The notes below the pieces were generated by a model that did not search any database, had not been told where the DNA came from, and saw only the letters and a list, made by a program, of their open reading frames with translations. This document shows positions 1-64,000 of a stretch of 64,000 nt of DNA, one piece after another. This DNA comes from a virus. Lineage: Duplodnaviria; Caudoviricetes. The stretch spans positions 31,924 to 95,923 of the IMG/VR virus record IMGVR_UViG_3300020336_000004; one strand, 5' to 3'. Numbering within the stretch: the stretch's first letter is position 1; each line of letters begins with the position of its first letter. Made by a program: the position numbers and the translations under genes.

Positions 1-3000
1 TCAAGTTTACAATACCACTTACATCAAATGTGCCGCCTACTGCTGCACCTGTACTACTTTGATTGTAAACTTCAACACCGTCACTGATTAAAACAATTTT
101 ACCTGCTCCAGCTTGTGCAAAGCCACTACCGTTACCAATACTAATACCCGTACTATCTGCAGCCGCTGATTCATTAGCTGATTCAATAAAGTTTGTATAC
201 ATCCAGTCTGCCGCAACATAACCTTCGTTATTGAAAGTACTTGCCCCTTGGAATACACCTTGTGATAATCCAGTTTCGCCTACATCTAGATTACCTTTCA
301 TATTAACAGTTACGCCATTTTGGCTAGTATTGTTTGTACCTGTTGCTTCTAATATAGTTCCTTGTGCAGGTGTTTTAAAACTTAAAGTACCTCCACTTTC
401 ACTTAAAACAACCTGTGTATTTGTACCACCAATTACAAAAGCTTCAGCTTGTAAATGACCGCTATTGTTTCTTCTTGCAATAGTATTTGTTGTACTTCCT
501 ACACTAACACTTGTAGTACCGTATACTCCATCTGCTACTTGAATAAGTACTTTACCTATTAGTGCTGTACCTGAGGATGAACTAGGAATACTACTTGAAC
601 CCAATGCACCCGATGAGCTTCCGCTTAATTGGTTAGTACTATTAAATGTTCCTGATACTGAGTGTAATACAATTTTGTTTTCAGAAAATGTTTGACCTTG
701 TACAACACCATTTGCACCCGATGCTGCTTGTGTAATTGTTTCACCGTCTACAACACTTACTTCTCCTACTAATGTAAGGACTGTACCTGATTCTTGTATT
801 GCTTCGCTGTTTGTGAAATCATTATCTTGTAAACCAAAACCCTGATCTACCACAGTACTAAAGGCAATGTCACTTACATCTCCAGTACCTGTAGCACTTC
901 TACCAATAACTTTATCAGAGCCAATTTCTTGTATCTCGTTAAATATGATTCCGTGTTCTTTTACTCTTACATAACCACTTGATGTTTCAAAATTTTCATC
1001 ACTAAACTTAGCAAGTCCTAAATCTGCTTGTACTTTTGGTGTACTTCCTGACCAGCCTGTAGTTGCACTGCTTTCATCAAACGTATCTGCATTTTGTAAA
1101 TTTAATTTACTTTGAGATATTGCGGCAGTTGTTGAAACATCAGCATTCAATACACTATTTGCTTCAAGTTGTAAATTAATCTTAGCACCACTTGCATCAC
1201 GTGTAACACTTATGTTTACGTCACTTGCATTATCTTCTGGTGCGTTAGCAACTTCATCTACAGGCCCGTCTACAATAGTTGCTGTAGCAGTACTATTTGT
1301 AATTGATTCTGCATTTGCAAATACACCTGCTACAGGTGTATATGTTATAATACTTACACTACCTAATATAGAATCTGTTACTGCTTCTATATCAACAACA
1401 GTACCTGATTTACTTGCAACTGTGATAGTATCGCCAGCAACTATAGTTCCACCCGACGGAGGAGTAACATAAATTCTTTTCTTTCCTGTAACTACTAAAA
1501 TATCGCCTGCTGTGGGAGAGTTAAATTCTACGTTTCTTAAATCTTCTATCTCATCAAATGATTGTACTTTGCTATCTACATAATTTTTATTTGTAGCCGC
1601 ACTGCCATCACTTCCTGGTAATGCAACGTTAATAATTTTGTTTGATCCAAGTTGTAAGTCGCCTTCCATTTCGGTAATACCATTCAATGCAACTACACCA
1701 GTACCAAGTCTGTTACCTGTTGGCGATGCTTGTACTTGGTTACCACTTGCATCTAGTCCTAATCTTCTTGTCAAGTAAGATGCTACTGCTTTTTCTGTAG
1801 GTACTGCTTGTCCTGAATCATCAGCGAAACTATCATCTGAACTAAATTCATTAATAGTAACACCCTTTTTAAATCCTAAACTGTTTGCATTTGTAATACC
1901 AATCTCACCAGCAAAACTAATATCACCAGTTGCTTGGTCGACACTAAAGAACTTACCAACACGGAAGAAACCAAATTGGTCTGTACTTACAAAGAATACT
2001 CTACCTTTTCGTCTTTCCCAAACTTGAGATGACGTAGCTGTTGGTGAATCAGTGTAAAAGTCTGCAATATTATTTTCAGGATCACCTAAAATAACATTTG
2101 GATAGTTTGAATCGTTATATGATCCTGTACCAATTTGTGTAAAGTCATGTCCTGTTGCACGTAGTAATGAAATAGCAATCGTAATTTCTGCGGTTGACGC
2201 TTTTGGCAATCCTGCAAGTAATGTTCCGCCTGCACTTGTAAATGCTTCGGCTAACCCTGTACCACCATAAGAGCTAATATTTGTACTAGAAACATCTGTG
2301 AATGTTATAATAGCATATAGATTAGGTGATACACCTTGACCACCAGTATAACTTGTAACTTGGTGTGTTTTACCTTTGTGTGTAAATATCATACCGCCGG
2401 CGTAACCACCTGCTCCAGGTTGCAATCCTGCAATATCTCTCAATAGTCTAGTCTGACTAGTAGTATCAAGTTCTGCAATAGCAAGACTTGTATTACCTTG
2501 AGCACTACCGTTGCCGCTGCCTATATTTGCACCTGAAACTATAAGATTAATAAACTCAAAGTTTGTTTCAAATGTTGCTTGAATTTCGTCTGCTTGTAAT
2601 GCTATGTTTACATCATTAGTTGCACTAAACCCAATACTTCTGTATGTAGTATCGTCACTTTCGTCAAAGTTAATAGCAGTACTTGGTCTTGTTACAATAC
2701 TTGTAGGATTGTTTACTCTTTCAAACTGTTGATTTAAGTTATGTTTAAATTCAATCATACTATTATTAGTAACAGTACCTCTCAAAGTACCAAAGAAATT
2801 ATCTGCAACAATATCGTCAGATCTAAGATCTAACTTATAAATTGCATTACTGTGTACATTACCTGATGCTCCAAATATTGATCCAACGTCAAATGTAATT
2901 GCAGTACCTGTGCCTCCAATTTGTGATGCTGCTACTGTTACGGTTTGTGCTGCGGCATATCCTTCACCACATGCTGTTACTGTTACAGCAGGTTGTCCTG

Positions 3001-6000
3001 TGCCGTCAATAGTAACTTGGAATCGTCCGCCAGTTTGTCCTGAACCAGTTACACTAAACGAACTAACATCGTATGTTCCTGGTGTTCTAGCCGCGTCTGC
3101 TCCACTAATATTAGTTACTGTATTAATACCAGTAACTACTATGTCGCCTGCTTCACCTAACGTACCGTCACCGTCCACATCACTTAGGTTTGTAACCTGT
3201 GAAATAATATAATCTAAACTTCCTGTAGATCCGCCATGATGGATAGTTAATTTACTATTTCCTGTAGGAGCAACTTTTGCATCTGTTACTGTAAGTGTGT
3301 TTGATTCAAATGCGTTTGTATAAGTTGAATCTGTGTATGCTTTTACAGGTTGAACCATGTCATTCAATAATATAACTTGATCAGGTACTTCATTAGGATC
3401 AGCACCTTCAGCTATCAAACCAAAGTTACCATAACCGTTTGAACCGTTTAGTGATCTAATTTCAGAACCGTTATTTGCATAGTATGCCGCTTGACAGTAA
3501 TATGTAAACATACTAACCATCTCAGAAAAAGCACCATTGTTACAAACAAGTCCATATCCTAAATCATTAATTTGTGTAAAGTCGTTACCAAGTATACTTC
3601 TGTTACCAGCTGTTTGTAAGAATACATCTCGTGCTACAGTACCCGGATTAACATCAAACTGGCTTTCGTCATAACCTGTTCCTGCATTTGATCCTGCATC
3701 TAGATAAAGTGTAGCAGTACCTTGTCCACTATCGTAATCTGATATAGCGTTAACTTGATATCTACGTCCGTCAATATAAAAAGGACATGGTAATTGAGGT
3801 TCTCTAATACGTAAACCTTGACCAACTGGACTTCGTACATTTAGTCTAAAATTATTTGTTTTTGTTTCAATTGAAATAGGTAAGTTACCAACAAATGCAT
3901 CACAGTAAATACCACCAGCAAATATTTTTTTATTTTCACTTTTACTAAAACTCGAACCTGTTTGAATGTAAGGAGATTTAGTTAGTACTTGTCCATCTGG
4001 ATCTAACACTAACATAAATCCACCGTGTCCTTGCACAGTAATATTACGTAGTATAGTTGCATCATTCATCATGAATACATCCATCTCGTCGTTACGTAAA
4101 GGTGGATTATATTCTACATTAAATGCAAAATTAATAGTGTCAATTAAGTTACCTACAATAGTAACTGTTCCAGATTCACCTGCACCGTTTCTTAAGTCTG
4201 GCGCAATTGAACCAGAGTATGAAGGAGCAGAGCCTGTAAGTAATGAAGAAGCTAGTGTACTAATATGACTAATGGCTGCTTCAGTTGCAACTTCTTGCGT
4301 ACTATCACCTAATGCACCTGAATAATACTCTCCCTGATTTTCTAATGCTTTTTCAATTCCACCTACTGTAAGATCATGTGATAGTCCGTCTACAATTATT
4401 CCTGTATCTCGTCTACATTTTGTTTCGTTATATACTAGTGTTGAAAAGTTAGTTGTTAGATATTGTATAACTTCTTCTTTAATAAACTCTTTATTTTCTT
4501 GTAAAATAAATGCTGAGTTAGGATAATTACCAACGTTAGTAACTGACGGACCTACGTTAACAGGTCTATCAGGTCTAAGTGAATAATGATATCCAAAGAA
4601 GCCTTGTTCCACACCTGTTTGGTTTATAAATCCTAAACCTTCTGATGCAAGAGTTAGTCCATCAAATGTTTTGTCTCTGTAAAAATATGTGTTTGCATAT
4701 TTAGATTGTGAAATTCTATTTTTTGGTCTAATAATTACACGTCTAAATTCGTCCCCTTTAATGGATACGTTTGCTGCGATTTTAATTGGATAATCTTCAT
4801 CATAAAAACCTGACTCAAGATGTATTGTTATTTGTTTCTGCTTAACATAGTTTCCGTATGTTATTTCTTCACCTACTTCAAACTCAATAGGCTCTAACAA
4901 GTGTAATTGTATAGTATCGTTGTTACTTTCAGTTCCGTCATTAGTTGTTAAACTTACTACTCTACCTATTGCTCCAGACCTTTTACCAACTATAACTTTA
5001 CCTGGCAAAATATCAACATTATCAGATTTACCTTGGTCAACTGCTGTAAGCCCACCATTATCCATCACAACTTTAAATGTGCTTCCATAAACAACATCTG
5101 CACCTACATCAATACCATTTTGAATAATATTAGTTAATAAATTAAACTTAGCAACAACTGCTCCTCTTTCTGCAACTCCTGCATTACCGCCTACAGTATC
5201 AAAGTACTGGCTTTCATCTGATTGGTATCTTAAATCAATAGTACCGCCTGACACATAGTTTGTAAATCCACTTGTATCATATGCCGTTGTTAATGCTGAA
5301 TCAGTAAATATTTCAAAGGTTGTTGGTGTTAATACTTTGACATATTTAATTTGATTATTAATTTCAGTCATACCAGTTACACTTGCAAACCTAACTTGGT
5401 TGCCGTTAACTAGTCCATGATCAGTTGAAGTAGTTACTACAGGTATTGTAGCTTCTGTAATGTCTGTAATATTTTTCTGTTGTAATCCAGTGTTTTGTAA
5501 TGCAACCTCAACAAAGTCTCTTAACTTATTAAACGATGCAACTGTTTCAGTAAGCTGTGATGTTATAGCTTTTCTACCACTCACACCTGAATAGTATCTT
5601 TCTGCTGCTAAACGTGTAAGAAAGTTAGCATTTAATCCTCTATTAATATCTAATGCTATTGCATCAAGTACTTTACCTAAATCTCGTTTACAAGTTTTAG
5701 TATTGTACACATAATTAGGATATGTAAATTTAATAAAAGCAGAAACTTCATCAATAAGATATGTTCTGTTGTTATCTATAAGTTTACGTGCTTGTTCGTA
5801 AACAGGTGAATTTACTGCTGAAGTAGTTGTAGTAGAATTAGTAGCACCATTGTCTTTAGTAATTGTTTGGAAGTAAGGACCTGCTTCTACTGGTGCAGTT
5901 TTAATTAATTCTTCTGCTCTACGTGCGGCCGCATTTACAGTTCTAAATGCATATGAATAACTTGTACCTTCTTTTCCTGGAGGTACTCCAGCCATTGTAT

Positions 6001-7072
6001 CGTCACCAGTAGTACTTACAAATAAATTTTCTGGTGAACTATAACTTGTATTATCTACATAAAATTTTGTTGCGGCTTGTAAATCTTCTTTGTTTGTTGA
6101 AAGTCCTGCAAGGTCCCCTGGATGGTCGTGCAATGTTAATGCACCAGTCATTGTATCGCCTTGACGTCTAGTTATTCCATCTCTCGGAACACCAACGTCT
6201 GATAAGTAAAAACCTTCTAAGGTAGAATCATATCCTGCATCAACAAACGAGTGGACGTCATCTGATGCAATACTACCTGTAATAAAAATTCTACTAGTAT
6301 CTGCCGCTGTTTGATCGTCTACTATTGCTTGAGCTTTTGTTGCATGTACAGTAAATGTATTATCATTTTTGTATCGTAAGAAATAAGTAGTTCCGCTGTC
6401 AAGGTTTGTTGGCTCTGTATCTTCTGCAATAAATTTGAATGGCAATCCGTTAATAGTAGTATCATAACCATGACCAACTACTTCTGGGTTACCACTTACA
6501 TATCTTGAAATAGTAAGCGTGTATCCGGTAGCATTGGCTGGTTCGCTTTGTAATCTAATAGGTAAGTTAGAGCTAATATATCTTGTGTCAGCATAACCTT
6601 TAGAAATAACTAAATCATTGATAGATATGCTAGTACCATGTTGATTGTTAAAGTCTGTAACTGCCGCTTCTGAAACTGAAACATTACCAATAGCTCTATT
6701 CAATGCGTCTAATGGCCCACCCATTTGTGGTTTTGTATCGTCTGCTACTTTTGTAAACGCACTGGATATAATTAGTTTTCCGCTTTGACTATAACTAAAT
6801 GTAATAGTATCTGCGGCATTTGAATCTAATGCATTATTACTTGCAAGGGTAACAAGTTGTACATTTCCGCCAGTACTATCAACTAACGGTATTGTGTTTG
6901 GTGTTAAACTATTTGGTGTGTCACTTAGTGTTGTAAAACTAATTTGACCGCCTTGACCAAATACTGCGTATAGTTCTGTAAAGTTTTCATTGGTTTTCTT
7001 AAACGACTCACGAATACTATCGCCTGTACCGTCATTACCCTCTACACCAATATTAATTCCTTGTCTTGCCAT
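1..7072 (-). CDS. Giant virion structural protein (tail fibre/baseplate-associated), >2350 aa, truncated at the window edge
   Basis: Absent from the ORF track because it has no stop in the window. ATG at 7072 gives MARQGINIGVEGNDGTGDSIRESFKKTNENFTELY, a T4 gp9/gp10-like N-terminal motif. Internal beta-helix-like segments (YVS..GDD-type, IKGDEFRRVIIRP, SPYIQ). Frame spot-checked and still open at nt 1-60. Confidence 0.85.
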   Translation of the reverse strand, partial: MARQGINIGVEGNDGTGDSIRESFKKTNENFTELYAVFGQGGQISFTTLSDTPNSLTPNTIPLVDSTGGNVQLVTLASNNALDSNAADTITFSYSQSGKLIISSAFTKVADDTKPQMGGPLDALNRAIGNVSVSEAAVTDFNNQHGTSISINDLVISKGYADTRYISSNLPIRLQSEPANATGYTLTISRYVSGNPEVVGHGYDTTINGLPFKFIAEDTEPTNLDSGTTYFLRYKNDNTFTVHATKAQAIVDDQTAADTSRIFITGSIASDDVHSFVDAGYDSTLEGFYLSDVGVPRDGITRRQGDTMTGALTLHDHPGDLAGLSTNKEDLQAATKFYVDNTSYSSPENLFVSTTGDDTMAGVPPGKEGTSYSYAFRTVNAAARRAEELIKTAPVEAGPYFQTITKDNGATNSTTTTSAVNSPVYEQARKLIDNNRTYLIDEVSAFIKFTYPNYVYNTKTCKRDLGKVLDAIALDINRGLNANFLTRLAAERYYSGVSGRKAITSQLTETVASFNKLRDFVEVALQNTGLQQKNITDITEATIPVVTTSTDHGLVNGNQVRFASVTGMTEINNQIKYVKVLTPTTFEIFTDSALTTAYDTSGFTNYVSGGTIDLRYQSDESQYFDTVGGNAGVAERGAVVAKFNLLTNIIQNGIDVGADVVYGSTFKVVMDNGGLTAVDQGKSDNVDILPGKVIVGKRSGAIGRVVSLTTNDGTESNNDTIQLHLLEPIEFEVGEEITYGNYVKQKQITIHLESGFYDEDYPIKIAANVSIKGDEFRRVIIRPKNRISQSKYANTYFYRDKTFDGLTLASEGLGFINQTGVEQGFFGYHYSLRPDRPVNVGPSVTNVGNYPNSAFILQENKEFIKEEVIQYLTTNFSTLVYNETKCRRDTGIIVDGLSHDLTVGGIEKALENQGEYYSGALGDSTQEVATEAAISHISTLASSLLTGSAPSYSGSIAPDLRNGAGESGTVTIVGNLIDTINFAFNVEYNPPLRNDEMDVFMMNDATILRNITVQGHGGFMLVLDPDGQVLTKSPYIQTGSSFSKSENKKIFAGGIYCDAFVGNLPISIETKTNNFRLNVRSPVGQGLRIREPQLPCPFYIDGRRYQVNAISDYDSGQGTATLYLDAGSNAGTGYDESQFDVNPGTVARDVFLQTAGNRSILGNDFTQINDLGYGLVCNNGAFSEMVSMFTYYCQAAYYANNGSEIRSLNGSNGYGNFGLIAEGADPNEVPDQVILLNDMVQPVKAYTDSTYTNAFESNTLTVTDAKVAPTGNSKLTIHHGGSTGSLDYIISQVTNLSDVDGDGTLGEAGDIVVTGINTVTNISGADAARTPGTYDVSSFSVTGSGQTGGRFQVTIDGTGQPAVTVTACGEGYAAAQTVTVAASQIGGTGTAITFDVGSIFGASGNVHSNAIYKLDLRSDDIVADNFFGTLRGTVTNNSMIEFKHNLNQQFERVNNPTSIVTRPSTAINFDESDDTTYRSIGFSATNDVNIALQADEIQATFETNFEFINLIVSGANIGSGNGSAQGNTSLAIAELDTTSQTRLLRDIAGLQPGAGGYAGGMIFTHKGKTHQVTSYTGGQGVSPNLYAIITFTDVSSTNISSYGGTGLAEAFTSAGGTLLAGLPKASTAEITIAISLLRATGHDFTQIGTGSYNDSNYPNVILGDPENNIADFYTDSPTATSSQVWERRKGRVFFVSTDQFGFFRVGKFFSVDQATGDISFAGEIGITNANSLGFKKGVTINEFSSDDSFADDSGQAVPTEKAVASYLTRRLGLDASGNQVQASPTGNRLGTGVVALNGITEMEGDLQLGSNKIINVALPGSDGSAATNKNYVDSKVQSFDEIEDLRNVEFNSPTAGDILVVTGKKRIYVTPPSGGTIVAGDTITVASKSGTVVDIEAVTDSILGSVSIITYTPVAGVFANAESITNSTATATIVDGPVDEVANAPEDNASDVNISVTRDASGAKINLQLEANSVLNADVSTTAAISQSKLNLQNADTFDESSATTGWSGSTPKVQADLGLAKFSDENFETSSGYVRVKEHGIIFNEIQEIGSDKVIGRSATGTGDVSDIAFSTVVDQGFGLQDNDFTNSEAIQESGTVLTLVGEVSVVDGETITQAASGANGVVQGQTFSENKIVLHSVSGTFNSTNQLSGSSSGALGSSSIPSSSSGTALIGKVLIQVADGVYGTTSVSVGSTTNTIARRNNSGHLQAEAFVIGGTNTQVVLSESGGTLSFKTPAQGTILEATGTNNTSQNGVTVNMKGNLDVGETGLSQGVFQGASTFNNEGYVAADWMYTNFIESANESAAADSTGISIGNGSGFAQAGAGKIVLISDGVEVYNQSSTGAAVGGTFDVSGIVNL

Positions 7073-7073
7073 C

Positions 7074-7454
7074 TTAGTTGAGCTCCGTTATCTTTTCATT
7101 GTTTTGTTCAACGCTAGTCATGTCAAAGTTTACACTTACTCCACAACCACATGCACTTTGAGCATTTGGATTATTAATTACAAATTGTGTTTGGAATACG
7201 TCTCTACTATAGTCTATTTCAGATCCAAACAAATACATTAAACTAGTAGAATCAATAACAAGTTTACCATCTCCACAGTTAACTATTTCGTCATTAACGC
7301 CAACATCATTTTTTTCACACATATCCCATTCGTACTCAAACCCTGCACAGCCACCGCCTTTTAAACCTAAATGTACTGCGAAATGCTTAGGCTCTACACT
7401 GCATAGCTCGTTTATCTTATCTTTAGCTGACTTTGTTATAGTAATAGGTAACAT
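7074..7454 (-). CDS. iscA: IscA/SufA/HesB A-type Fe-S carrier
   Basis: GGGCAGFEY and NPNAQSACGCGVS motifs. Confidence 0.92.
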   Translation of the reverse strand: MLPITITKSAKDKINELCSVEPKHFAVHLGLKGGGCAGFEYEWDMCEKNDVGVNDEIVNCGDGKLVIDSTSLMYLFGSEIDYSRDVFQTQFVINNPNAQSACGCGVSVNFDMTSVEQNNEKITELN

Positions 7455-7515
7455 ATGTGCTCCTTAATTATATGTATTTATCGGATCGTTTTATAATCTT
7501 AATGTAAATATAGTT

Positions 7516-7803
7516 ATGTATATTAAAGAATTCAAAAAAAAGAGTTGGCATGAACGTGCAAGTAAATGCGGACATAAACATAGGTATGTACGCGAAAGCA
7601 CATATGTTGTTCTAAGATGTGACAACTGTGGTGTAGAGTTTGAACGTGCAAGAGGTAGTATGGATCCTAAAAGAATATCAAACAATTACTTTCATGTATG
7701 TAAGAACTGTGATGCAAAGGTATTTGCACAGAAAAAAGGCATTGAACGTAAACAAATTTGGGATATGCCTGCGTCCAGTGCCTTAGATATCAGCAAAATC
7801 TAG
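7516..7803 (+). CDS. Hypothetical protein with CxxC pairs (probable Zn finger)
   Basis: CDNC...CKNC; TAAATA 5 nt before the ATG. Confidence 0.7.
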   Translation: MYIKEFKKKSWHERASKCGHKHRYVRESTYVVLRCDNCGVEFERARGSMDPKRISNNYFHVCKNCDAKVFAQKKGIERKQIWDMPASSALDISKI

Positions 7804-7964
7804 TTTTCTTGTTTCCAAATAGTCCATGCACCGTATGCAATAGCGGCATATGCGGCTAACTTAGCAAAAGGCCCTGCAATTAATACGATAACACCAACAA
7901 CAATTAGTGCGGCTCCGTCCCAAGATGTACGTTCATCTAATCTATTTTTAATCCAGTTTCTCAT
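7800..7964 (-). CDS. Small membrane protein (54 aa), possibly holin-like
   Basis: Not in the ORF track. MRNWIKNRLDERTSWDGAALIVVGVIVLIAGPFAKLAAYAAIAYGAWTIWKQEN; AGGAG RBS upstream. Confidence 0.75.
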   Translation of the reverse strand: MRNWIKNRLDERTSWDGAALIVVGVIVLIAGPFAKLAAYAAIAYGAWTIWKQEN

Positions 7965-8053
7965 ATTATTCTCCTATTAAGAGTTCATTTTAATGTCTCT
8001 TATATGCATATTTAGTTAAATATATACTGCCAACGCTAATATTAGGAGAAATT

Positions 8054-8290
8054 ATGTTTAATTGGTTTAAAAAACTTTTGGGTTTTGGAACAGTAACAAA
8101 CGTTGTAAACGAAGTGTTACCTGAACCTAAGCAACCTATTAAAAAAGTTGCAGTAAAAAAAGCTGATCTTGCAAAATTAACTAAAGATAAACTCGAAGCA
8201 TTTGCTAAAGAGAATTACGAAGTTGATATTGATAAGAGAAGAAAGAAAGACGACTTAGTTAAAGAAGTCTTTGCATTATCTAAGAAATAG
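8054..8290 (+). CDS. Hypothetical basic protein, possible HeH/Rho-N-like nucleic-acid-binding C-terminus
   Basis: AGGAG RBS; LTKDKLEAFAKE...KKDDLV pattern. Confidence 0.65.
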   Translation: MFNWFKKLLGFGTVTNVVNEVLPEPKQPIKKVAVKKADLAKLTKDKLEAFAKENYEVDIDKRRKKDDLVKEVFALSKK

Positions 8291-8591
8291 ATTTTAAAGA
8301 ATTTAGTTTATTAATAGCAGATTCACAGCGAGCCAGTTTACGTTCTAAAACATTAATTGCGCCTCGCTGTTTCTTTATCTGCTCTTCTAAGCTATTTACA
8401 TATCGATGACTAGGAACTCTTTGTTCTAACCCATCTTCTGATACCATTACGAAATGATCAACACCTTGTCCTTTAAGACCACCCGCTATGCGGTTAGGAT
8501 TTTTTGTTGATACGTTTTCATGCGTTTTCGAGCTTACGTTCTTGCTGTTGTACATTCTGTTTAAATAGTTCATAGTGTTCCTTTGCGTCAT
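8280..8591 (-). CDS. Hypothetical protein with C-terminal coiled coil
   Basis: ORF track; TATAAATA just upstream. Confidence 0.6.
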   Translation of the reverse strand: MTQRNTMNYLNRMYNSKNVSSKTHENVSTKNPNRIAGGLKGQGVDHFVMVSEDGLEQRVPSHRYVNSLEEQIKKQRGAINVLERKLARCESAINKLNSLKSIS

Positions 8592-9612
8592 AATATTTAT
8601 ACAAGTCTATACTTGCTAGATTTTTACATTTAGATTCACACATGATATCTGCATAAGGTAAAAATGACAGTGCCCAATCATTAACAAGTTGATTAGGATA
8701 GTAATCGCTGTGAGCTCGTAATTTAGCTTTCTTATAACCTGCCTCTAATAATGTATTCATATCGGGCATAGTGTCGTGTGCAAAGTCTGCAGGTAGATGT
8801 TCGTCTCTACTGTAAGAATAATGTATTGCTGGACGTACACCACGCCACGAATCTATTACGCGAGTAAATCTATCGTCGGTGGGTAATATGTATTCACCTT
8901 CACGGCACCAGTGATGGTGTATGTCAAGTACGAGAGCACAGGTGTCGACAAGTTCAAGACTTGCGTCGATGCCCCATTTGTTCTCGTCATTTTCGATTGT
9001 AATCGTGTTTCTCGCTTCTGGAGAAAGTCTCTTGTTGACAACGTGCTTGATACCGGCTGGACCTTTACGACCGGATATGTGGACATTGCACTTGAAGTCT
9101 TGGAATGTTTGGCCGTAGCCCATCCATCTGATGCAATCAACATGATATTCAAACTCCTCTATTGATCTTTCGACGATATCATCGTTGTCACTGGCCAGTA
9201 CTGTAAACTGACCGGGATGCATCGATAATCTGACATCGAGGGCTCTTGCTGTTTCTCCGACTTTTCTAAATGCTTTTTCAGCGAATGCACGTACATCATT
9301 ACGCTTCCAATAATAACTCCAATCAGACTGGGTATAAACAGGAAGCACATCACTACCCAATCGTACCATCCGAAGTTCAGGGGGAAGTTCTCCAACATAT
9401 TTTATTAACCTTTCATATGACGCAATGTTATGGACCATAATGTCCCATAAGCGTTCTTCAGCAACGTCGCGTGTCTGTCTATTCAGCCACTGTACAGTAG
9501 TGCTTCGAGTATTTAGCGGTCGCTGTATTTCCTCAAGTAATTTCTTTTTTTGTGTTTGGTCAGGATGCATGTACTTACATGCAAAGCCTATACGTTTAAT
9601 GTCCGTGTCCAA
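8518..9612 (-). CDS. uvsE: UV-damage endonuclease (UvsE/UvdE)
   Basis: IGFACK, RLSMHPGQF, IENDE, LVLDIHHH, AHSDY, MCESK motifs. Confidence 0.93.
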   Translation of the reverse strand: MDTDIKRIGFACKYMHPDQTQKKKLLEEIQRPLNTRSTTVQWLNRQTRDVAEERLWDIMVHNIASYERLIKYVGELPPELRMVRLGSDVLPVYTQSDWSYYWKRNDVRAFAEKAFRKVGETARALDVRLSMHPGQFTVLASDNDDIVERSIEEFEYHVDCIRWMGYGQTFQDFKCNVHISGRKGPAGIKHVVNKRLSPEARNTITIENDENKWGIDASLELVDTCALVLDIHHHWCREGEYILPTDDRFTRVIDSWRGVRPAIHYSYSRDEHLPADFAHDTMPDMNTLLEAGYKKAKLRAHSDYYPNQLVNDWALSFLPYADIMCESKCKNLASIDLYKYYDAKEHYELFKQNVQQQERKLENA

Positions 9613-9763
9613 AGTGTACCCCAGTAAAATATCCTATTACTAATGACAATGGTATAATAATTAATAAATCTGTTAACCAATGTAGTGCGATAGCAAGAGA
9701 TATAATTTCTTTCCAGTGTAATTTGCATACATCTGCCCAGTGTTTTATACGTTTTGTTATCAT
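9596..9763 (-). CDS. Small membrane protein
   Basis: Hydrophobic C-terminal half; start moved to MITKR, downstream of a TTGACA-17-TATAAT promoter. Confidence 0.6.
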   Translation of the reverse strand: MITKRIKHWADVCKLHWKEIISLAIALHWLTDLLIIIPLSLVIGYFTGVHFGHGH

Positions 9764-10485
9764 AAATTTTTCAATAATTTCCATGTTTCATTGTAATCTT
9801 TTATATTATAACACATTCCTAAGTCCTTGTCAATGATTTCTTTTTTGAGAGGATAGTCATTTCCTGCAGGGTCCATTCTATCTCCAAAGAAATGTATTTC
9901 ATCTCTAGGATCAAAGTCAACTAGAATTTGACTTTTATCTTTACCTTTGGGTGAGATATCAATACCTGTTTCTCCTCCTGGTCTAGCAATTAAATGATCA
10001 AATTGGTTATTAAATAATTCTGCAATTATATTTCGTTCGTTATGTTCTTTATCGTATTTTACATACAGTTTACGTTCACCTAATGTAGCATTACGTCCTA
10101 CAATACTAAAGTTAATCATACCGGGTCGTTCTTCAATGTGTAGACCAGTGCGTAATGGAAAAGAACTTTCTTCTAATTTATCTTCTAACCACGATCTTTC
10201 AAATAAAGATATTTTCCATTCATCTGATCTAATATGTGTTTCACCTTCCCAAATATCACTACCTGAACAGTTGTATACACGTTTAGTAAGACTATAAATT
10301 TCCTCACCTATCTGTTCTATAGTTTTTTCTTTGTCGCTTCCTGTAACAAGATACACATCATTCTCAGCACAGAAGTTACTAAAGAACACAGCAAAGTCAC
10401 TGTCAATTACTTGACGACTTGGTGTTAGTGTACCATCAACGTCAAATATATAATGTTTTTTTACTTCCAATTTTCTACTACCCAT
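9760..10485 (-). CDS. HAD-IIB phosphomannomutase-like enzyme
   Basis: FDVDGTLT, VTGSD, EERPGMINFS, GGETGIDI, FFGDRMDPAGND; start uncertain. Confidence 0.85.
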   Translation of the reverse strand: MGSRKLEVKKHYIFDVDGTLTPSRQVIDSDFAVFFSNFCAENDVYLVTGSDKEKTIEQIGEEIYSLTKRVYNCSGSDIWEGETHIRSDEWKISLFERSWLEDKLEESSFPLRTGLHIEERPGMINFSIVGRNATLGERKLYVKYDKEHNERNIIAELFNNQFDHLIARPGGETGIDISPKGKDKSQILVDFDPRDEIHFFGDRMDPAGNDYPLKKEIIDKDLGMCYNIKDYNETWKLLKNL

Positions 10486-11264
10486 GGGTCATCACAGTTA
10501 TGAGGATTAGGATCTCCATGAAAAACACAAACCTTACATGTTTCGGGAGGCTTACAATGTTCTACTATTTTAAATTTTCTATCACCTCGCATACCGCCTG
10601 GTAAGAATTGTTTGTCTCTTCTAATTTCCCATTTCCAACTTAGTATCCAATCATCAGGCCAATAAATTGCATTTTTATCAGCTTCATACAACCAATCCTG
10701 ATCTCCGTGCATACGTTTCATAATATTTACGGCACCTTTTTTAAAGCCGGTCCATACATGATCAAGTTGTCCTGTATCAAATCTAACAATACTACTATTG
10801 TACTTTACCCAGCTAGGACGCATTTTTCTAGTAAAGTCTCTAATTGCACACCACCTGCCTGGTTTGTATGTAAACAGCTCGTCTATATTGCCACTTAGAA
10901 TTACATCTAAATCCATATATAATATTGTACCTTTAATAGGTAAGTCTTTAGAAAACATATAAGGTTTGCACCACCATCCTGTAAGTTCGGGTGGCAATGG
11001 GTGTGTAACAATATTACCGTTTAGTCCTTTTGGATCATCAGTTAAACAAACAAATTGATAATCAAGAGTACAGTTACGACTGACCATATCGTATAATCTA
11101 TTAACATATTCTGAAGAATACTTCTTTCCGTGTTTTAAACTTAACAGAAAATATTTTGGTTGAGTAGCAGGTACAATAGTTATACCTGCTTTCTCAGCTT
11201 TTATTTTATTTTTTCTTGCTTTGCGTTCAGCTTTTGTTTCGCCGGCTGTATATGTCTTAGCCAT
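10461..11264 (-). CDS. Glycosyltransferase (GT-A fold)
   Basis: LYMDLDV (DxD), GDQDWL, VFHGDPNP. Confidence 0.8.
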   Translation of the reverse strand: MAKTYTAGETKAERKARKNKIKAEKAGITIVPATQPKYFLLSLKHGKKYSSEYVNRLYDMVSRNCTLDYQFVCLTDDPKGLNGNIVTHPLPPELTGWWCKPYMFSKDLPIKGTILYMDLDVILSGNIDELFTYKPGRWCAIRDFTRKMRPSWVKYNSSIVRFDTGQLDHVWTGFKKGAVNIMKRMHGDQDWLYEADKNAIYWPDDWILSWKWEIRRDKQFLPGGMRGDRKFKIVEHCKPPETCKVCVFHGDPNPHNCDDPWVVENWK

Positions 11265-11736
11265 CTACAAACGACATCTTCTGTACTTGAAAGGGTGTAT
11301 AGATAGCACTATTTGCACCGTGTTCGCTACATTCAACTGACTCACACCAACAACGGTTATCTGTTCCTTCACGTATCAGTTTGTCTGCAAATGCCCATGC
11401 ATGTTCGGCAAATTTTTCTGCACCAACACCGTCAAAAGTTCTAATTTCTGCTAGACCTTTTTCTTCTAGAGCTTTTAGTGTTTCAAGTTCTGGGTCAGCA
11501 ATATCAACTGCTGTCTTGTGATCAAATGAATCTTCAAGCCAAGCCTTCAAAGGTTTTAATCCTCCAAAGTCAACAGCCCAATTTTTTTCATCTAATTCTC
11601 TACAACCAAATGTAAACTTAAATGCTAAACTGTAACCATGTAGTAGGTGACAGTGTGAATGCATTGCTTTGGGTTGACGGAACACTGCTGAAAGTCCTAT
11701 ATTGTGTCCGTATGTTTTAGTACTGTAGTATGCCAT
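11257..11736 (-). CDS. queD: 6-carboxytetrahydropterin synthase (QueD/PTPS family)
   Basis: HCHLLHGY, VDFGGLK, FDHK motifs. Confidence 0.88.
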   Translation of the reverse strand: MAYYSTKTYGHNIGLSAVFRQPKAMHSHCHLLHGYSLAFKFTFGCRELDEKNWAVDFGGLKPLKAWLEDSFDHKTAVDIADPELETLKALEEKGLAEIRTFDGVGAEKFAEHAWAFADKLIREGTDNRCWCESVECSEHGANSAIYTPFQVQKMSFVDG

Positions 11737-11795
11737 ATTTTTCTCCTATAAAACGGCGGAGTATTTTAAGAGGGTCGACGTATAAGTCCTCTAGT
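11737..11795 (-). promoter_or_regulatory. Candidate structured 5' leader of queD (preQ1-I-like architecture)
   Basis: AGAGG-14 nt loop-CCUCU followed by an A-rich tail; loop CUUAUA can pair with UAUAGG, which overlaps the RBS. Confidence 0.4.
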
Positions 11796-11816
11796 GTTAA
11801 TAATGTGTTTATTATA

Positions 11817-12392
11817 TTATAAATTGTCCACAATGTCAAGAGAAACATTTGAAAAAATCCAGTTATCGGGCAAATTCCAATCTTTTTTATTGTAGATAGT
11901 AAATTTTGTATTTGGAAAACATTCAAATATTTTGCCAATTTGATAAATCCAATATCTAGGATCAACTGCATTTTTGTGTGAGTCATCATATCCGTGTGTA
12001 TTTTTATAAATGTTATTTAATTTATTGTCTATACCATATAAATCAAATCCGACTAGATCAACTTTATTGCTCTCTAAAGCGCCTATCAAAATAGCATACG
12101 GTCCACTACCCCAATGAAAAGGATCGTCTGGTCTATTACTTCCTTTATAAGGTAATTCTGGTACAGGGACAACAGGATAACTAAAACCACTAAGCCAATC
12201 TTTGCGAGTATAAATTACTGGCTTATATTCTTGCTCTAATGCTTCTTTAACCATTCTGCGATCAACGCATACTAGGTAATCAACAGGATAGTCTCTAAGA
12301 ACTGCATTACAACCTATAGTAAGATCGTAATCTCTACTCTTTAGGCTTATGTTCTTTCGGCTTTCTCCGTTTCCTATTACTAGACAGGCCAT
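11817..12392 (-). CDS. Hypothetical protein, Maf/sialyltransferase-like Rossmann fold
   Basis: LVIGNGESR, IGCNA, LVGFD. Confidence 0.6.
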   Translation of the reverse strand: MACLVIGNGESRKNISLKSRDYDLTIGCNAVLRDYPVDYLVCVDRRMVKEALEQEYKPVIYTRKDWLSGFSYPVVPVPELPYKGSNRPDDPFHWGSGPYAILIGALESNKVDLVGFDLYGIDNKLNNIYKNTHGYDDSHKNAVDPRYWIYQIGKIFECFPNTKFTIYNKKDWNLPDNWIFSNVSLDIVDNL

Positions 12393-12690
12393 TTAAATCC
12401 TCTTTAATACTTTTTACTTCTGTACTTATTTCAGTAAACTTATCTAATGTGGTTTGAATAGATGTAAGGACATCTCTAATAGATGCCATTGTCCACCACC
12501 ACCATAATATAGTTATAGAGAAAAATACACACGTTAAAATAATTGACAGTTTTGTATAGAACTCGTTCCATCCAAGGTAGTCTGTTAGTAATAATAATGC
12601 TAATGAAATAAGGGGGAGAGCACTTGCAAGTATAACCCATATACGATATTGTGTAAGTCGTTTAACTAACCGGTTGTCTTTTCCTAGCAT
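12334..12690 (-). CDS. Membrane protein (2 TM plus coiled coil)
   Basis: Two hydrophobic segments. Confidence 0.65.
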   Translation of the reverse strand: MLGKDNRLVKRLTQYRIWVILASALPLISLALLLLTDYLGWNEFYTKLSIILTCVFFSITILWWWWTMASIRDVLTSIQTTLDKFTEISTEVKSIKEDLNGLSSNRKRRKPKEHKPKE

Positions 12691-12702
12691 TCATGATTCT
12701 CA

Positions 12703-13812
12703 CTACTTAGATATTTGCCCAAAAGCATTCCACATTCCAGGAGTACCTTCTCTTACACATATCCATCCAACGTAACCTGACGGTGCCGGAGCATCATTCC
12801 ATATTATGTCACCTTTAGAATATGTTCCTGAAGTAGGAATATTATTTGCAACTTCAAATTTTTTGTTTTGGAATCTTACTGGGCCGCTTGTAGTGATACT
12901 TGCATCTTTGGAATAATTTTTAACTCCAACACCAATGCTGTTTTTTATTCTAACATCTTCGTAAATGTCTACTGTGCCGTTTTTGTCAACTTCAATTCTT
13001 GTCGTATCATCAGTGATGATTTGTAGGTTACTAGTTGACCAAGTACCTAATTTAAATTTTTTATCTTCTGTTGGATCAATAACAAATTCGTGATCAAGAG
13101 ATCTAATTGCTAATGCTCCATTAGGATCTGCACAACCTAAACCTAATCGTTGTGTATCACTGTCCCAATATACAAAGTTATCAATATCAACATTGCCATC
13201 TACACTAAGATTTTCTAAAGTACCTACTGTTTGTAAGTTACTTCTTACAACTGTATTGCCTAACTGATTTAGTGATAGAACTTCAGTATTACCTATACTA
13301 AAATGTCTATCTCTTTGTAGGTCTACAATTTCACTTGAGAAAAGCCTATCGGGTTTTGATTGTAGTGTAAACTGTTTAGTAGTTCCTGATGATGGCCATA
13401 TTAAACCTTTACCAAACGCTGGTTTATTTCCTTCGCTTAAGAACTGTAACGGTTCTGTTCTTTCGTTTCTTATGTCTGCACTAATTTCATTTACGTGTAA
13501 TTTAGTAGCAGTTATTTCTCCGTCTACAGTTAGTGCGCCTTTGATGTTTAAACTGTTTTCTACGCTATTAACATGCATAGCAGTAACATGTAAACCGTCA
13601 TTACTTACAGTTAATACAGTTTTGTTTGCTTTATCGTCAATACCTACACTAGAAAAATTAGTAATCTTTCCACCGTTAATTTTATTACCTGATATTGCTC
13701 TATCAAGCGGTTCGGGTGCGACTACAGGCTTGTTCAGTATCTCTTGTAAGGCATCGCCTACACTGTTTAAACCTTCGCGGAAGTTCTGTGTAATCTCATC
13801 ATTAGTGCTCAT
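12703..13812 (-). CDS. Probable virion structural/tail-associated protein
   Basis: Beta-rich; SNLQTVGTLENL repeat; C-terminal GDIIWN...GYVGWIC...GTPG.W motif typical of tail proteins. Confidence 0.65.
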   Translation of the reverse strand: MSTNDEITQNFREGLNSVGDALQEILNKPVVAPEPLDRAISGNKINGGKITNFSSVGIDDKANKTVLTVSNDGLHVTAMHVNSVENSLNIKGALTVDGEITATKLHVNEISADIRNERTEPLQFLSEGNKPAFGKGLIWPSSGTTKQFTLQSKPDRLFSSEIVDLQRDRHFSIGNTEVLSLNQLGNTVVRSNLQTVGTLENLSVDGNVDIDNFVYWDSDTQRLGLGCADPNGALAIRSLDHEFVIDPTEDKKFKLGTWSTSNLQIITDDTTRIEVDKNGTVDIYEDVRIKNSIGVGVKNYSKDASITTSGPVRFQNKKFEVANNIPTSGTYSKGDIIWNDAPAPSGYVGWICVREGTPGMWNAFGQISK

Positions 13813-13823
13813 GTAAGTATTTA

Positions 13824-15116
13824 TCAGATTGTCTTCAGGAGTATAGTTTCAAGATTTATACGCCCGTTGAGCTTAGTATCTGTAGTTTTTATATCATCCA
13901 TGAACTTACGTAGTGCTACTTTACCTGCACCTTTAAACTCTTTTAATTGTTCTTCAGGCTTACGCATTGTCTTTTGTATACTTTCTTCTTCAATAAATCC
14001 AATGATAGTAGTACCTTTTACTTGTAGTCCACTACCTGGTCTTTGCATTCTTTGCGGATCTGGATCTTTAGCAACATATTTTCCTATCTTTCGAGTCTTA
14101 GTATTAAAGACCCAAAGCTCATTTGCGTATATAATGTCTGCAGGATTAATACTTACTAGATTATATTTGTCATCTTGTTTTTTATATTTAAGTTTAGCAA
14201 CAAGTTTTTCTGCACTGTATACTTTTGCTTTACGTGGCCTGCGTGTTGCTTTAGCACTTTCAATTATCATATCACATGCAACAAGAACTTTATCGATAGC
14301 ATTACCCCATAACGTCATTTCTTTTTTAGTTCTATGTGAATATCCTTCTTTTAATTGTTCCCACATGTCTGCTGTATGCTCGTCCATCTTTTTAAGCTGA
14401 GCAGGAGTAGGCATGTTTAACCAGTCATTAATTTCTTTCCACTCTGGTTGGAAAATGTCTTTGATCTTTCTAGCATGAGCTTGTGTAACTTTCATCTGGA
14501 TGAAATGTTTTTTGATATCTAATCCGTCTATTTTAAATGTTTTTGGATCTTCTACAAACCCATCTAACCATATATCTATTTTTTCACATGCGGAATATGC
14601 CTGTGCTAAAATTCTGTCTTGAATAGATATTACAGGCTTCTTGGCTTCTTTAGCTATTTCTTCATCTTTTTCTTTTTTAGCTTCTTTACCTGTATCAATA
14701 GCAATTTGAATACGTCTTTCTAAAAAGTCTATACTAGATTTAAGTTGTCCACTAGTACCTGGAAGACTATCCCAATATTCAGATTCTTTGTTGCTTAGTC
14801 TAGGAGCACCCATCATATCCATACGAGCAACAATACTTGCCGTAATGCTTAATGCATGATTAGGTGCGGCTTTGACCCATCTAATTTGGTCTTCAGTATA
14901 CTTGTCAGTTTGCTTCATCCATTCGTATACATAATCATACAAGTCTACACGTTTAAAGTGTTCATAGTACCAATCATGTGTATGACGTCTAAAGCGATGT
15001 ATTTGTTCGCCTGACCATTCTTCCCAGCCTTCCCAGCTAGGTTCTTTGAGTTTGGCACCCCTTTGTAACCGCGGAGCGGCTCTAGGTTTTCTCTTCTTAA
15101 CTTTCGGTAAGGCCAA
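13824..15116 (-). CDS. Hypothetical phage protein (430 aa)
   Basis: Long ORF with AGGAG RBS and an upstream sigma70-like promoter. Confidence 0.75.
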   Translation of the reverse strand: MALPKVKKRKPRAAPRLQRGAKLKEPSWEGWEEWSGEQIHRFRRHTHDWYYEHFKRVDLYDYVYEWMKQTDKYTEDQIRWVKAAPNHALSITASIVARMDMMGAPRLSNKESEYWDSLPGTSGQLKSSIDFLERRIQIAIDTGKEAKKEKDEEIAKEAKKPVISIQDRILAQAYSACEKIDIWLDGFVEDPKTFKIDGLDIKKHFIQMKVTQAHARKIKDIFQPEWKEINDWLNMPTPAQLKKMDEHTADMWEQLKEGYSHRTKKEMTLWGNAIDKVLVACDMIIESAKATRRPRKAKVYSAEKLVAKLKYKKQDDKYNLVSINPADIIYANELWVFNTKTRKIGKYVAKDPDPQRMQRPGSGLQVKGTTIIGFIEEESIQKTMRKPEEQLKEFKGAGKVALRKFMDDIKTTDTKLNGRINLETILLKTI

Positions 15117-15192
15117 TTTTATTCTCCTAAAAAATTACGTCTACAAAGATTATATAGCCATTTGAGATAAAAGTCTACTTTTTTTGACTTAA

Positions 15193-16512
15193 CTAAACTT
15201 TTTCGCCTGCGTCAAATCCGCGGAATGTTTTGAATCTTGGAAAGCGTAAACTGTACGTTCCATCTTGATTTTGTGTGATAGCATCTGCTCTTACTTCTAC
15301 AAGTTGACCTGGGATATTATCGCGACCAGTCCAAAACTCATCACGATTAACATCACTAAAGCCACTACCGACATTAACATTAATTTTCTTTCCGTCATCA
15401 GTTCCTTCACAAACAAATGCACCAAGTCGTCCTTCATTTCGTCCTGTTCCTTCTTCAACATCTTTAACCTCCAATGTCACTTCTATAAATGGTTTAGCCT
15501 TAAGCCAAGCGTGAGTTCGTTTACATTCATACGGAGCATCAATGTCTTTGATCATAACACCTTCATAACCACCGTCTACAGCCGCTTTATTAAGCCCTAC
15601 AAAGCGTTCTTGTCCTTCTGTGGTGTCTAAGTCTACCTCTTCCCATTCAAGTGCTTGTACGTGCTTTAAAACGCTTCTATGATCCTCTACCCAGTGCTTA
15701 GTAATTTGGCTTCTAAAGCTCTGTGGCTTATCCCAACTACCGTTTTTAAAACAACCTAAAGGAATAGTATCAAACAAATGTAATACTGCATCATCGTTTT
15801 GTACATTGTCTTTACGATGTACCTGTTTCATTAGATCCTGAAAGTTTGCACTCATTACTTCTCCGTCTAGTACTAGCGGATAAGGTACAGGATTTTCTTT
15901 AATTACTGTCTCAATCTCTTCAATAATGTGTCCAAAGTTATGAAACTGTTTTCCATTACGACTAAACATTTCTACTTTGTCGCCTTGGATAATAGTAATA
16001 ACTCTTACACCGTCTAATTTAATTTCAATTTGTTTTTTGCCTACCATCTTCTTTTCATGGTTAGCTGAGTCATGTGCAAGTGAACAAGTAAAAGTAGGAA
16101 TAGCATACTGTGGAAATTTTTTAGCAATCTTGTTTACAGTCTTTTCTGATACACCGCAACGTAAATCTTTTATTAAGATACGTCTATAAAACATATTCCA
16201 TTGTTCTGTAGTAGCAACACCCATTGCAAGTTCAATTGCATCACGTGCCGCATGACCCGTAAGTTCTCTTGCAATAAGTTTATCTGCAAGTTCTTTGAAC
16301 ACATTCCAACTTAGTCCTTGTCCTGTAAGTATATCTGTACGTTCAGGTACCTGCTTTACGCCAAATGTAACAAGTGGATCAAGTGCCATCTGGACACCTT
16401 CGAAAAACTCGTCTAGTCCTTCTTGCATTGCTGATTGAATTACTGCTTCTTTAGCAAGACGACTATTGTCTAATTCTAATTTTTCAATTACTTGTTGTGG
16501 TTGTGTTCTCAT
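15193..16512 (-). CDS. lig: ATP-dependent DNA ligase
   Basis: KLDGVR, VLDGEV, EGVMIK, WLKAK, SLRFPRF. Confidence 0.95.
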   Translation of the reverse strand: MRTQPQQVIEKLELDNSRLAKEAVIQSAMQEGLDEFFEGVQMALDPLVTFGVKQVPERTDILTGQGLSWNVFKELADKLIARELTGHAARDAIELAMGVATTEQWNMFYRRILIKDLRCGVSEKTVNKIAKKFPQYAIPTFTCSLAHDSANHEKKMVGKKQIEIKLDGVRVITIIQGDKVEMFSRNGKQFHNFGHIIEEIETVIKENPVPYPLVLDGEVMSANFQDLMKQVHRKDNVQNDDAVLHLFDTIPLGCFKNGSWDKPQSFRSQITKHWVEDHRSVLKHVQALEWEEVDLDTTEGQERFVGLNKAAVDGGYEGVMIKDIDAPYECKRTHAWLKAKPFIEVTLEVKDVEEGTGRNEGRLGAFVCEGTDDGKKINVNVGSGFSDVNRDEFWTGRDNIPGQLVEVRADAITQNQDGTYSLRFPRFKTFRGFDAGEKV

Positions 16513-16578
16513 GTGTGCCTCTGTATAAATTAATTATGTTTATATATTAGCACAGTTTGTGTAGTATGTCAACTAAAA

Positions 16579-16672
16579 TGGTAGTCCCGGGGGGATTCGA
16601 ACCCCCATCGCTCTCTAATCTGGAGACTGTGCCGAGTATAAGCCGGGTGTTTTACCGTTAAACTACGGGACT
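16579..16672 (-). tRNA. tRNA-Ile(UAU), 94 nt, with an extra ~20-nt hairpin; CCA encoded
   Basis: Acceptor AGUCCCG/CGGGACU-A-CCA; T arm GGGGG-UUCGAAU-CCCCC; anticodon loop CU-UAU-AC. Confidence 0.8.
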
Positions 16673-16675
16673 ATT

Positions 16676-16749
16676 TGGCATAGGTGGAGGGAATCGAACC
16701 CCCATTAACTGGTTTGGAATCAGTTGTGTTACCATTACACTACACCCAT
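16676..16749 (-). tRNA. tRNA-Trp(CCA)
   Basis: Acceptor AUGGGUG/CACCUAU-G-CCA; loop UU-CCA-AA; GUUCGA T loop. Confidence 0.9.
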
Positions 16750-16785
16750 AAAAAAAGCCCCTAACATTATTAGTGCTAGGGGCTT
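16750..16785 (-). terminator. Intrinsic terminator (attenuator) abutting the 5' end of tRNA-Trp
   Basis: AAGCCCCUAGCA-CUAAUAA-UGUUAGGGGC then U7. Confidence 0.85.
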
Positions 16786-16815
16786 ATCTAAAATAACTTT
16801 TTTTATAAAGTCATG

Positions 16816-16875
16816 TCAAGACATACCCCTTTTTAGTGGCCAACATATTATTCGTATTGTATTAGTCTTGATCAT
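16816..16875 (-). CDS. Putative attenuator leader peptide MIKTNTIRIICWPLKRGMS
   Basis: GAAGGAA RBS; codons ATG ATC AAG ACT AAT ACA ATA CGA ATA ATA TGT TGG CCA CTA AAA AGG GGT ATG TCT TGA. Confidence 0.75.
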   Translation of the reverse strand: MIKTNTIRIICWPLKRGMS

Positions 16876-16901
16876 GTATCTATTCCTTCTAGTATAAATT
16901 T

Positions 16902-16930
16902 ACTATACACTCGTTATTTAACAAAGTCAA
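16902..16930 (-). promoter_or_regulatory. Sigma70-type promoter for the leader-tRNA unit
   Basis: TTGACT-17 nt-TATAGT. Confidence 0.75.
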
Positions 16931-17160
16931 CCTTTTTTAGGGTCTTCCGGACGATTTTCTTGATCAGGATGCCAGTGAGTGACATCGCCAGTTAGAAATC
17001 CGTAATCACAATAGAAGATACTCATACCAGGCCAAACCTTGCCTTCTTCATCTTCATACAGTCCTCCATAAGTGCCTCTATGGGCACCTACTAAATCAAA
17101 GTAGTACCAACAGTTAGTTCCTACTTCCGGTAGTCTTTCGTCAACTTGAATCCATTCCAT
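16927..17160 (-). CDS. DUF551-like small phage protein
   Basis: MEWIQVDERLPE...VTHW. Confidence 0.75.
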   Translation of the reverse strand: MEWIQVDERLPEVGTNCWYYFDLVGAHRGTYGGLYEDEEGKVWPGMSIFYCDYGFLTGDVTHWHPDQENRPEDPKKG

Positions 17161-17214
17161 AATAAACTCCTTTCAAATAGATTATTGTGTTTGATGTTTA
17201 TTATGGTATCATTT

Positions 17215-17592
17215 TTATTCGTGTTCGCCACCTGGATCGTTAGGATCTAACGGAACCTTTTTAGCATTGCCTTTTTCGTCTCTCCAAATAGTATATGTTC
17301 TTCCTCTACCGTATGAGTGATAACCGCCCATAAAGTTAAATGCAGTAGGCTTTCTTTTTGCAGTTTCAAATGTTGCTACTGTGACAGCAATAGCACCTAA
17401 TAGAAGTGTATGCAATAACATACTAAACACTCCTGCGTACATACTACCTACGATAATACCAAATACAACACACCACATCCATGCTAATACTTGCATAATC
17501 ATGTGTCTTGTACTGAAGTCAGGAATAGCACTTAAAGGATTTTTCTCATAATCCATTACACTATTCCAACAATCATAAACCCATTCTCTCAT
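17215..17592 (-). CDS. Hypothetical membrane protein
   Basis: Two hydrophobic segments; start MREW after an AAAGG RBS. Confidence 0.7.
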   Translation of the reverse strand: MREWVYDCWNSVMDYEKNPLSAIPDFSTRHMIMQVLAWMWCVVFGIIVGSMYAGVFSMLLHTLLLGAIAVTVATFETAKRKPTAFNFMGGYHSYGRGRTYTIWRDEKGNAKKVPLDPNDPGGEHE

Positions 17593-17648
17593 TTTAAGGA
17601 CCTTTCTATGTATTTTATAAACTATACTAGCACAGGATATGCTAGTTG

Positions 17649-17837
17649 TCAAGTGTTAAGTGAACCTACAGGCTTACAAATATATTCAACTGTATCCCAA
17701 GATCCATCAGCAGGTATTTCCATGTATTCTATAAGCATAGTTTCACACTTTGCTCTAGTTTCAAACCATTGTACATCTTGTTCTAAGCAGGTTGAGCCTG
17801 AACAAACTGTTAATAGTATATGCCAAATGATTTCCAT
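17649..17837 (-). CDS. Small Cys-containing hypothetical protein
   Basis: MEIIWH start after AAGGA. Confidence 0.65.
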   Translation of the reverse strand: MEIIWHILLTVCSGSTCLEQDVQWFETRAKCETMLIEYMEIPADGSWDTVEYICKPVGSLNT

Positions 17838-17852
17838 CTTGTTTCCTTTGTA

Positions 17853-17928
17853 TGGTGCTGGCACCAAGATTCGAACTCGGGACCTACTGATTACAAATCA
17901 GTTGCTCTACCAACTGAGCTATGCCAGC
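17853..17928 (-). tRNA. tRNA-Thr(UGU)
   Basis: Canonical 76-nt cloverleaf; loop UU-UGU-AA; CCA end. Confidence 0.95.
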
Positions 17929-17950
17929 GTCATTTATTTATATTCCATTA

Positions 17951-18040
17951 TGGCGGAGAGTGAGGGATTCGAACCCTCGATACAGTTGCCCGTATAACAC
18001 CTTAGCAGGGTGCCGCTTTCGACCACTCAGCCAACTCTCC
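17951..18040 (-). tRNA. tRNA-Ser(GCU)
   Basis: 90 nt, long variable arm, loop CU-GCU-AA, G73-CCA. Confidence 0.95.
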
Positions 18041-18046
18041 GAAATC

Positions 18047-18466
18047 TTATTTGATGTATCGTAAGGTGTGTGATCTACCGTCATCATCATAAAAAGTAAT
18101 AGTGCTATGACTGTATACTTCTGAAGACATTTCATTATATCTAGTTTCAACAGTGCATTGTGTTCTAGTTCCACCTGTTGCGTTAGAATTATTATGTCCT
18201 AAAATGCCACCAATGATTGCACCTGCGGCGCCACCGTTTTCAATATTGCCAACATTGTTACCAATGATGCCGCCAATGATTGCACCTTTTAATGCATCAC
18301 CAGTTTTGTCTCCGTTAACGTTTACGTCACGGCACACTTCTACACTATACGGTGTTTGACTAATTACAATTTTATAATGATCTGTAATTGTACCTGTAGT
18401 ACTGTAGGCATTTGCAGAGGTTGCAAACAATGCAAACATTCCTGCTATAATTAATTTTTTATTCAA
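18047..18466 (-). CDS. Exported glycine-zipper protein (YcfJ-like)
   Basis: Signal peptide; GAIIGGIIG...GAAGAIIGGILG. Confidence 0.8.
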   Translation of the reverse strand: MNKKLIIAGMFALFATSANAYSTTGTITDHYKIVISQTPYSVEVCRDVNVNGDKTGDALKGAIIGGIIGNNVGNIENGGAAGAIIGGILGHNNSNATGGTRTQCTVETRYNEMSSEVYSHSTITFYDDDGRSHTLRYIK

Positions 18467-18470
18467 GACT

Positions 18471-18887
18471 TTATCCTTTCTCTAGAATTTGGCCTGCCTG
18501 AGAAGATTCGAACTCCTGACCTTCTGGTTCGTAGCCAGACGCTCTATCCAGCTGAGCTACAGGCAGTACTGTTTGGACTCGATCGTATTTAAATGATCTC
18601 CATCCTTTTGCATTAAGGTCCCACACGGTAATTGTACCTTGTTTTGGTTCCTTATCTGATTTTGGTTGATTTTCTTTTGGAATTATGTCAAAACTTTTTG
18701 TGCAAGTCATTACACGTTTGTCACCGTCAAGTTTTAGAAACGTTACTTCCTGTGTTGTTTCTCTTAACAGTTGGATCAGTTCTTTTTCTGTTGGAATCCC
18801 TTTCATGGTTGCTATTGCTTCTTCCACCAAAGATTTCTCCCCAGTTGTCTCTGTACTTTGCATCATCTTGTCCTTTTCTTCTACCAC
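18471..18887 (-). CDS. SH3/Sm-like WYL_2 (DUF2693)-type phage protein; its C-terminus overlaps tRNA-Arg
   Basis: VTFLKLDGDKRVMTCT...VWDL.AKGWRSF; start uncertain. Confidence 0.75.
   Translation of the reverse strand: MVEEKDKMMQSTETTGEKSLVEEAIATMKGIPTEKELIQLLRETTQEVTFLKLDGDKRVMTCTKSFDIIPKENQPKSDKEPKQGTITVWDLNAKGWRSFKYDRVQTVLPVAQLDRASGYEPEGQEFESSQAGQILEKG
18490..18566 (-). tRNA. tRNA-Arg(ACG)
   Basis: CUGCCUG/CAGGCAG-G-CCA; loop CU-ACG-AA; 77 nt. Confidence 0.93.
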
Positions 18888-18915
18888 TACCTTTTCCTCC
18901 TTGCCATTGGCTCAT
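18727..18915 (-). CDS. Small basic hypothetical protein
   Basis: MSQWQGGKGSGRRK...YRDNWGEIF; ATG overlaps the upstream stop. Confidence 0.5.
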   Translation of the reverse strand: MSQWQGGKGSGRRKGQDDAKYRDNWGEIFGGRSNSNHERDSNRKRTDPTVKRNNTGSNVSKT

Positions 18916-19124
18916 AGTTCTTCTACAATACCTAATACTTCTGCAATAATTAGTAATGCACCTGCAACCATAACCCAAACACCCCATTCTTCAAGGTACC
19001 AGCCGGCTACAAGAAATGCTCCACCTGCGGCAATACGTACTGCACTTTTAACAAGGCTAACGTAAAAATGAAATAGACTAGGATCTTTTGCGGCTGGAAT
19101 AATTATTTTTTCTGGAATTGGCAT
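18912..19124 (-). CDS. Small membrane protein
   Basis: Two hydrophobic helices; coupled to the clpP stop. Confidence 0.7.
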   Translation of the reverse strand: MPIPEKIIIPAAKDPSLFHFYVSLVKSAVRIAAGGAFLVAGWYLEEWGVWVMVAGALLIIAEVLGIVEEL

Positions 19125-19708
19125 TATCTACTCTCCATAATTTTATCTGCAAGGCCATAATTAACTGCTTCGCTGGCACTCATAAAGTTATCTCTATCCA
19201 TATCTGCTTCAAGTGTAGCATAACTTTGTCCTGTATGCTTTTCGTACAGTTTAGTTAATGTTTCTTTCCAATACTGTAGTTCTTTATATTGAATTTCAAC
19301 GTCACTTGCTTGACCTTGTGTTCCACCAAGGGGTTGATGAATCATATGCCTACTGTGAGGAAGGACAACTCTTTTACCTTTTGCACCTGCACTGGCTAAG
19401 AAACTGCCCATACTAGCGGCTTGTCCCATTACAATAGTACTAACTGGACTTTTAATAAATTGCATAGTATCGTAGATACTCATACCAGCAGTAACAGATC
19501 CGCCCGGACTATTAATATAAAAGTTGATAGTCTTCTCCGGGTTTTGGCTTTCTAAGAAAAGCATTTGCGATACAATTAAACTAGCAGATGCACTATTCAC
19601 ATCTGTGTCTAACATTATAATACGATCTTTTAATAATCTGCTATAAATGTCGTAGCTTCTTTCACCACGGCTTTCTTTTTCAATTACTACAGGTACTAAG
19701 TTAGGCAT
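19124..19708 (-). CDS. clpP: ClpP protease
   Basis: [35 protein letters not shown]. Confidence 0.96.
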
Positions 19709-19904
19709 TGGATGTCATCTCTGTTTTAACTAAAGGAGTAACTGTAGAAACATCATTATAGTCTCCATCCTTTAAAAATTGTCTTGTTGTAATTTCCTGC
19801 CTAAGCATTCCATCTTTGATACGGTAAGTAATAAGTTCTTGCTTAATTACTCCGCTTGTTGGTTTGGATAATGCGTCCAAGTATGGACCTTCTTTGATTT
19901 CCAT
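19701..19904 (-). CDS. Hypothetical protein
   Basis: Translationally coupled ORF. Confidence 0.65.
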
Positions 19905-20137
19905 TAAATTCTCCCGTTATAACGTTTTGCTATTTGTTTAGGTCCTGGTGTAGTAAACTCCATTCCCATTTTATTGCCTACATAAACTCTGCCGTTGTAT
20001 TTGCAGTAAATTTTGTTTCCTGCAACATATGCATTTAATCCATCTTCGGCCTTAAAATTATCTATTTCAGCCTCAACTACTTTGTCGTTGTCTGTACAAG
20101 TTAGTTGCACTCGATTGTCATAATATGCATTTGTCAT
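19904..20137 (-). CDS. Hypothetical protein
   Basis: AAGGA RBS; TTGACA-17-TATAAT upstream. Confidence 0.7.
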   Translation of the reverse strand: MTNAYYDNRVQLTCTDNDKVVEAEIDNFKAEDGLNAYVAGNKIYCKYNGRVYVGNKMGMEFTTPGPKQIAKRYNGRI

Positions 20138-20173
20138 GTTGTATCCTTTGTTGTTTTTATTATATACAATTAG

Positions 20174-20899
20174 TTATTGTTTGTCAAGTGGTATTTTATA
20201 TAATTTGACATAATTTAACCTTGTTTCATTTGCACCAAACAGTTTGTTCTTAGTTTGTGCTTTTACTTTGGCTTTGATACGTAGCATACTGCCTACGTTG
20301 TATTCAAACTTATTCATAAAAGATATAAGATTACCATCAATGACAGCCACATAATTATATGAATCCCATTGAGTACTATATCTCTTGTCAAGAATTTTAA
20401 TCGCTCCTTCAACTGCATCTTTTTCCTTACCCAAATATTGGGAATTTCTATATTCTGTACGAATCTCTTTAGTGAGTCCTGTTTCATGTTGATCACGTTT
20501 TACAAATTCAGGAATAAACGCAATACGCCCTAAGTTGTTAACTGTTACAGTATCTTGCGATACTGAATTAATCATGTCTCGTTTGAAGTCATCTAATTCA
20601 GCAAGTCCAAGCATCACATAACGCTTCATCCACTTGTGTAGTTCTGCCACTTCAGCATAGTCACCTGCTGTCGGAGTAGGCAAAACAAAATCATTTGGAC
20701 GATAATTAGGATTGAATACAAACTTAACTATTTCTTTGTTAGAAAAAATCGTAGGATTGTCTTCTGAAAATCTACGTGTGTCTTTTACATAGCCTTTGTT
20801 AATACGTTGTGCGGCTACAGCTATAGCAAGTGCTTCTTGTGTTGAAACTGTTTTTAAAGATTTTGTGTCGAACAGTTTGTTCTTGGTTGATGCGTACAT
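20174..20899 (-). CDS. Hypothetical protein, possible OB-fold C-terminus
   Basis: Own TTGACA-17-TATAAT promoter near 20934-20962. Confidence 0.7.
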   Translation of the reverse strand: MYASTKNKLFDTKSLKTVSTQEALAIAVAAQRINKGYVKDTRRFSEDNPTIFSNKEIVKFVFNPNYRPNDFVLPTPTAGDYAEVAELHKWMKRYVMLGLAELDDFKRDMINSVSQDTVTVNNLGRIAFIPEFVKRDQHETGLTKEIRTEYRNSQYLGKEKDAVEGAIKILDKRYSTQWDSYNYVAVIDGNLISFMNKFEYNVGSMLRIKAKVKAQTKNKLFGANETRLNYVKLYKIPLDKQ

Positions 20900-20962
20900 T
20901 ATATGCCTTTCTTATTTGCCTAATTATAATATAATTATACATTCAAAAAGAATGTTTGTCAA

Positions 20963-21454
20963 CTATTTTATGCCTAAAGGATCTTGAACCCAATGTTTTT
21001 CTGAACAAGCATTTTCACTGCACCAACCAATAAACAAACCTAACTCTCTACCATGTGCTTCTATTTCCCATGGTTGTTGCCAGTAATCTTTTACACATTT
21101 TCTGTGATTAGAAAGCCATTGTCCTTGCCATCTATGTTTGTTTTGTGTAGTACTTTCATACAGTTCGCCTCTAGCAAATTGTTTTACATGTACCATTTCG
21201 TGAGCAACGGTTTCTAATAACCGTCTTAGGCGCATTTTTTTGTTTAGTTCGATATCAAATGCTCGAGGACGATGCAGGTCAGCATCTTGATCTGGTAAAG
21301 CATACCCTAAAGTATTATCTTTTCCAAAGTCTTTTATGTGGATGTTTACTTCAATACGCCATAATTTTGGCATTAATTCTTTTTGACAATAATAGACCAT
21401 AGATTTTACTAGCTCTTTTTGTCTTTTGCTGCCACCGCGAACCGAGATAATCAT
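20963..21454 (-). CDS. Zn metallopeptidase-like protein
   Basis: VAHEMVHVKQ (HExxH), PWEIEA. Confidence 0.8.
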   Translation of the reverse strand: MIISVRGGSKRQKELVKSMVYYCQKELMPKLWRIEVNIHIKDFGKDNTLGYALPDQDADLHRPRAFDIELNKKMRLRRLLETVAHEMVHVKQFARGELYESTTQNKHRWQGQWLSNHRKCVKDYWQQPWEIEAHGRELGLFIGWCSENACSEKHWVQDPLGIK

Positions 21455-21521
21455 ACAATAGTTCTCCTGTTAAAAGATAACTTATTATAGTATATTTACT
21501 AGATTTAGTCAAGTATTGATT

Positions 21522-21743
21522 TCACCGTTTTAAACGGTATACAATGCGGCCTTTTGTGAGGTCATATGGTGATATCTCTACACTTACCCTATCACCACGT
21601 ATCATTCGTATTTTATTCTTTTTCAATTTACCACCTGTATAGGCAGTTATAGTATGTCCATTTTCTAATAATACTTTGAACATTTGAGCAGGTAATACAT
21701 CTATTACCTCTCCTTCAAACTCTAAAAGTCCCTTATCCTTCAC
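21522..21743 (-). CDS. infA: Translation initiation factor IF-1
   Basis: EFEGEVIDVLP...FKVLLENG...GDRVSVEISPYDLTKGRIVYR. Confidence 0.95.
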   Translation of the reverse strand: MKDKGLLEFEGEVIDVLPAQMFKVLLENGHTITAYTGGKLKKNKIRMIRGDRVSVEISPYDLTKGRIVYRLKR

Positions 21744-21930
21744 TTTTTACTTCTGAAATGATAATAGTACCTTTATCACCAACCTCTACTTTGATTTTGG
21801 TGCCTTCACCCCATCCTTGTGCTTCAAGTATTTCAGGCGGGATAGTCATAAGTGTATTCTTATCATCTCCTTCAATGTCTTGAAAGATATCTTCTACTTT
21901 ATACTCTTTGTTTTTAAAATCGTCTGTCAT
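21733..21930 (-). CDS. AbrB/MazE-like small protein
   Basis: LMTIPPEIL...GWGEGTKI...GTIII. Confidence 0.6.
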   Translation of the reverse strand: MTDDFKNKEYKVEDIFQDIEGDDKNTLMTIPPEILEAQGWGEGTKIKVEVGDKGTIIISEVKSEG

Positions 21931-22466
21931 TATATCTCCATATCTGCGGCAACTATATATCGCCAATTGTTACTTTCTAGTATCCCAGGCCGGTGCCAAG
22001 TTTTTCCTGGAAAAATTAACCAATGTCCTTCTTTAGCTGGAACATATTCTGTAGCCCCTTCTGGTGAAGTGTGTGCTAATTCTGTACCGCTTGTTTCTAA
22101 ATTACAATCTTCTGGCATTTTAAGATAGTACACACCACTTACAACTAAATTGTTATCACGTATATGCTGATGCCAATAGTCATTCCTGTCTTCTTGTGTG
22201 TCAAGGTTAGTCTTGTAACCCCAACTTTTTATAGTTTTTATTTGTTTCTCTTGATTCATAAAAGCAAAAGCACTCCAAATAAAACTCATTTTTAAATTGA
22301 TCCAATTTTCGTGCGGAATACCAAAAATATTTATATTTGTTTGATAAGGAGGACTATTATGCCAAAATTTACCTGACGCAATAGTGTTGTCTATATCGCT
22401 ACACATAAAGGACCGTGCTCTATCATTAATAAGAGAAGTCCAATCATAAATCTCAAAGTCTATCAA
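21930..22466 (-). CDS. 2OG-Fe(II) oxygenase-like protein
   Basis: WHQH...SGVYYL...LIFPG..WH. Confidence 0.75.
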   Translation of the reverse strand: MIDFEIYDWTSLINDRARSFMCSDIDNTIASGKFWHNSPPYQTNINIFGIPHENWINLKMSFIWSAFAFMNQEKQIKTIKSWGYKTNLDTQEDRNDYWHQHIRDNNLVVSGVYYLKMPEDCNLETSGTELAHTSPEGATEYVPAKEGHWLIFPGKTWHRPGILESNNWRYIVAADMEI

Positions 22467-23026
22467 ATAACTTGCTCTAAAAATTTAAGTACATTTTCTG
22501 GTTTTGTTTCAGTATAAGGATCATCATCGTCTGAATGATTATTGCGTCCTGGTTCTTCCCAAAATCTTTCTACTACACCGTCATTGACAACCATTGCATA
22601 TCTCCATGATCTATTACCAAACCCCTGCATAGGCTTACAAACTAGCATACCCATCATCTGAGTGAATTCGCCCGCACCATCGGGTATAAATTTGATATTT
22701 TTAATTTTTTGATCAATCATCCATTTACGCATAACAAACGTATCATTAACACTGATAACATATATTTCGTCAATATCACAGTTGCGTATTTTATCGTACA
22801 TTTCTTCAAATCCTGGAACTTGGTATGTACTACATGTTGGAGTAAATGCTCCTGGTAGTGAAAATACCACTACCCTCTTGTTTTTGAATATTTCATCTGA
22901 ATTGACAGATTTCCATTCAAAAGGATTTTTATCTCCGTTACTATTATCTACATATGTAATTGGTTTCCCATCTGTCCTAAATCGATACTTAAAATCAACA
23001 TTAGGAACTGTTACGCCTTCTTTCAT
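22463..23026 (-). CDS. Peroxiredoxin (Prx5/redoxin family)
   Basis: SLPGAFTPTCS, SVNDTFVM, RSWRYAM; start reassigned to MKEG. Confidence 0.92.
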   Translation of the reverse strand: MKEGVTVPNVDFKYRFRTDGKPITYVDNSNGDKNPFEWKSVNSDEIFKNKRVVVFSLPGAFTPTCSTYQVPGFEEMYDKIRNCDIDEIYVISVNDTFVMRKWMIDQKIKNIKFIPDGAGEFTQMMGMLVCKPMQGFGNRSWRYAMVVNDGVVERFWEEPGRNNHSDDDDPYTETKPENVLKFLEQVI

Positions 23027-23138
23027 CAATAGACCTCTCTTTGTAATATTTATTGTAACATTTATAATTATCGTTGTCAACCAAAAAAAAGAATAAAGTT
23101 GAATAAATACATATAATAACCGGGCGTGGAATAATATT

Positions 23139-23417
23139 ATGGAATTTTTAAATATAGTAGGCGAAGTAGGTTTCCCAATCGCAGGAGCAATGGCTGCTGG
23201 CCTCTTTGTTTTTACTACCTTACGATTTATTCTTGAAAGTGTTACCGGGTCAGTAAATAGTCTAAAAGGTATGATATCTGCATTAAACAATCGCGTTCAA
23301 ACTATGAATAACGATCTAGTTAAAATTGATGCTCTTATGAGCTATGCTCTTAATGTCAAACCCAATGTAGATAGACTAGCGGCTAACGAAGGCAAGGAGG
23401 ACGCAAGGCGTGATTAA
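23139..23417 (+). CDS. Small membrane/coiled-coil protein (GFPI family)
   Basis: VGFPIAGA TM segment followed by a coiled coil. Confidence 0.75.
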   Translation: MEFLNIVGEVGFPIAGAMAAGLFVFTTLRFILESVTGSVNSLKGMISALNNRVQTMNNDLVKIDALMSYALNVKPNVDRLAANEGKEDARRD

Positions 23418-23607
23418 AAATTTAAAAGACTTAATTATTTGTATTCTAGTAGCAGGAGTTTTAGGACTACTAGGGGTTATTATTATAGGCGACTATTATG
23501 TTGCACTACAAGAAAATAGACCAGTAGACGAAAGTGTTATTACATTAATGAAAATGGCACTTACAGGATTGATTGGTATAATTGCAGGATATATTGGAAG
23601 TAAATGA
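23410..23607 (+). CDS. Small 2-TM membrane protein
   Basis: AAGGAGG RBS, GTG start. Confidence 0.7.
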   Translation: MIKNLKDLIICILVAGVLGLLGVIIIGDYYVALQENRPVDESVITLMKMALTGLIGIIAGYIGSK

Positions 23608-23939
23608 GCACTGAATTAGTTAATGCAATTAATCAATACGGTTTCCCAATCATAGCGGCAATGGGGTTAGCTTATTTTGTATACTATGTATGGAAATGGG
23701 TAACTACTGAAATTAAACCAGTGCTAGGTCAAGCAAGTTCTACACTTGTAGCATTAATAGATCGTATTCGTATGTTAGATAATGATATGATACGACTGAA
23801 TCAAAAAATTAATATGATACTGGAATTTAAAGAACAGTATGAAAAGCTAACAGGCAAAAGTTTTGATCTTGATCTAGACGAAATTGAAGATGCTATAGCT
23901 AAAACTAAAAGAGGAAAAAAAAGTGTTTCTAAAAAATAA
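23604..23939 (+). CDS. Small membrane/coiled-coil protein, paralog of 23139..23417
   Basis: YGFPIIAA; DRIRMLDNDMIRL versus NRVQTMNNDLVKI. Confidence 0.75.
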   Translation: MSTELVNAINQYGFPIIAAMGLAYFVYYVWKWVTTEIKPVLGQASSTLVALIDRIRMLDNDMIRLNQKINMILEFKEQYEKLTGKSFDLDLDEIEDAIAKTKRGKKSVSKK

Positions 23940-24084
23940 GTTCTACGAAATACAAAATGCTACTACTCAAGCATGGTTAAGCCGACAAAGCCTTTGGACT
24001 GATTGTGATTTAATAATGTCCTTTGGTATAGGGTTACTAATTGGTAACTTAATGGGTTTAACTATTACTTTGTTTATTTTGTAG
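23923..24084 (+). CDS. Small protein with C-terminal TM (53 aa)
   Basis: Not in the ORF track; GTG after AGAGGA; fills the gap up to the cyclase stop. Confidence 0.5.
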   Translation: MFLKNKFYEIQNATTQAWLSRQSLWTDCDLIMSFGIGLLIGNLMGLTITLFIL

Positions 24085-26125
24085 TAGCAATAAAAACGCC
24101 ATTCCAGTCTTTGGATAACTTCTGCGTTTTCATATACTCACAACGCTCTATCCACATATCGTAGTATGCCGCCATCTTTTCATCAAAATGATTGTGCAAT
24201 AATTCACAACTAGCAATCGCATCATCAAACTTTTGTTCTTTGTAGAACTTGTGCATTTCTTCGTGCTTACGTTTTGCTGTACGCCACGCAGGTTTAATTC
24301 CATCTAACACTGTCCAAATACCAATACCTACAGTTTTTCCTTTAACTGCTAAGTCATCTATTTTTAAATAAAAGAAATCGTCTTTAGTTGCTTGATATGT
24401 TGCATCGCCTATTAATAAAACACAACCATACTCTTTACACTTGCTTTCGATACGAGCGGCTGTGCTTACAGCATCCCCGAGAACATCATAACTGTGTCTG
24501 GCCGTTGACCCCATTTCACCAAGATAGCCAAGACCAGTATTAATACCGGCACCCATACCAACGGGTGGTCTGCCTTCACTTGTAATTTTTTCATTGAACT
24601 TCTCCACTGCTTTTAACATATTTAAACCTGTTTCAACGGCTGTACGAGGATGATGTGAATCATCTATAGGTGCATTGTGTATGTGCATACTAGCATCACC
24701 TATATATTTAATAACCATTCCGTCGCTGTCAAGTATAGGTTGTGTAATTGCATCCATATAGCCGTTCATAATTTTAGTAAGGCCTTTTACATCGTCGCCA
24801 AATGATTCACCTAGTGGTGTAAAGCCTCTTAGATCTGAGAAGCAGATTGAAACTTCTTTTTTCATACCTTCTTTAATTAGTGCAGGATTTTCTTGAAGTA
24901 AACGTACTACTGTTGGTGATGCATATCCTGCAAACTGTTTCTTAATTTTTTGTTTTTCAAAAAATTCTAATACAAATCTATTAAACACCGCATGTAATCC
25001 AACAAGTAAAACTGTTACTATTGGCATTGTTGCGTCTAACAAATATAAATGTGTTGTCCAAGCATAATAAACAGCATAGGCGAGTCCTCCCACAAATACA
25101 ACTATACTTCCTCCAGCTAACCAGTAAGGTGCAAATCGTCCAAGAAGCACAAGGGCTATGCCCAAGACTGCTGTTGTGATCAACTCCACCAAGAATGCCC
25201 AGTAAGGACGTTCAATTTGATCTCCATCCATAACTGTCTGTAGTGTTACTGCCGCTGGTATATAATTATATTGTGGTCCTGTTGGACTAGCGATTAATCC
25301 GCCTATGCCTTCTGCTGTAATTCCTAAAATTACAGTTTTACCCTCAAACATCCAGAACTGATCTTTATCAGCCGCACTTATAGTATCAAAGTCTTTATTC
25401 CACCTTAACCATAACTGTGCATTTGGATCTGTTTTTATTATTGGGTAACCCGGAACACGTACTGCTTCAATGCCTCCGGGACCTGCTTTTACTTGATAAC
25501 TAGGGTTACCTGTTGCTGTTCTAATTACTTCAATTGCTAAAGTAGGATACGTATTCTCCCCAATACGCATAAGGAGAGGTACACGTCGAACAACACCGTC
25601 TATTTCAGGTGCAGTGTTTAAAACACCTACACCGTCAGCATTTTCTCCTAGCAATGGGATTGGTCCTAACATCCCTGGCCATTCAAACATATATGGCAAA
25701 GGATCTCCTATTTTGGCTACGCCTCTAGGAACAGGATTTTTATTAACAGATGTAGTTCCTGTTTGAGCAATAACTACTCCGTTACCTGCAAGTGCTTCGG
25801 CTAACTCTATATCCCCGCCTAATCTATCAGGCTCTGAAAAGAGTATAGGCACCACTATGATGCCAGCACCTGCCTCGCGAAGATTCCAGATTATATCTGC
25901 AATAACATCACGCTTCCAAGGCCATTGTCCGTACTTTTCAATGGCAGGTTCGTCAATGGTTACGATACCTATATCTTGGGATATGGTTGACTGATCAGTG
26001 TTTTGAAGTAAGTCAAATTGCTTCAGCCGAGCAGTCTGCACAACAGAGCCATCGTTGTAATGCAAACTTATCATTATAAAAGCTGTTACAAAGGCAACAG
26101 CCCAATGTGTGATATACTTCGTCAT
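24074..26125 (-). CDS. CHASE2-domain membrane class III adenylate/guanylate cyclase
   Basis: IDE..GQWPWKR, DGVVRR (CHASE2); 3 TM; FSDLRGFT, KYIGDA, GINTG, GDAVSTAARIE. Confidence 0.93.
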   Translation of the reverse strand: MTKYITHWAVAFVTAFIMISLHYNDGSVVQTARLKQFDLLQNTDQSTISQDIGIVTIDEPAIEKYGQWPWKRDVIADIIWNLREAGAGIIVVPILFSEPDRLGGDIELAEALAGNGVVIAQTGTTSVNKNPVPRGVAKIGDPLPYMFEWPGMLGPIPLLGENADGVGVLNTAPEIDGVVRRVPLLMRIGENTYPTLAIEVIRTATGNPSYQVKAGPGGIEAVRVPGYPIIKTDPNAQLWLRWNKDFDTISAADKDQFWMFEGKTVILGITAEGIGGLIASPTGPQYNYIPAAVTLQTVMDGDQIERPYWAFLVELITTAVLGIALVLLGRFAPYWLAGGSIVVFVGGLAYAVYYAWTTHLYLLDATMPIVTVLLVGLHAVFNRFVLEFFEKQKIKKQFAGYASPTVVRLLQENPALIKEGMKKEVSICFSDLRGFTPLGESFGDDVKGLTKIMNGYMDAITQPILDSDGMVIKYIGDASMHIHNAPIDDSHHPRTAVETGLNMLKAVEKFNEKITSEGRPPVGMGAGINTGLGYLGEMGSTARHSYDVLGDAVSTAARIESKCKEYGCVLLIGDATYQATKDDFFYLKIDDLAVKGKTVGIGIWTVLDGIKPAWRTAKRKHEEMHKFYKEQKFDDAIASCELLHNHFDEKMAAYYDMWIERCEYMKTQKLSKDWNGVFIATTK

Positions 26126-26140
26126 ACTGTATTTATCGTA

Positions 26141-26386
26141 CTATTTGTTTGTAATTTTTCCTATAGCTTCTTTTGTCCATTTATTGCCTCGAAAGTCACG
26201 ATCTTTAAATGGCATCGCTGGTCGTTCAACATATAAAGTTTTAGGACATTGATATTGTTTTAGCGTACTAGCAAATTCTCTACTACTATCTTTGCATGTA
26301 TAGAAGCACATAATATCTTCTTTTACTATTTCTTTGTGTACTATAGAGCAGGACATCATTCCTGCCATTGCTAATTCAATGATCAT
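26141..26386 (-). CDS. Small Cys-containing hypothetical protein
   Basis: ORF track, start trimmed; C..CFYTC..CP. Confidence 0.55.
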   Translation of the reverse strand: MIIELAMAGMMSCSIVHKEIVKEDIMCFYTCKDSSREFASTLKQYQCPKTLYVERPAMPFKDRDFRGNKWTKEAIGKITNK

Positions 26387-26594
26387 ATATTTTTGGCCCA
26401 TCTTGCACTTTAACTGGTTTACAGTATGCAGTTACTCTGTGTTCTTTAGGTACTAAGTAGCTGTGTGAATAGTTTCCGTATTGTCTAGGTATACGTTTAG
26501 CATAATATTGACATACATCTATACTTCTAAAATACATAGGTGAAGGTTGTAAGTCACCACCTATTAATACTACTAACATAAACGCATGTATCAT
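26376..26594 (-). CDS. Small hypothetical protein
   Basis: Hydrophobic N-terminus, YF.SIDVC...AYCKP. Confidence 0.6.
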   Translation of the reverse strand: MIHAFMLVVLIGGDLQPSPMYFRSIDVCQYYAKRIPRQYGNYSHSYLVPKEHRVTAYCKPVKVQDGPKIYDH

Positions 26595-26899
26595 TTTGTA
26601 AGTCTATCCCATTGGTTTTTTGATCTTGATTTCTTAGGTTTTTCATTTGACCAATTTTCTTTTACTTTTTGTGGATCTTGTGTAACTTTTTCTTTTTGTT
26701 CAAGTCTGTATTTTACTTTTTCACGTTGTTCAAGTTGGGCTTTGAACATTTCTCTAACTTCTGGTGCGTTATTAGTTTCTCTTAAAAACTGCATTATACC
26801 ACTCCAACTATTTCCCATAAACAATATCTTACCGTCTTTGTATAGAATTCCTTTGTTATTTTGGTTGTAATATTCTAGGTTACTATAAACATACCACAA
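26591..26899 (-). CDS. Hypothetical protein
   Basis: ORF between coupled genes. Confidence 0.55.
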   Translation of the reverse strand: MWYVYSNLEYYNQNNKGILYKDGKILFMGNSWSGIMQFLRETNNAPEVREMFKAQLEQREKVKYRLEQKEKVTQDPQKVKENWSNEKPKKSRSKNQWDRLTK

Positions 26900-27382
26900 T
26901 TAGATCATTCCTCTAGCCTTTGCTATAAAATACACCATACCAATTAACATAGTAGCACCAATTACTAGTAATATTACAATAGCAACTCCGTTTACTATTG
27001 CTTGTTTAGCCTCTGCGGCTGCATAAACATCACGCTCACGTTGAGCTCTAATTTTACGTTGCATTTCTTTTAGTTCATCCCATGTACCAAAACCAAAGCG
27101 ATAGTTTAACATTGTCTGTAACTCTTTCTCCATCTCCATGATTTTCTTTTCATGTATTAATAGATTAAGTGCTTCTTCTTCTACTGACCCTGCTGCTAGT
27201 AGTTTTTTAAATATAGGTGGTTTCTTCTGCATCTGCTGGCCTTTGCGGAAGTCACTAACAGCGCCATACCACTTGCCCATTTGTCCCATACAGTTTTCAA
27301 ATTCTTGACCAGCATGTACAAACTTTTTAACTGTGTTGAATGCTGTTGTTGCCGCGGCTACGGCTGTGAATGGATCGATCAA
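26900..27382 (-). CDS. Hypothetical protein with C-terminal TM
   Basis: MIDPFTAVAAAT..., C-terminal hydrophobic helix. Confidence 0.7.
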   Translation of the reverse strand: MIDPFTAVAAATTAFNTVKKFVHAGQEFENCMGQMGKWYGAVSDFRKGQQMQKKPPIFKKLLAAGSVEEEALNLLIHEKKIMEMEKELQTMLNYRFGFGTWDELKEMQRKIRAQRERDVYAAAEAKQAIVNGVAIVILLVIGATMLIGMVYFIAKARGMI

Positions 27383-27438
27383 TACGCCCTACTTTCTACA
27401 GGAGCCCATACCTGCTTACACGTATTTAGTTTTTGAAA

Positions 27439-28473
27439 TTAATTTTGGGTGATGATTAGTCCGCAACCGTAAGCGGTTGCACATGTACCTGTGATGTTAT
27501 ATGTTTGGTTAGTGTTAGCAGTTTGATCTAAATCTAATGTGTAGCCACCGCCTGAGTTTGTTAAATCAATATTTGCAGTGTGTGATCCATATCTTTGATA
27601 TACATCAACTGTGTGTCCGTCATCTAAAACTATATCTGCAAATTGCGTGTTACTGTTACCTCTTTGTAATACTTCAACATTATTATTGTCACCAGTAATT
27701 TCTACAAAACCATTATGATCACCTGCACCACGCTGTGTATGTTTTACATCGTTGTTATCACCTGTAACATAATTTGCAATATGCTGTCCGCCATTGCCGT
27801 TATCGTCTGTTTGATAACTTGCAAGATTATTGTTACTACCGCTAACAATCCAATACACATCATTGTTGCCAGTTTCATCATTATCTATTGAGCCATCTTC
27901 GTGCTTGCCTTGCCATGCTTTTACATTGTTGTTGCTACCATTTACTGTAACTCTATTGACGTTGTTGCTTTGTTTATGTACTTGTACGTCTATACTATTT
28001 GTACTGCCGTTTTGTACTTCAGTGTAAAGTGTGTTGCTATCGCCGTCATTAATAGTTACGCTAATTTGATTATTGATATCGCTACCATTACCTATTTCAG
28101 TATGAGTAACATTACTATCTCCATCAATAGCAACTGACATGTCGTTATTGTTACCGTGGTTGTCCATTGCACTAACATTTGAATTACCATCTTGTATAAG
28201 TGACATCACTTGGTTAGTACCATTTGTCCAGAAACCTGCTCTATTATTGTTACCTTGTTGTGTTACTGTAAATGTTTTGTTGCTTCCGTTTATACTTGCA
28301 TCGCCACTAGTTGTGTTAAGACTGCGGATACTATTGTTTTGACCGTCTTGCACAATATCTATATCAACATTATCGCCAACTTGATTTACGTAAATTTCGT
28401 TCGCGTAACAGGCTTGGGCACTAAAGTATAATACCATTACTAAGATTCCTAAATGTGTTCCTGTTATTTTCAT
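27439..28473 (-). CDS. Secreted curlin-repeat protein (CsgA/CsgB-like)
   Basis: Signal peptide; recurring QxGxxN / xxGxxN repeats; N/Q/G-rich. Confidence 0.75.
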   Translation of the reverse strand: MKITGTHLGILVMVLYFSAQACYANEIYVNQVGDNVDIDIVQDGQNNSIRSLNTTSGDASINGSNKTFTVTQQGNNNRAGFWTNGTNQVMSLIQDGNSNVSAMDNHGNNNDMSVAIDGDSNVTHTEIGNGSDINNQISVTINDGDSNTLYTEVQNGSTNSIDVQVHKQSNNVNRVTVNGSNNNVKAWQGKHEDGSIDNDETGNNDVYWIVSGSNNNLASYQTDDNGNGGQHIANYVTGDNNDVKHTQRGAGDHNGFVEITGDNNNVEVLQRGNSNTQFADIVLDDGHTVDVYQRYGSHTANIDLTNSGGGYTLDLDQTANTNQTYNITGTCATAYGCGLIITQN

Positions 28474-29594
28474 TAGTTATTACTTTGATAAATGTCTATA
28501 TTATTAGGACCATTTCCAATTCTATAGTCAATTAATTCAAAATCTCCTTGTTGTAAATTAATAGTATATCCGCCTGATGATTTATGTAACTTTAATTTTA
28601 CGTTATTTGTGCCTACATTATCGTATCTTTCAAATACATAATGAGGATCTTCATCTGTTATTCGCACACCTGTTGCTGAATCAAATCCTAACCTTACTCC
28701 TGCAAAGTCAGTTTTTTGTTTTTCAAACTCGTCTTTAAATAGTGCGGCTAACTGTATATTTAACTGTTCTAAAATATCTATTAACAGATCACCTAACATA
28801 AAATCAGTTTCATCAAGTTCAGTGTGCCAAATTTCTTCATCAGTTTGCCACACATCTATATCTAATCCATCAAATTCTAAAAAGTCAATGCCTAATATAT
28901 CTGCTGCTTGTCTTTGTGCCTTTTTCCATTCTTCTTCATCTTCAACCCATGGTAATTTCTTACGTAGGATTAAAAGTGTATCAATCATATTTTCGTCTAC
29001 ATCTATAATTCGTGGCTTACTTGGAGGTTGTGCTCCATGAGTTGTTGATGTTGCCTGGAATGCTTGATTAAGTATAACTTGTCCTACATCAGTATCAACT
29101 GTAATTTCGCCAACATAGCAACGACCACTTGTATCGCAACTAGGTAACAAGGTAATTAAACTTCCACCAATTTCATCTACTACCATCACAAAGTCTGTAC
29201 CACGTACACCAATAGTAGCACTAGGTGTTCTTATCTGGACATTTTGCTTATATTTTTTAGCAATTTGTCCAGATGCGTACCTTACTGTTCCTAATGACGC
29301 TTTTATAGATAAGGAACCAATGTCATTAGCTGGATCATAGACAAACTCATCAATAATAAGTTTACTATGTTCAGTAATATCCACACGGGTTTCATCTATG
29401 AAGTCTATTCGCATGGTTCCATTAGTTGTAACTGCTGAGTCTAAGCTCTCTACTTGAGTGCCAACACCAGAGCCAATTACATCTTGGCCACGTTCTATAA
29501 CTCCATTTCCTTTTTGATCCGCTATCTGACCTATATTTGCAAACGCTAAATTAGTCCAGAATGCCGCGATCAATAAACAAAACAATATCCTCAC
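28473..29594 (-). CDS. Periplasmic FecR-domain protein
   Basis: Signal peptide; IRTPSATIGVRGTDF. Confidence 0.85.
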   Translation of the reverse strand: MRILFCLLIAAFWTNLAFANIGQIADQKGNGVIERGQDVIGSGVGTQVESLDSAVTTNGTMRIDFIDETRVDITEHSKLIIDEFVYDPANDIGSLSIKASLGTVRYASGQIAKKYKQNVQIRTPSATIGVRGTDFVMVVDEIGGSLITLLPSCDTSGRCYVGEITVDTDVGQVILNQAFQATSTTHGAQPPSKPRIIDVDENMIDTLLILRKKLPWVEDEEEWKKAQRQAADILGIDFLEFDGLDIDVWQTDEEIWHTELDETDFMLGDLLIDILEQLNIQLAALFKDEFEKQKTDFAGVRLGFDSATGVRITDEDPHYVFERYDNVGTNNVKLKLHKSSGGYTINLQQGDFELIDYRIGNGPNNIDIYQSNN

Positions 29595-29596
29595 AA

Positions 29597-30307
29597 TTAA
29601 TCGCTTTGCGTAATATCTATAGTACTACCACTGGTTTGCATGTTCAAATCAATAGTCTGGTCTTGTGCTGTACCACTTTGGTTAATGTTAATAGTGTTTC
29701 CACCACCAACTAAAGCCATTGTTTGATTTTGACCTGTTAAACCTGAATCATCAACATCAACTGTAATAGTGTTAGCTGTATTTAAACTTGCACCACTTCC
29801 TACACTATTATCAATTGTGTAAGTTAATGCTAAGTCTGTACCATCTAAGTTCATAGCAAGTATGTTACCATTACCATCAATATCTAGATTAACATTAGTA
29901 TTGTCAGCATCAGCATTTTCACCAATATACAAATCTAAGTTTGTGCTATCGCCGTCGATATCAATTGTTGCTGTTACACTTTCACAGTTTCCTGCTGAAG
30001 TACTAGAACATTTGAAATCTATGTCGTTGCTGTTTCCTGTAGCAGACCAAGTACCTGTATAACTTGTACCTTTAATTAATGCAGAGACAATGTTATTATT
30101 ACCTACTTGACTAATATTAAAAGTCATACTGGCTCCATCTAAATCAACTGCTGTTACACTTGTACCTATCACGTTGCCTACACCGTCTTGAGTAATATCT
30201 AAATCTAAAGTATCACCTACCTGTGTGATGTAGATATCATTTGCTGACGCTATAGTAACAAAGCTGAATAATACTAAGGTTAAAAGTCCTTTGTACATTC
30301 TATTCAT
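29597..30307 (-). CDS. Second curlin-like beta-solenoid protein
   Basis: ANDIYITQVGDTLDLDITQDGVGN, parallel to ANEIYVNQVGDNVDIDIVQDGQNN of 27439..28473. Confidence 0.7.
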   Translation of the reverse strand: MNRMYKGLLTLVLFSFVTIASANDIYITQVGDTLDLDITQDGVGNVIGTSVTAVDLDGASMTFNISQVGNNNIVSALIKGTSYTGTWSATGNSNDIDFKCSSTSAGNCESVTATIDIDGDSTNLDLYIGENADADNTNVNLDIDGNGNILAMNLDGTDLALTYTIDNSVGSGASLNTANTITVDVDDSGLTGQNQTMALVGGGNTININQSGTAQDQTIDLNMQTSGSTIDITQSD

Positions 30308-31244
30308 TTTTATCCCTCTTCTTATCGGAGAGCTCTTCGTCATCTTCTAAATCAAGCAATAGTTGATCACATTCATCATCAGAATCACAGTAAATTTCTG
30401 CATCCTTTTTGATCACTTCTTTATCAATATATTGTTTGTTTTTAAATTTCCAAAGACCATCTCTCTCTCCTTGGTTTATAATCTCAATCACGCCTGCCTC
30501 AATGGCTGCCCTTACTGCGTAATTGACCGGTTCGTTAACGGAATAACCCGTTTCTGCTTCAACTGCCTTTGTACCCATATCTAAAAATTTGAATACATCT
30601 GCTCCAGAACGGGACGATGCGATAACCTTCTCAGTAGCAATACTCATTAGTACTTTTCCACTACTTACAGAAACTAATCTCATCACCACCGTGACAGTAT
30701 CAATTCGATATTCGGTTTGAGCCGCTATACCCAAATATCTTGCACCAGCACCTCCTGTGGCAACATTGCTATCATAACCAACAATGCCACCCTCTAACAA
30801 TAACCCTGCAAATAGCATAGGTTTAAGAGGCAATGGGCCTTTTGGTAAAGTTTTTTCATACTGCTCCCTTGTGGAACGTATTAACTGTCGCTCCTTCACC
30901 AAATTATCTAATCCTACACGTTCCACTACTTGGAACCATGTTCCGTTTCCTACATCTTGTAATGCTTTTATAACCCATACTTCACTTCCTTGCGAAACTG
31001 CTGAGCTTAGGTTAGCAATATTACTTGCAGGTTTACGTTGTCCTGTTTTATCTGAAAAACTATATACTGCTACTGTAATAACTGGGCCATCTAATTCTGG
31101 CACTGAAATTAGTGCATCTTTTAGTGGTGCTGTTTGAACAGTAGGATCCCAACTACTTTCTTTAGCATAATCAACCATATTGGGACTAATAGCACACCCT
31201 GTTGCTAGTAAACTAAAAACTAATGATGCTAGAATACGCTTCAT
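30300..31244 (-). CDS. csgG: Curli secretion channel CsgG (lipoprotein)
   Basis: Lipobox ATGC; VAVYSFSDKTGQRKP, VERVGLDNLVKERQLIR, EGGIVGYD, NEPV. Confidence 0.93.
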   Translation of the reverse strand: MKRILASLVFSLLATGCAISPNMVDYAKESSWDPTVQTAPLKDALISVPELDGPVITVAVYSFSDKTGQRKPASNIANLSSAVSQGSEVWVIKALQDVGNGTWFQVVERVGLDNLVKERQLIRSTREQYEKTLPKGPLPLKPMLFAGLLLEGGIVGYDSNVATGGAGARYLGIAAQTEYRIDTVTVVMRLVSVSSGKVLMSIATEKVIASSRSGADVFKFLDMGTKAVEAETGYSVNEPVNYAVRAAIEAGVIEIINQGERDGLWKFKNKQYIDKEVIKKDAEIYCDSDDECDQLLLDLEDDEELSDKKRDKNE

Positions 31245-31247
31245 GAT

Positions 31248-31739
31248 TTAGAATCCAAATTCTCCCGCTCCTGGGATAGTAATTTCAGTTACTGAGCCGT
31301 TCTCATCTATAATAGTAAGAGTGATACTTCCTGTTACTGCATCTCTAAGCCATGTTATAGTAGAACCTTCTATAGTTGCAACTCCAGTTGTTGGTTGTGA
31401 ACATATACCTGCAGCTTGATCTGCGGCTGGACAAGTTGTAAACATGCTATCTACCATCTGTTTGGAAATTTGTGCATAAATCCTAGATTCTAAGTTTTTA
31501 ATAAATTTATTTAAAGTTGTATTTTCTAGTTCTCTTTGAACTCTTTGAGCTTCAGCTCTACGAAAATCTTCTAATTCTTTTTTCCTATTATGCTGTAACT
31601 GCTCAACACTCAACACATGAGTAGAGTACCCGTTACCATAATGGAACGCAGGGTTCTTAAAACCCCATACAATTTCTGTTGCAGCCGCACCTGAATATAA
31701 CATTGCTATGGATACGAATGCAAGGACTTTCATCTTCAT
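31248..31739 (-). CDS. csgF: Curli assembly protein CsgF
   Basis: Signal peptide then EIVWGFKNPAF; F..NLESRIYAQIS; TEITIP. Confidence 0.85.
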   Translation of the reverse strand: MKMKVLAFVSIAMLYSGAAATEIVWGFKNPAFHYGNGYSTHVLSVEQLQHNRKKELEDFRRAEAQRVQRELENTTLNKFIKNLESRIYAQISKQMVDSMFTTCPAADQAAGICSQPTTGVATIEGSTITWLRDAVTGSITLTIIDENGSVTEITIPGAGEFGF

Positions 31740-31880
31740 ATTTCTCTCCGAATATAAACGTAAATTTACGTCCATTTTGCTTTCAGTTGTATTTATCGCA
31801 ACAGTCTGATAATAAACTGGTTACAAAATTTTGACGGTCACATTAATTTGTACCGTAGAATTGTTGGAAAATTGACGGAA

Positions 31881-32897
31881 CTAGATTCTAAATTCCATTT
31901 GAGGGTGTACTTCTTGGTCTGGACCATATAGTAGCGGTTGCTGGGCTTTAAGAACTCCACTTACTGCTTCAGCATCTGTAAAATATAAACTGTGTCGTTT
32001 AGGGCCGTCTAACAATAACATTGTTTCAAACTTACTCATAGTTTTATAATTTTGAAAACTTGCAAGTCCCCATTCGTGTTTTATTTGATTATTTTCACCA
32101 GTTTCAATAGCAGCTCTTAACTTCTGTGTTTGATTTTTGTCTAAGAATGCAAATGCTCCTTCTAATATAGTTGTAACTAAGTCTTTAAATCCTGCCGTGT
32201 CTGCTTGTTGTGCTTCACTACGTACAGAGTCTGTCCATTTTTTAGCACTTACTGCTCTGCCAGGATCTATTCCTAAGTTTTTAAATGCGGCTTCAATAGC
32301 ACGTTGATTCATTTTTGCTTTTCTTACATCAACAAATCTACCACCTGAAGACTGTTTTGCTTTTACTTCACACATTTCTCCAAGAATAACAAGATCGCCG
32401 GCACTGTCTGCACTACGTCCACTTGCTTTGATTTCAGGACTTAACACTGCTAGAGCATATTCGCCTGGTCCTATGCCTTGTGGAGCATATGTATATAAGT
32501 TATCAAATACACGTTTTACAAATTCATCACCCATTAGCCATTCACTAAAACCGTGTACTTGGTTAGGTGTTTTTAATTTTTCAACATCAATATATCCGTT
32601 TGGATAATTTTGTACAAATGCTTGTTTGTCAGCAAATGTACCTTCGGTATTCATTACAAGTCCTGCAAAAACTTTTAACTTAGACTTTGCGTCTTCATCT
32701 TTTTCTAAGGCACCTGCAATTCTTTCATCTAATGTTGATTTTTCAAGAGCTTGATATATCTTATCTAACATATCTCTATCTTCTTCAGTTTGAAGTCTTT
32801 TTACAATTAGATCTTTTAACTGGTCATCAGATACGTTAGGATCATATTCTAACAATACTTTGTTTGGATTGATTGCTTTAAACTCGTTGAAACGCAT
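31881..32897 (-). CDS. Probable internal head protein with a PD-(D/E)xK-like motif
   Basis: MRFNEF N-terminus; GIGPGE...GDLVILGEMCEVK. Confidence 0.55.
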   Translation of the reverse strand: MRFNEFKAINPNKVLLEYDPNVSDDQLKDLIVKRLQTEEDRDMLDKIYQALEKSTLDERIAGALEKDEDAKSKLKVFAGLVMNTEGTFADKQAFVQNYPNGYIDVEKLKTPNQVHGFSEWLMGDEFVKRVFDNLYTYAPQGIGPGEYALAVLSPEIKASGRSADSAGDLVILGEMCEVKAKQSSGGRFVDVRKAKMNQRAIEAAFKNLGIDPGRAVSAKKWTDSVRSEAQQADTAGFKDLVTTILEGAFAFLDKNQTQKLRAAIETGENNQIKHEWGLASFQNYKTMSKFETMLLLDGPKRHSLYFTDAEAVSGVLKAQQPLLYGPDQEVHPQMEFRI

Positions 32898-32910
32898 GTA
32901 TAGTTTTTCC

Positions 32911-33615
32911 TTATATAGAATATTTATCTAATTTAGGAAACAACATGTCTGTGCAGAACTTGTCAACATCAGCTTCATCTAGTCCAAGACTTTTCATTAC
33001 TCTTGGTGTATGTGGATTTTGTTGCTGATTATGACAGTAATAATCTTGTGAAGCCGCAACTAGAGCGGTATCTCCTTCGCCGGTATATTCTGGTATTTCT
33101 AAAAAGTATGCACGTAAATTATTAATAGCAAGATCTATAATTGCAACTGCTTCGTCTTCTGTAGTTACATTGCCAGCGGCAATCATGCTGTCTGTGAATA
33201 TGTTTTGAGCCCATTCAGGTAGCTCTCTTTGTTTTGTAGGTACAAAGTCTTTTACAGCATCTTTGTATCCTTCTATCATTGGATGGTCAGGATCAGAACT
33301 AGCACTAAAGTCATGAAATGCTCCTGTCATTTTACGTGGACCTGCTATAACATCAAAGCCATATATAGGTCCAGTATTGTTTAGTACTGGAAAAACACAT
33401 ACATGCATCATCCATAGTTTCTTACTATCTCTAGTATCAACTACATCAATATGGGCTCTTCTAATATGATCATTCGCCCACACACGATTAATCCAACCTC
33501 CATCAGGTCGATTAAAATAATCTAATCCAGGTTCATTAATTTCAAGTGCATTTTCATTGAAGATATCAATGATTTCATCTTGACACTCAACTAACCGGTT
33601 CCATATAATGCTCAA
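32911..33615 (-). CDS. pcyX: Ferredoxin-dependent bilin reductase, PcyX/PcyA type
   Basis: RRAHIDV, MMHVCVFP, PIYGFD, RELPEWA, YC..QQQNPHT; adjacent to a heme oxygenase. Confidence 0.85.
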   Translation of the reverse strand: MSIIWNRLVECQDEIIDIFNENALEINEPGLDYFNRPDGGWINRVWANDHIRRAHIDVVDTRDSKKLWMMHVCVFPVLNNTGPIYGFDVIAGPRKMTGAFHDFSASSDPDHPMIEGYKDAVKDFVPTKQRELPEWAQNIFTDSMIAAGNVTTEDEAVAIIDLAINNLRAYFLEIPEYTGEGDTALVAASQDYYCHNQQQNPHTPRVMKSLGLDEADVDKFCTDMLFPKLDKYSI

Positions 33616-34153
33616 TGTCTAACTCCATAATATTTTTAAATAAATCTGTACTATTAGAAAAAACAAATTTTGCCTCTTCTGCCATTCCGTCATGAATCTT
33701 TGCTCTAATAGATTCTTTCAATTCGTTTTTATCTTTATCAAACTGATACATGCGACCTTCGCCTGGAACTTTACGTTTGATCATTTGTCCACCACTTAAA
33801 TCTCCCATATGTAAAACATAAAGATGTGCCATTACCTTTTCAGGATCTGCCATAATTGTTTTCATATGCATAATATATTCTTCAGTGGCTTTTACTATTT
33901 TAGGTGGTTGATCTTTTTTCCAAAGTTCTAAGAAGTCTTTTTCAATTCTATCTTTACGTCTAATTGCAAATAGATCTTGATCAATTAGTCCTAATGGTGT
34001 AGCTATTGCTTCTAGTAAGTCGTAACGCTTATGCTGATTCCATAAGTATGTTGCGTACAATTCAGGATTTATGTTTCCGCTCATTAGTACTTTTACAAAT
34101 TGTTGTCTTTCAGCTTCTTTGTGATGTTCCCATGTTAGATCTTTTAAACTCAT
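33587..34153 (-). CDS. hemO: Heme oxygenase
   Basis: LKDLTWEHHKEAE, AHLYVLHMGDLSGGQMI, EEAK..F. Confidence 0.92.
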   Translation of the reverse strand: MSLKDLTWEHHKEAERQQFVKVLMSGNINPELYATYLWNQHKRYDLLEAIATPLGLIDQDLFAIRRKDRIEKDFLELWKKDQPPKIVKATEEYIMHMKTIMADPEKVMAHLYVLHMGDLSGGQMIKRKVPGEGRMYQFDKDKNELKESIRAKIHDGMAEEAKFVFSNSTDLFKNIMELDIEHYMEPVS

Positions 34154-34459
34154 TTATTCCTTCTCTACTGCAACTTTTAACGGAAAGCCATTTGCTCTAC
34201 TTGTATTTGTTGCTTCTATACCTTTTTGTTCAGCTATTTCATGTGTATATATCCCAACCACGGCTGAGCCTTCGTTATGAATGGTATATGTAATTGCTTT
34301 TGCTGTTTCTTGGGTATGTTTGAATATAGAAGTTAATAGTTCTGTTACAAAGTCTATTGGAGTAACGTTATCATTTAAGAATACTACTTTATATCTTTCA
34401 GGATATAAATTATCAACTTTAATTTTTTCGTCAATTTGAACGTCTGCTAAATCACTCAT
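34154..34459 (-). CDS. clpS: ClpS N-degron adaptor
   Basis: YKVVFLNDNVTPIDFV, IHNEGSAVVG, EIAEQK, FPL. Confidence 0.93.
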   Translation of the reverse strand: MSDLADVQIDEKIKVDNLYPERYKVVFLNDNVTPIDFVTELLTSIFKHTQETAKAITYTIHNEGSAVVGIYTHEIAEQKGIEATNTSRANGFPLKVAVEKE

Positions 34460-34475
34460 TTTTTCTCCTAATAAA

Positions 34476-34498
34476 TGGGGGAGCAATTTGCTCCCCCA
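34476..34498 (-). terminator. GC-rich hairpin between hsp20 and clpS
   Basis: TGGGGGAGCA-3 nt-TGCTCCCCCA, followed by UUUAUU on the minus strand. Confidence 0.65.
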
Positions 34499-34504
34499 GA
34501 CTGT

Positions 34505-34972
34505 TTACTTTTCAGATACAGTTCCTTCAATTGTACTGCCTGAATTGATTTCAATCTTTTTAGGCTGTAGCTCTTCTGGAACTTCACGTTTCAAATGAAT
34601 ATTAAGCATACCATTTGCAAGTTCAGCATTATGAACTTCTACGTGTTCAGCAAGAGTAAACTCTCTACGGAAGTTACGACCGCCAATACCTCTGTGTAGG
34701 TAATTAACTGTGTCGTCTCCTTTAGGAGCAGTCCCTTCAATTTTAAGGATATTTTTATCTTTAGTAATTTCTAAATTATCCATACTAAAACCAGCAACTG
34801 CAACTGAGATCATAAACTCGTCTTCGCTAATTTGTGCAATGTTGTATGGTGGATATCCTGATCCTTTGTTTGCTGAGTTTTCAAACATCCTGTCCATTTC
34901 ATTGAACATGCTGTCAAAGCCTACAAAGTGTCGTTGTATTGAGGGTAAGTCTAGGTGTGTTATTCTTGTCAT
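34505..34972 (-). CDS. Small heat-shock protein Hsp20 (IbpA-like)
   Basis: YPPYNI, AVAGF, YLHRGI, F.REFTL, NGMLNI.L. Confidence 0.95.
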   Translation of the reverse strand: MTRITHLDLPSIQRHFVGFDSMFNEMDRMFENSANKGSGYPPYNIAQISEDEFMISVAVAGFSMDNLEITKDKNILKIEGTAPKGDDTVNYLHRGIGGRNFRREFTLAEHVEVHNAELANGMLNIHLKREVPEELQPKKIEINSGSTIEGTVSEK

Positions 34973-35060
34973 AGTTTTCTCCTTTATTAAGCAAGATTAA
35001 ATTTAGAACCCTTTCGGCGTTCTGTATTAATGTGTAGAAAGAACCTCTTCTCCCTACACA
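34973..35060 (-). promoter_or_regulatory. ROSE-like RNA thermometer in the hsp20 5' UTR
   Basis: UCUUGCUU-AAUA-AAGGAGA hairpin masks the RBS with a bulged G; two upstream hairpins. Confidence 0.65.
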
Positions 35061-35088
35061 TTTATTTATCATTTATAATACAATTATA

Positions 35089-35673
35089 TTATAAATTGAG
35101 CTTAAAGTCAATCCCAAAGAATGCTACCTCTTTTCGAAAATCGTCATTTAAGTCAATTTCAACAAAAGGTGAAACATTGAATTGTCCAAAGCTATACTTA
35201 GTACCTATAAAAGTCTGTAAATGGCTATATTCCATTTTAGTACTATCATATTCATACTGTACTTGTGGTTCAAAGATTAAGAACGGTGAACCAAACAATA
35301 AGTTAGGTTGTCCTTGTGCTTTTAAACCAAATTGTGGACGATATCTAAAGACATTTTCTTTAGATTCTCTAATTCTGTGTTCAAATCTTGAATTATAAAA
35401 GAACATTCCGCTCTTATAATGTTTAACTTGGAAACGGAACCAATCTTCTGAAAGACCGTATCTGTCAATACTTCTATATTCTAAACGATATGGTGTGTCT
35501 TTAAAATCATATCTTAAAATACGTTGAGAATAATCTTTATTTTGATATTCTCTTGCACCTATTGTCCAGTTACCTGCGGACACAAATGCATTGACTTCTG
35601 TATAGTCAAAGTCCTCTGCCATTGCTGGCGTTATTATAAACAACGATAACAATGTTGCGATTAAAAATTTCAT
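35089..35673 (-). CDS. Probable outer-membrane beta-barrel protein
   Basis: Signal peptide AMA; alternating aromatic beta-strands. Confidence 0.65.
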   Translation of the reverse strand: MKFLIATLLSLFIITPAMAEDFDYTEVNAFVSAGNWTIGAREYQNKDYSQRILRYDFKDTPYRLEYRSIDRYGLSEDWFRFQVKHYKSGMFFYNSRFEHRIRESKENVFRYRPQFGLKAQGQPNLLFGSPFLIFEPQVQYEYDSTKMEYSHLQTFIGTKYSFGQFNVSPFVEIDLNDDFRKEVAFFGIDFKLNL

Positions 35674-35745
35674 TTATTACTCCTTTTAATTTAATCAAAA
35701 TAATTGGTAGCGAACCTACGCTACCAATACTAGTTCTTGTAATTT

Positions 35746-36786
35746 CTATAAAATTAAGGTTGCTGCACCCGCGGCAATTACTAATCCGCCCCACATACCT
35801 AATATTGTTACATAGTACCTTAATTTGGTACCAAAATATAACATACCTATTGCTACACACTTATGCATAGGGCTAATTAAATACCCTACAAAGTCTACAG
35901 CAAAAAACCATGGCAAGTATTCAATACCGTATATACTTGCTAACAAAACAGTAATAGCACCAAAGCGGGAACTACTTCCTAGTGCAAACGCACCACCAAA
36001 ACTTAACGCACTAATACCTAAAAATCCTGCCCAAGTGTTGATGTCTAATCCTACTGTTTCTAATCCTGTTTTAATAGTATCTGTGTTTTCTCGCACGATA
36101 TTTGCTAGTGTGATAATAACTGCTACCCAGGCTACTAATTTCCAATCAACATAACCAAGTAGCTTTTTAACATCAAACGTAGTTGTACAGATCATGTAGT
36201 AAACTGTAAGAGCACCAAATGCCCAAAGAAAGTCTACTCCAGCAATTATTGCACCTACACCAAAAGCATAGGGCAAAACATAACGTGTGATACGACTTAC
36301 TTTGATAGGTGTTTCACAGTTATTCAACTGTACATCTGATTCTTTTACTCCCCAAATTAAATATGCGAGTATGAATGCAATTGATACAACAAGCAAAGGC
36401 CAAATAATGCCCATGAATTGTGCATACGTTAACCCAAATGCCGCCATTGGTAGAATCACTGTTTTTTCTAGTGGTGACCAAAAATAGTAATGATGCGTAG
36501 ATACATAATCAATAGGACCAAATTTTTCTCTGCCGCAACAGCCTTTGTCAGGAGCAAGTGATTCTAACATACCTGCACTAACAGTGACTCGGCCTTTGAT
36601 AGGCAATAATCCTGTGATAGCACTCACAAGTGCTACTACTGCTTTTTTACTTTTTAAGTTTTGCTCAAAGAAACAAAAGATGTCTTTGAATAATCCGTGT
36701 TCTTTTACCATACCTGCAATCATCATTACAAATATTACTAGGAAAAGATAAACTTGACCGCTAATTAATAAATTCAAATATTCCAT
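35746..36786 (-). CDS. Polytopic inner-membrane protein, probable transporter
   Basis: About 9-10 hydrophobic segments; GLLPIKGR, HHYYFWSPLE, SPMHKC. Confidence 0.7.
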   Translation of the reverse strand: MEYLNLLISGQVYLFLVIFVMMIAGMVKEHGLFKDIFCFFEQNLKSKKAVVALVSAITGLLPIKGRVTVSAGMLESLAPDKGCCGREKFGPIDYVSTHHYYFWSPLEKTVILPMAAFGLTYAQFMGIIWPLLVVSIAFILAYLIWGVKESDVQLNNCETPIKVSRITRYVLPYAFGVGAIIAGVDFLWAFGALTVYYMICTTTFDVKKLLGYVDWKLVAWVAVIITLANIVRENTDTIKTGLETVGLDINTWAGFLGISALSFGGAFALGSSSRFGAITVLLASIYGIEYLPWFFAVDFVGYLISPMHKCVAIGMLYFGTKLRYYVTILGMWGGLVIAAGAATLIL

Positions 36787-36792
36787 ATAAAC

Positions 36793-37977
36793 TTACTTAC
36801 CTATGGTGGTTGATTCATAAATTTGATTATGAGTTTGTGTACATCTTACGAATGTAGTACACTTACTAAGTTGTTTTAGTCCTATTGCACCTGCATACGT
36901 ACAAGTGCTTCTAAGACCGCCTAAGAGGTCTTGTACAGTGTCTTTTACAGATCCACGATAAGGAACCAGCACTTCACGCCCTTCTGACGAACGGTAATCT
37001 TTAAGTCCATTAAAGTGTTTGTCATTTGCACTTTTACTACTCATACCGTAAAATTGTACAAACTTCTTTCTTTCAATGCCATCTTCCCAAGTTATTGATT
37101 GAGTTTGACCATCAAGAGATTGTTCATTACGAACCCACTCACCAGTCTTATAATATTTGGTAATTATTTCACCGCCGCCTTCATTGTGTCCGGCAAGCAT
37201 ACCGCCAAGCATTACAAAATCTGCGCCTCCAGCGAATGCCTTAGCCACATCACCTGGGCAAGTACATCCTCCATCAGCAATGATATGTCCACCAAGGCCG
37301 TGAGCAGCATCAGCACACTCAATAACAGCACTAAGCTGAGGATAACCAACGCCAGTTTGAATACGAGTTGTGCAAACGCTCCCAGGACCGATGCCCACTT
37401 TAATAATATCTGCTCCACTTAATAATAACTCCTCTGTCATCTCTCCTGTTACCACATTACCCGCTATGATGACTATATCTGGATAATGTGTTCTAAATTC
37501 TTTTACAAAGTTAGCAAATCTTTCTGAGTAACCATTCGCTACATCAATACAAACAAACTTTAGTTGATTGCCAACTTGTTCGTATACATCTCTAAATTTT
37601 TGATGGTCTTTATCAGTGATGCCAATGCTCATAGCAACATATTCTGTCCTTGCAGGATCATGTGACTTATCATCTTGATCAAAGTAACCTACAAGTTCGT
37701 TAACACTATAAGTTTTAACTAGACAAGTCATTATACCTTGTAGTGCTAAATTATCAGCCATTTTAAATGTGCCGACACCATCCATGTTACTTGCCATAAT
37801 AGGAACGCCACGATAATGATAGTCTTCATCGACTGGAAGAAATGGTGTTTCTGTTTTGTAGTTTCTAAATTTATAACCACGTTCTAAATTAACTTCTTTA
37901 CGACTGCCTAGTGTTGAACGCTTTGGACGAATAAGAACATCCTTGTAGTCAAGTTTCATATCTTCTTCAATACGCAT
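36793..37977 (-). CDS. guaC: GMP reductase
   Basis: [43 protein letters not shown]. Confidence 0.95.
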
Positions 37978-37987
37978 TTGTTTACCT

Positions 37988-38206
37988 TTATATCATTATA
38001 TCTAAATTTGAGCCTACTGGCTTTTGTGGTTCGTGTATTTCGCCTCTAACATTATACGTTGTATAACTTACTGATTGTACTTTAACTGCTCCGCCTTCTT
38101 GTTGTACATGTTTAACGTGTGTTACTGTTTCATGCGGTCCTGAAGGTGTTACTCTAGTATATGCACTTATAACGTTAATAGGTGATATTGCGGCTATGTC
38201 ACTCAT
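37988..38206 (-). CDS. Hypothetical protein
   Basis: Coupled ORF, start MSDIAA. Confidence 0.55.
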
Positions 38207-38780
38207 CTGATGATACACCAAAATTGAACGAAATACTAATTCTATCATTTGATGATCTATTACCTTCTACACTGTGTTTGAGCCATCCTGGAAAAATAAA
38301 CAATGCATTACTTTTTGCATTATACGATGCTCTTGTACAATTAAAGTATGTCATTTTATTATTTTTCTCTGGAAGAAAATATTCAGCACCATCTGATCTT
38401 TCAAACTGAATACCACCTTGGTTTGGTTCTGCTTGTACATAATACACACCACTTAATACTGCACCTGCATGATTATGCAAATGATTGTATGCTCCTGGTG
38501 GATTGACATTTATCCACAGATTGTATAATGATAAAGTAGGCATTCCTGTTTGCAATGCACATTCGTTTGCTTCTTTAGTAAATATTTTAGCTAAGTTATC
38601 TATTGAATCATTTACGCCATGTGCAATAGAATTACTTTGCCAGCCGCCATAGTTGCTTACCTGCACTCCGGGGTCTTTTGATTTTGTTTCGTATATGAAT
38701 TTAATTAAGTCATCATCTGGTGCTGGTGGAATAATCCCCGACCATATGACACTTGGAAACCACATTTCATTGTGTAGCAT
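38199..38780 (-). CDS. 2OG-Fe(II) oxygenase (TIGR02466-like)
   Basis: SNYGGWQS, HLHNH, SGVYY, FPGWLKHSV, RISISFN. Confidence 0.85.
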   Translation of the reverse strand: MLHNEMWFPSVIWSGIIPPAPDDDLIKFIYETKSKDPGVQVSNYGGWQSNSIAHGVNDSIDNLAKIFTKEANECALQTGMPTLSLYNLWINVNPPGAYNHLHNHAGAVLSGVYYVQAEPNQGGIQFERSDGAEYFLPEKNNKMTYFNCTRASYNAKSNALFIFPGWLKHSVEGNRSSNDRISISFNFGVSSDE

Positions 38781-38783
38781 GAT

Positions 38784-39074
38784 TTACCAACCAAACTGAT
38801 CTTTCTTTTTTTCTAAAGTCTTAAGCCATCTCTGTCTTCCAGCGGCTTTTTGTTTTCTACGTCTTTCACTTGGTTTAGTATAAAATTCACGTTCACGTAC
38901 TTCTTGAATAATACCAGCTTCTTGTACTTTCTTTTTAAAAATACGCAGAGCTTTGTTTACGTCACCATTCCTAACTTCAACAGTTAGACCTTGAAAGTCA
39001 TTTTCTTTCTTAAATGGTTTTCTTTTAGAATTAAAATTATTTCTAAAATTACTTCTGTTATTTTGTTGCCTCAA
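38784..39074 (-). CDS. rpsU: Ribosomal protein S21
   Basis: VEVRNGDVNKALRIFKKKV...REFYTKPSERRR. Confidence 0.92.
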   Translation of the reverse strand: MRQQNNRSNFRNNFNSKRKPFKKENDFQGLTVEVRNGDVNKALRIFKKKVQEAGIIQEVREREFYTKPSERRRKQKAAGRQRWLKTLEKKKDQFGW

Positions 39075-39513
39075 ATTGGCCTCCTAGTTTTTCTTTAATT
39101 TTCTGCAAATCGTAAATTCTATTTGCACTTAGCTTATTATAATACATCTTACCCCCGTTTGTCAACCAGAAAGTTTTCGAATAGCTTATAAAGTAAGATA
39201 CTAATTCGCCAATCTCACTATCCAAATTATCTATATCTAAAATTACACAATCTGCAATAGCAAATGCATCAAGTAGCCAATTTGTATCAAGTGGCTGTTC
39301 CATATACTGTGGCTCTTTTACATTACTTGATTCAAGTGGGGGAACTTCAGTATACTGTCTTTCAAACAAGTATACATTAAAAGGTTGAGTTTCAGCCTTT
39401 CCAAATAAATTATTAATATCTTCTTTTAATTTATTACTAGGTTGAATTAGTAAAAACGAATAGTTCTTATTGTGTATTAGATCAGGAGCAGTTATTAATG
39501 TAATATCACTCAT
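39058..39513 (-). CDS. Hypothetical protein
   Basis: MSDITLITAPD ORF. Confidence 0.7.
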   Translation of the reverse strand: MSDITLITAPDLIHNKNYSFLLIQPSNKLKEDINNLFGKAETQPFNVYLFERQYTEVPPLESSNVKEPQYMEQPLDTNWLLDAFAIADCVILDIDNLDSEIGELVSYFISYSKTFWLTNGGKMYYNKLSANRIYDLQKIKEKLGGQFEATK

Positions 39514-39603
39514 TATCTTTTATACGTTTCCATATTGAATTTTCGCCTTGTTCTTCATTTTGTATATATTGATTGCTTTCAATGACTTCGGTCAAGTCTG
39601 GTT

Positions 39604-41319
39604 TTATTCTTGAATTGACTTGCGAATTTGTGTTGGTCCTTGTTTCATTATATACTTTTTCTTTTTTTTTGATTCTGGATCTTGTAAATAATCTTCCCAA
39701 GGTAGGTCGTCGATTTTTCCTTGTAAATAAAGTTCTTTAAATGCTTTGATTGTATCGTCTGGGTTGTCGTCTTTCCATTGCCTTTTAGCTTCATTCCAAT
39801 CTTCGTCTTGATCAAGTTCGTCTAATTCTTCTTCAGTTAGTCTTTGCGATTCTTCCGATGATTCTAAATCTTTTTTTTCGACAGGAGTATGTACACCTTG
39901 TTCTTTAACTGGTTCTATTTCTTCATAAACTTCTTGCCATTCTTTCGTCTGGTCTACTTCATTCTCAAATGTTTTATCTTCTTCTGCTATTGTATTGCCT
40001 GGTTTGTCTTCTCTGTGTTCAGGTAGACTATCTATATGTTTTTGTATCTTATCTTCTGGTTCAGGTTTATCTTCTGGTTCAGGCGTTTCGTCCTTTGGGC
40101 TTTCATTCCTTGCAATCTTATTGCCACGAGCAGTTTCATAGTCGCTCCACTCTTTACTTTTCTTATTTTTTCTAGCAAATTCAAATGTGTATTGTGATGC
40201 AATAAGAAGTAATACTGCTAGTGGATCAAATACAAAGATAATAATTAGTATGACCCAACGAACTGCTTCTTCAAGTAAATTTTGGTCTGCTTGTTCACCG
40301 TATACAAACTCAGCAATATATTTAATAGGTCCTACTTCAGCTTCAAGTTTTCTATATTCGCCTTCTAGGTCATATTTTTGTTCTGTAAGTTCGTCAACAA
40401 GTTTATTTGCGGCAGTAATCTTAACGTATTGTTCGTCAATTAGATCATCTACATTCTCAGTTCCAGTACCAAGTTTTTCACGTAATCTATTAATAAGTTT
40501 ATTTGATTCTTCAATCTGTTTGTCAGCATTATTACGTAATCGTGCTATTTCTTGACGTGCCGCTTGTACTGTAGGTGAGTTAGCACTATTTTGTATCTTC
40601 TGTAACCATTCTGCACGTTCGACTTGTTTTAATTCTTTCCAGTCGCCAATCTTTTCTGCTGTCTTCTTACCAAAAATACCATCTGCACTTGCACCAATCA
40701 TTTGTTGTGCTTTTGCAATGTCACCGTTATCTACATAGCCTTGTAGAGTAGTAAGGTCTGCATCTATTTTATCTAACTCGTTTTGGAATAGTTGTGTAAC
40801 GTTAGCAATAATTACATTTTGTTCTTGTATAGCAGGTTTAATTCTATCATAGGCAGTATCAATGCGTTCTTGTTCTTTATCAATTTGTTTTTGTATATTA
40901 GCATCTGACCCTGTGCCACTATTTTCTAATTCACGTATTTTATTTTCAGATCGACCAACAATACTAATTTGCCTATCAATTTCTGTTTCAAGCCTTTGTA
41001 CTTGTGCTACACTTTCCTCACCAGCACTTGTTTGTTCAATATGTGCTTTAGACAAATAACCAAAGATACCCATACTTGTAATAAACATAAGGATAATGAC
41101 TGCTGTCGTGAGATAAGTCTTTAACCACCAAGTGGCTCGACTCCAATAACGATGTAACCATACTGCGGTTACTAGTTTAGCAATTTCTAATGTGCTACCC
41201 ATTATAATAATAGGTATTACAGCCGCCGCGAAAATTGCGGCTAAGCCTGCTACACTATAATATATTGCTACACCACTAATCGCTAGTGCAGTTATTAATG
41301 TCAATACTGCTAGGAACAT
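39604..41319 (-). CDS. Large membrane protein with periplasmic coiled coil and peptidoglycan-binding-like motif; possible -1 extension to 39506
   Basis: N-terminal TMs, GASADGIFGKKT, EAEVGPIKYIA, IIFVFDPLAV, acidic tail. Confidence 0.8.
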   Translation of the reverse strand: MFLAVLTLITALAISGVAIYYSVAGLAAIFAAAVIPIIIMGSTLEIAKLVTAVWLHRYWSRATWWLKTYLTTAVIILMFITSMGIFGYLSKAHIEQTSAGEESVAQVQRLETEIDRQISIVGRSENKIRELENSGTGSDANIQKQIDKEQERIDTAYDRIKPAIQEQNVIIANVTQLFQNELDKIDADLTTLQGYVDNGDIAKAQQMIGASADGIFGKKTAEKIGDWKELKQVERAEWLQKIQNSANSPTVQAARQEIARLRNNADKQIEESNKLINRLREKLGTGTENVDDLIDEQYVKITAANKLVDELTEQKYDLEGEYRKLEAEVGPIKYIAEFVYGEQADQNLLEEAVRWVILIIIFVFDPLAVLLLIASQYTFEFARKNKKSKEWSDYETARGNKIARNESPKDETPEPEDKPEPEDKIQKHIDSLPEHREDKPGNTIAEEDKTFENEVDQTKEWQEVYEEIEPVKEQGVHTPVEKKDLESSEESQRLTEEELDELDQDEDWNEAKRQWKDDNPDDTIKAFKELYLQGKIDDLPWEDYLQDPESKKKKKYIMKQGPTQIRKSIQE

Positions 41320-41335
41320 ACTATATTTATCGTAA

Positions 41336-41725
41336 TTAATCAATTAATCTCCACTCCCCTGCACGATAACAGTGCGTTTCTTTCCAATGTTTTTGTTTGC
41401 CTTTATAAGTTAATCTACTTGCAAGAGTCTGGCAACCGTTAGGATAAACGACTGCAACAATAACACTACCATCTGCTATGTTATCTCCAAATCTACATGA
41501 TGCACCTGCAGGTAAATGATGTAAGCCATCTGATACACATGCTTGATAGTCTCTTCTATATTGTTTAGGAACACTATAATAACTAGCTTTAGTAAAGTTA
41601 ATAGCTAAATCTGTCATTGAAGAAGGATTGTTATAACTATCATAAGTGCTATATCTACTGTTTGTAGAACTACATGCACCTAATACAAATAAACTAGTAA
41701 CTACCAATGCTAGACGGAAGTACAT
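41336..41725 (-). CDS. Lipoprotein
   Basis: Lipobox LGAC after a signal peptide (start MYFRL). Confidence 0.7.
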   Translation of the reverse strand: MYFRLALVVTSLFVLGACSSTNSRYSTYDSYNNPSSMTDLAINFTKASYYSVPKQYRRDYQACVSDGLHHLPAGASCRFGDNIADGSVIVAVVYPNGCQTLASRLTYKGKQKHWKETHCYRAGEWRLID

Positions 41726-42014
41726 ACCATTCATCGCTATTGTCCTTTTGACATAAGAAAGATTTAGATAGTTTACCATAGACTCGTGTTTCACTCCACC
41801 TACAGTTTTTATAAACTCCTGCATCTTTCATATAATGATTAACTTTAGGTTTGTCAGTACATTGTACTAACACCTCACTACTACTTACATCTCCATTCTG
41901 TAATCGATATTCACTTGATGTGTTACAGTATCTATCTTGATCAGGTTCGAAATGTCTGGGGGTAGTACTACATGCACTTAGCATCACTACCCCTAATATA
42001 AGTAGGGCCTTCAT
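41694..42014 (-). CDS. Lipoprotein
   Basis: Lipobox LSAC. Confidence 0.75.
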   Translation of the reverse strand: MKALLILGVVMLSACSTTPRHFEPDQDRYCNTSSEYRLQNGDVSSSEVLVQCTDKPKVNHYMKDAGVYKNCRWSETRVYGKLSKSFLCQKDNSDEWYVLPSSIGSY

Positions 42015-42015
42015 A

Positions 42016-42507
42016 TTAGTTTACCGAAGCAACAACTTTAGATTGATTAAGTAACCTATCAAAAGTTTCTTTCTTCATTTTTAGTTGCACAAAAGTATAA
42101 TACTGACCAGCATACTTGAACGTACCTCTGTTTTCAGCAAGGTGTTCTGTAATTTTAGTATTGTCTACTTTGTAACTAATAATCGTCCTTGTAGTTTTTG
42201 AATTATCTTTGATGTCAATCACTGTTTCAGAATTAACTTCTCCGTTGATTCTTTTTGCAAAATGATTCATTGCAATAGCATACATCTGTTCTTCAGCACC
42301 TTGGTAAAATTTACTTTCACCTGCACCACAAGCATATGCATAGTCTTCTTTCCACCAAAACCATCCTTCAGATCCTTCTTGAGCACATTTCGCATACCAT
42401 TTAGGTTGTGCATACTCATCACGTTCTGCGATTGTTGTCATTGAACTACAAGCACCAAGTGATGCTAGAATTCCGATAGTTGCTAGTGTTTTAAATACGC
42501 CTTTCAT
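42016..42507 (-). CDS. Lipoprotein (LPP20-like)
   Basis: Lipobox LGAC; QPKWY...YACGAGES. Confidence 0.75.
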   Translation of the reverse strand: MKGVFKTLATIGILASLGACSSMTTIAERDEYAQPKWYAKCAQEGSEGWFWWKEDYAYACGAGESKFYQGAEEQMYAIAMNHFAKRINGEVNSETVIDIKDNSKTTRTIISYKVDNTKITEHLAENRGTFKYAGQYYTFVQLKMKKETFDRLLNQSKVVASVN

Positions 42508-42595
42508 TTAAGCCTCCATTTAGCCTAGTTTGTTAATATAGTAATACTATACTAGAAGTTGTAAAAAAAGTCAATGAGTTTGTTTACCAAAAAGT

Positions 42596-43174
42596 TTAAG
42601 GCCATCTATAAAAGATGTGATCGCCTATTCTTCCAACAAGGTCAAAGTCGGAAGCCCATCTAGGTGAAACATATGTTGCATGATAATGAGTAGAGCCTTC
42701 TGAGATACCTCTATATTTTCTTTGTTGAACAATTCGATAAGCAATTTCTTGTGCTTTACGCCAAGCGTCACCGTCATGAGCTTGATCGCTTTTACCATCA
42801 CACCACCAACTAAATTGGCATTTGTTACGGATAGGAATATATTTTCGTTTGTTGTCTTCTAAGTTTGGATCTTGTTTGGTTTTCCAACTTTCTTTATATT
42901 TTGCTTGTTTAATAACTTCGCAAATAGAATTTGGATATCTAGTATCTTCCACTCGATTTAAAACAACATCAGCAACTGCATATTGACCTGCAATATGGTC
43001 TGCTCTTGCCTCGTGATAAATGTTAAGAGCCATACAGTAAAGTTCAGGATAAACTGTTTCAGAAAATAGTTCTCCTTCAACTGGCTTTTGTGTGCTTAAT
43101 GTCGATGCACTAATTGCATTTGATGTACTAATAGTTGTAATTAGTATTACGAATGCTACAAATAAATGTCGCAT
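42596..43174 (-). CDS. Cell-wall hydrolase, SleB/Hydrolase_2 family
   Basis: CMALNIYHEAR, VVLNRV, CQFSW, THYHA, IGDHIFY. Confidence 0.92.
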   Translation of the reverse strand: MRHLFVAFVILITTISTSNAISASTLSTQKPVEGELFSETVYPELYCMALNIYHEARADHIAGQYAVADVVLNRVEDTRYPNSICEVIKQAKYKESWKTKQDPNLEDNKRKYIPIRNKCQFSWWCDGKSDQAHDGDAWRKAQEIAYRIVQQRKYRGISEGSTHYHATYVSPRWASDFDLVGRIGDHIFYRWP

Positions 43175-43635
43175 TATCCTCTCCTCATTCTTGCAATGTC
43201 TTGTGCCTGTTCTTTATTTATAATTGGAACTGCGTTAGATTTATGCATGGTTGCAATACCTTTAATTAAAGTACCTGTATATTTGATTGTTTCTTTTTTG
43301 GTTCCTGCACCACTACCGTTCATCTTAGCCCATGTGCCATTTTTAATAGCTTCTTCCATTACTGAAGTAATTTTTGGTTGATCATTTCTCCAAGATGTAT
43401 CAGGCTTGTACGGTTGCGGTTTAGGTGTATTCTTAGGCTTGTACTCGCCGCGACAATATGCAATGTAATCTTCTACAGTGTCATACTGCATACTGTGCAT
43501 ATGTTGTTGACGCATACGTTTGTTATGTTGACGCCATTGAACAGTATATCGCTCAATGTCTTTTTGATTAAGCGGCTTTTTTTTACGCTTCTTTGTATTG
43601 AGTGTTGAAAGCCCTCGGGCTAAATGCATTGTCAT
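43174..43635 (-). CDS. Hypothetical phage protein
   Basis: YTGTLIKGIATMHKSNAVP C-terminus. Confidence 0.75.
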   Translation of the reverse strand: MTMHLARGLSTLNTKKRKKKPLNQKDIERYTVQWRQHNKRMRQQHMHSMQYDTVEDYIAYCRGEYKPKNTPKPQPYKPDTSWRNDQPKITSVMEEAIKNGTWAKMNGSGAGTKKETIKYTGTLIKGIATMHKSNAVPIINKEQAQDIARMRRG

Positions 43636-43699
43636 AAAAAAACTCCTGCTATAATTAGTATATGTTGTATACTATAGCAGGAGTTTAATTAAAAGTCAA
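43636..43699 (-). promoter_or_regulatory. 14-bp hairpin/terminator overlapping a sigma70 promoter and the downstream RBS
   Basis: AAACTCCTGCTATA/TATAGCAGGAGTTT plus U tract; TTGACT-17-TATAGT. Confidence 0.7.
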
Positions 43700-43708
43700 G
43701 TATTTTGA

Positions 43709-43957
43709 TTAAGCAAATACTTTAGCTCTAGATCCGTTTACATCTCTAGATACTACAGAGTATTTTGTTTTACCTGTTGTTGCTTTAGATGTTTTAACAA
43801 CTAGTCCAGCATCTCTCATTTCTGAAAGTCTAGCTGGTAATTGAGTGATGCCGAATCTTGCGTTTGCATCAGCGGCAGTTAATGTCTTACCGGTACCTCT
43901 AAGGTAGGTTTCCAAAAATGCCTTTTGGTTAGTTTTTATTTTAGTAAATGCCATCAT
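43709..43957 (-). CDS. Small HTH DNA-binding protein
   Basis: LTAADANARFGITQLPARLSEMR; AGGAG RBS. Confidence 0.75.
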   Translation of the reverse strand: MMAFTKIKTNQKAFLETYLRGTGKTLTAADANARFGITQLPARLSEMRDAGLVVKTSKATTGKTKYSVVSRDVNGSRAKVFA

Positions 43958-44027
43958 AAATCTCCTTTGGTTATTAATATTAAACATTACAGTACATACT
44001 ATAACGTCATAACAACCTAAAGTCAAC

Positions 44028-44465
44028 CTATTTTGGCAAAGTAACTACACCTTCACGTAAGAGCTTTTCTCTGTTGGCTAAATGTTTCATTTCGATTTCA
44101 TCCTTTGACCCACCAAAATATGCTACAGCATATCCCTCTTCAATAAGTATATCAGTGGCTCGCTTATCTTCAAGGATGAAGTCTCCAAGAATTCGTCCGA
44201 ACTTACCCTTTTTGTCTTCTCCGCTCTTATCAATTTCTGTTTTGAGGATTTGGATTGATCCGGTTGGTAATAGTTCTTTGAGTCTTGCTTTTGATGCAAG
44301 TCCGAATAATTTTTCAACTTTGTCTCTTGTTCGTGATTCAGGTGTGTCAATACCCATCATTCTAACTCTTTCTTTGTGCATCCACATACCAAAGCCTAGA
44401 TCAATGTCTATATCAACAGTGTCACCGTCAACTATTCTTAATATTTTACATTTATATTCATACAT
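44028..44465 (-). CDS. Thermonuclease (SNase-like)
   Basis: IVDGDT, RVRMMGIDTPE, GKFGRILG. Confidence 0.9.
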   Translation of the reverse strand: MYEYKCKILRIVDGDTVDIDIDLGFGMWMHKERVRMMGIDTPESRTRDKVEKLFGLASKARLKELLPTGSIQILKTEIDKSGEDKKGKFGRILGDFILEDKRATDILIEEGYAVAYFGGSKDEIEMKHLANREKLLREGVVTLPK

Positions 44466-44483
44466 GAACAGTATTTATATAAA

Positions 44484-44720
44484 TTATAATGTATTTTTAT
44501 TCTCAAGTTTGCTTTGTTCGTATTTCATTATGAGAGCGTAAAGGTCATCTGTCTTTTGAAGTACACCGTTTGGTTGTACAACAAATACATCACCTGGCTT
44601 GTATAAGTGATTGCCTTTGTAAGTACCATCTTCTCTTAGTCCCATTATTTCACCTGGCCAATCACCCTTAACTGTCCAGTTGTCGCCAAATTGTTCGATA
44701 TTATAATCAACCCATAACAT
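44484..44720 (-). CDS. Hypothetical protein
   Basis: AGGAG RBS. Confidence 0.7.
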   Translation of the reverse strand: MLWVDYNIEQFGDNWTVKGDWPGEIMGLREDGTYKGNHLYKPGDVFVVQPNGVLQKTDDLYALIMKYEQSKLENKNTL

Positions 44721-44734
44721 AAAAAATGTCTCCT

Positions 44735-44944
44735 TTAATAAAGTTCTAATACTTTGCCGTTACCAGCTATAATCATTAAACAGGTAACAATATGTAACAC
44801 TATCCAAAAGGTACGAAAAGCCAGCGCCTTCCTAACATCATCTTGTGGTATTGGAAGGAATTCTGGCTTATCGTCGTCAGTTACGCCTATGGGCATACCA
44901 ACAGTTCTAGCCCACATTTTGAGCCATCGCCGTTGACCGCTCAT
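44735..44944 (-). CDS. Small membrane protein
   Basis: C-terminal TM. Confidence 0.65.
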   Translation of the reverse strand: MSGQRRWLKMWARTVGMPIGVTDDDKPEFLPIPQDDVRKALAFRTFWIVLHIVTCLMIIAGNGKVLELY

Positions 44945-45129
44945 TACATAGCGTTCTTTTTATCTTGGATTTCAGCTCTACGTGATTTAGTTAATTTTCC
45001 TAAGTCACCTAATGCCTTACGTGCTCTTGCGGCAGCAGCTTTAACACCTTTTTCGTCAAAAGTTTGTGCTTCTACTAGATAGTTGTTAAACGCTTGAACG
45101 ATTTGATCATGTTGTGATAATTCACTCAT
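44944..45129 (-). CDS. Histone H1-like (Hc1-type) small protein
   Basis: KGVKAAAARARKALGDLGKL.K.RR.EIQ. Confidence 0.7.
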   Translation of the reverse strand: MSELSQHDQIVQAFNNYLVEAQTFDEKGVKAAAARARKALGDLGKLTKSRRAEIQDKKNAM

Positions 45130-45196
45130 CTTCTTCTCCTTGTAAGTTGTTCTATATTATTTAATGAATGTGTATTTAAGGCAGGTTAAATGTGGT

Positions 45197-45496
45197 TTAT
45201 GATCCGTTTGCAAAAACGTCAGTACTTCCTGTGGCTGCTGAATTTGCCACCCAACTACCATGACCTGTGGTTGCATCGTTCTTACGATGTACTGCAATGT
45301 TGTTGGCAAACACATTAGGTGACCCTGCACTTGCTGGATCTCCACAACTTGTCGTGTCGCCTATTCTTACTGTTTTTTCGTTGTTAGTATAAACGTTGCT
45401 TGAACCTTGACTATAAGCCGTTTGGTGGAAAGGGTTTGGCGTTGGACTTGCATGTCCAACATGTTTGTCTGCATTTACTCTAACTACACCAGGCAT
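45197..45496 (-). CDS. PAAR spike-tip protein (T4 gp5.4-like)
   Basis: GSSNVYTN...RIGD.TSCG...GSPNVFAN repeats. Confidence 0.88.
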   Translation of the reverse strand: MPGVVRVNADKHVGHASPTPNPFHQTAYSQGSSNVYTNNEKTVRIGDTTSCGDPASAGSPNVFANNIAVHRKNDATTGHGSWVANSAATGSTDVFANGS

Positions 45497-45522
45497 CAGG
45501 TTCTCCTCACAATAATATTTAT

Positions 45523-45795
45523 TTATTTTTGTGGTACTTCTACTCGTTGATACTCTAAAACTAGTTCTTCTCTACTTTGAGCAGGACCAACTAATATGTT
45601 AGATTTACTAATGCTGATAGGATCTAATGCACTTACGCTAAACATTAAAGTAGTTAAACCTAGTTGATTATTTTGTTGAAGGACTACTCTCATAGGTTTG
45701 ATAAGTTTAATGCTAGTATCAGTTTGTGTGTCAAGTGTTCCAATTACTTCTATGCCGCTATTCAGCATACAAGAAACTACATCGTCTTTTTTCAT
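45523..45795 (-). CDS. Sm-like small protein
   Basis: DVVS..LNSGIEVIG...L.KP. Confidence 0.6.
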   Translation of the reverse strand: MKKDDVVSCMLNSGIEVIGTLDTQTDTSIKLIKPMRVVLQQNNQLGLTTLMFSVSALDPISISKSNILVGPAQSREELVLEYQRVEVPQK

Positions 45796-46082
45796 GTTGT
45801 TACTATACCTGAAGTTGTTGCAATATATTGTTTGCTAATCTCGTCTTGTGTTTTAGATACGCAACTTACTGAATTCGCTCTAAGTAAGAATTTACCATCT
45901 GGATTAACACTAAACATAAACGGTGCTAATCCTAACCCTTTTTCTTGTGCAATAAGAACCATTGGCTTTTTTAATGTATAATAGTCTGCTTCTTCTTTAT
46001 CAAGTCTAGCTACGATTTCTTCTCCAGAACTAAGTTTAAAAGAGACAGTGTCTCCGTCTTTGTATGGGGTTTCAATTAACAT
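45792..46082 (-). CDS. Sm-like small protein, paralog of the preceding gene
   Basis: DTVSFKLSSGEEIVA...LKKP...GL.PFMFSV. Confidence 0.7.
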   Translation of the reverse strand: MLIETPYKDGDTVSFKLSSGEEIVARLDKEEADYYTLKKPMVLIAQEKGLGLAPFMFSVNPDGKFLLRANSVSCVSKTQDEISKQYIATTSGIVTT

Positions 46083-46333
46083 TATAATGTATGTCCTGTA
46101 CCGTTATATCCGGTGTTGTCTACGTATTCAACAAACTGTTCATATCCGCCTACTTTGTTTTCTCCTACGATAATTTGTGGGAAAGTTCTAGCAGTTGGAA
46201 ATATCTCAAAGACTTGTTCTCTATCAAAGTCTTTGCCTAGTTCTTTGTATTCGTATTTTAGTTGTCTAGTTTCACAGAACTGTTTTGCTTTTACACAACT
46301 TGGGCACTGTGGTTTTCCATATATCTGAATCAT
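46082..46333 (-). CDS. Glutaredoxin
   Basis: CPSC, TFPQI, VGGY. Confidence 0.93.
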   Translation of the reverse strand: MIQIYGKPQCPSCVKAKQFCETRQLKYEYKELGKDFDREQVFEIFPTARTFPQIIVGENKVGGYEQFVEYVDNTGYNGTGHTL

Positions 46334-46341
46334 AACAATAC

Positions 46342-47445
46342 TTATAATTTAAATCCTGACAGGCTGTCAGTTTTGACATCTTGTTTAATTCCGCCAACAA
46401 TATAACTTTCAACTTCTGTTTCTTGCGGGGCTACTTGTAGGCCACTGCTATTAAGCCAGTGTGATGTCCACGGTAACGGATTGTTTGCAGTACTTTGATC
46501 ATATGGCATTTTATAACCTAATGCTTTTAATCTACGGTTAGCAATGTACTCAACATATTTGTAAAGTAATGCTTCGTTCAATCCAATAATAGATCCATCT
46601 TTGAACAAATGCTTTGCCCAAGCCTTTTCTTCTGCAACACATTGGTCCCACATATCATAAACTTCTTGTTCACACTCTTTAGCAATACTCACCATCTCTG
46701 GATCATCTTTACCTTGCATCCAATGTTTTAGAACGTGTGTACTTAATGCTAAATGTTGACTTTCGTCTCTAGCAATAAGTGAAATAATTTTTGCACTACC
46801 TTCCATTAACTTTAATTCTCCAAATGCAAACGTACATGCAAATGAAACGTAAAAACGTAAACCTTCTAATATATTAACGTTCATCATTGCTAAGAATAGT
46901 TTCTTCTTAACATCTCGCATTGTGCCTTTTTTTAGATATGTAAATTCATCTGCGGCATTTGTAAAATTATCATAGTTTTTAGTAACTGATACTGCACGTT
47001 TTAGAATCTCTTTGTCATCTAATATAGTATCAAAAACTTCACTTGGATCAGGATATACATTTTTCATAATGTGTGTATATGAACGTGAATGAATTGTTTC
47101 AAAGAAGTCCCAAGTAACAATACAGCCTTCTAGCTCTGGAATTGATACATGTGGTAAGAACGCTAAACAAGGACCACGTCCTTGCACACTATCTAATAGT
47201 GTTTGATATTTTAGGTTACTTGTAAAAATATGTTTCTGTTCTGGACGAAACTGTGCAAAGTCTGCTCTATCTTTTTGTAAACTAACTTCTTCTGGTCTCC
47301 AAAAATAACCCAACATTGTTGCATTAAGTTTGTCGAATACAGGAAATTTAAATACGTCATATCTTTGTGTATTTTGATCTTCTCCGAAGAACATGTTCTG
47401 TTTTGTGAAATCTACATTTTCACGATTGAATACTGTTTTTGCCAT
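46342..47445 (-). CDS. nrdB: Ribonucleotide reductase class Ia beta
   Basis: FWRPEEV, LLDSVQGR, ETIHSRSY, LEGLRFYVSFA, ARDESQH, VAPQETE. Confidence 0.97.
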   Translation of the reverse strand: MAKTVFNRENVDFTKQNMFFGEDQNTQRYDVFKFPVFDKLNATMLGYFWRPEEVSLQKDRADFAQFRPEQKHIFTSNLKYQTLLDSVQGRGPCLAFLPHVSIPELEGCIVTWDFFETIHSRSYTHIMKNVYPDPSEVFDTILDDKEILKRAVSVTKNYDNFTNAADEFTYLKKGTMRDVKKKLFLAMMNVNILEGLRFYVSFACTFAFGELKLMEGSAKIISLIARDESQHLALSTHVLKHWMQGKDDPEMVSIAKECEQEVYDMWDQCVAEEKAWAKHLFKDGSIIGLNEALLYKYVEYIANRRLKALGYKMPYDQSTANNPLPWTSHWLNSSGLQVAPQETEVESYIVGGIKQDVKTDSLSGFKL

Positions 47446-47457
47446 TTCTTTAAATCC

Positions 47458-49767
47458 TTATATTGCACATGCATCGCACATTTCGTCATCGTCAAGTTCT
47501 TCCTGCGGCAACTCTAATTGTACTGTTTCTGTTTCATCTTCAATATCATCGTCACTCTTATAATCATAAGTGTTTTGATAATAACTTGTTTTCCAACCAT
47601 ACTTATATGTGTTTAGCATATCCTGTATCATAACACTCATAGGAACTTCATTGTCCTCATATTGTGTTGGGTTGTATGACCAATTGCCACTAATTGCTTG
47701 ATCAAAAAACTTTTGCATTACTGCAACAATTTTTATGTAACCTTCGTTACTTGGTAACTCCCAAAGTAAACTATAATGATTCTTCAGCGTAGTATACTGC
47801 GGAACAATCTGCTTAAGAGGCCCTTTCTTTGACTTCTTAATGGACAAGTATCCTCTAGGTGCTTCGATACCATTTGTTGCGTTTGACACAACAGAACTGC
47901 TCTCTGATGGCATCTGTGCGGACAACGTCGAGTGTCGAAGCCCATGTGTTCCAATGCTCTTACGTAAACTAGACCAATCAAGTTTATACTCCGGTTTTAC
48001 AATATCATCTACGTCACTTTTATAAGTGTCAATAGGTAATATACTGTCCGCATATTTAGTTCTTTCAAAGTATTCACAAGGACCTCTCTCTTGTGCTAAA
48101 ATGTTGCTGGCTTTTAATAGGTAGTATTGAAACGCTTCAGTAAGCTCATGTACTAGCTTGAACGCAGATTGTTCGTTATACGTGACCTTATGCTTTGCTA
48201 GATAGTGTGCTAAGCCTATATATCCTATACCTAAACTGCGTCTTGCTTTTGTACTAATCTCTGCCGCTTTAATAGGATAGGATTGATAATCAATAATTTC
48301 TTCTAATGCTCTTACTGCTAGTTCACATAACGGCTCTAAGTCATCTAAATTTTTTAAAATACCTACGTTAATTGCACTTAGAATACATAATGCAATTTCA
48401 CCTTCTTCATCATCGATATGAGTAAGTGGCTTAGTTGGTAATGTAATCTCTTGACACAAGTTACTCATATATACTTTGTCTTTGAACGAACTGTGTGTAT
48501 TACAATGATCAACATTCATAATATAGATACGTCCTGTTTCAGCACGTTCTTTAATTAATGCCGAAAACAACTCCATAGCGGGAATAGTTTTCTTTTTAAT
48601 TGAATATGCTCTTTCATACTTTTCATAAAGCTCTTGAAACTCTGTTGAATCACCAAAGTATGCTTCGTATAATCCCGGAACATCATGTGGTGAGAAAAGA
48701 GTTATATCGCCGCCGGACAAAAGTCTTTCATACATAGTTTTATTAAGCTGAATTGAATAATCTAACTTACGTACACGATTATCTTCGGTACCTTTGTTAT
48801 TTTTTAGCACAAGGATGTCTTCAATCTCTTGATGCCATATAGGGAAATGGGTTGTAGCACTACCACCACGTACCCCATTTTGTGTGCAACACCTTACGGT
48901 TGCTTCAAACTTTTTTAAGAAAGGAACAATACCAGTGTGCGCCACTTCTCCGCCACGTATCTTCGCATTGACTCCACGAATTCTCCCAGCGTTGATACCA
49001 ATACCAGCACGTTGAGCAGTATAACGCCCAATAGACATATCAGAAGCAAAAATGCTATCCAAAGTATCATCGCTGTCAACGAGAACGCAACTTGCAAACT
49101 GTTTAACAGGGGTCCTGACTCCTGCCATGACTGGGGTTGGTATGTTGATTTTAAAAAGTGAGGTCGCATCATAATATCTCCTTACGTACTGCATACGTGT
49201 TTCTGCGGGATAGTTAGCGAATAGTGTTGCTGCGATCATCATGTACATGTACTGTGGAGACTCAAACAGTTCTCCACTACTTCTATCTTGACACAAATAC
49301 TTGTCTACTACTTGACGTAGGCCTGCATATGTAAAATTCTCATCTCTATCGTGTTTAATAATTGAATCTAATTTTTTTAATTCTTCTGAAGTATACTTTT
49401 TTAAAATCTCAGGATCGTACACTCCACGTTCTATATTTTGATTAATAATATCTTCTAAAGGTACAGAATCATATTGTCCAAACACTTCTTTATATACTCC
49501 GTACAACAACAAACGTGCCGCGGCATATTGATAATTTGGTGCATCTAATCCAATTAAATCATTTGCACTTTTGATTAATATTTCTTGAATCTCCTTTGTG
49601 CTCATTTCATCATAAAACTGAATGTTAGCATTCATTTCAATTTGTGATGAACTTACACCAGTTAAATCTTCACAAGCAAACTCAACTACCTTGTGTATTT
49701 TATCAATGTTGAGTGGCTCTTTTGCACCGTCACGTTTGACGATACTAATATTAATCCCGTTTGACAT
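47458..49767 (-). CDS. nrdA: Ribonucleotide reductase class Ia alpha with ATP cone
   Basis: VKRDG, QFASC, SNLCQEI, PSESSS, C-terminal CDAC. Confidence 0.97.
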   Translation of the reverse strand: MSNGINISIVKRDGAKEPLNIDKIHKVVEFACEDLTGVSSSQIEMNANIQFYDEMSTKEIQEILIKSANDLIGLDAPNYQYAAARLLLYGVYKEVFGQYDSVPLEDIINQNIERGVYDPEILKKYTSEELKKLDSIIKHDRDENFTYAGLRQVVDKYLCQDRSSGELFESPQYMYMMIAATLFANYPAETRMQYVRRYYDATSLFKINIPTPVMAGVRTPVKQFASCVLVDSDDTLDSIFASDMSIGRYTAQRAGIGINAGRIRGVNAKIRGGEVAHTGIVPFLKKFEATVRCCTQNGVRGGSATTHFPIWHQEIEDILVLKNNKGTEDNRVRKLDYSIQLNKTMYERLLSGGDITLFSPHDVPGLYEAYFGDSTEFQELYEKYERAYSIKKKTIPAMELFSALIKERAETGRIYIMNVDHCNTHSSFKDKVYMSNLCQEITLPTKPLTHIDDEEGEIALCILSAINVGILKNLDDLEPLCELAVRALEEIIDYQSYPIKAAEISTKARRSLGIGYIGLAHYLAKHKVTYNEQSAFKLVHELTEAFQYYLLKASNILAQERGPCEYFERTKYADSILPIDTYKSDVDDIVKPEYKLDWSSLRKSIGTHGLRHSTLSAQMPSESSSVVSNATNGIEAPRGYLSIKKSKKGPLKQIVPQYTTLKNHYSLLWELPSNEGYIKIVAVMQKFFDQAISGNWSYNPTQYEDNEVPMSVMIQDMLNTYKYGWKTSYYQNTYDYKSDDDIEDETETVQLELPQEELDDDEMCDACAI

Positions 49768-49799
49768 ATACATTTCCTTTTCCTATTATTTGTGTGTAT

Positions 49800-50222
49800 T
49801 TATTGGAGACCCGTCATCGTGTAACTCTTCTGTGAAACAAGCGATGAAGGCCAATTGTCGTATAGTAACGGAGTGTTCTTATATCCTAGTACTGTGTCAT
49901 CTACTTTTAACATATAATAAGTCTCCGATTGTTCGTGGTCTATAGAAATATGTATCTCAAATTGACTATCTAAAAACCTTTCAGTTAATGCCAATGTGTA
50001 ATAGTATCCTAGTATTTTACAAAACGAACAGTATTGATTCTCCAAAATTAATTCCCACGGATCCGGCCAAATCTTTTGATTCCAAGGATCCGTATGTATG
50101 CTTACTAACGGAACGTGCATATAAAAATGAATTAAATCCTGAAACGGATTTGTTGAGCTTTCAAGAGTATCTCTAAAAGAACTCCATTCGGCTAATCGTG
50201 ACTCGTAATCTTTACCTTGCAT
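49800..50222 (-). CDS. Hypothetical protein
   Basis: Coupled ORF; WPDPWELI. Confidence 0.7.
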   Translation of the reverse strand: MQGKDYESRLAEWSSFRDTLESSTNPFQDLIHFYMHVPLVSIHTDPWNQKIWPDPWELILENQYCSFCKILGYYYTLALTERFLDSQFEIHISIDHEQSETYYMLKVDDTVLGYKNTPLLYDNWPSSLVSQKSYTMTGLQ

Positions 50223-51907
50223 TAAATGTCAGTTTGTTTTACTCTAACTTTAAACTTCATTTCAGTGTTATCATCACCTGGCATTGTACTTGTACTTCGT
50301 ATCACGATTGTATCATTAGTTGCATCTCCATTAGCATCACTTATTGTAGCATCTAATATAATTTTGTCAAGATATAAATCGTCTCCTGTAAAAGAAAATT
50401 CGTCCGAAAACTCAACTTTCAATCCACGTGAGTCAACATTGACAATCGCTTTACCTGATCTAGTAAGTTCGTAGCTATTACTGACCATTAAGTAGTCTAT
50501 CTCAAAGCTCTGATTAATAACACCAGGAAGTCTAAATATAGTTAAAGCAGACCCTGACGTAATACTAATTTTTTGTTCAAATCCCCAATCAAACACAGAT
50601 GGTCCTTGGACTTCTGGAATGTAAGGAACTGAATTAATATAGGCTTGGTTATAAGAAAGAGCAGCTGTTCTTGTGAAATGGTCGCCTACTGACTCATTCC
50701 CGCTCTTTTCGTATTTTATAATACTGTATACTGGCTGTCCTTCTGAACCGCCTTGGTTACCTACTAAACTAAATCTATTGTTTTCGCTCTTGTTGAACGT
50801 ACCATTTTCTACAATAATACCTTGTCTTTCAATATTTGTAAATTTATTATTAGAAATAATACAGTTATGTGGTCCTGTTGACTGTCCTAGTGCAGGTGCT
50901 CCAAGAGTCATATCTAAACCAAATGCAACTCCATATCCGCATGTATCAAATGTACACGCATCAATTATGTTATCGTTAATATCATAGTTTGAAAGTATAC
51001 CATAAGCAAAGCCTTGTATAGTTAAATTATAAAAATTATTTTTTGAACTTTCAACTGCACCACTAAGGCTATTTAAAAGTACTGCTACATCATTACTAGC
51101 TGACGACGAAACACTGTCAGCATCAATGCTATTACCTATAGTCCAAGGTCCTTTAATTTCTATGTCTCTAAAATCACTATCACGACAACTTTGTAATACC
51201 AATGCTTTATTATTGTTTACTGTGCTAAGTGTTAATCCTTCAATAGAAATGTTTCTTGCTTGATTATTAAATGTACTAGTACTATCTGATGCTTTTAATA
51301 TTGGTGTGCTAGAACTATTTACAGTTTGAAATAAAGGCTTATTAGAAGCTGTACTGTTTATTATTGTTCTACCTTTACCTGCACCTTTAATATGTGCAAA
51401 TGGGGGTATATAAATTGTATCTGTAATAGTGTATTCCCCTGGCTCTAAGTTTAAGATAGGAGCATTACTATGTACAGTAACATCTGAACCTACGCCGCCT
51501 TTAGTTGCATCATTTAAGTAAAGTTGATCAATTGCTTGTTGTAGTTTTACAGTAGCGTCTTGGCTACTTTGTCCTGTAAGTCCAAAACTTCTTGCACTTA
51601 CTACGTCATCTAATCTATCTTGTAGTGTTCTTGTTGTAGGAGATCCTGATGTTACACCTGTTACAATGTATGCATCGTTTTTTCTATAGCTATACTGGCC
51701 TGCAAGAGTAAAAAGGTCGTCATGTTCTGTTAACACTTTTGAATTACCTACTGCTGGCGATCCTTCGCTTACTGCTCCGTTACCAATGTAAAGTTCTCGC
51801 GTATCAATCGCCCAGCCTAATTCACCGCTAGATAATTGCGGTAATCCTGAGCCGGCGTTCTTTTGTCCACGTCTTACTTGTATTCTTGATATTTGTACTA
51901 CAGCCAC
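50222..51907 (-). CDS. Virion structural protein with a pectin-lyase-like beta-helix
   Basis: IQVRRG...L..GELGWAIDTRELYIGNG N-terminus; DAT..LQ.AID; PGEY. Confidence 0.75.
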   Translation of the reverse strand: MAVVQISRIQVRRGQKNAGSGLPQLSSGELGWAIDTRELYIGNGAVSEGSPAVGNSKVLTEHDDLFTLAGQYSYRKNDAYIVTGVTSGSPTTRTLQDRLDDVVSARSFGLTGQSSQDATVKLQQAIDQLYLNDATKGGVGSDVTVHSNAPILNLEPGEYTITDTIYIPPFAHIKGAGKGRTIINSTASNKPLFQTVNSSSTPILKASDSTSTFNNQARNISIEGLTLSTVNNNKALVLQSCRDSDFRDIEIKGPWTIGNSIDADSVSSSASNDVAVLLNSLSGAVESSKNNFYNLTIQGFAYGILSNYDINDNIIDACTFDTCGYGVAFGLDMTLGAPALGQSTGPHNCIISNNKFTNIERQGIIVENGTFNKSENNRFSLVGNQGGSEGQPVYSIIKYEKSGNESVGDHFTRTAALSYNQAYINSVPYIPEVQGPSVFDWGFEQKISITSGSALTIFRLPGVINQSFEIDYLMVSNSYELTRSGKAIVNVDSRGLKVEFSDEFSFTGDDLYLDKIILDATISDANGDATNDTIVIRSTSTMPGDDNTEMKFKVRVKQTDI

Positions 51908-51936
51908 TATATTCTCCTACGCATTTATTATTGTAT

Positions 51937-52641
51937 TTATGCGAACTTCTCGTAATATGTGTAGACTCTGTTGTACCATTCGTTACGCCACTCGTCATAC
52001 TCATGCGGCCATACATCAAACTGTTGATAAGTTTCGCCTCCGAGCTCCATACCGTCATCTCCGCGGCTACACATAAAGATATGTCCTTCACGTATGTTAG
52101 TGCCGTAGATTTCGTTGTGTGCTTCTGCGTATGCTACTAGCTGTAAGAAGTAGTTTTGTACATATTCTAGCTTCTTAGGCTTATTAGTTTGTTTAAAGTC
52201 CATAATGCACGGATTGCCTTTGTACTTGCCAACTAAGTCAGTAGTACCAGCATACATCTGTGGAACATATAGTGCAACTTCACTGCCCCATATTTCGTCT
52301 ACATCAACCATTGCATGATCACGTACTTGTGTAGCCATTGCATGAGCTTTCTTAGCAAATGGATTGCTACCTGGAGTAGGCCATTCACCAAACTCTACAT
52401 AGTCTTCTAAGTACTTGTGCATACGTGTACCAACACCAGCCGCTTCTGTAGTGATTTCGTTAGCCCGATGTTCGCCTACTCGCTTACGCCATGCAATAAG
52501 TCCTGACTTATCGCTAGTAGCATCAAGTATAGTAGTAACACTAGCAACAGCGCCTCCATCAGGCGTCATGTACTTTCTTTTACCGTCTATTTGTTTTCTG
52601 TTTAATGGCTGATAGTCGTACTTATTAAGTATTAGGGTCAT
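51937..52641 (-). CDS. PD-(D/E)xK exonuclease
   Basis: SVTTIL, GTRMH, YAGTTD, IMDFKQ, QLVAYA. Confidence 0.88.
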   Translation of the reverse strand: MTLILNKYDYQPLNRKQIDGKRKYMTPDGGAVASVTTILDATSDKSGLIAWRKRVGEHRANEITTEAAGVGTRMHKYLEDYVEFGEWPTPGSNPFAKKAHAMATQVRDHAMVDVDEIWGSEVALYVPQMYAGTTDLVGKYKGNPCIMDFKQTNKPKKLEYVQNYFLQLVAYAEAHNEIYGTNIREGHIFMCSRGDDGMELGGETYQQFDVWPHEYDEWRNEWYNRVYTYYEKFA

Positions 52642-53008
52642 CTTGTCCCCAAACGCCAAAGTCTGTAGATTGATTATAGAAAGGATCTACAGTGCTGTTA
52701 GGATCATCAATAGCAATAATTTCTTTGACCTCGGGTACATAATGTTTTATCAAGTTTTCTACTCCCATTTTAAGTGTAATAGTACTACCAGCACAACCTG
52801 AACATGCACCTTGTAACATAAGTTTTAGTATACCATTTTTATATTCAATAAATTCTATATGGCCGCCGTGCATAGCAACTTGCGGTTGTACAGATTGTTT
52901 AAGTATTTCTTTAACTTTTGTTATGACTTCTAAGTCAGGATTATCTTCAATGTTGCCGTCCCAATTAAGGTCAGTAATTTCAGCTTGTTTTTGCTTGTAA
53001 TCGTTCAT
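52625..53008 (-). CDS. NifU-C/NfuA Fe-S carrier
   Basis: HGG, LQGACSGC, TLKMGVE. Confidence 0.9.
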   Translation of the reverse strand: MNDYKQKQAEITDLNWDGNIEDNPDLEVITKVKEILKQSVQPQVAMHGGHIEFIEYKNGILKLMLQGACSGCAGSTITLKMGVENLIKHYVPEVKEIIAIDDPNSTVDPFYNQSTDFGVWGQDDPNT

Positions 53009-53051
53009 ACTTTTAATTATACACTATAAATGTAAGGATGTCAAGTTCTGA

Positions 53052-53315
53052 TTAGGATGGAATATCCGATGGAATATCAGTATCTAATTTATCCTTAGGT
53101 GGATTTTTCTCTCGTTGTTGTTTCATTTTTTGTCTAAAGAATCTAAACATATCAACCAAAAACTTTTTATCTTTTTGATCTTCAGCTGAATTGCTAGGTG
53201 CTTGTCTTATTTCTCGTTCTAATACATCTAGCTTACGCATTATAAATTCAAGCATATCATCTTTCATTTGCTCGTCTTCTTCAGCTTCTCTAATTATATC
53301 AATATACTCTTTCAT
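53052..53315 (-). CDS. Hypothetical protein (possible internal head protein)
   Basis: MKEYIDIIREAE. Confidence 0.65.
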   Translation of the reverse strand: MKEYIDIIREAEEDEQMKDDMLEFIMRKLDVLEREIRQAPSNSAEDQKDKKFLVDMFRFFRQKMKQQREKNPPKDKLDTDIPSDIPS

Positions 53316-53323
53316 TTTAGATC

Positions 53324-53791
53324 CTACCTAGCGGCCATTGCCGCATGTTTAGCCGCTAACTGTTTCTTATATTTTCTTGAACCTTTTTTGTGTGGACTTT
53401 TCAATCCTTCACCAATATCATCGCCTAGGTCTGTTGCACGTTTGGCCATAGCACCAACTGTATCTGATCCTGCTGGTTTTGATACTTCTTTGTCTTTGAT
53501 ATTTTGTTTTGTTTTAGGTTCAATACCTTTGTTACTAAAGTTTTGTACCATTGACTTAACTCTTTCATCAGTATCGTATGCGGCTTTGAATGTACCGTAG
53601 TCAAATGCTTCTCCGCCTACGTTTTGCATCATTTTGTTTAAGTCTAAATTGAGAGCGCCGGCAACAATGTCTTGTTTGTTTGGCTTGTTAAAATGTAAAA
53701 AGACAGTGCGACTTTGTTGATCGGCACTGCCTATTACTGTTCTTAAAACTTGTGCTAGTTTTGGTGCTGTAGCTTCAGCTTCAGTTAAGTC
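53324..53791 (-). CDS. Open frame lacking an upstream start; probable -1 frameshift extension of 53785..54564 (track calls only 53324..53632)
   Basis: Frame is open from the A9G run: DLTEAEATAPKLAQVLR...LNKMMQNVGG. Confidence 0.6.
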   Translation of the reverse strand, partial: DLTEAEATAPKLAQVLRTVIGSADQQSRTVFLHFNKPNKQDIVAGALNLDLNKMMQNVGGEAFDYGTFKAAYDTDERVKSMVQNFSNKGIEPKTKQNIKDKEVSKPAGSDTVGAMAKRATDLGDDIGEGLKSPHKKGSRKYKKQLAAKHAAMAAR

Positions 53792-54564
53792 TTTTTTTTT
53801 CCGCTTAACAAAAGTCCTAATTTTCTGCTACGGTTTACTGATTCGCGTTTTTCGCGGCCTGCTTCTTCTTCTCCGCCTGCGGCTGGTTCAGCTGCTGCAA
53901 AGTCATCTTCTTGATCTACTGTTGGTTCTAGGTCGGCTTCTGCATCCATTGGCTCCATTGGAGCTTCTTCTTCGCCGGTACCCATTGTAGATTGCTGTTC
54001 GCCTGTCAACATGGCTACACCATTGGATAGTACGCCTCTGGTTATCTCTAGTTGATCATATAGAGCTTCTAGAGTTGGTTTTACACTTGAAATATATTGT
54101 TCTGACTCAGCATTGCCTAATTCATCTCTTACTGCATCGCCTAATTCTAGCATTGATTCTGCCTGCATTTCTGCTGTGTCTTCCATCCAGCCTGTAATTT
54201 TATCTACCATGTCTTTTGCGGCCATAATAATTTCGGCCTTGTCTTCTTCACCTTCTTTAATTTTCTTTTTAGGATTAGGAGTTTCATCAACTTGGTCTTC
54301 GTCATTTACGACATCACGTTCTGAAATAGCTTGGTTAAGTACATCAAGGAATAGTTTATTTTTTTGGTACTCGTCGTTGCTATGAACTTGATCAAAACTT
54401 TCGTTGGTCTCAAACTGAGACATCTTTGTTCTTATTTTATTTCGAGCATCTTCTAATTGCTCTACTGTAAATTTATCTACATTAATTTTTACGCCAAACT
54501 TTTTAGCAAGGCTCTCGTTGATTGCCTTTGAAGTTATTGGTGCTCTGATTTCACTTATGTTCAT
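53785..54564 (-). CDS. Acidic prohead core/scaffold-like protein
   Basis: MNISEI N-terminus, many xxE sites, E/A/P-rich tail. Confidence 0.6.
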   Translation of the reverse strand: MNISEIRAPITSKAINESLAKKFGVKINVDKFTVEQLEDARNKIRTKMSQFETNESFDQVHSNDEYQKNKLFLDVLNQAISERDVVNDEDQVDETPNPKKKIKEGEEDKAEIIMAAKDMVDKITGWMEDTAEMQAESMLELGDAVRDELGNAESEQYISSVKPTLEALYDQLEITRGVLSNGVAMLTGEQQSTMGTGEEEAPMEPMDAEADLEPTVDQEDDFAAAEPAAGGEEEAGREKRESVNRSRKLGLLLSGKKKT

Positions 54565-54597
54565 TGTAACTATTCCTTCAAAACGTTATATGTTTAT

Positions 54598-55020
54598 TTA
54601 GCTTTTTTTATAAAAGATATAGTCGTTCAGACTATGTCTTGCTTGTAGAGCTTTACTTCTACTTATATCAAATCTTATTTCAGCACTCATTTTTCTAGTA
54701 GCATCAGTAGCTGTTCTTAGTGTATTTCGATAAAAAATACAATCTATGTAGTGTTTTTGTATAAGTTTATCTAAACGAACTACATCATGTACACCAGAGC
54801 CGTCTAATGTAGCGTTTACCCATGCAATAGCACTTGGTTGACAAAATGTTTCATGTACAGGTTTTCCTGTTTTACAATTAAAGATTTTGTATTGATTCTC
54901 ATTCTTCTTGCGTATCACATAGTTTTTGATACGAATACTATTTCCTTTTTTATAAGGAATGTGTATTTTATCTAAATTTTCATCAATTATTTGTTCTAGT
55001 TTATTTGCTAGTTCATTCAT
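54598..55020 (-). CDS. Hypothetical protein
   Basis: ORF track, start trimmed. Confidence 0.7.
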   Translation of the reverse strand: MNELANKLEQIIDENLDKIHIPYKKGNSIRIKNYVIRKKNENQYKIFNCKTGKPVHETFCQPSAIAWVNATLDGSGVHDVVRLDKLIQKHYIDCIFYRNTLRTATDATRKMSAEIRFDISRSKALQARHSLNDYIFYKKS

Positions 55021-55216
55021 TTTTCGCAACCATTACCATATTTTTAGTACTAATTTTACTTACCAAACTCTTCCTTATTAGATTTTCTAATACGACTTGT
55101 TCTCGTTCACTGTAACTATTATATGGGGTTGCGTGTGCGGGTAATTTTTCGTAGAGAGCTTGTTCCTCATTTGAGGTGAAAACTATAAATTTTTCTAATA
55201 GCTCACTTACTTTCAT
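55013..55216 (-). CDS. Hypothetical protein
   Basis: MKVSELLE. Confidence 0.7.
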   Translation of the reverse strand: MKVSELLEKFIVFTSNEEQALYEKLPAHATPYNSYSEREQVVLENLIRKSLVSKISTKNMVMVAKNE

Positions 55217-55217
55217 G

Positions 55218-55436
55218 TTAGCTCATTTCTACTTCGTCACCGGCTTTAATGCCACCTTCGGGCTTTTGCCCTGGTACTGTTTTAGTAGGCATCTTAACTT
55301 TGCCTGTCTTTGGATCCTTTACTAACGGCTTCTTTTTTATGTCCACTGTTAGTTTAGTACCGTCCCCTTGATCTATCTCAACATTGTTACCCATAACCTT
55401 ACTGATCTTTGGGCTCATAATTTCATTTATTTTCAT
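55218..55436 (-). CDS. Hypothetical protein
   Basis: MKINEI; GGAG RBS. Confidence 0.7.
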   Translation of the reverse strand: MKINEIMSPKISKVMGNNVEIDQGDGTKLTVDIKKKPLVKDPKTGKVKMPTKTVPGQKPEGGIKAGDEVEMS

Positions 55437-55741
55437 CTTATTCTCCTTCCTCGTGTCTTAGGAGTTTTTGGTTTGTTTAATGACGTTAACCTAACACTTG
55501 CTGGATTAGTACGTCTTGTTCGTCCGGTCTTAAATTTAATTTGGCCAGGCTTCTTAAGTTTTGTTTGCTTTAGCTTTGCACTTTTAGATATGTCCATTGG
55601 CTTATTACAAGACGCTGGTGTTGACATTACTCTGCCTTTGCGGGGACCACTAGTGCATCTAAACTTTCGTGTTTGTTTACCGCCTGCTCTACTCCAAACG
55701 TTTGTAGCTTCGTCTAATGATATTACTTCAGTAACTAACAT
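55433..55741 (-). CDS. Highly basic protein
   Basis: RKFRC..G.R.GR; RTNPASVRL. Confidence 0.7.
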   Translation of the reverse strand: MLVTEVISLDEATNVWSRAGGKQTRKFRCTSGPRKGRVMSTPASCNKPMDISKSAKLKQTKLKKPGQIKFKTGRTRRTNPASVRLTSLNKPKTPKTRGRRIR

Positions 55742-55742
55742 A

Positions 55743-56135
55743 CTAACGCCTTTTGTTTAACTGCTTTAATCTTATTGAAGCTGGATTAGTTCTCTTTGTT
55801 CGCTTAGTTTTTTTAGCTAGTCTTGCACCTAACCTTGCTTTCATAATTTTTAGTCTTGCACGTTTCTTTGGATCTGGGGCTGCATAACATTGTGCAACTT
55901 TTGCAACAATTCTTCCATGCCTGCGTCCGCCAACGCATCTAAACTTACGTACTATCTTCTTACCTGTTCTTGCCCATGTCATTTTTTCATTAACATCTTT
56001 ATTTTTTTCGTAACAATCACAGTGTGGACAGTCCGGACCACATGAACATTCCGTCACTGGCAAGCCACAACATGCTTTAGGACACATTTCTTGCTCAGCT
56101 TCAGTCGTACGATGTGTAAACTCTCTTAGTAACAT
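55743..56135 (-). CDS. Highly basic paralog with a Cys-rich N-terminal insert
   Basis: CPKACCG...CSCGPDCPHCDC; RKFRC; RTNPASIRL. Confidence 0.75.
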   Translation of the reverse strand: MLLREFTHRTTEAEQEMCPKACCGLPVTECSCGPDCPHCDCYEKNKDVNEKMTWARTGKKIVRKFRCVGGRRHGRIVAKVAQCYAAPDPKKRARLKIMKARLGARLAKKTKRTKRTNPASIRLKQLNKRR

Positions 56136-56160
56136 GCAAGTATTTATATAAATTGGGGGG

Positions 56161-56397
56161 TTAGTTTAATGAAATGAGTAGCACTACTATTGTGCTTAAA
56201 AGTCCTGCAACTATTGTACCGGTTGCACCTATAATGACTTTGATCATGCTCTTGTTGCCGTTTTGGACATCTTGATGCACATGCTCTAGCTTTTTCTCAA
56301 CTGCTGTTAGACGCGACTCAAGGTTTTCATAACGCTGTTGGCACAAATCGACGTGTGCTTCTAGGTTTTCTTTTTCAAGGTCAGTGGCTTTTGCCAT
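56161..56397 (-). CDS. Small coiled-coil protein with C-terminal TM
   Basis: LEAHVDLCQQRY, TM tail. Confidence 0.7.
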   Translation of the reverse strand: MAKATDLEKENLEAHVDLCQQRYENLESRLTAVEKKLEHVHQDVQNGNKSMIKVIIGATGTIVAGLLSTIVVLLISLN

Positions 56398-56444
56398 TGT
56401 ATTCTCCAAACTTTCCTGCTCAAGGAAATTATTTAAGTAAACTC

Positions 56445-56897
56445 TCAGTTAGCCTTATTATCTTGTTTGGGTATTGCCTGCTCGGTTGCCTTGTGTATAT
56501 CTATTTGGTCGCCTATTGTAAATAAAATGTTCTTCTCGTATGGATCAGTTGTTCTTATTACACTCTTATTTATGTCAATTGTCTCATTTAAATCTGATAT
56601 AATTGGTATAAGTTCAAAATCTTCTTGTAGCATCTGTTCATCTAAACCATATGCGACATCATGATTAAATGTAAACTTCCATACTTTTTGCTTACCTTTA
56701 TATTTATCACCAAACCCTAAATTATCTATAGAAATAGCCTCAAAACTAGATGTGAAGTTGTATGGATTTAAACGCAGACTTGATACTTGTTGAAATGTGT
56801 TAAAATTCTGTTGTTGGTTTTGTTCTAATTTATCGCCAAAACCTCTACGGGCATTTGTTTGTGTAATATCAATTAGTGTGAGTACAGTTACATCCAT
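56445..56897 (-). CDS. Hypothetical protein
   Basis: TLIDITQT...QQQNFNT. Confidence 0.7.
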   Translation of the reverse strand: MDVTVLTLIDITQTNARRGFGDKLEQNQQQNFNTFQQVSSLRLNPYNFTSSFEAISIDNLGFGDKYKGKQKVWKFTFNHDVAYGLDEQMLQEDFELIPIISDLNETIDINKSVIRTTDPYEKNILFTIGDQIDIHKATEQAIPKQDNKAN

Positions 56898-56914
56898 GTG
56901 TATATTTAAGTCAT

Positions 56915-56948
56915 AAAAAAAGGCCCACTAATAAAAGTGAGCCTTTTT
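56915..56948 (-). terminator. Intrinsic terminator
   Basis: AAAAAGGCUCACU...AGUGGGCCUUUUUUU. Confidence 0.8.
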
Positions 56949-56970
56949 AGTATTACTTGTAAATTAGCTA

Positions 56971-57357
56971 TTAAGCAAATTTTAAAGTTGTTTTAACAGT
57001 AGCCGCTACTGTACCTGATGCAAAGTTAATTGAGTCAACTGTACCTAAGTTGATGATATCTTCAACTAAAGCCTGTGCAAATGTACCTGTTACTGTACCG
57101 TCTTCTGATACATAGTCTGAACCAGGAAAGTCACCTTCAAGAATAAAGTCTTGCTTTGTTCCTGTGTCATACACTGCACCTGCTGCTAAGATAGTTGCTC
57201 TTTGCATGATTGTGTTGTGTACTGCTTCCATTGCGATTCTTGATGCATCTGCATCAACGTCCCAATCGACTGCGACCATTGTGATTTCTTTACCGATGTT
57301 ACGGATTTCACCAATAGCGTTCGCTACTACTGGATTAGTTTTTGTTAATGTTGCCAT
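56971..57357 (-). CDS. Probable abundant small structural protein
   Basis: TAAATA promoter, strong RBS, own terminator, A/T/V-rich. Confidence 0.6.
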   Translation of the reverse strand: MATLTKTNPVVANAIGEIRNIGKEITMVAVDWDVDADASRIAMEAVHNTIMQRATILAAGAVYDTGTKQDFILEGDFPGSDYVSEDGTVTGTFAQALVEDIINLGTVDSINFASGTVAATVKTTLKFA

Positions 57358-57438
57358 TTTTTTCTCCTATTTCTCTTAATGGACAATAGCCACGCTCCGT
57401 GACTCTTGTTACTTTTATTTAGCTGAATATTGGAAAAC

Positions 57439-58311
57439 CTACTTATTTAGGCTATTTTTGGCTCGATTATGTATACTTCTTAGTAAATTAATGTATGCAG
57501 GACCGGCTTTTACTATATCGTCAATCATTGTAATGGCAGGCATATAACCTCTTACTGCTGTACTAGGTATACTTTTATTTGCTCTTGCCATATCTATAAA
57601 ACGTTTTGCCATAATCAAATTTTCTGTGCCTACAATATATTTGTAGTATGCTAAGTCTCTGCCTGTTACACTAATGTCAGGCATGCTTACTTTTGGTTCG
57701 TTGTCTTTTACTAGGTTAGTTTCTAAGTCTCTATCAGTTGATAGTTTTGCAAGGTCGTCAATTAAATCACTGTTACGTAATTTTGCTCTTGCGGCTAATA
57801 GTAATTTAGTTACTGCTATTTTTTTATTAATAGTACTAATAGACTTAAAGTTAGTAATGTATCTACGTATACTTCTATAATCTGTATTAACAATATGGAG
57901 AGCTGATTCTAGTTTTATAAAAATTTCTGCAGGTTTACTTGCTTCTTGTCCGTTACCTAGTTGGGTTAAGTATCTGTTTAGATTCATTAAAGGAAGTGTT
58001 GTACGTTTCCTTAAGGCTTTGGCAGCGCCTGGATCTTTTAACTTATCCATTGCGGCATCATCGCCAGTTACGAAATAAATGAAGTTGTACAAATCTGTAC
58101 CGTTCATCCTAAAATGCTTGTATGAGTCATATCTTGAACAGTCTTTTGCATACATTTTAGAACGTGCGGCATAGCCTGGAAATTTACGCAATAACTCTAA
58201 AATTAAAAGACTAAGATATAATCTTTCACAGCAATCTGTGTAGGTCAATGACCTTTGATCGCTTGAGTTGCGAGTCATTCTAGCTTCATGTATTTCTTTA
58301 ATAAAATCCAT
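57439..58311 (-). CDS. Hypothetical protein (probable head-associated)
   Basis: MDFIKEIHEAR. Confidence 0.7.
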   Translation of the reverse strand: MDFIKEIHEARMTRNSSDQRSLTYTDCCERLYLSLLILELLRKFPGYAARSKMYAKDCSRYDSYKHFRMNGTDLYNFIYFVTGDDAAMDKLKDPGAAKALRKRTTLPLMNLNRYLTQLGNGQEASKPAEIFIKLESALHIVNTDYRSIRRYITNFKSISTINKKIAVTKLLLAARAKLRNSDLIDDLAKLSTDRDLETNLVKDNEPKVSMPDISVTGRDLAYYKYIVGTENLIMAKRFIDMARANKSIPSTAVRGYMPAITMIDDIVKAGPAYINLLRSIHNRAKNSLNK

Positions 58312-58688
58312 TACGCTTTACTCTTCACCAAATCAATAACTTTCTTTAATCCATTTGTAGTTTGAATCATACGCATAAACTTTTCTTTTGCTCCACCTTG
58401 TTGCGTTGTACGGATTTCTAATCCTCTTATCATATGTGCAATCGTTGGAGTAACTTGTACTTCGTCGCCGTCGTCTGTTGTTACTGTACCAATAGGGTTT
58501 GGATTACTTCTGCTGTCAATTACTTTACCTAATTGATCAAACATTCTTTTAGCTTTGAATTCTTTACCATCGCCATCGTCATCTCTATCAAGTTCTATTC
58601 CGTGTTTACTTAATCCGAAGTCATCATATGCTTCAGTGATCTTATGCATTTCTTGTTCAAATTGTTTGAACTCTTTTATTTGTGTCAT
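58311..58688 (-). CDS. Hypothetical protein
   Basis: GGAG RBS. Confidence 0.7.
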   Translation of the reverse strand: MTQIKEFKQFEQEMHKITEAYDDFGLSKHGIELDRDDDGDGKEFKAKRMFDQLGKVIDSRSNPNPIGTVTTDDGDEVQVTPTIAHMIRGLEIRTTQQGGAKEKFMRMIQTTNGLKKVIDLVKSKA

Positions 58689-59857
58689 TAGTCTCTCCTT
58701 ATACTTCTGTTAGCGGCTGTGAAGCCTGCTCTATTTACTAGTTTAATATCACCACCTGGGTGTTGTAGTACGTAACCTTCGCCGCCTTTATATGTGTCGC
58801 CGATGTTTGCCTTAATATCTGCATCATGTGAATCAAATTGATTAATAATTTTATTTTTAATATTCATTATATTACTAACAACTTGCCACATAGCTCTAAA
58901 GCCTTTAATATTTTGTGTAATGTGTTCTGACATTCTTTTCTTTTTCACATCACTAATTTTTGTATTGCTGTTTAACCAACCCATAAAGTCTTCACCAAGT
59001 GCTGTTAGTCCAGTATCAACTTTACTATTTAAATAAGCATAAAAAATCTTTGGCATGTCTACCATTTTAAGATTAGCTAGTGTTTGAGTATTTAACAATG
59101 TGTCAATATTAACTGCATATTTGCTTATATCTGTTTTTAATGTATCAACATCTGTATCACTTACTTCAGGAGCACGTTGCACAACAACAGGAGGAACAAC
59201 TAAAACTTTATCGCCTTGTATAATATTGTTAATGTTCATACCTTGTAGACCTTTTTCAATTCCGTCTTGACCCATATACCTATGTATAACAACTGCACTA
59301 GTTGATCTTCCAATCTTGTTACCTATATCACTATCTTTATCTACTCTGTAGGTAACAATATTCGGGGTAAACACATAGTCATCTCCTTCTAATGCAGGTT
59401 TATTAAAATATAGTAAGTCACCTTTAAAGTAACCTCTAAATCTTTCTGGTAACGCTGATTGGTATTCATCAAATATTTGTCGCATGTTTGATGCAAATGC
59501 TGTGTAGCTATCAGGTACTTCTAATCCTTTACTGGTTTTTCTGTTGAGTAGCATTGCTTCCAAATCTTTTGCGGACTTGCTTTTACCATCATATCCTTTT
59601 GCGCCAAATCCAGACTTATCGGTAAGTATAAATTTTCCATCCTCATTGCGGCCAAAAATGATTGCGGGAGATCCGTCCCATTTGATAGTGACATCATTGT
59701 GTCCTCCTTTTTCAAGTTTACGTAAACTCTCTAAAGCACGAACTGCTCCTGCACTACCTTCCCAAAATACTACATCTTCAGCATGTTGAATACGTGCTTC
59801 TGCTTCGTTAAGTGCGATTGCAGTTTTTCCACTAGTCTTAAAGTCGTTGTATCTCAT
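58688..59857 (-). CDS. Ligase-fold nucleotidyltransferase-like protein
   Basis: TIKWDG, FKGDLLY, GEGYV, IKLV (motifs I/III/IV/V-like). Confidence 0.6.
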   Translation of the reverse strand: MRYNDFKTSGKTAIALNEAEARIQHAEDVVFWEGSAGAVRALESLRKLEKGGHNDVTIKWDGSPAIIFGRNEDGKFILTDKSGFGAKGYDGKSKSAKDLEAMLLNRKTSKGLEVPDSYTAFASNMRQIFDEYQSALPERFRGYFKGDLLYFNKPALEGDDYVFTPNIVTYRVDKDSDIGNKIGRSTSAVVIHRYMGQDGIEKGLQGMNINNIIQGDKVLVVPPVVVQRAPEVSDTDVDTLKTDISKYAVNIDTLLNTQTLANLKMVDMPKIFYAYLNSKVDTGLTALGEDFMGWLNSNTKISDVKKKRMSEHITQNIKGFRAMWQVVSNIMNIKNKIINQFDSHDADIKANIGDTYKGGEGYVLQHPGGDIKLVNRAGFTAANRSIRRD

Positions 59858-60729
59858 ACTGAAAGCCTTTTACTTAGTGCGACTACTCTATTGTAATTCT
59901 TATCTGCAAGTGTTTCAGTTTTTAAATCGTCTGGCACACCAATGTCTTTAACTATTCCGCTTTCAGAAAAGTTATCTAGTATAGACTGTACTAATTTAGG
60001 TGGATAGTTTTTTTCCATTGCGGCTTTTAGACTTTCATAACTGTTTAAATCTTTTGCATCATCTAGTTTTAATTTCTTTGCAATATCATTTGGATTTTTG
60101 TATGGTCCATCTATCATTACATTTTGATTCTTTTTAGTATATCCTTCGCCATTCTTCTTTGGCACTGGTGTACGTTTTATACGCACTAGTCCATCTGTTG
60201 GTGACCACATCCAACGTTCGCTTTCAGTTGGACGACCGTCATCGATAGTATCTGTACTATCTTTACGATCTAGTATCGAAGCTATTGTTGCTATCATTAC
60301 GTTACGGAATACACCTTTATACTTTGATTCTTTCTCACTTGGTGCGTGATAGTATGTTTTCATCCAACCAGGATCTCCTGGCATAAAATCTACTTGTACT
60401 TTACCTGTTCTAGGCTTACTTGGGTCTGGGCTTTTCTTATTAGCATCGTAACCAACAATATTAACACTTGTCATTATAACAGAACTTTTAGCAATGTCAA
60501 GAACTTCTGGCATTGCTTCTAACTTTTTAACCAACTCTGGTATTTGATCTGTACTGACTTGCACGGCAACATCAATGTCGCCACTAAATTCTTTTTTACC
60601 TACACTACCAAGGACATTGCTTCTTAAGTCAATGCCTAATTTCTTTTCTAATGCTGAAAGTGTTGGATCAATCTCATCAATATGAATAGGGCCGACGCCC
60701 GGCATTGCTCCGCCTTCATTTAGAATCAT
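59854..60729 (-). CDS. Pol-beta superfamily nucleotidyltransferase
   Basis: LGSVGKKEFSGDIDVAV, VQVDFM. Confidence 0.75.
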   Translation of the reverse strand: MILNEGGAMPGVGPIHIDEIDPTLSALEKKLGIDLRSNVLGSVGKKEFSGDIDVAVQVSTDQIPELVKKLEAMPEVLDIAKSSVIMTSVNIVGYDANKKSPDPSKPRTGKVQVDFMPGDPGWMKTYYHAPSEKESKYKGVFRNVMIATIASILDRKDSTDTIDDGRPTESERWMWSPTDGLVRIKRTPVPKKNGEGYTKKNQNVMIDGPYKNPNDIAKKLKLDDAKDLNSYESLKAAMEKNYPPKLVQSILDNFSESGIVKDIGVPDDLKTETLADKNYNRVVALSKRLSV

Positions 60730-60979
60730 TTTTTTTGCTCTCAATTATTTTATCAATGCCACGTTTAAATTTACGAGCATCACCTGCTTTGATACTATTA
60801 ATAAAACGTCTTTCTAATTCACCTGCTGTGTCTGCATCATATTCACTAGCAATACGATTTAATAAATTAATTGAACTTTCTATTATGTTATTCGCAGTGG
60901 TGCTTATAAGATAATCGTTATCTTGGCTACTGTGTATATTATTAAGCTCGTCAAGTATACTTCTAGTGCGTTTTTTCAT
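60716..60979 (-). CDS. Hypothetical protein
   Basis: MKKRTRSILDEL; TAAATA upstream. Confidence 0.7.
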   Translation of the reverse strand: MKKRTRSILDELNNIHSSQDNDYLISTTANNIIESSINLLNRIASEYDADTAGELERRFINSIKAGDARKFKRGIDKIIESKKNDSK

Positions 60980-61044
60980 ATTCGTCCCTTTGTACTTACT
61001 GTATTTAGTGTTTAAGTTGATAAATATTGACAACGGAGGGCAAT

Positions 61045-61815
61045 ATGGCAACAGATATTAAAAAATTAACGTTTAAAGAACGTTCGTTGCTTTTTGCAAA
61101 ACTTTCTCAAATAGCATATTTAGGTGAGGAAGATGCAAGAATAGCGGCAAAAGAATTAGGTTTTACAACAACAGAGTTTTATAATAAGATTGGAGCACAA
61201 TCTTATAGATTTATGAGTAAGAATGATCTTGTAATTTCTTGTAGAGGAACACAACCAACAGAGTACAATGACATAAAGGCTGATGCAAATGCTCTCCCCG
61301 TTATAAGCGAAACTGTATCACGTGTGCATAAAGGATTCAAAGACGAAGTAGATACGTTATGGCCAATGGTGTTAGAAGACATTACTAGAAAAGTAAATCA
61401 AGATAAAAACTTATGGTTTTGTGGACATAGCTTAGGGGCCGCAATGGCAACTGTTATGGCAAGTAGATGTTGGTATCAAAAAGAACTTGGTAACCCTGTT
61501 GAACTTTATACGTATGGTTCACCTAGAGTTGGTTGGAGTGGTTATTGTAATACTATTAATGTAGAACATCATAGATGGGTAAACAATAATGATATAGTGT
61601 GCAGGGTTCCTTTATTACTTATGGGTTTTAGACATCATGGCACAGAACATTATTTGAACGCATATGGTAAACTACGCACTCATACTGGTTGGCAACGCTT
61701 TAAAGATCGTTGGCGTGGTATTTGGATGGGATTAAAACAGGGTAAGATTGATAATTTTTCAGACCATAACATAGGTGATTATATTAAACACATTGGCAAC
61801 TTAGATCACTCCTAA
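61045..61815 (+). CDS. Class 3 lipase (alpha/beta hydrolase)
   Basis: RGT, VHKGF, GHSLGAA, YTYGSPRVG, NDIV. Confidence 0.92.
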   Translation: MATDIKKLTFKERSLLFAKLSQIAYLGEEDARIAAKELGFTTTEFYNKIGAQSYRFMSKNDLVISCRGTQPTEYNDIKADANALPVISETVSRVHKGFKDEVDTLWPMVLEDITRKVNQDKNLWFCGHSLGAAMATVMASRCWYQKELGNPVELYTYGSPRVGWSGYCNTINVEHHRWVNNNDIVCRVPLLLMGFRHHGTEHYLNAYGKLRTHTGWQRFKDRWRGIWMGLKQGKIDNFSDHNIGDYIKHIGNLDHS

Positions 61816-62069
61816 AATTTGTCTAAGTTTACACCCCTAGTATTAAAGGTGCCTTTGGCTTTCTGTTTATCGTAATCATACGGAACAGAAACAGCAAATG
61901 GATCGGACAATCCTGTACCAACCCATTTGAATTTGTTGTAAACGGTTGAAGGGTTGACATGGTCAAGATATCTCTCAACACATGTCTCTCCCTTGTCTGC
62001 ATAAGCTTCTACTTCTTCGTAGGTGCCGTACACAAACTCACCGTTATCTAATTTAGCTAGTTCTATCAT
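61812..62069 (-). CDS. Hypothetical protein
   Basis: ORF track. Confidence 0.65.
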   Translation of the reverse strand: MIELAKLDNGEFVYGTYEEVEAYADKGETCVERYLDHVNPSTVYNKFKWVGTGLSDPFAVSVPYDYDKQKAKGTFNTRGVNLDKF

Positions 62070-62203
62070 TACTCTTGATTATGCCTTGGGTCTTGAGCTT
62101 GTTCTTTACGTTTCTGTTGCTCCTCATCTGAGGGTAACTTCTGTTGTTGCATTGGTTGACTTTCAACTAACTTTTCTTTATCTTTAGTAATATTATTTTT
62201 CAT
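62069..62203 (-). CDS. Small Q/E/K-rich protein (44 aa)
   Basis: Not in the ORF track; AAGGAGG RBS; stop overlaps the next ATG. Confidence 0.6.
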   Translation of the reverse strand: MKNNITKDKEKLVESQPMQQQKLPSDEEQQKRKEQAQDPRHNQE

Positions 62204-62216
62204 ATTATGGACCTCC

Positions 62217-63176
62217 TTATCCAAATAAGCTACTCACACTTTCTTCATTTGATACTCTACGTATGGCTTCACCTAACAGAGTAGCAACACTAACCTGTCT
62301 TGTTTTCTTACAGTTCTTAGGACAACGATTGGCAATTGAATCAGTAACTACTAATTCATCTAGCACTGACTTCTCAACCTTTTGACATGCGTCCTCTGAC
62401 AGTACACCATGAGTAATGTATGCTCTAACACTGACTGCACCTGCGTCCATAATTGCTTTGGCCGCATGACATAATGTACCACCACTATCAATGATGTCGT
62501 CTACAAGGATAGCATGTTTGCCTTTGACATCACCAATCAGTGCCATTACTTCTGACTTGCCTGCTTCTGGTCTACGCTTGTCAACAATAGCAATGTCTCC
62601 GTGAAACATATCTGCAAACTTTCTAGCACGTACTGCTCCACCTGCATCTGGAGATACAAATACTGTACCTTGTTGCTCTACTTCTGGATCATCTATGATA
62701 CCAATTGAACGTCTAATGTCTTTAGCAAATACTACACGGCTTGTTAAATCATCCACTGGGATGTCAAAGAAGCCTTGTATCTGTCCTGCGTGTAGATCCA
62801 TTGTAAGTATTCTGTCTGCGCCTGCTGTCACCAATAAGTTTGCAACAAGTTTAGCTGTGATAGGTGTGCGACTTGCACTCTTACGATCTTGTCTTGCATA
62901 ACCAAAGTAAGGAATCACTGCGGTTATACGTTTAGTGCTTGAACGCCTTGCGGCATCTATCATAATAAGTAATTCCATTAAACTGTCGTTGACCGGGGTA
63001 GCAGTGCTTTGCACTATAAAAACGTCTTCACCCCTAACGTTTTCTTTAAATTCTACGCTGGTTTCTCCGTCTGCAAATGTTGTAATTTCAGCTGGAACTA
63101 AGCCAGCAAAACAGTGTTCTGCAATTCCTTTAGCTAGGGATCGATTGCTATTCCCTGCGATTATTTTCATTTTCAA
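62217..63176 (-). CDS. prs: Ribose-phosphate pyrophosphokinase
   Basis: FADGE, PYFGYARQDRK, DLHAGQIQGFF, VSPDAG, VDDIIDSGGT. Confidence 0.96.
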   Translation of the reverse strand: MKMKIIAGNSNRSLAKGIAEHCFAGLVPAEITTFADGETSVEFKENVRGEDVFIVQSTATPVNDSLMELLIMIDAARRSSTKRITAVIPYFGYARQDRKSASRTPITAKLVANLLVTAGADRILTMDLHAGQIQGFFDIPVDDLTSRVVFAKDIRRSIGIIDDPEVEQQGTVFVSPDAGGAVRARKFADMFHGDIAIVDKRRPEAGKSEVMALIGDVKGKHAILVDDIIDSGGTLCHAAKAIMDAGAVSVRAYITHGVLSEDACQKVEKSVLDELVVTDSIANRCPKNCKKTRQVSVATLLGEAIRRVSNEESVSSLFG

Positions 63177-63244
63177 AAAGCTATCCTTCCTGTGTTGAGG
63201 TTATACAATATTTAACTTATTATAACATATTTTTGTAATATAAG

Positions 63245-63445
63245 TCAACCACTTTTCTCTTTCTTGGTTACGCCGTTCTTTAAACTTTTAAAGACACATC
63301 CAAAAAACCATATTTGACAAATTATTAGATACTCGTCAAACATATTTTTACCTGGTGTAAAGTAAGATACTTGTTCACCGATTGTTGCTGCCCAAACTAA
63401 CATAAGGAAAAATGCAACAAATGGTGTTAACAAAAACTTGGTCAT
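63245..63445 (-). CDS. Small membrane protein
   Basis: Two hydrophobic segments. Confidence 0.6.
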   Translation of the reverse strand: MTKFLLTPFVAFFLMLVWAATIGEQVSYFTPGKNMFDEYLIICQIWFFGCVFKSLKNGVTKKEKSG

Positions 63446-64000
63446 GCTTTCACTAAACTTTCTCTAAATATTTCCCAGGCTCGTTCCCAAGACCATAACA
63501 TACTTTCATTGTACACTTTTTTTCTATCTAAGTCAAGAGCGTTTGTTACAGAAATGTTAAGATTTTTATCCATAATGCCTGTGACTCCTTGTTCAATTAC
63601 ATCTAAAGGCCCTTGTACTGGATAGGCAGCAACAGGAGTACCACAAGCCATAGCTTCTATCATTACCAATCCAAAGGTGTCCCAGCAACTAGGAAACACA
63701 AACACATCTGCCTGTTGGTAATAATCCGCAAGTTCCTGTCCTCGCTTTGCGCCTACAAACATAACATCTGGATATTCCTTTTTGTATTCTTCAAGTTTAG
63801 GTCCATCACCTACTTGTATCTTTGTGCCGGGAACTTCAAGCTCATAAAATTTTTTAAGATTCTTTTCAGTACTAACACGGCCGACATTGAGTAGTACAGG
63901 CATTGCAGAACGAGTTGGCCTCTCGGCAGGTTTGAATAGTTCTCTATCAACACCTCGTGTCCACGGCTTTACATTATCTCCAAACCCGTGTCTTTTTAAT
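63442..64000 (-). CDS. GT4 (GT-B) glycosyltransferase, 5' truncated
   Basis: VGRVSTEKN, VGDGP, DTFGLVMIEAMACGTPV; frame continues to the window edge. Confidence 0.88.
   Translation of the reverse strand, partial: LKRHGFGDNVKPWTRGVDRELFKPAERPTRSAMPVLLNVGRVSTEKNLKKFYELEVPGTKIQVGDGPKLEEYKKEYPDVMFVGAKRGQELADYYQQADVFVFPSCWDTFGLVMIEAMACGTPVAAYPVQGPLDVIEQGVTGIMDKNLNISVTNALDLDRKKVYNESMLWSWERAWEIFRESLVKA

Follow-up and report, generated by a model that had tools for sequence, protein, structure and literature searches.

A probable leader-peptide attenuator preceding the tRNA genes that it would sense in a marine giant phage lineage

What governs the expression of tRNA genes in a phage? At the locus described here, from an uncultured marine giant phage, the genes for tRNA-Trp(CCA) and tRNA-Ile(UAU) are preceded by a unit that is probably a trp/his-type ribosome-mediated (leader-peptide) transcription attenuator. 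Its output would be the very tRNAs that it senses, constituting a demand-driven feedback. The first-pass annotation of the window, by which we mean the whole 64,000-nt stretch of DNA analysed, had read the locus by the logic of the trp, his and ilv attenuators, and our comparison with relatives lends support to this interpretation. What we observe is the anatomy of the unit, its conservation, translation-type constraints on its reading frame, alternative structures of its RNA, and a matching of leader codons to tRNA genes. Since the codons of the leader vary together with the tRNA genes that follow, production of these tRNAs is probably limited to times when ribosomes decode the corresponding codons slowly.

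Anatomy and conservation of the leader-tRNA unit

All elements of the leader unit lie on the minus strand (Table 1). The leader promoter and ribosome-binding site are found where the first-pass annotation had placed them, as is the 19-codon ORF with its three ATA codons and one TGG. The -35 element of the promoter overlaps the stop codon of an upstream 77-aa ORF (17160-16927). For comparison we drew on contigs of marine viruses and metagenomes, which yielded 109 distinct leader/array combinations; other features were counted over 114 distinct leader sites, 104 distinct leaders, 100 distinct upstream regions or, for covariation, 56 relatives. All 15-mer matches lacking a tRNA-Trp gene behind them were either unrelated chance matches or loci truncated at a contig end. 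On these sequence comparisons, the leader-tRNA unit is conserved across an uncultured marine phage lineage. A promoter of the form TTGACN-17(16)-TAnnnT occupies the same place in 92 of the 100 distinct upstream regions, and a Shine-Dalgarno-like motif is found in all 100 distinct relatives, reading AAGGA in 85. When the region was compared by blastn with 50,697 phage records, only the tRNAs were matched, and the ligase encoded downstream is at most 35% identical to ligases of Bacillus and Lysinibacillus phages.

Table 1. Features of the leader-tRNA unit and its surroundings, in window coordinates
Feature	Position	Strand	Basis or remark
Sigma-70-type promoter of the leader, TTGACT-17-TATAGT	16902..16930	-	found in window
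Shine-Dalgarno AAGGAA, 7 nt 5' of ATG	16883..16888	-	found in window
Segment 1, CAUG-A-UCAAGAC, includes start codon	16865..16876	-	pairs with 16822-16812 in MFE fold
Leader ORF, 19 sense codons and TGA, MIKTNTIRIICWPLKRGMS	16816..16875	-	translation of window
Control codons ATA (16857-55), CGA, ATA (16851-49), ATA (16848-46)	16846..16857	-	codon-tRNA matching in relatives
TGG, invariant Trp control codon (codon 12)	16840..16842	-	in every leader
Inner anti-antiterminator arm GCCACU (last TGG base and next codons)	16835..16840	-	pairs with AGGGGU 16830-16825 in MFE fold
Segment 2, AGGGGUAUGUCUUGACAUG: last codons, stop codon and 4 more bases	16812..16830	-	near-invariant in relatives
Predicted antiterminator hairpin: segment 2, conserved spacer hairpin, AAGCCCCU of terminator 5' arm	16778..16830	-	-21.2 kcal/mol
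Intrinsic terminator, 12-bp stem (16785-16774 with 16766-16755), 7-nt loop, U7 (16756-16750)	16750..16785	-	found in window
tRNA-Trp(CCA), first regulated gene, Rfam tRNA 63.5 bits	16676..16749	-	starts at first base after U-tract
tRNA-Ile(UAU), second regulated gene, 94-95 nt, 20-nt extra arm, Rfam tRNA 58.3 bits	16579..16673	-	tRNA search and Rfam
Next promoter, TTGACA-17-TAATAT, at end of tRNA unit	16544..16572	-	promoter of ligase gene
ATP-dependent DNA ligase gene	16512-15193	-	downstream of tRNA unit

Each of the 109 leaders is followed by an array with tRNA-Trp, which is the first gene in 108. In the variant carried by the window, the array consists of Trp and Ile(UAU), and the leader has three AUA codons. 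These two tRNAs had been annotated in this order with a gap of 3 nt; their identity and order hold, and the gap is 2 nt, as the acceptor stem of tRNA-Ile, first called as 16672-16579, pairs best with a start at 16673. The leaders often contain Thr and Asn codons, and the genes for tRNA-Thr and tRNA-Asn are located upstream of the attenuator. The remaining 32 kb of the record outside the window contain no further tRNA genes.

Can the two tRNAs be transcribed from elsewhere? We found no separate promoter inside or after the hairpin, a possibility that the first-pass annotation had raised against its own reading. The U-tract directly adjoins the tRNA, which leaves no promoter between the hairpin and tRNA-Trp, and the tRNAs therefore depend on passage through the terminator. 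An internal promoter-like site, TTGACA-18-TATTTT (16819-16790), was rejected as a source of the tRNAs: it is not conserved, its -35 element reading TTAACG in one third of the relatives, and its TATTTT is explained by the antiterminator pairing. A transcript from this site would include the whole terminator without segment 2. In a metatranscriptome set of four RNA runs, consisting of contigs from which ends, strand and level are not readable and in which DNA carry-over is possible, exact contig pieces of run X17 cover both tRNAs (16573-16721), the 5' end of the ligase gene and an ORF at 17284-17586, and one contig of a relative in run X20 spans 16711-16819, leading from tRNA-Trp through the terminator to segment 2. 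No contig of runs X17 or X18 covers the leader, and these RNA contigs do not enter into our argument.

The first-pass annotation had made its reading depend on conservation of the leader ORF and its AUA/UGG codons. The ORF and UGG are conserved: UGG occurs in every leader, and in 106 of the 114 distinct leader sites, which fall into five length classes, the frame is kept from start to stop (one third expected). The Pro and Cys codons vary synonymously among relatives. Judged by these patterns, the leader ORF is translated, or at least codon-constrained. With an ATA usage of 22.8 per 1000 codons in the phage itself, a stretch of 18 codons would contain at least three ATA by chance with P = 0.0075. 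The Trp residue falls at codons 10-13 across leaders, and the residues after it are mostly Pro or Cys-Pro; the leader in the window has only one Trp codon. The distance from UGG to the GGGG of segment 2 is never below 10 nt, being 10 nt in 43 distinct ORFs, 11 in 2, 13 in 19, 16 in 32 and 19 in 2. Given the footprint size of the ribosome, the minimum of 10 nt fits its 3' edge with UGG in the A site. Since UGG is also engaged in conserved RNA pairings, its invariance reflects more than a codon signal. The C-terminal residues of the leader are conserved as nucleotides rather than as protein: the stop codon of the ORF is embedded in segment 2, which stays near-invariant even in two relatives (L022 and L151) whose ORFs end before it.

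Leader codons and the tRNA genes behind them

For each tRNA type we compared the number of cognate codons per leader between arrays with and without that tRNA, over the 109 leader/array combinations. The clearest case is Ile(tat): leaders in front of this gene carry 3.06 ATA codons compared to 0.33 elsewhere, and at least one ATA is present in 17/17 compared to 22%. The change is codon-specific, with ATA in place of ATT, which drops from 0.82 to 0.06 per leader where Ile(tat) is in the array. Tyr codons rise from 0.41 to 1.83 with Tyr(gta), being present in 6/6, TCN codons from 0.85 to 2.80 with Ser(tga), and CAR codons from 0.92 to 3.07 with Gln(ttg); the corresponding values are 0.81 and 1.21 for Cys, 0.04 and 0.43 for Glu, and 0.08 and 0.50 for Arg(acg). 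Overall, the global match score is 334, compared to 215 +/- 9.6 in permutations, none of 5000 of which reached it. Between Pro codons and tRNA-Pro no relation is seen (p = 0.27), and a cognate-codon match is absent for Arg(gcg). Codon usage was rejected as a confounder: in long ORFs, ATA amounts to 22.7 per 1000 codons in loci with Ile(tat) and 17.6 in those without, whereas the leaders reach about 154 and 18, respectively. Six ATA-rich leaders lack a tRNA-Ile(tat) gene, and three of these have a tRNA with a CAU anticodon in their array. Such tRNAs could be Met or lysidine-type Ile2 species; they gave no match in E. coli, and their look-alikes in phage records are mostly labelled tRNA-Met and once tRNA-Ile.

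As a phylogenetic control, we built a tree of 109 rows from leaders with the sensing codons removed, superseding an earlier tree of 56 leaders that was poorly resolved and offered a single independent pair on well-supported branches. The Ile(tat) state changes at least 11 times on this tree. Among independent pairs on well-supported branches, 5.5 contrasts for Ile go in the same direction and 0 in the opposite one (p = 0.03), and for Tyr the numbers are 5 and 0. For the eight tRNA types taken together, the sum is about 26 contrasts in the same direction and 1.4 in the opposite, the latter almost all from Pro. For Ser(UGA), Gln, Cys, Glu and Arg(ACG), the match is seen in the pooled counts, with tree contrasts that are weak or not significant. 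In many independent pairs a tRNA gene is gained or lost without a change of the leader (12/16 for Cys, about 6/10 for Ser). Thus, the covariation of leader codons with downstream anticodons that the initial reading called for is borne out for Ile(UAU) and Tyr, holds in pooled counts with little backing from the tree for the five types just named, and fails for Pro. Taken as sequence evidence, these data indicate that the control codons keep pace with the tRNA genes that follow the leader, the matching being partial.

Alternative structures of the leader RNA

The minimum free energy (MFE) fold of 16895-16750 has an energy of -36.5 kcal/mol (z = -4.5; none of 200 shuffles as good) and contains both helix 1:2 and the terminator. 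The three pairings proposed in the first-pass annotation are recovered. Pairing 1:2 is present in the MFE fold; the 12-bp terminator stem, six pairs of which are G-C, is confirmed together with the U7 that ends at tRNA-Trp; and pairing 2:3 forms 11 of its 12 pairs, two being G-U, as the base of the longer hairpin 16830-16778. Segment 2 accordingly has alternative partners: segment 1 together with the inner arm, or else segment 3 in the terminator's 5' arm.

Compensatory changes had been suggested as evidence for both the 2:3 and the 3:4 stems, and they are found in the terminator (3:4), where 95% of cells are paired in the 56 relatives and four pairs changed on both sides, e.g. CG 31 / UA 20. 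In helix 1:2, the pair that involves the start codon's first base covaries (AU 40 / GC 16, no mismatch). For both helices, the covariation score was reached by none of 500 shuffles. RNAalifold on 42 leaders of 19 codons further identifies the inner GCCAC:GGGGU hairpin, with two pairs being CG in 42/42 and a covarying pair, CG 27 / UA 7, that links a change of Pro to Leu with one of GGG to AGG. By this comparative evidence, the pairing of GCCAC(U) with (A)GGGGU is a second anti-antiterminator pairing, located at and after the Trp codon.

In helix 2:3, strict covariation does not exceed shuffles or controls, because its columns are nearly invariant, and its support in the alignments is conserved folding potential only: 82% of cells pair, compared to 33-53% in slid controls. 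In nascent RNA, the antiterminator with all four GGGG:CCCC pairs is predicted for 104/104 distinct leaders (mean -19 kcal/mol, z = -5), and seven variants with short spacers form the same hairpin from different sequence. RNAalifold retains the closing GGGGU:GCCCC pairs alone in the region of segments 2 and 3, since indels blur its middle. In calculations on the window, the nascent RNA favours the antiterminator (-21.2 kcal/mol) over helix 1:2 (-10.9/-14.5 kcal/mol), whereas full-length RNA with segment 2 free still prefers the terminator (-26.7 kcal/mol). As the antiterminator is more stable than helix 1:2, the untranslated default state may be read-through rather than super-attenuation; given these energies, the default state and the outcome would rest on kinetics.

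Mechanism, alternatives and relation to known attenuators

In the attenuation mechanism that we propose, a leader RNA of about 146 nt would be made from the dedicated promoter, and a ribosome would translate the 19-codon ORF during transcription. If translation is fluent, the ribosome would reach the last codons and the stop and sit on segment 2 (AGGGGUAUGUCUUGACAUG), or else segment 2 would be released and re-pair with the start region and GCCAC; either way the terminator would form and transcription would stop one base before tRNA-Trp. If decoding is slow, the ribosome would pause on UGG or on the AUA codons that immediately precede it. Its footprint would then end just short of the GGGG, so that segment 2 would be free to engage the terminator's 5' arm, giving a long hairpin with an energy of about -21 kcal/mol. 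With the terminator blocked, tRNA-Trp and tRNA-Ile(UAU) would be transcribed. As these products are the tRNAs whose shortage slows the ribosome, the circuit would be a negative feedback that supplies tRNA on demand. The ribosome positions, the kinetics and the response to tRNA supply are what we infer in this scheme. The proposed triggers, namely anticodon nucleases, loss of lysidine and starvation, are speculation, and amino-acid starvation would not be relieved by extra tRNA. A more far-reaching reading, which we consider unlikely, is that the leader serves as a phage-borne alarm for tRNA attack. Host defence or shut-off by anticodon nucleases, tRNA degradation or loss of the AUA-reading modification would cause the codon-matched leader to open the terminator, and the phage would replace the lost tRNAs. 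The tRNA blocks would stay silent until those tRNAs are starved, and the leader, rewritten at each gain or loss of a tRNA gene, would be a programmable multi-tRNA sensor.

Could the unit instead report something other than the supply of individual tRNAs? A translation-coupled switch could report general translation capacity, the operon being on with slow or absent ribosomes and off with brisk ones, and the codons being secondary. The stability of the antiterminator in ribosome-free nascent RNA would fit such a switch, as would the burial of the start codon in helix 1:2, the single Trp codon, and the leaders that stayed unchanged at many tRNA gains and losses. However, precisely where the array includes tRNA-Ile(UAU), ATT has been exchanged for two to five ATA codons (at least 6 to 11 independent backgrounds), the Tyr, Ser and Gln codons track their tRNAs, and UGG and tRNA-Trp are invariant partners, which makes a pure capacity sensor improbable. 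The codon-level switch from ATT to ATA also speaks against nascent-peptide arrest of the TnaC/SecM type at C-W-P-P or W-C-P-P, in which the cue would be a small molecule or EF-P activity rather than tRNA supply. The invariant Trp with its usual Pro or Cys-Pro neighbours is suggestive of arrest, and W-P-P and Pro-Pro are known stalling contexts (PMC8129111). But the window leader reads W-P-L, and W-P-P, W-C-P-P, W-C-T-P, W-C-S-P, W-Y-P and W-C-L-S occur elsewhere. As the residues after W vary, no arrest motif is invariant beyond W, whereas a TnaC/SecM-type peptide would be expected to have invariant arrest residues at fixed spacing from the stall site; since, moreover, the Pro codons track nothing, we regard arrest as highly improbable.

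A different view dispenses with regulation of the tRNAs: the leader could be a free-standing small gene, for a micropeptide or an sRNA of about 146 nt, with a constitutive terminator, its position being a matter of conserved gene order and the tRNAs being made via leaky read-through. Such a gene would account for the unit's own promoter and strong terminator, its well-folding RNA (z = -4.5), the recurring peptide motifs such as C-W-P-P, and four relatives (L001, L010, L016, L075) in which tRNA-Trp follows a plain promoter without a leader. It would, however, leave tRNA-Trp with no promoter behind the terminator, and it would not lead one to expect an alternative hairpin overlapping the terminator in all 104 leaders, C-terminal conservation at the nucleotide rather than the protein level (L022 and L151 stopping earlier), or leader codons that vary with the tRNA genes behind. 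We thus hold this view to be very improbable.

How does the proposed attenuator compare to known systems? The class of ribosome-mediated attenuators comprises trp, his, leu, thr, ilvGMEDA, ilvBN as well as pheA, the regulated genes being classically those of amino-acid biosynthesis; E. coli trpL has a 141-nt transcript and 15 codons, with Trp at codons 10-11 (PMC1183508). Like trpL, the phage unit has its own promoter, a short and probably translated ORF with control codons, and anti-antiterminator, antiterminator and terminator hairpins that are predicted to be mutually exclusive; its terminated RNA would be of similar length (about 146 nt), its control codon similarly placed (codon 12), and its predicted antiterminator spans about two thirds of the 5' arm of the terminator. 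It thus shares with the class a constrained ORF with Shine-Dalgarno and start, cognate control codons in a suitable position (judged by the usual footprint of a ribosome), a terminator before the regulated genes without a later promoter, and a 1:2 pairing that involves the translated region. It differs from trpL in that the start codon lies within segment 1, the GGGG can be sequestered by a second, inner pairing, and the antiterminator is more stable than helix 1:2. Most importantly, the targets are tRNA-Trp and tRNA-Ile(UAU) rather than biosynthetic enzymes, so that the product would act directly on the sensed step. The phage leader has no sequence relation to trpL or other leader families: a scan of 14000-20000 with Rfam at E <= 1 found no T-box, Trp_leader or other leader family above its gathering score, the sole leader match being a sub-threshold one to Thr_leader (22.7 bits compared to a gathering score of 55, E = 0.68).

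Multivalent attenuators sense several aminoacyl-tRNAs, with Ile, Leu and Val codons in the ilvGMEDA leader and Thr and Ile codons in the thr leader. The phage leader likewise carries UGG and AUA, and relatives also carry Tyr, Cys, Ser and Gln codons; unlike in those systems, the mix of codons differs between phages, being rewritten when tRNA genes are gained or lost, and the leader distinguishes between synonymous codons (AUA, not AUU). The pheST attenuator with its pheM leader and the T-box riboswitches control aminoacyl-tRNA synthetase genes, and share with the phage unit the principle that a component of the decoding apparatus is regulated by the state of the matching tRNA. The target of pheM is a synthetase, however, while that of the phage leader would be a tRNA. 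T-boxes act without a ribosome, by direct binding of uncharged tRNA, and have a conserved T-box sequence, whereas the phage region is without a T-box match and its leader appears to be translated.

What is new relative to the classical attenuators is that the regulated genes are tRNAs and not biosynthesis genes, and our literature search found no publication on a trp-type attenuator that has the sensed tRNAs as its output. It is common to regard phage tRNA genes as constitutive helpers in codon usage or as spares against the loss of host tRNAs, and to our knowledge essentially nothing is known about their regulation. The locus described here and its approximately 100 relatives indicate a widespread lineage of marine giant phages in which part of the tRNA set is under an attenuator. 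If the proposed mechanism is true, it would be the first attenuator with the sensed tRNA as its output and the shortest possible feedback loop on decoding speed, with synonymous-codon identity (AUA versus AUU) under selection in a regulatory ORF, and sensors for the supply of individual tRNAs could be built from it as a compact natural part. The question of when and why phages need their own tRNAs thereby becomes approachable by reporter and in vitro assays.

Layout of the locus and its relatives

What precedes the genes for tRNA-Trp(CCA) and tRNA-Ile(UAU) in the window? The first-pass annotation had placed a promoter, a ribosome-binding site, a short leader ORF and a terminator ahead of the two tRNAs. 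This description is accurate, as all features were found as stated, and the minimum-free-energy fold of 16895-16750 (-36.5 kcal/mol, z = -4.5) holds both the terminator (helix 3:4) and helix 1:2, in which segment 1, with the start codon, pairs with segment 2, the last leader codons and the stop. The putative control codons of the leader are three ATA and one TGG; given the phage's own ATA usage (22.8 per 1000 codons), at least three ATA among 18 codons would be expected with P = 0.0075.

Features of the tRNA-Trp/tRNA-Ile locus and nearby genes in the window
Feature	Position	Strand
Promoter, sigma-70-type, TTGACT-17-TATAGT	16930-16902	minus
Ribosome-binding site AAGGAA	16888-16883	minus
Leader ORF, 19 codons, encoding MIKTNTIRIICWPLKRGMS and a stop	16875-16816	minus
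Hairpin, 12-bp, G+C-rich	16785-16755	minus
U7 tract after the hairpin	16756-16750	minus
tRNA-Trp(CCA), beginning at the base directly after U7	16749-16676	minus
tRNA-Ile(UAU), 94-95 nt	16673/2-16579	minus
Further promoter, 3' of tRNA-Ile(UAU)	16572-16544	minus
ATP-dependent DNA ligase gene	downstream of the 16572-16544 promoter	minus
139-aa ORF	18047-18466	minus
138-aa ORF (mechanical call)	18471-18887	minus
tRNA-Arg(ACG)	18490-18566	minus

The source record, 95.9 kb from a viral metagenome, is estimated to be 27% complete, and one relative of the locus sits on a contig of 346,714 bp. No close cultured phage was found, the ligase reaching at most 35% identity to cultured-phage proteins; the lineage is one of uncultured marine giant phages. 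Relatives were collected by searching viral contigs with the neighbouring ligase protein, the 15-mer GGGGTATGTCTTRAC and the tRNA-Ile extra-arm sequence, and metagenome contigs with a 19-mer of segment 2. Where a 15-mer match was not followed by tRNA-Trp, it was either a chance hit in unrelated sequence or a locus truncated at its end. With duplicates and truncated arrays left out, the final set comprises 109 distinct leader-ORF/tRNA-array combinations.

Behind all 109 leaders the array contains tRNA-Trp, in first position in 108; of the apparent exceptions, one was a tRNA missed by ARAGORN, while in the other tRNA-Cys comes before tRNA-Trp. In 59 arrays only 0-2 nt separate the end of the U-tract from tRNA-Trp. 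Of 100 distinct leaders, 92 have a TTGACN-17-TAnnnT promoter upstream and all 100 a Shine-Dalgarno sequence. Some relatives lack the leader and carry tRNA-Trp behind a plain promoter, which makes the unit an optional regulatory module within the lineage. Such leaderless loci (L001, L010, L011, L016, L075-L079) have the same neighbouring genes and a strong promoter (TTGACA...TATATT/TATAGT) about 30-60 nt upstream of tRNA-Trp, with neither leader ORF nor terminator.

Several further observations concern the neighbourhood. In about 26 of the 109 arrays (L005, L019, L025, L032, L066, L049 and others) a 70-95-nt insert with long inverted repeats, such as GAGTACACTC...GGGAGTGTATTC, and no obvious promoter separates the U-tract from tRNA-Trp; it might be a small mobile hairpin or a processing element. 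A relative's contig from the RNA library X18, one of four metatranscriptome runs whose contigs were covered, joins the tRNA-Ile region to that of a 77-aa ORF (window 16957 / 16671), 38 different letters replacing tRNA-Trp and leader; it is probably a related phage with another arrangement rather than a spliced RNA. The 138-aa ORF reads through tRNA-Arg(ACG), so its true end must lie upstream; in relatives, the same protein (...TVWD.NA.GWRSFKY...) has a promoter and a tRNA behind it. The 139-aa ORF, between tRNA-Arg and tRNA-Ser, has a signal-like N-terminal segment and Gly-rich GxxxG-type repeats (IIGGIIGNNVG...AIIGGILG), and its homologue precedes a leaderless tRNA-Trp in locus L223.

The tRNA-Ile(UAU) itself has a 20-nt extra arm (stem TCTC/GAGA, loop CAGATTA). 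Exact copies of a 19-mer from this arm were found in over 118 viral contigs, whose tRNA arrays are very diverse and mostly without a Trp leader, and the gene is 100% identical between phages with differing leaders (loci L196-L306); it looks like a phage tRNA that is exchanged widely. The tRNA-Ile genes of Lactobacillus phages share 74-77% identity with it. What we take to be the E. coli IleRS identity pairs (A73, C4-G69, U12-A23, C29-G41) occur in the acceptor, D and anticodon stems of this tRNA.

A probably translated leader and alternative RNA structures

Start (ATG/GTG) and stop (TGA/TAA) both lie within helix 1:2, and structure alone would therefore retain both, though not their shared frame. 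They are in frame at 106 of 114 distinct sites, with 15-22 sense codons, and in two of the exceptions the ORF merely ends three codons sooner. Synonymous variation occurs at Pro (CCA/CCG/CCT) and Cys (TGT/TGC). The last codons are conserved at the nucleotide level (GGGGTATGTCTT), also in leaders whose frame closes before them, which points to an RNA role of this stretch. Starts are ATG in 74 leaders and GTG in 37, stops TGA in 74 and TAA in 37.

Across 56 aligned leaders, the terminated state has 91.6% of cells paired, against 29-53% in slid controls, and six pairs with changes on both sides; none of 500 shuffles reached its covariation score. At the first base of the start codon, which is the clearest case, 40 leaders have an A-U pair, 16 a G-C pair and none a mismatch, and thus changes from ATG to GTG are compensated beyond the stop codon; two clades of leaders seem to correspond to these two compensated pairings in helix 1:2. 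In our reading of the alignment, several "unpaired" cells of this helix reflect a shifted register, in which the helix stays 11 bp long and the bulge moves. An additional inner pairing, absent from the first-pass annotation, joins GCCAC(U), the last base of TGG and the following codons, to (A)GGGGU. Two of its C-G pairs are invariant and a third is C-G (27) or U-A (7), tying a Pro-to-Leu change after Trp to a change from GGG to AGG. Together with helix 1:2, this pairing means that in untranslated RNA all of segment 2 is sequestered by the translated region, as in the trp 1:2 pairing.

The proposed 2:3 antiterminator is the base of a longer hairpin (16830-16778, -21.2 kcal/mol); its covariation is not above shuffles because its columns are almost invariant. 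In nascent RNA from segment 2 to the 5' arm of the terminator, all four GGGG:CCCC pairs form in 104 of 104 distinct leaders (mean -19 kcal/mol, z = -5), and seven short-spacer variants build the same hairpin with another intervening sequence (UUGACGU with ACGUCAA). In computed folds the antiterminator is more stable than helix 1:2, and the complete RNA favours the terminator even when segment 2 is available; which state untranslated RNA takes by default and how the decision falls thus both rest on kinetics.

The UGG codon, at position 10-13, is never less than 10 nt before GGGG (10 nt in 43 distinct ORFs, otherwise 11, 13, 16 or 19). Since a bacterial ribosome protects about 9-10 nt beyond the A-site codon, UGG is the last codon at which a waiting ribosome covers GCCAC and leaves GGGG free; in the longer ORF classes it is one of the last three. 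With a ribosome placed on the UGG or ATA codons, masked folding takes nascent RNA into the antiterminator; with one at the stop codon, the terminator has no competitor. The safest statement from these models is that a ribosome at the ORF end would enforce termination and one held at or before UGG would permit read-through.

Leader codons and the tRNA genes behind them

The tRNAs behind tRNA-Trp vary between phages (Pro, Cys, Ser, Gln, Tyr, Ile, Arg, Glu, Gly, Lys and a CAU tRNA), and leader codons co-vary with their anticodons, most clearly for Ile(UAU) and Tyr. A global match score of 334 compares with 215 +/- 9.6, and none of 5000 permutations reached it. ATT falls from 0.82 to 0.06 per leader where tRNA-Ile(UAU) is present. 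The leader of locus L301 reads M-M-N-T-I-Q-I-I-S-Y-I-W-C-P-T-Y... before the array Trp-Tyr-Pro-Cys-Ile, and that of L205 ...I-I-L-Q-Q-P-I-Y-W-Y-P-I... before Trp-Ile-Tyr-Pro.

Cognate codons per leader, by presence or absence of the tRNA in the array
tRNA	With	Without	Remark
Ile(UAU), ATA	3.06	0.33	ATA in 17/17 arrays
Tyr(GUA)	1.83	0.41	Tyr codon in 6/6 arrays
Ser(UGA)	2.80	0.85	
Gln(UUG)	3.07	0.92	
Cys	1.21	0.81	
Glu	0.43	0.04	
Arg(ACG)	0.50	0.08	
Pro	1.69	1.60	no difference

As related sequences share traits, a tree was built from the leader flanks and tRNA-Trp, with the sensing codons physically removed. The presence or absence of tRNA-Ile(UAU) switches at least 11 times across it; among independent pairs on well-supported branches the leader changes as predicted in 5.5 of 6 and in the opposite direction in none (p = 0.03). 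Tyr gives 5 of 6 and none, and the eight tRNA types together about 26 against 1.4, the latter nearly all Pro. Genome-wide codon usage is ruled out as the cause of the ATA match: long ORFs contain 22.7 ATA per 1000 codons at loci with tRNA-Ile(UAU) and 17.6 at those without, compared with about 154 and 18 in leaders.

The correspondence is only partial: the leader often stays the same when tRNA-Cys, -Ser, -Gln or -Pro is gained or lost, and Thr and Asn codons are common in it although the tRNAs for these are encoded upstream of the putative attenuator. In six cases an ATA-rich leader has no tRNA-Ile(UAU) behind it; in three of the six the array has a CAU tRNA, which may be a tRNA-Ile of the lysidine type. 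Eight arrays in all (L313:550-624, L347:11737-11811, L407:6858-6934 and five more loci) contain tRNAs with a CAU anticodon, which ARAGORN calls Met; their leaders have 1-4 ATA codons, on average 2.6, and lack any additional ATG. The C4-G69 pair is present in most of these tRNAs, and their database look-alikes are labelled mainly Met and once Ile; those of the eight arrays may be tRNA-Ile2 of the lysidine type instead of tRNA-Met.

A probable attenuator with tRNAs as output

The earlier proposal of a leader-peptide attenuator sensing shortage of the phage's own tRNAs is supported by the comparative evidence across relatives. In E. coli trpL the terminated transcript has 141 nt, with Trp at codons 10-11 of 15; the phage unit has similar dimensions and shares its logic with the trp/his class (PMC1183508). 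It has no sequence relation to Rfam leader families, is not a T-box by the same comparison, and no description of an attenuator ahead of tRNA genes was found in the full text of open-access papers and preprints. Comparative sequence evidence supports a candidate trp/his-type attenuator that would control tRNA genes. The defining difference from the trp/his class is that the regulated genes would be the very tRNAs that read the control codons, making for direct feedback on decoding speed, with a codon mix that is rewritten as tRNA genes are gained and lost.
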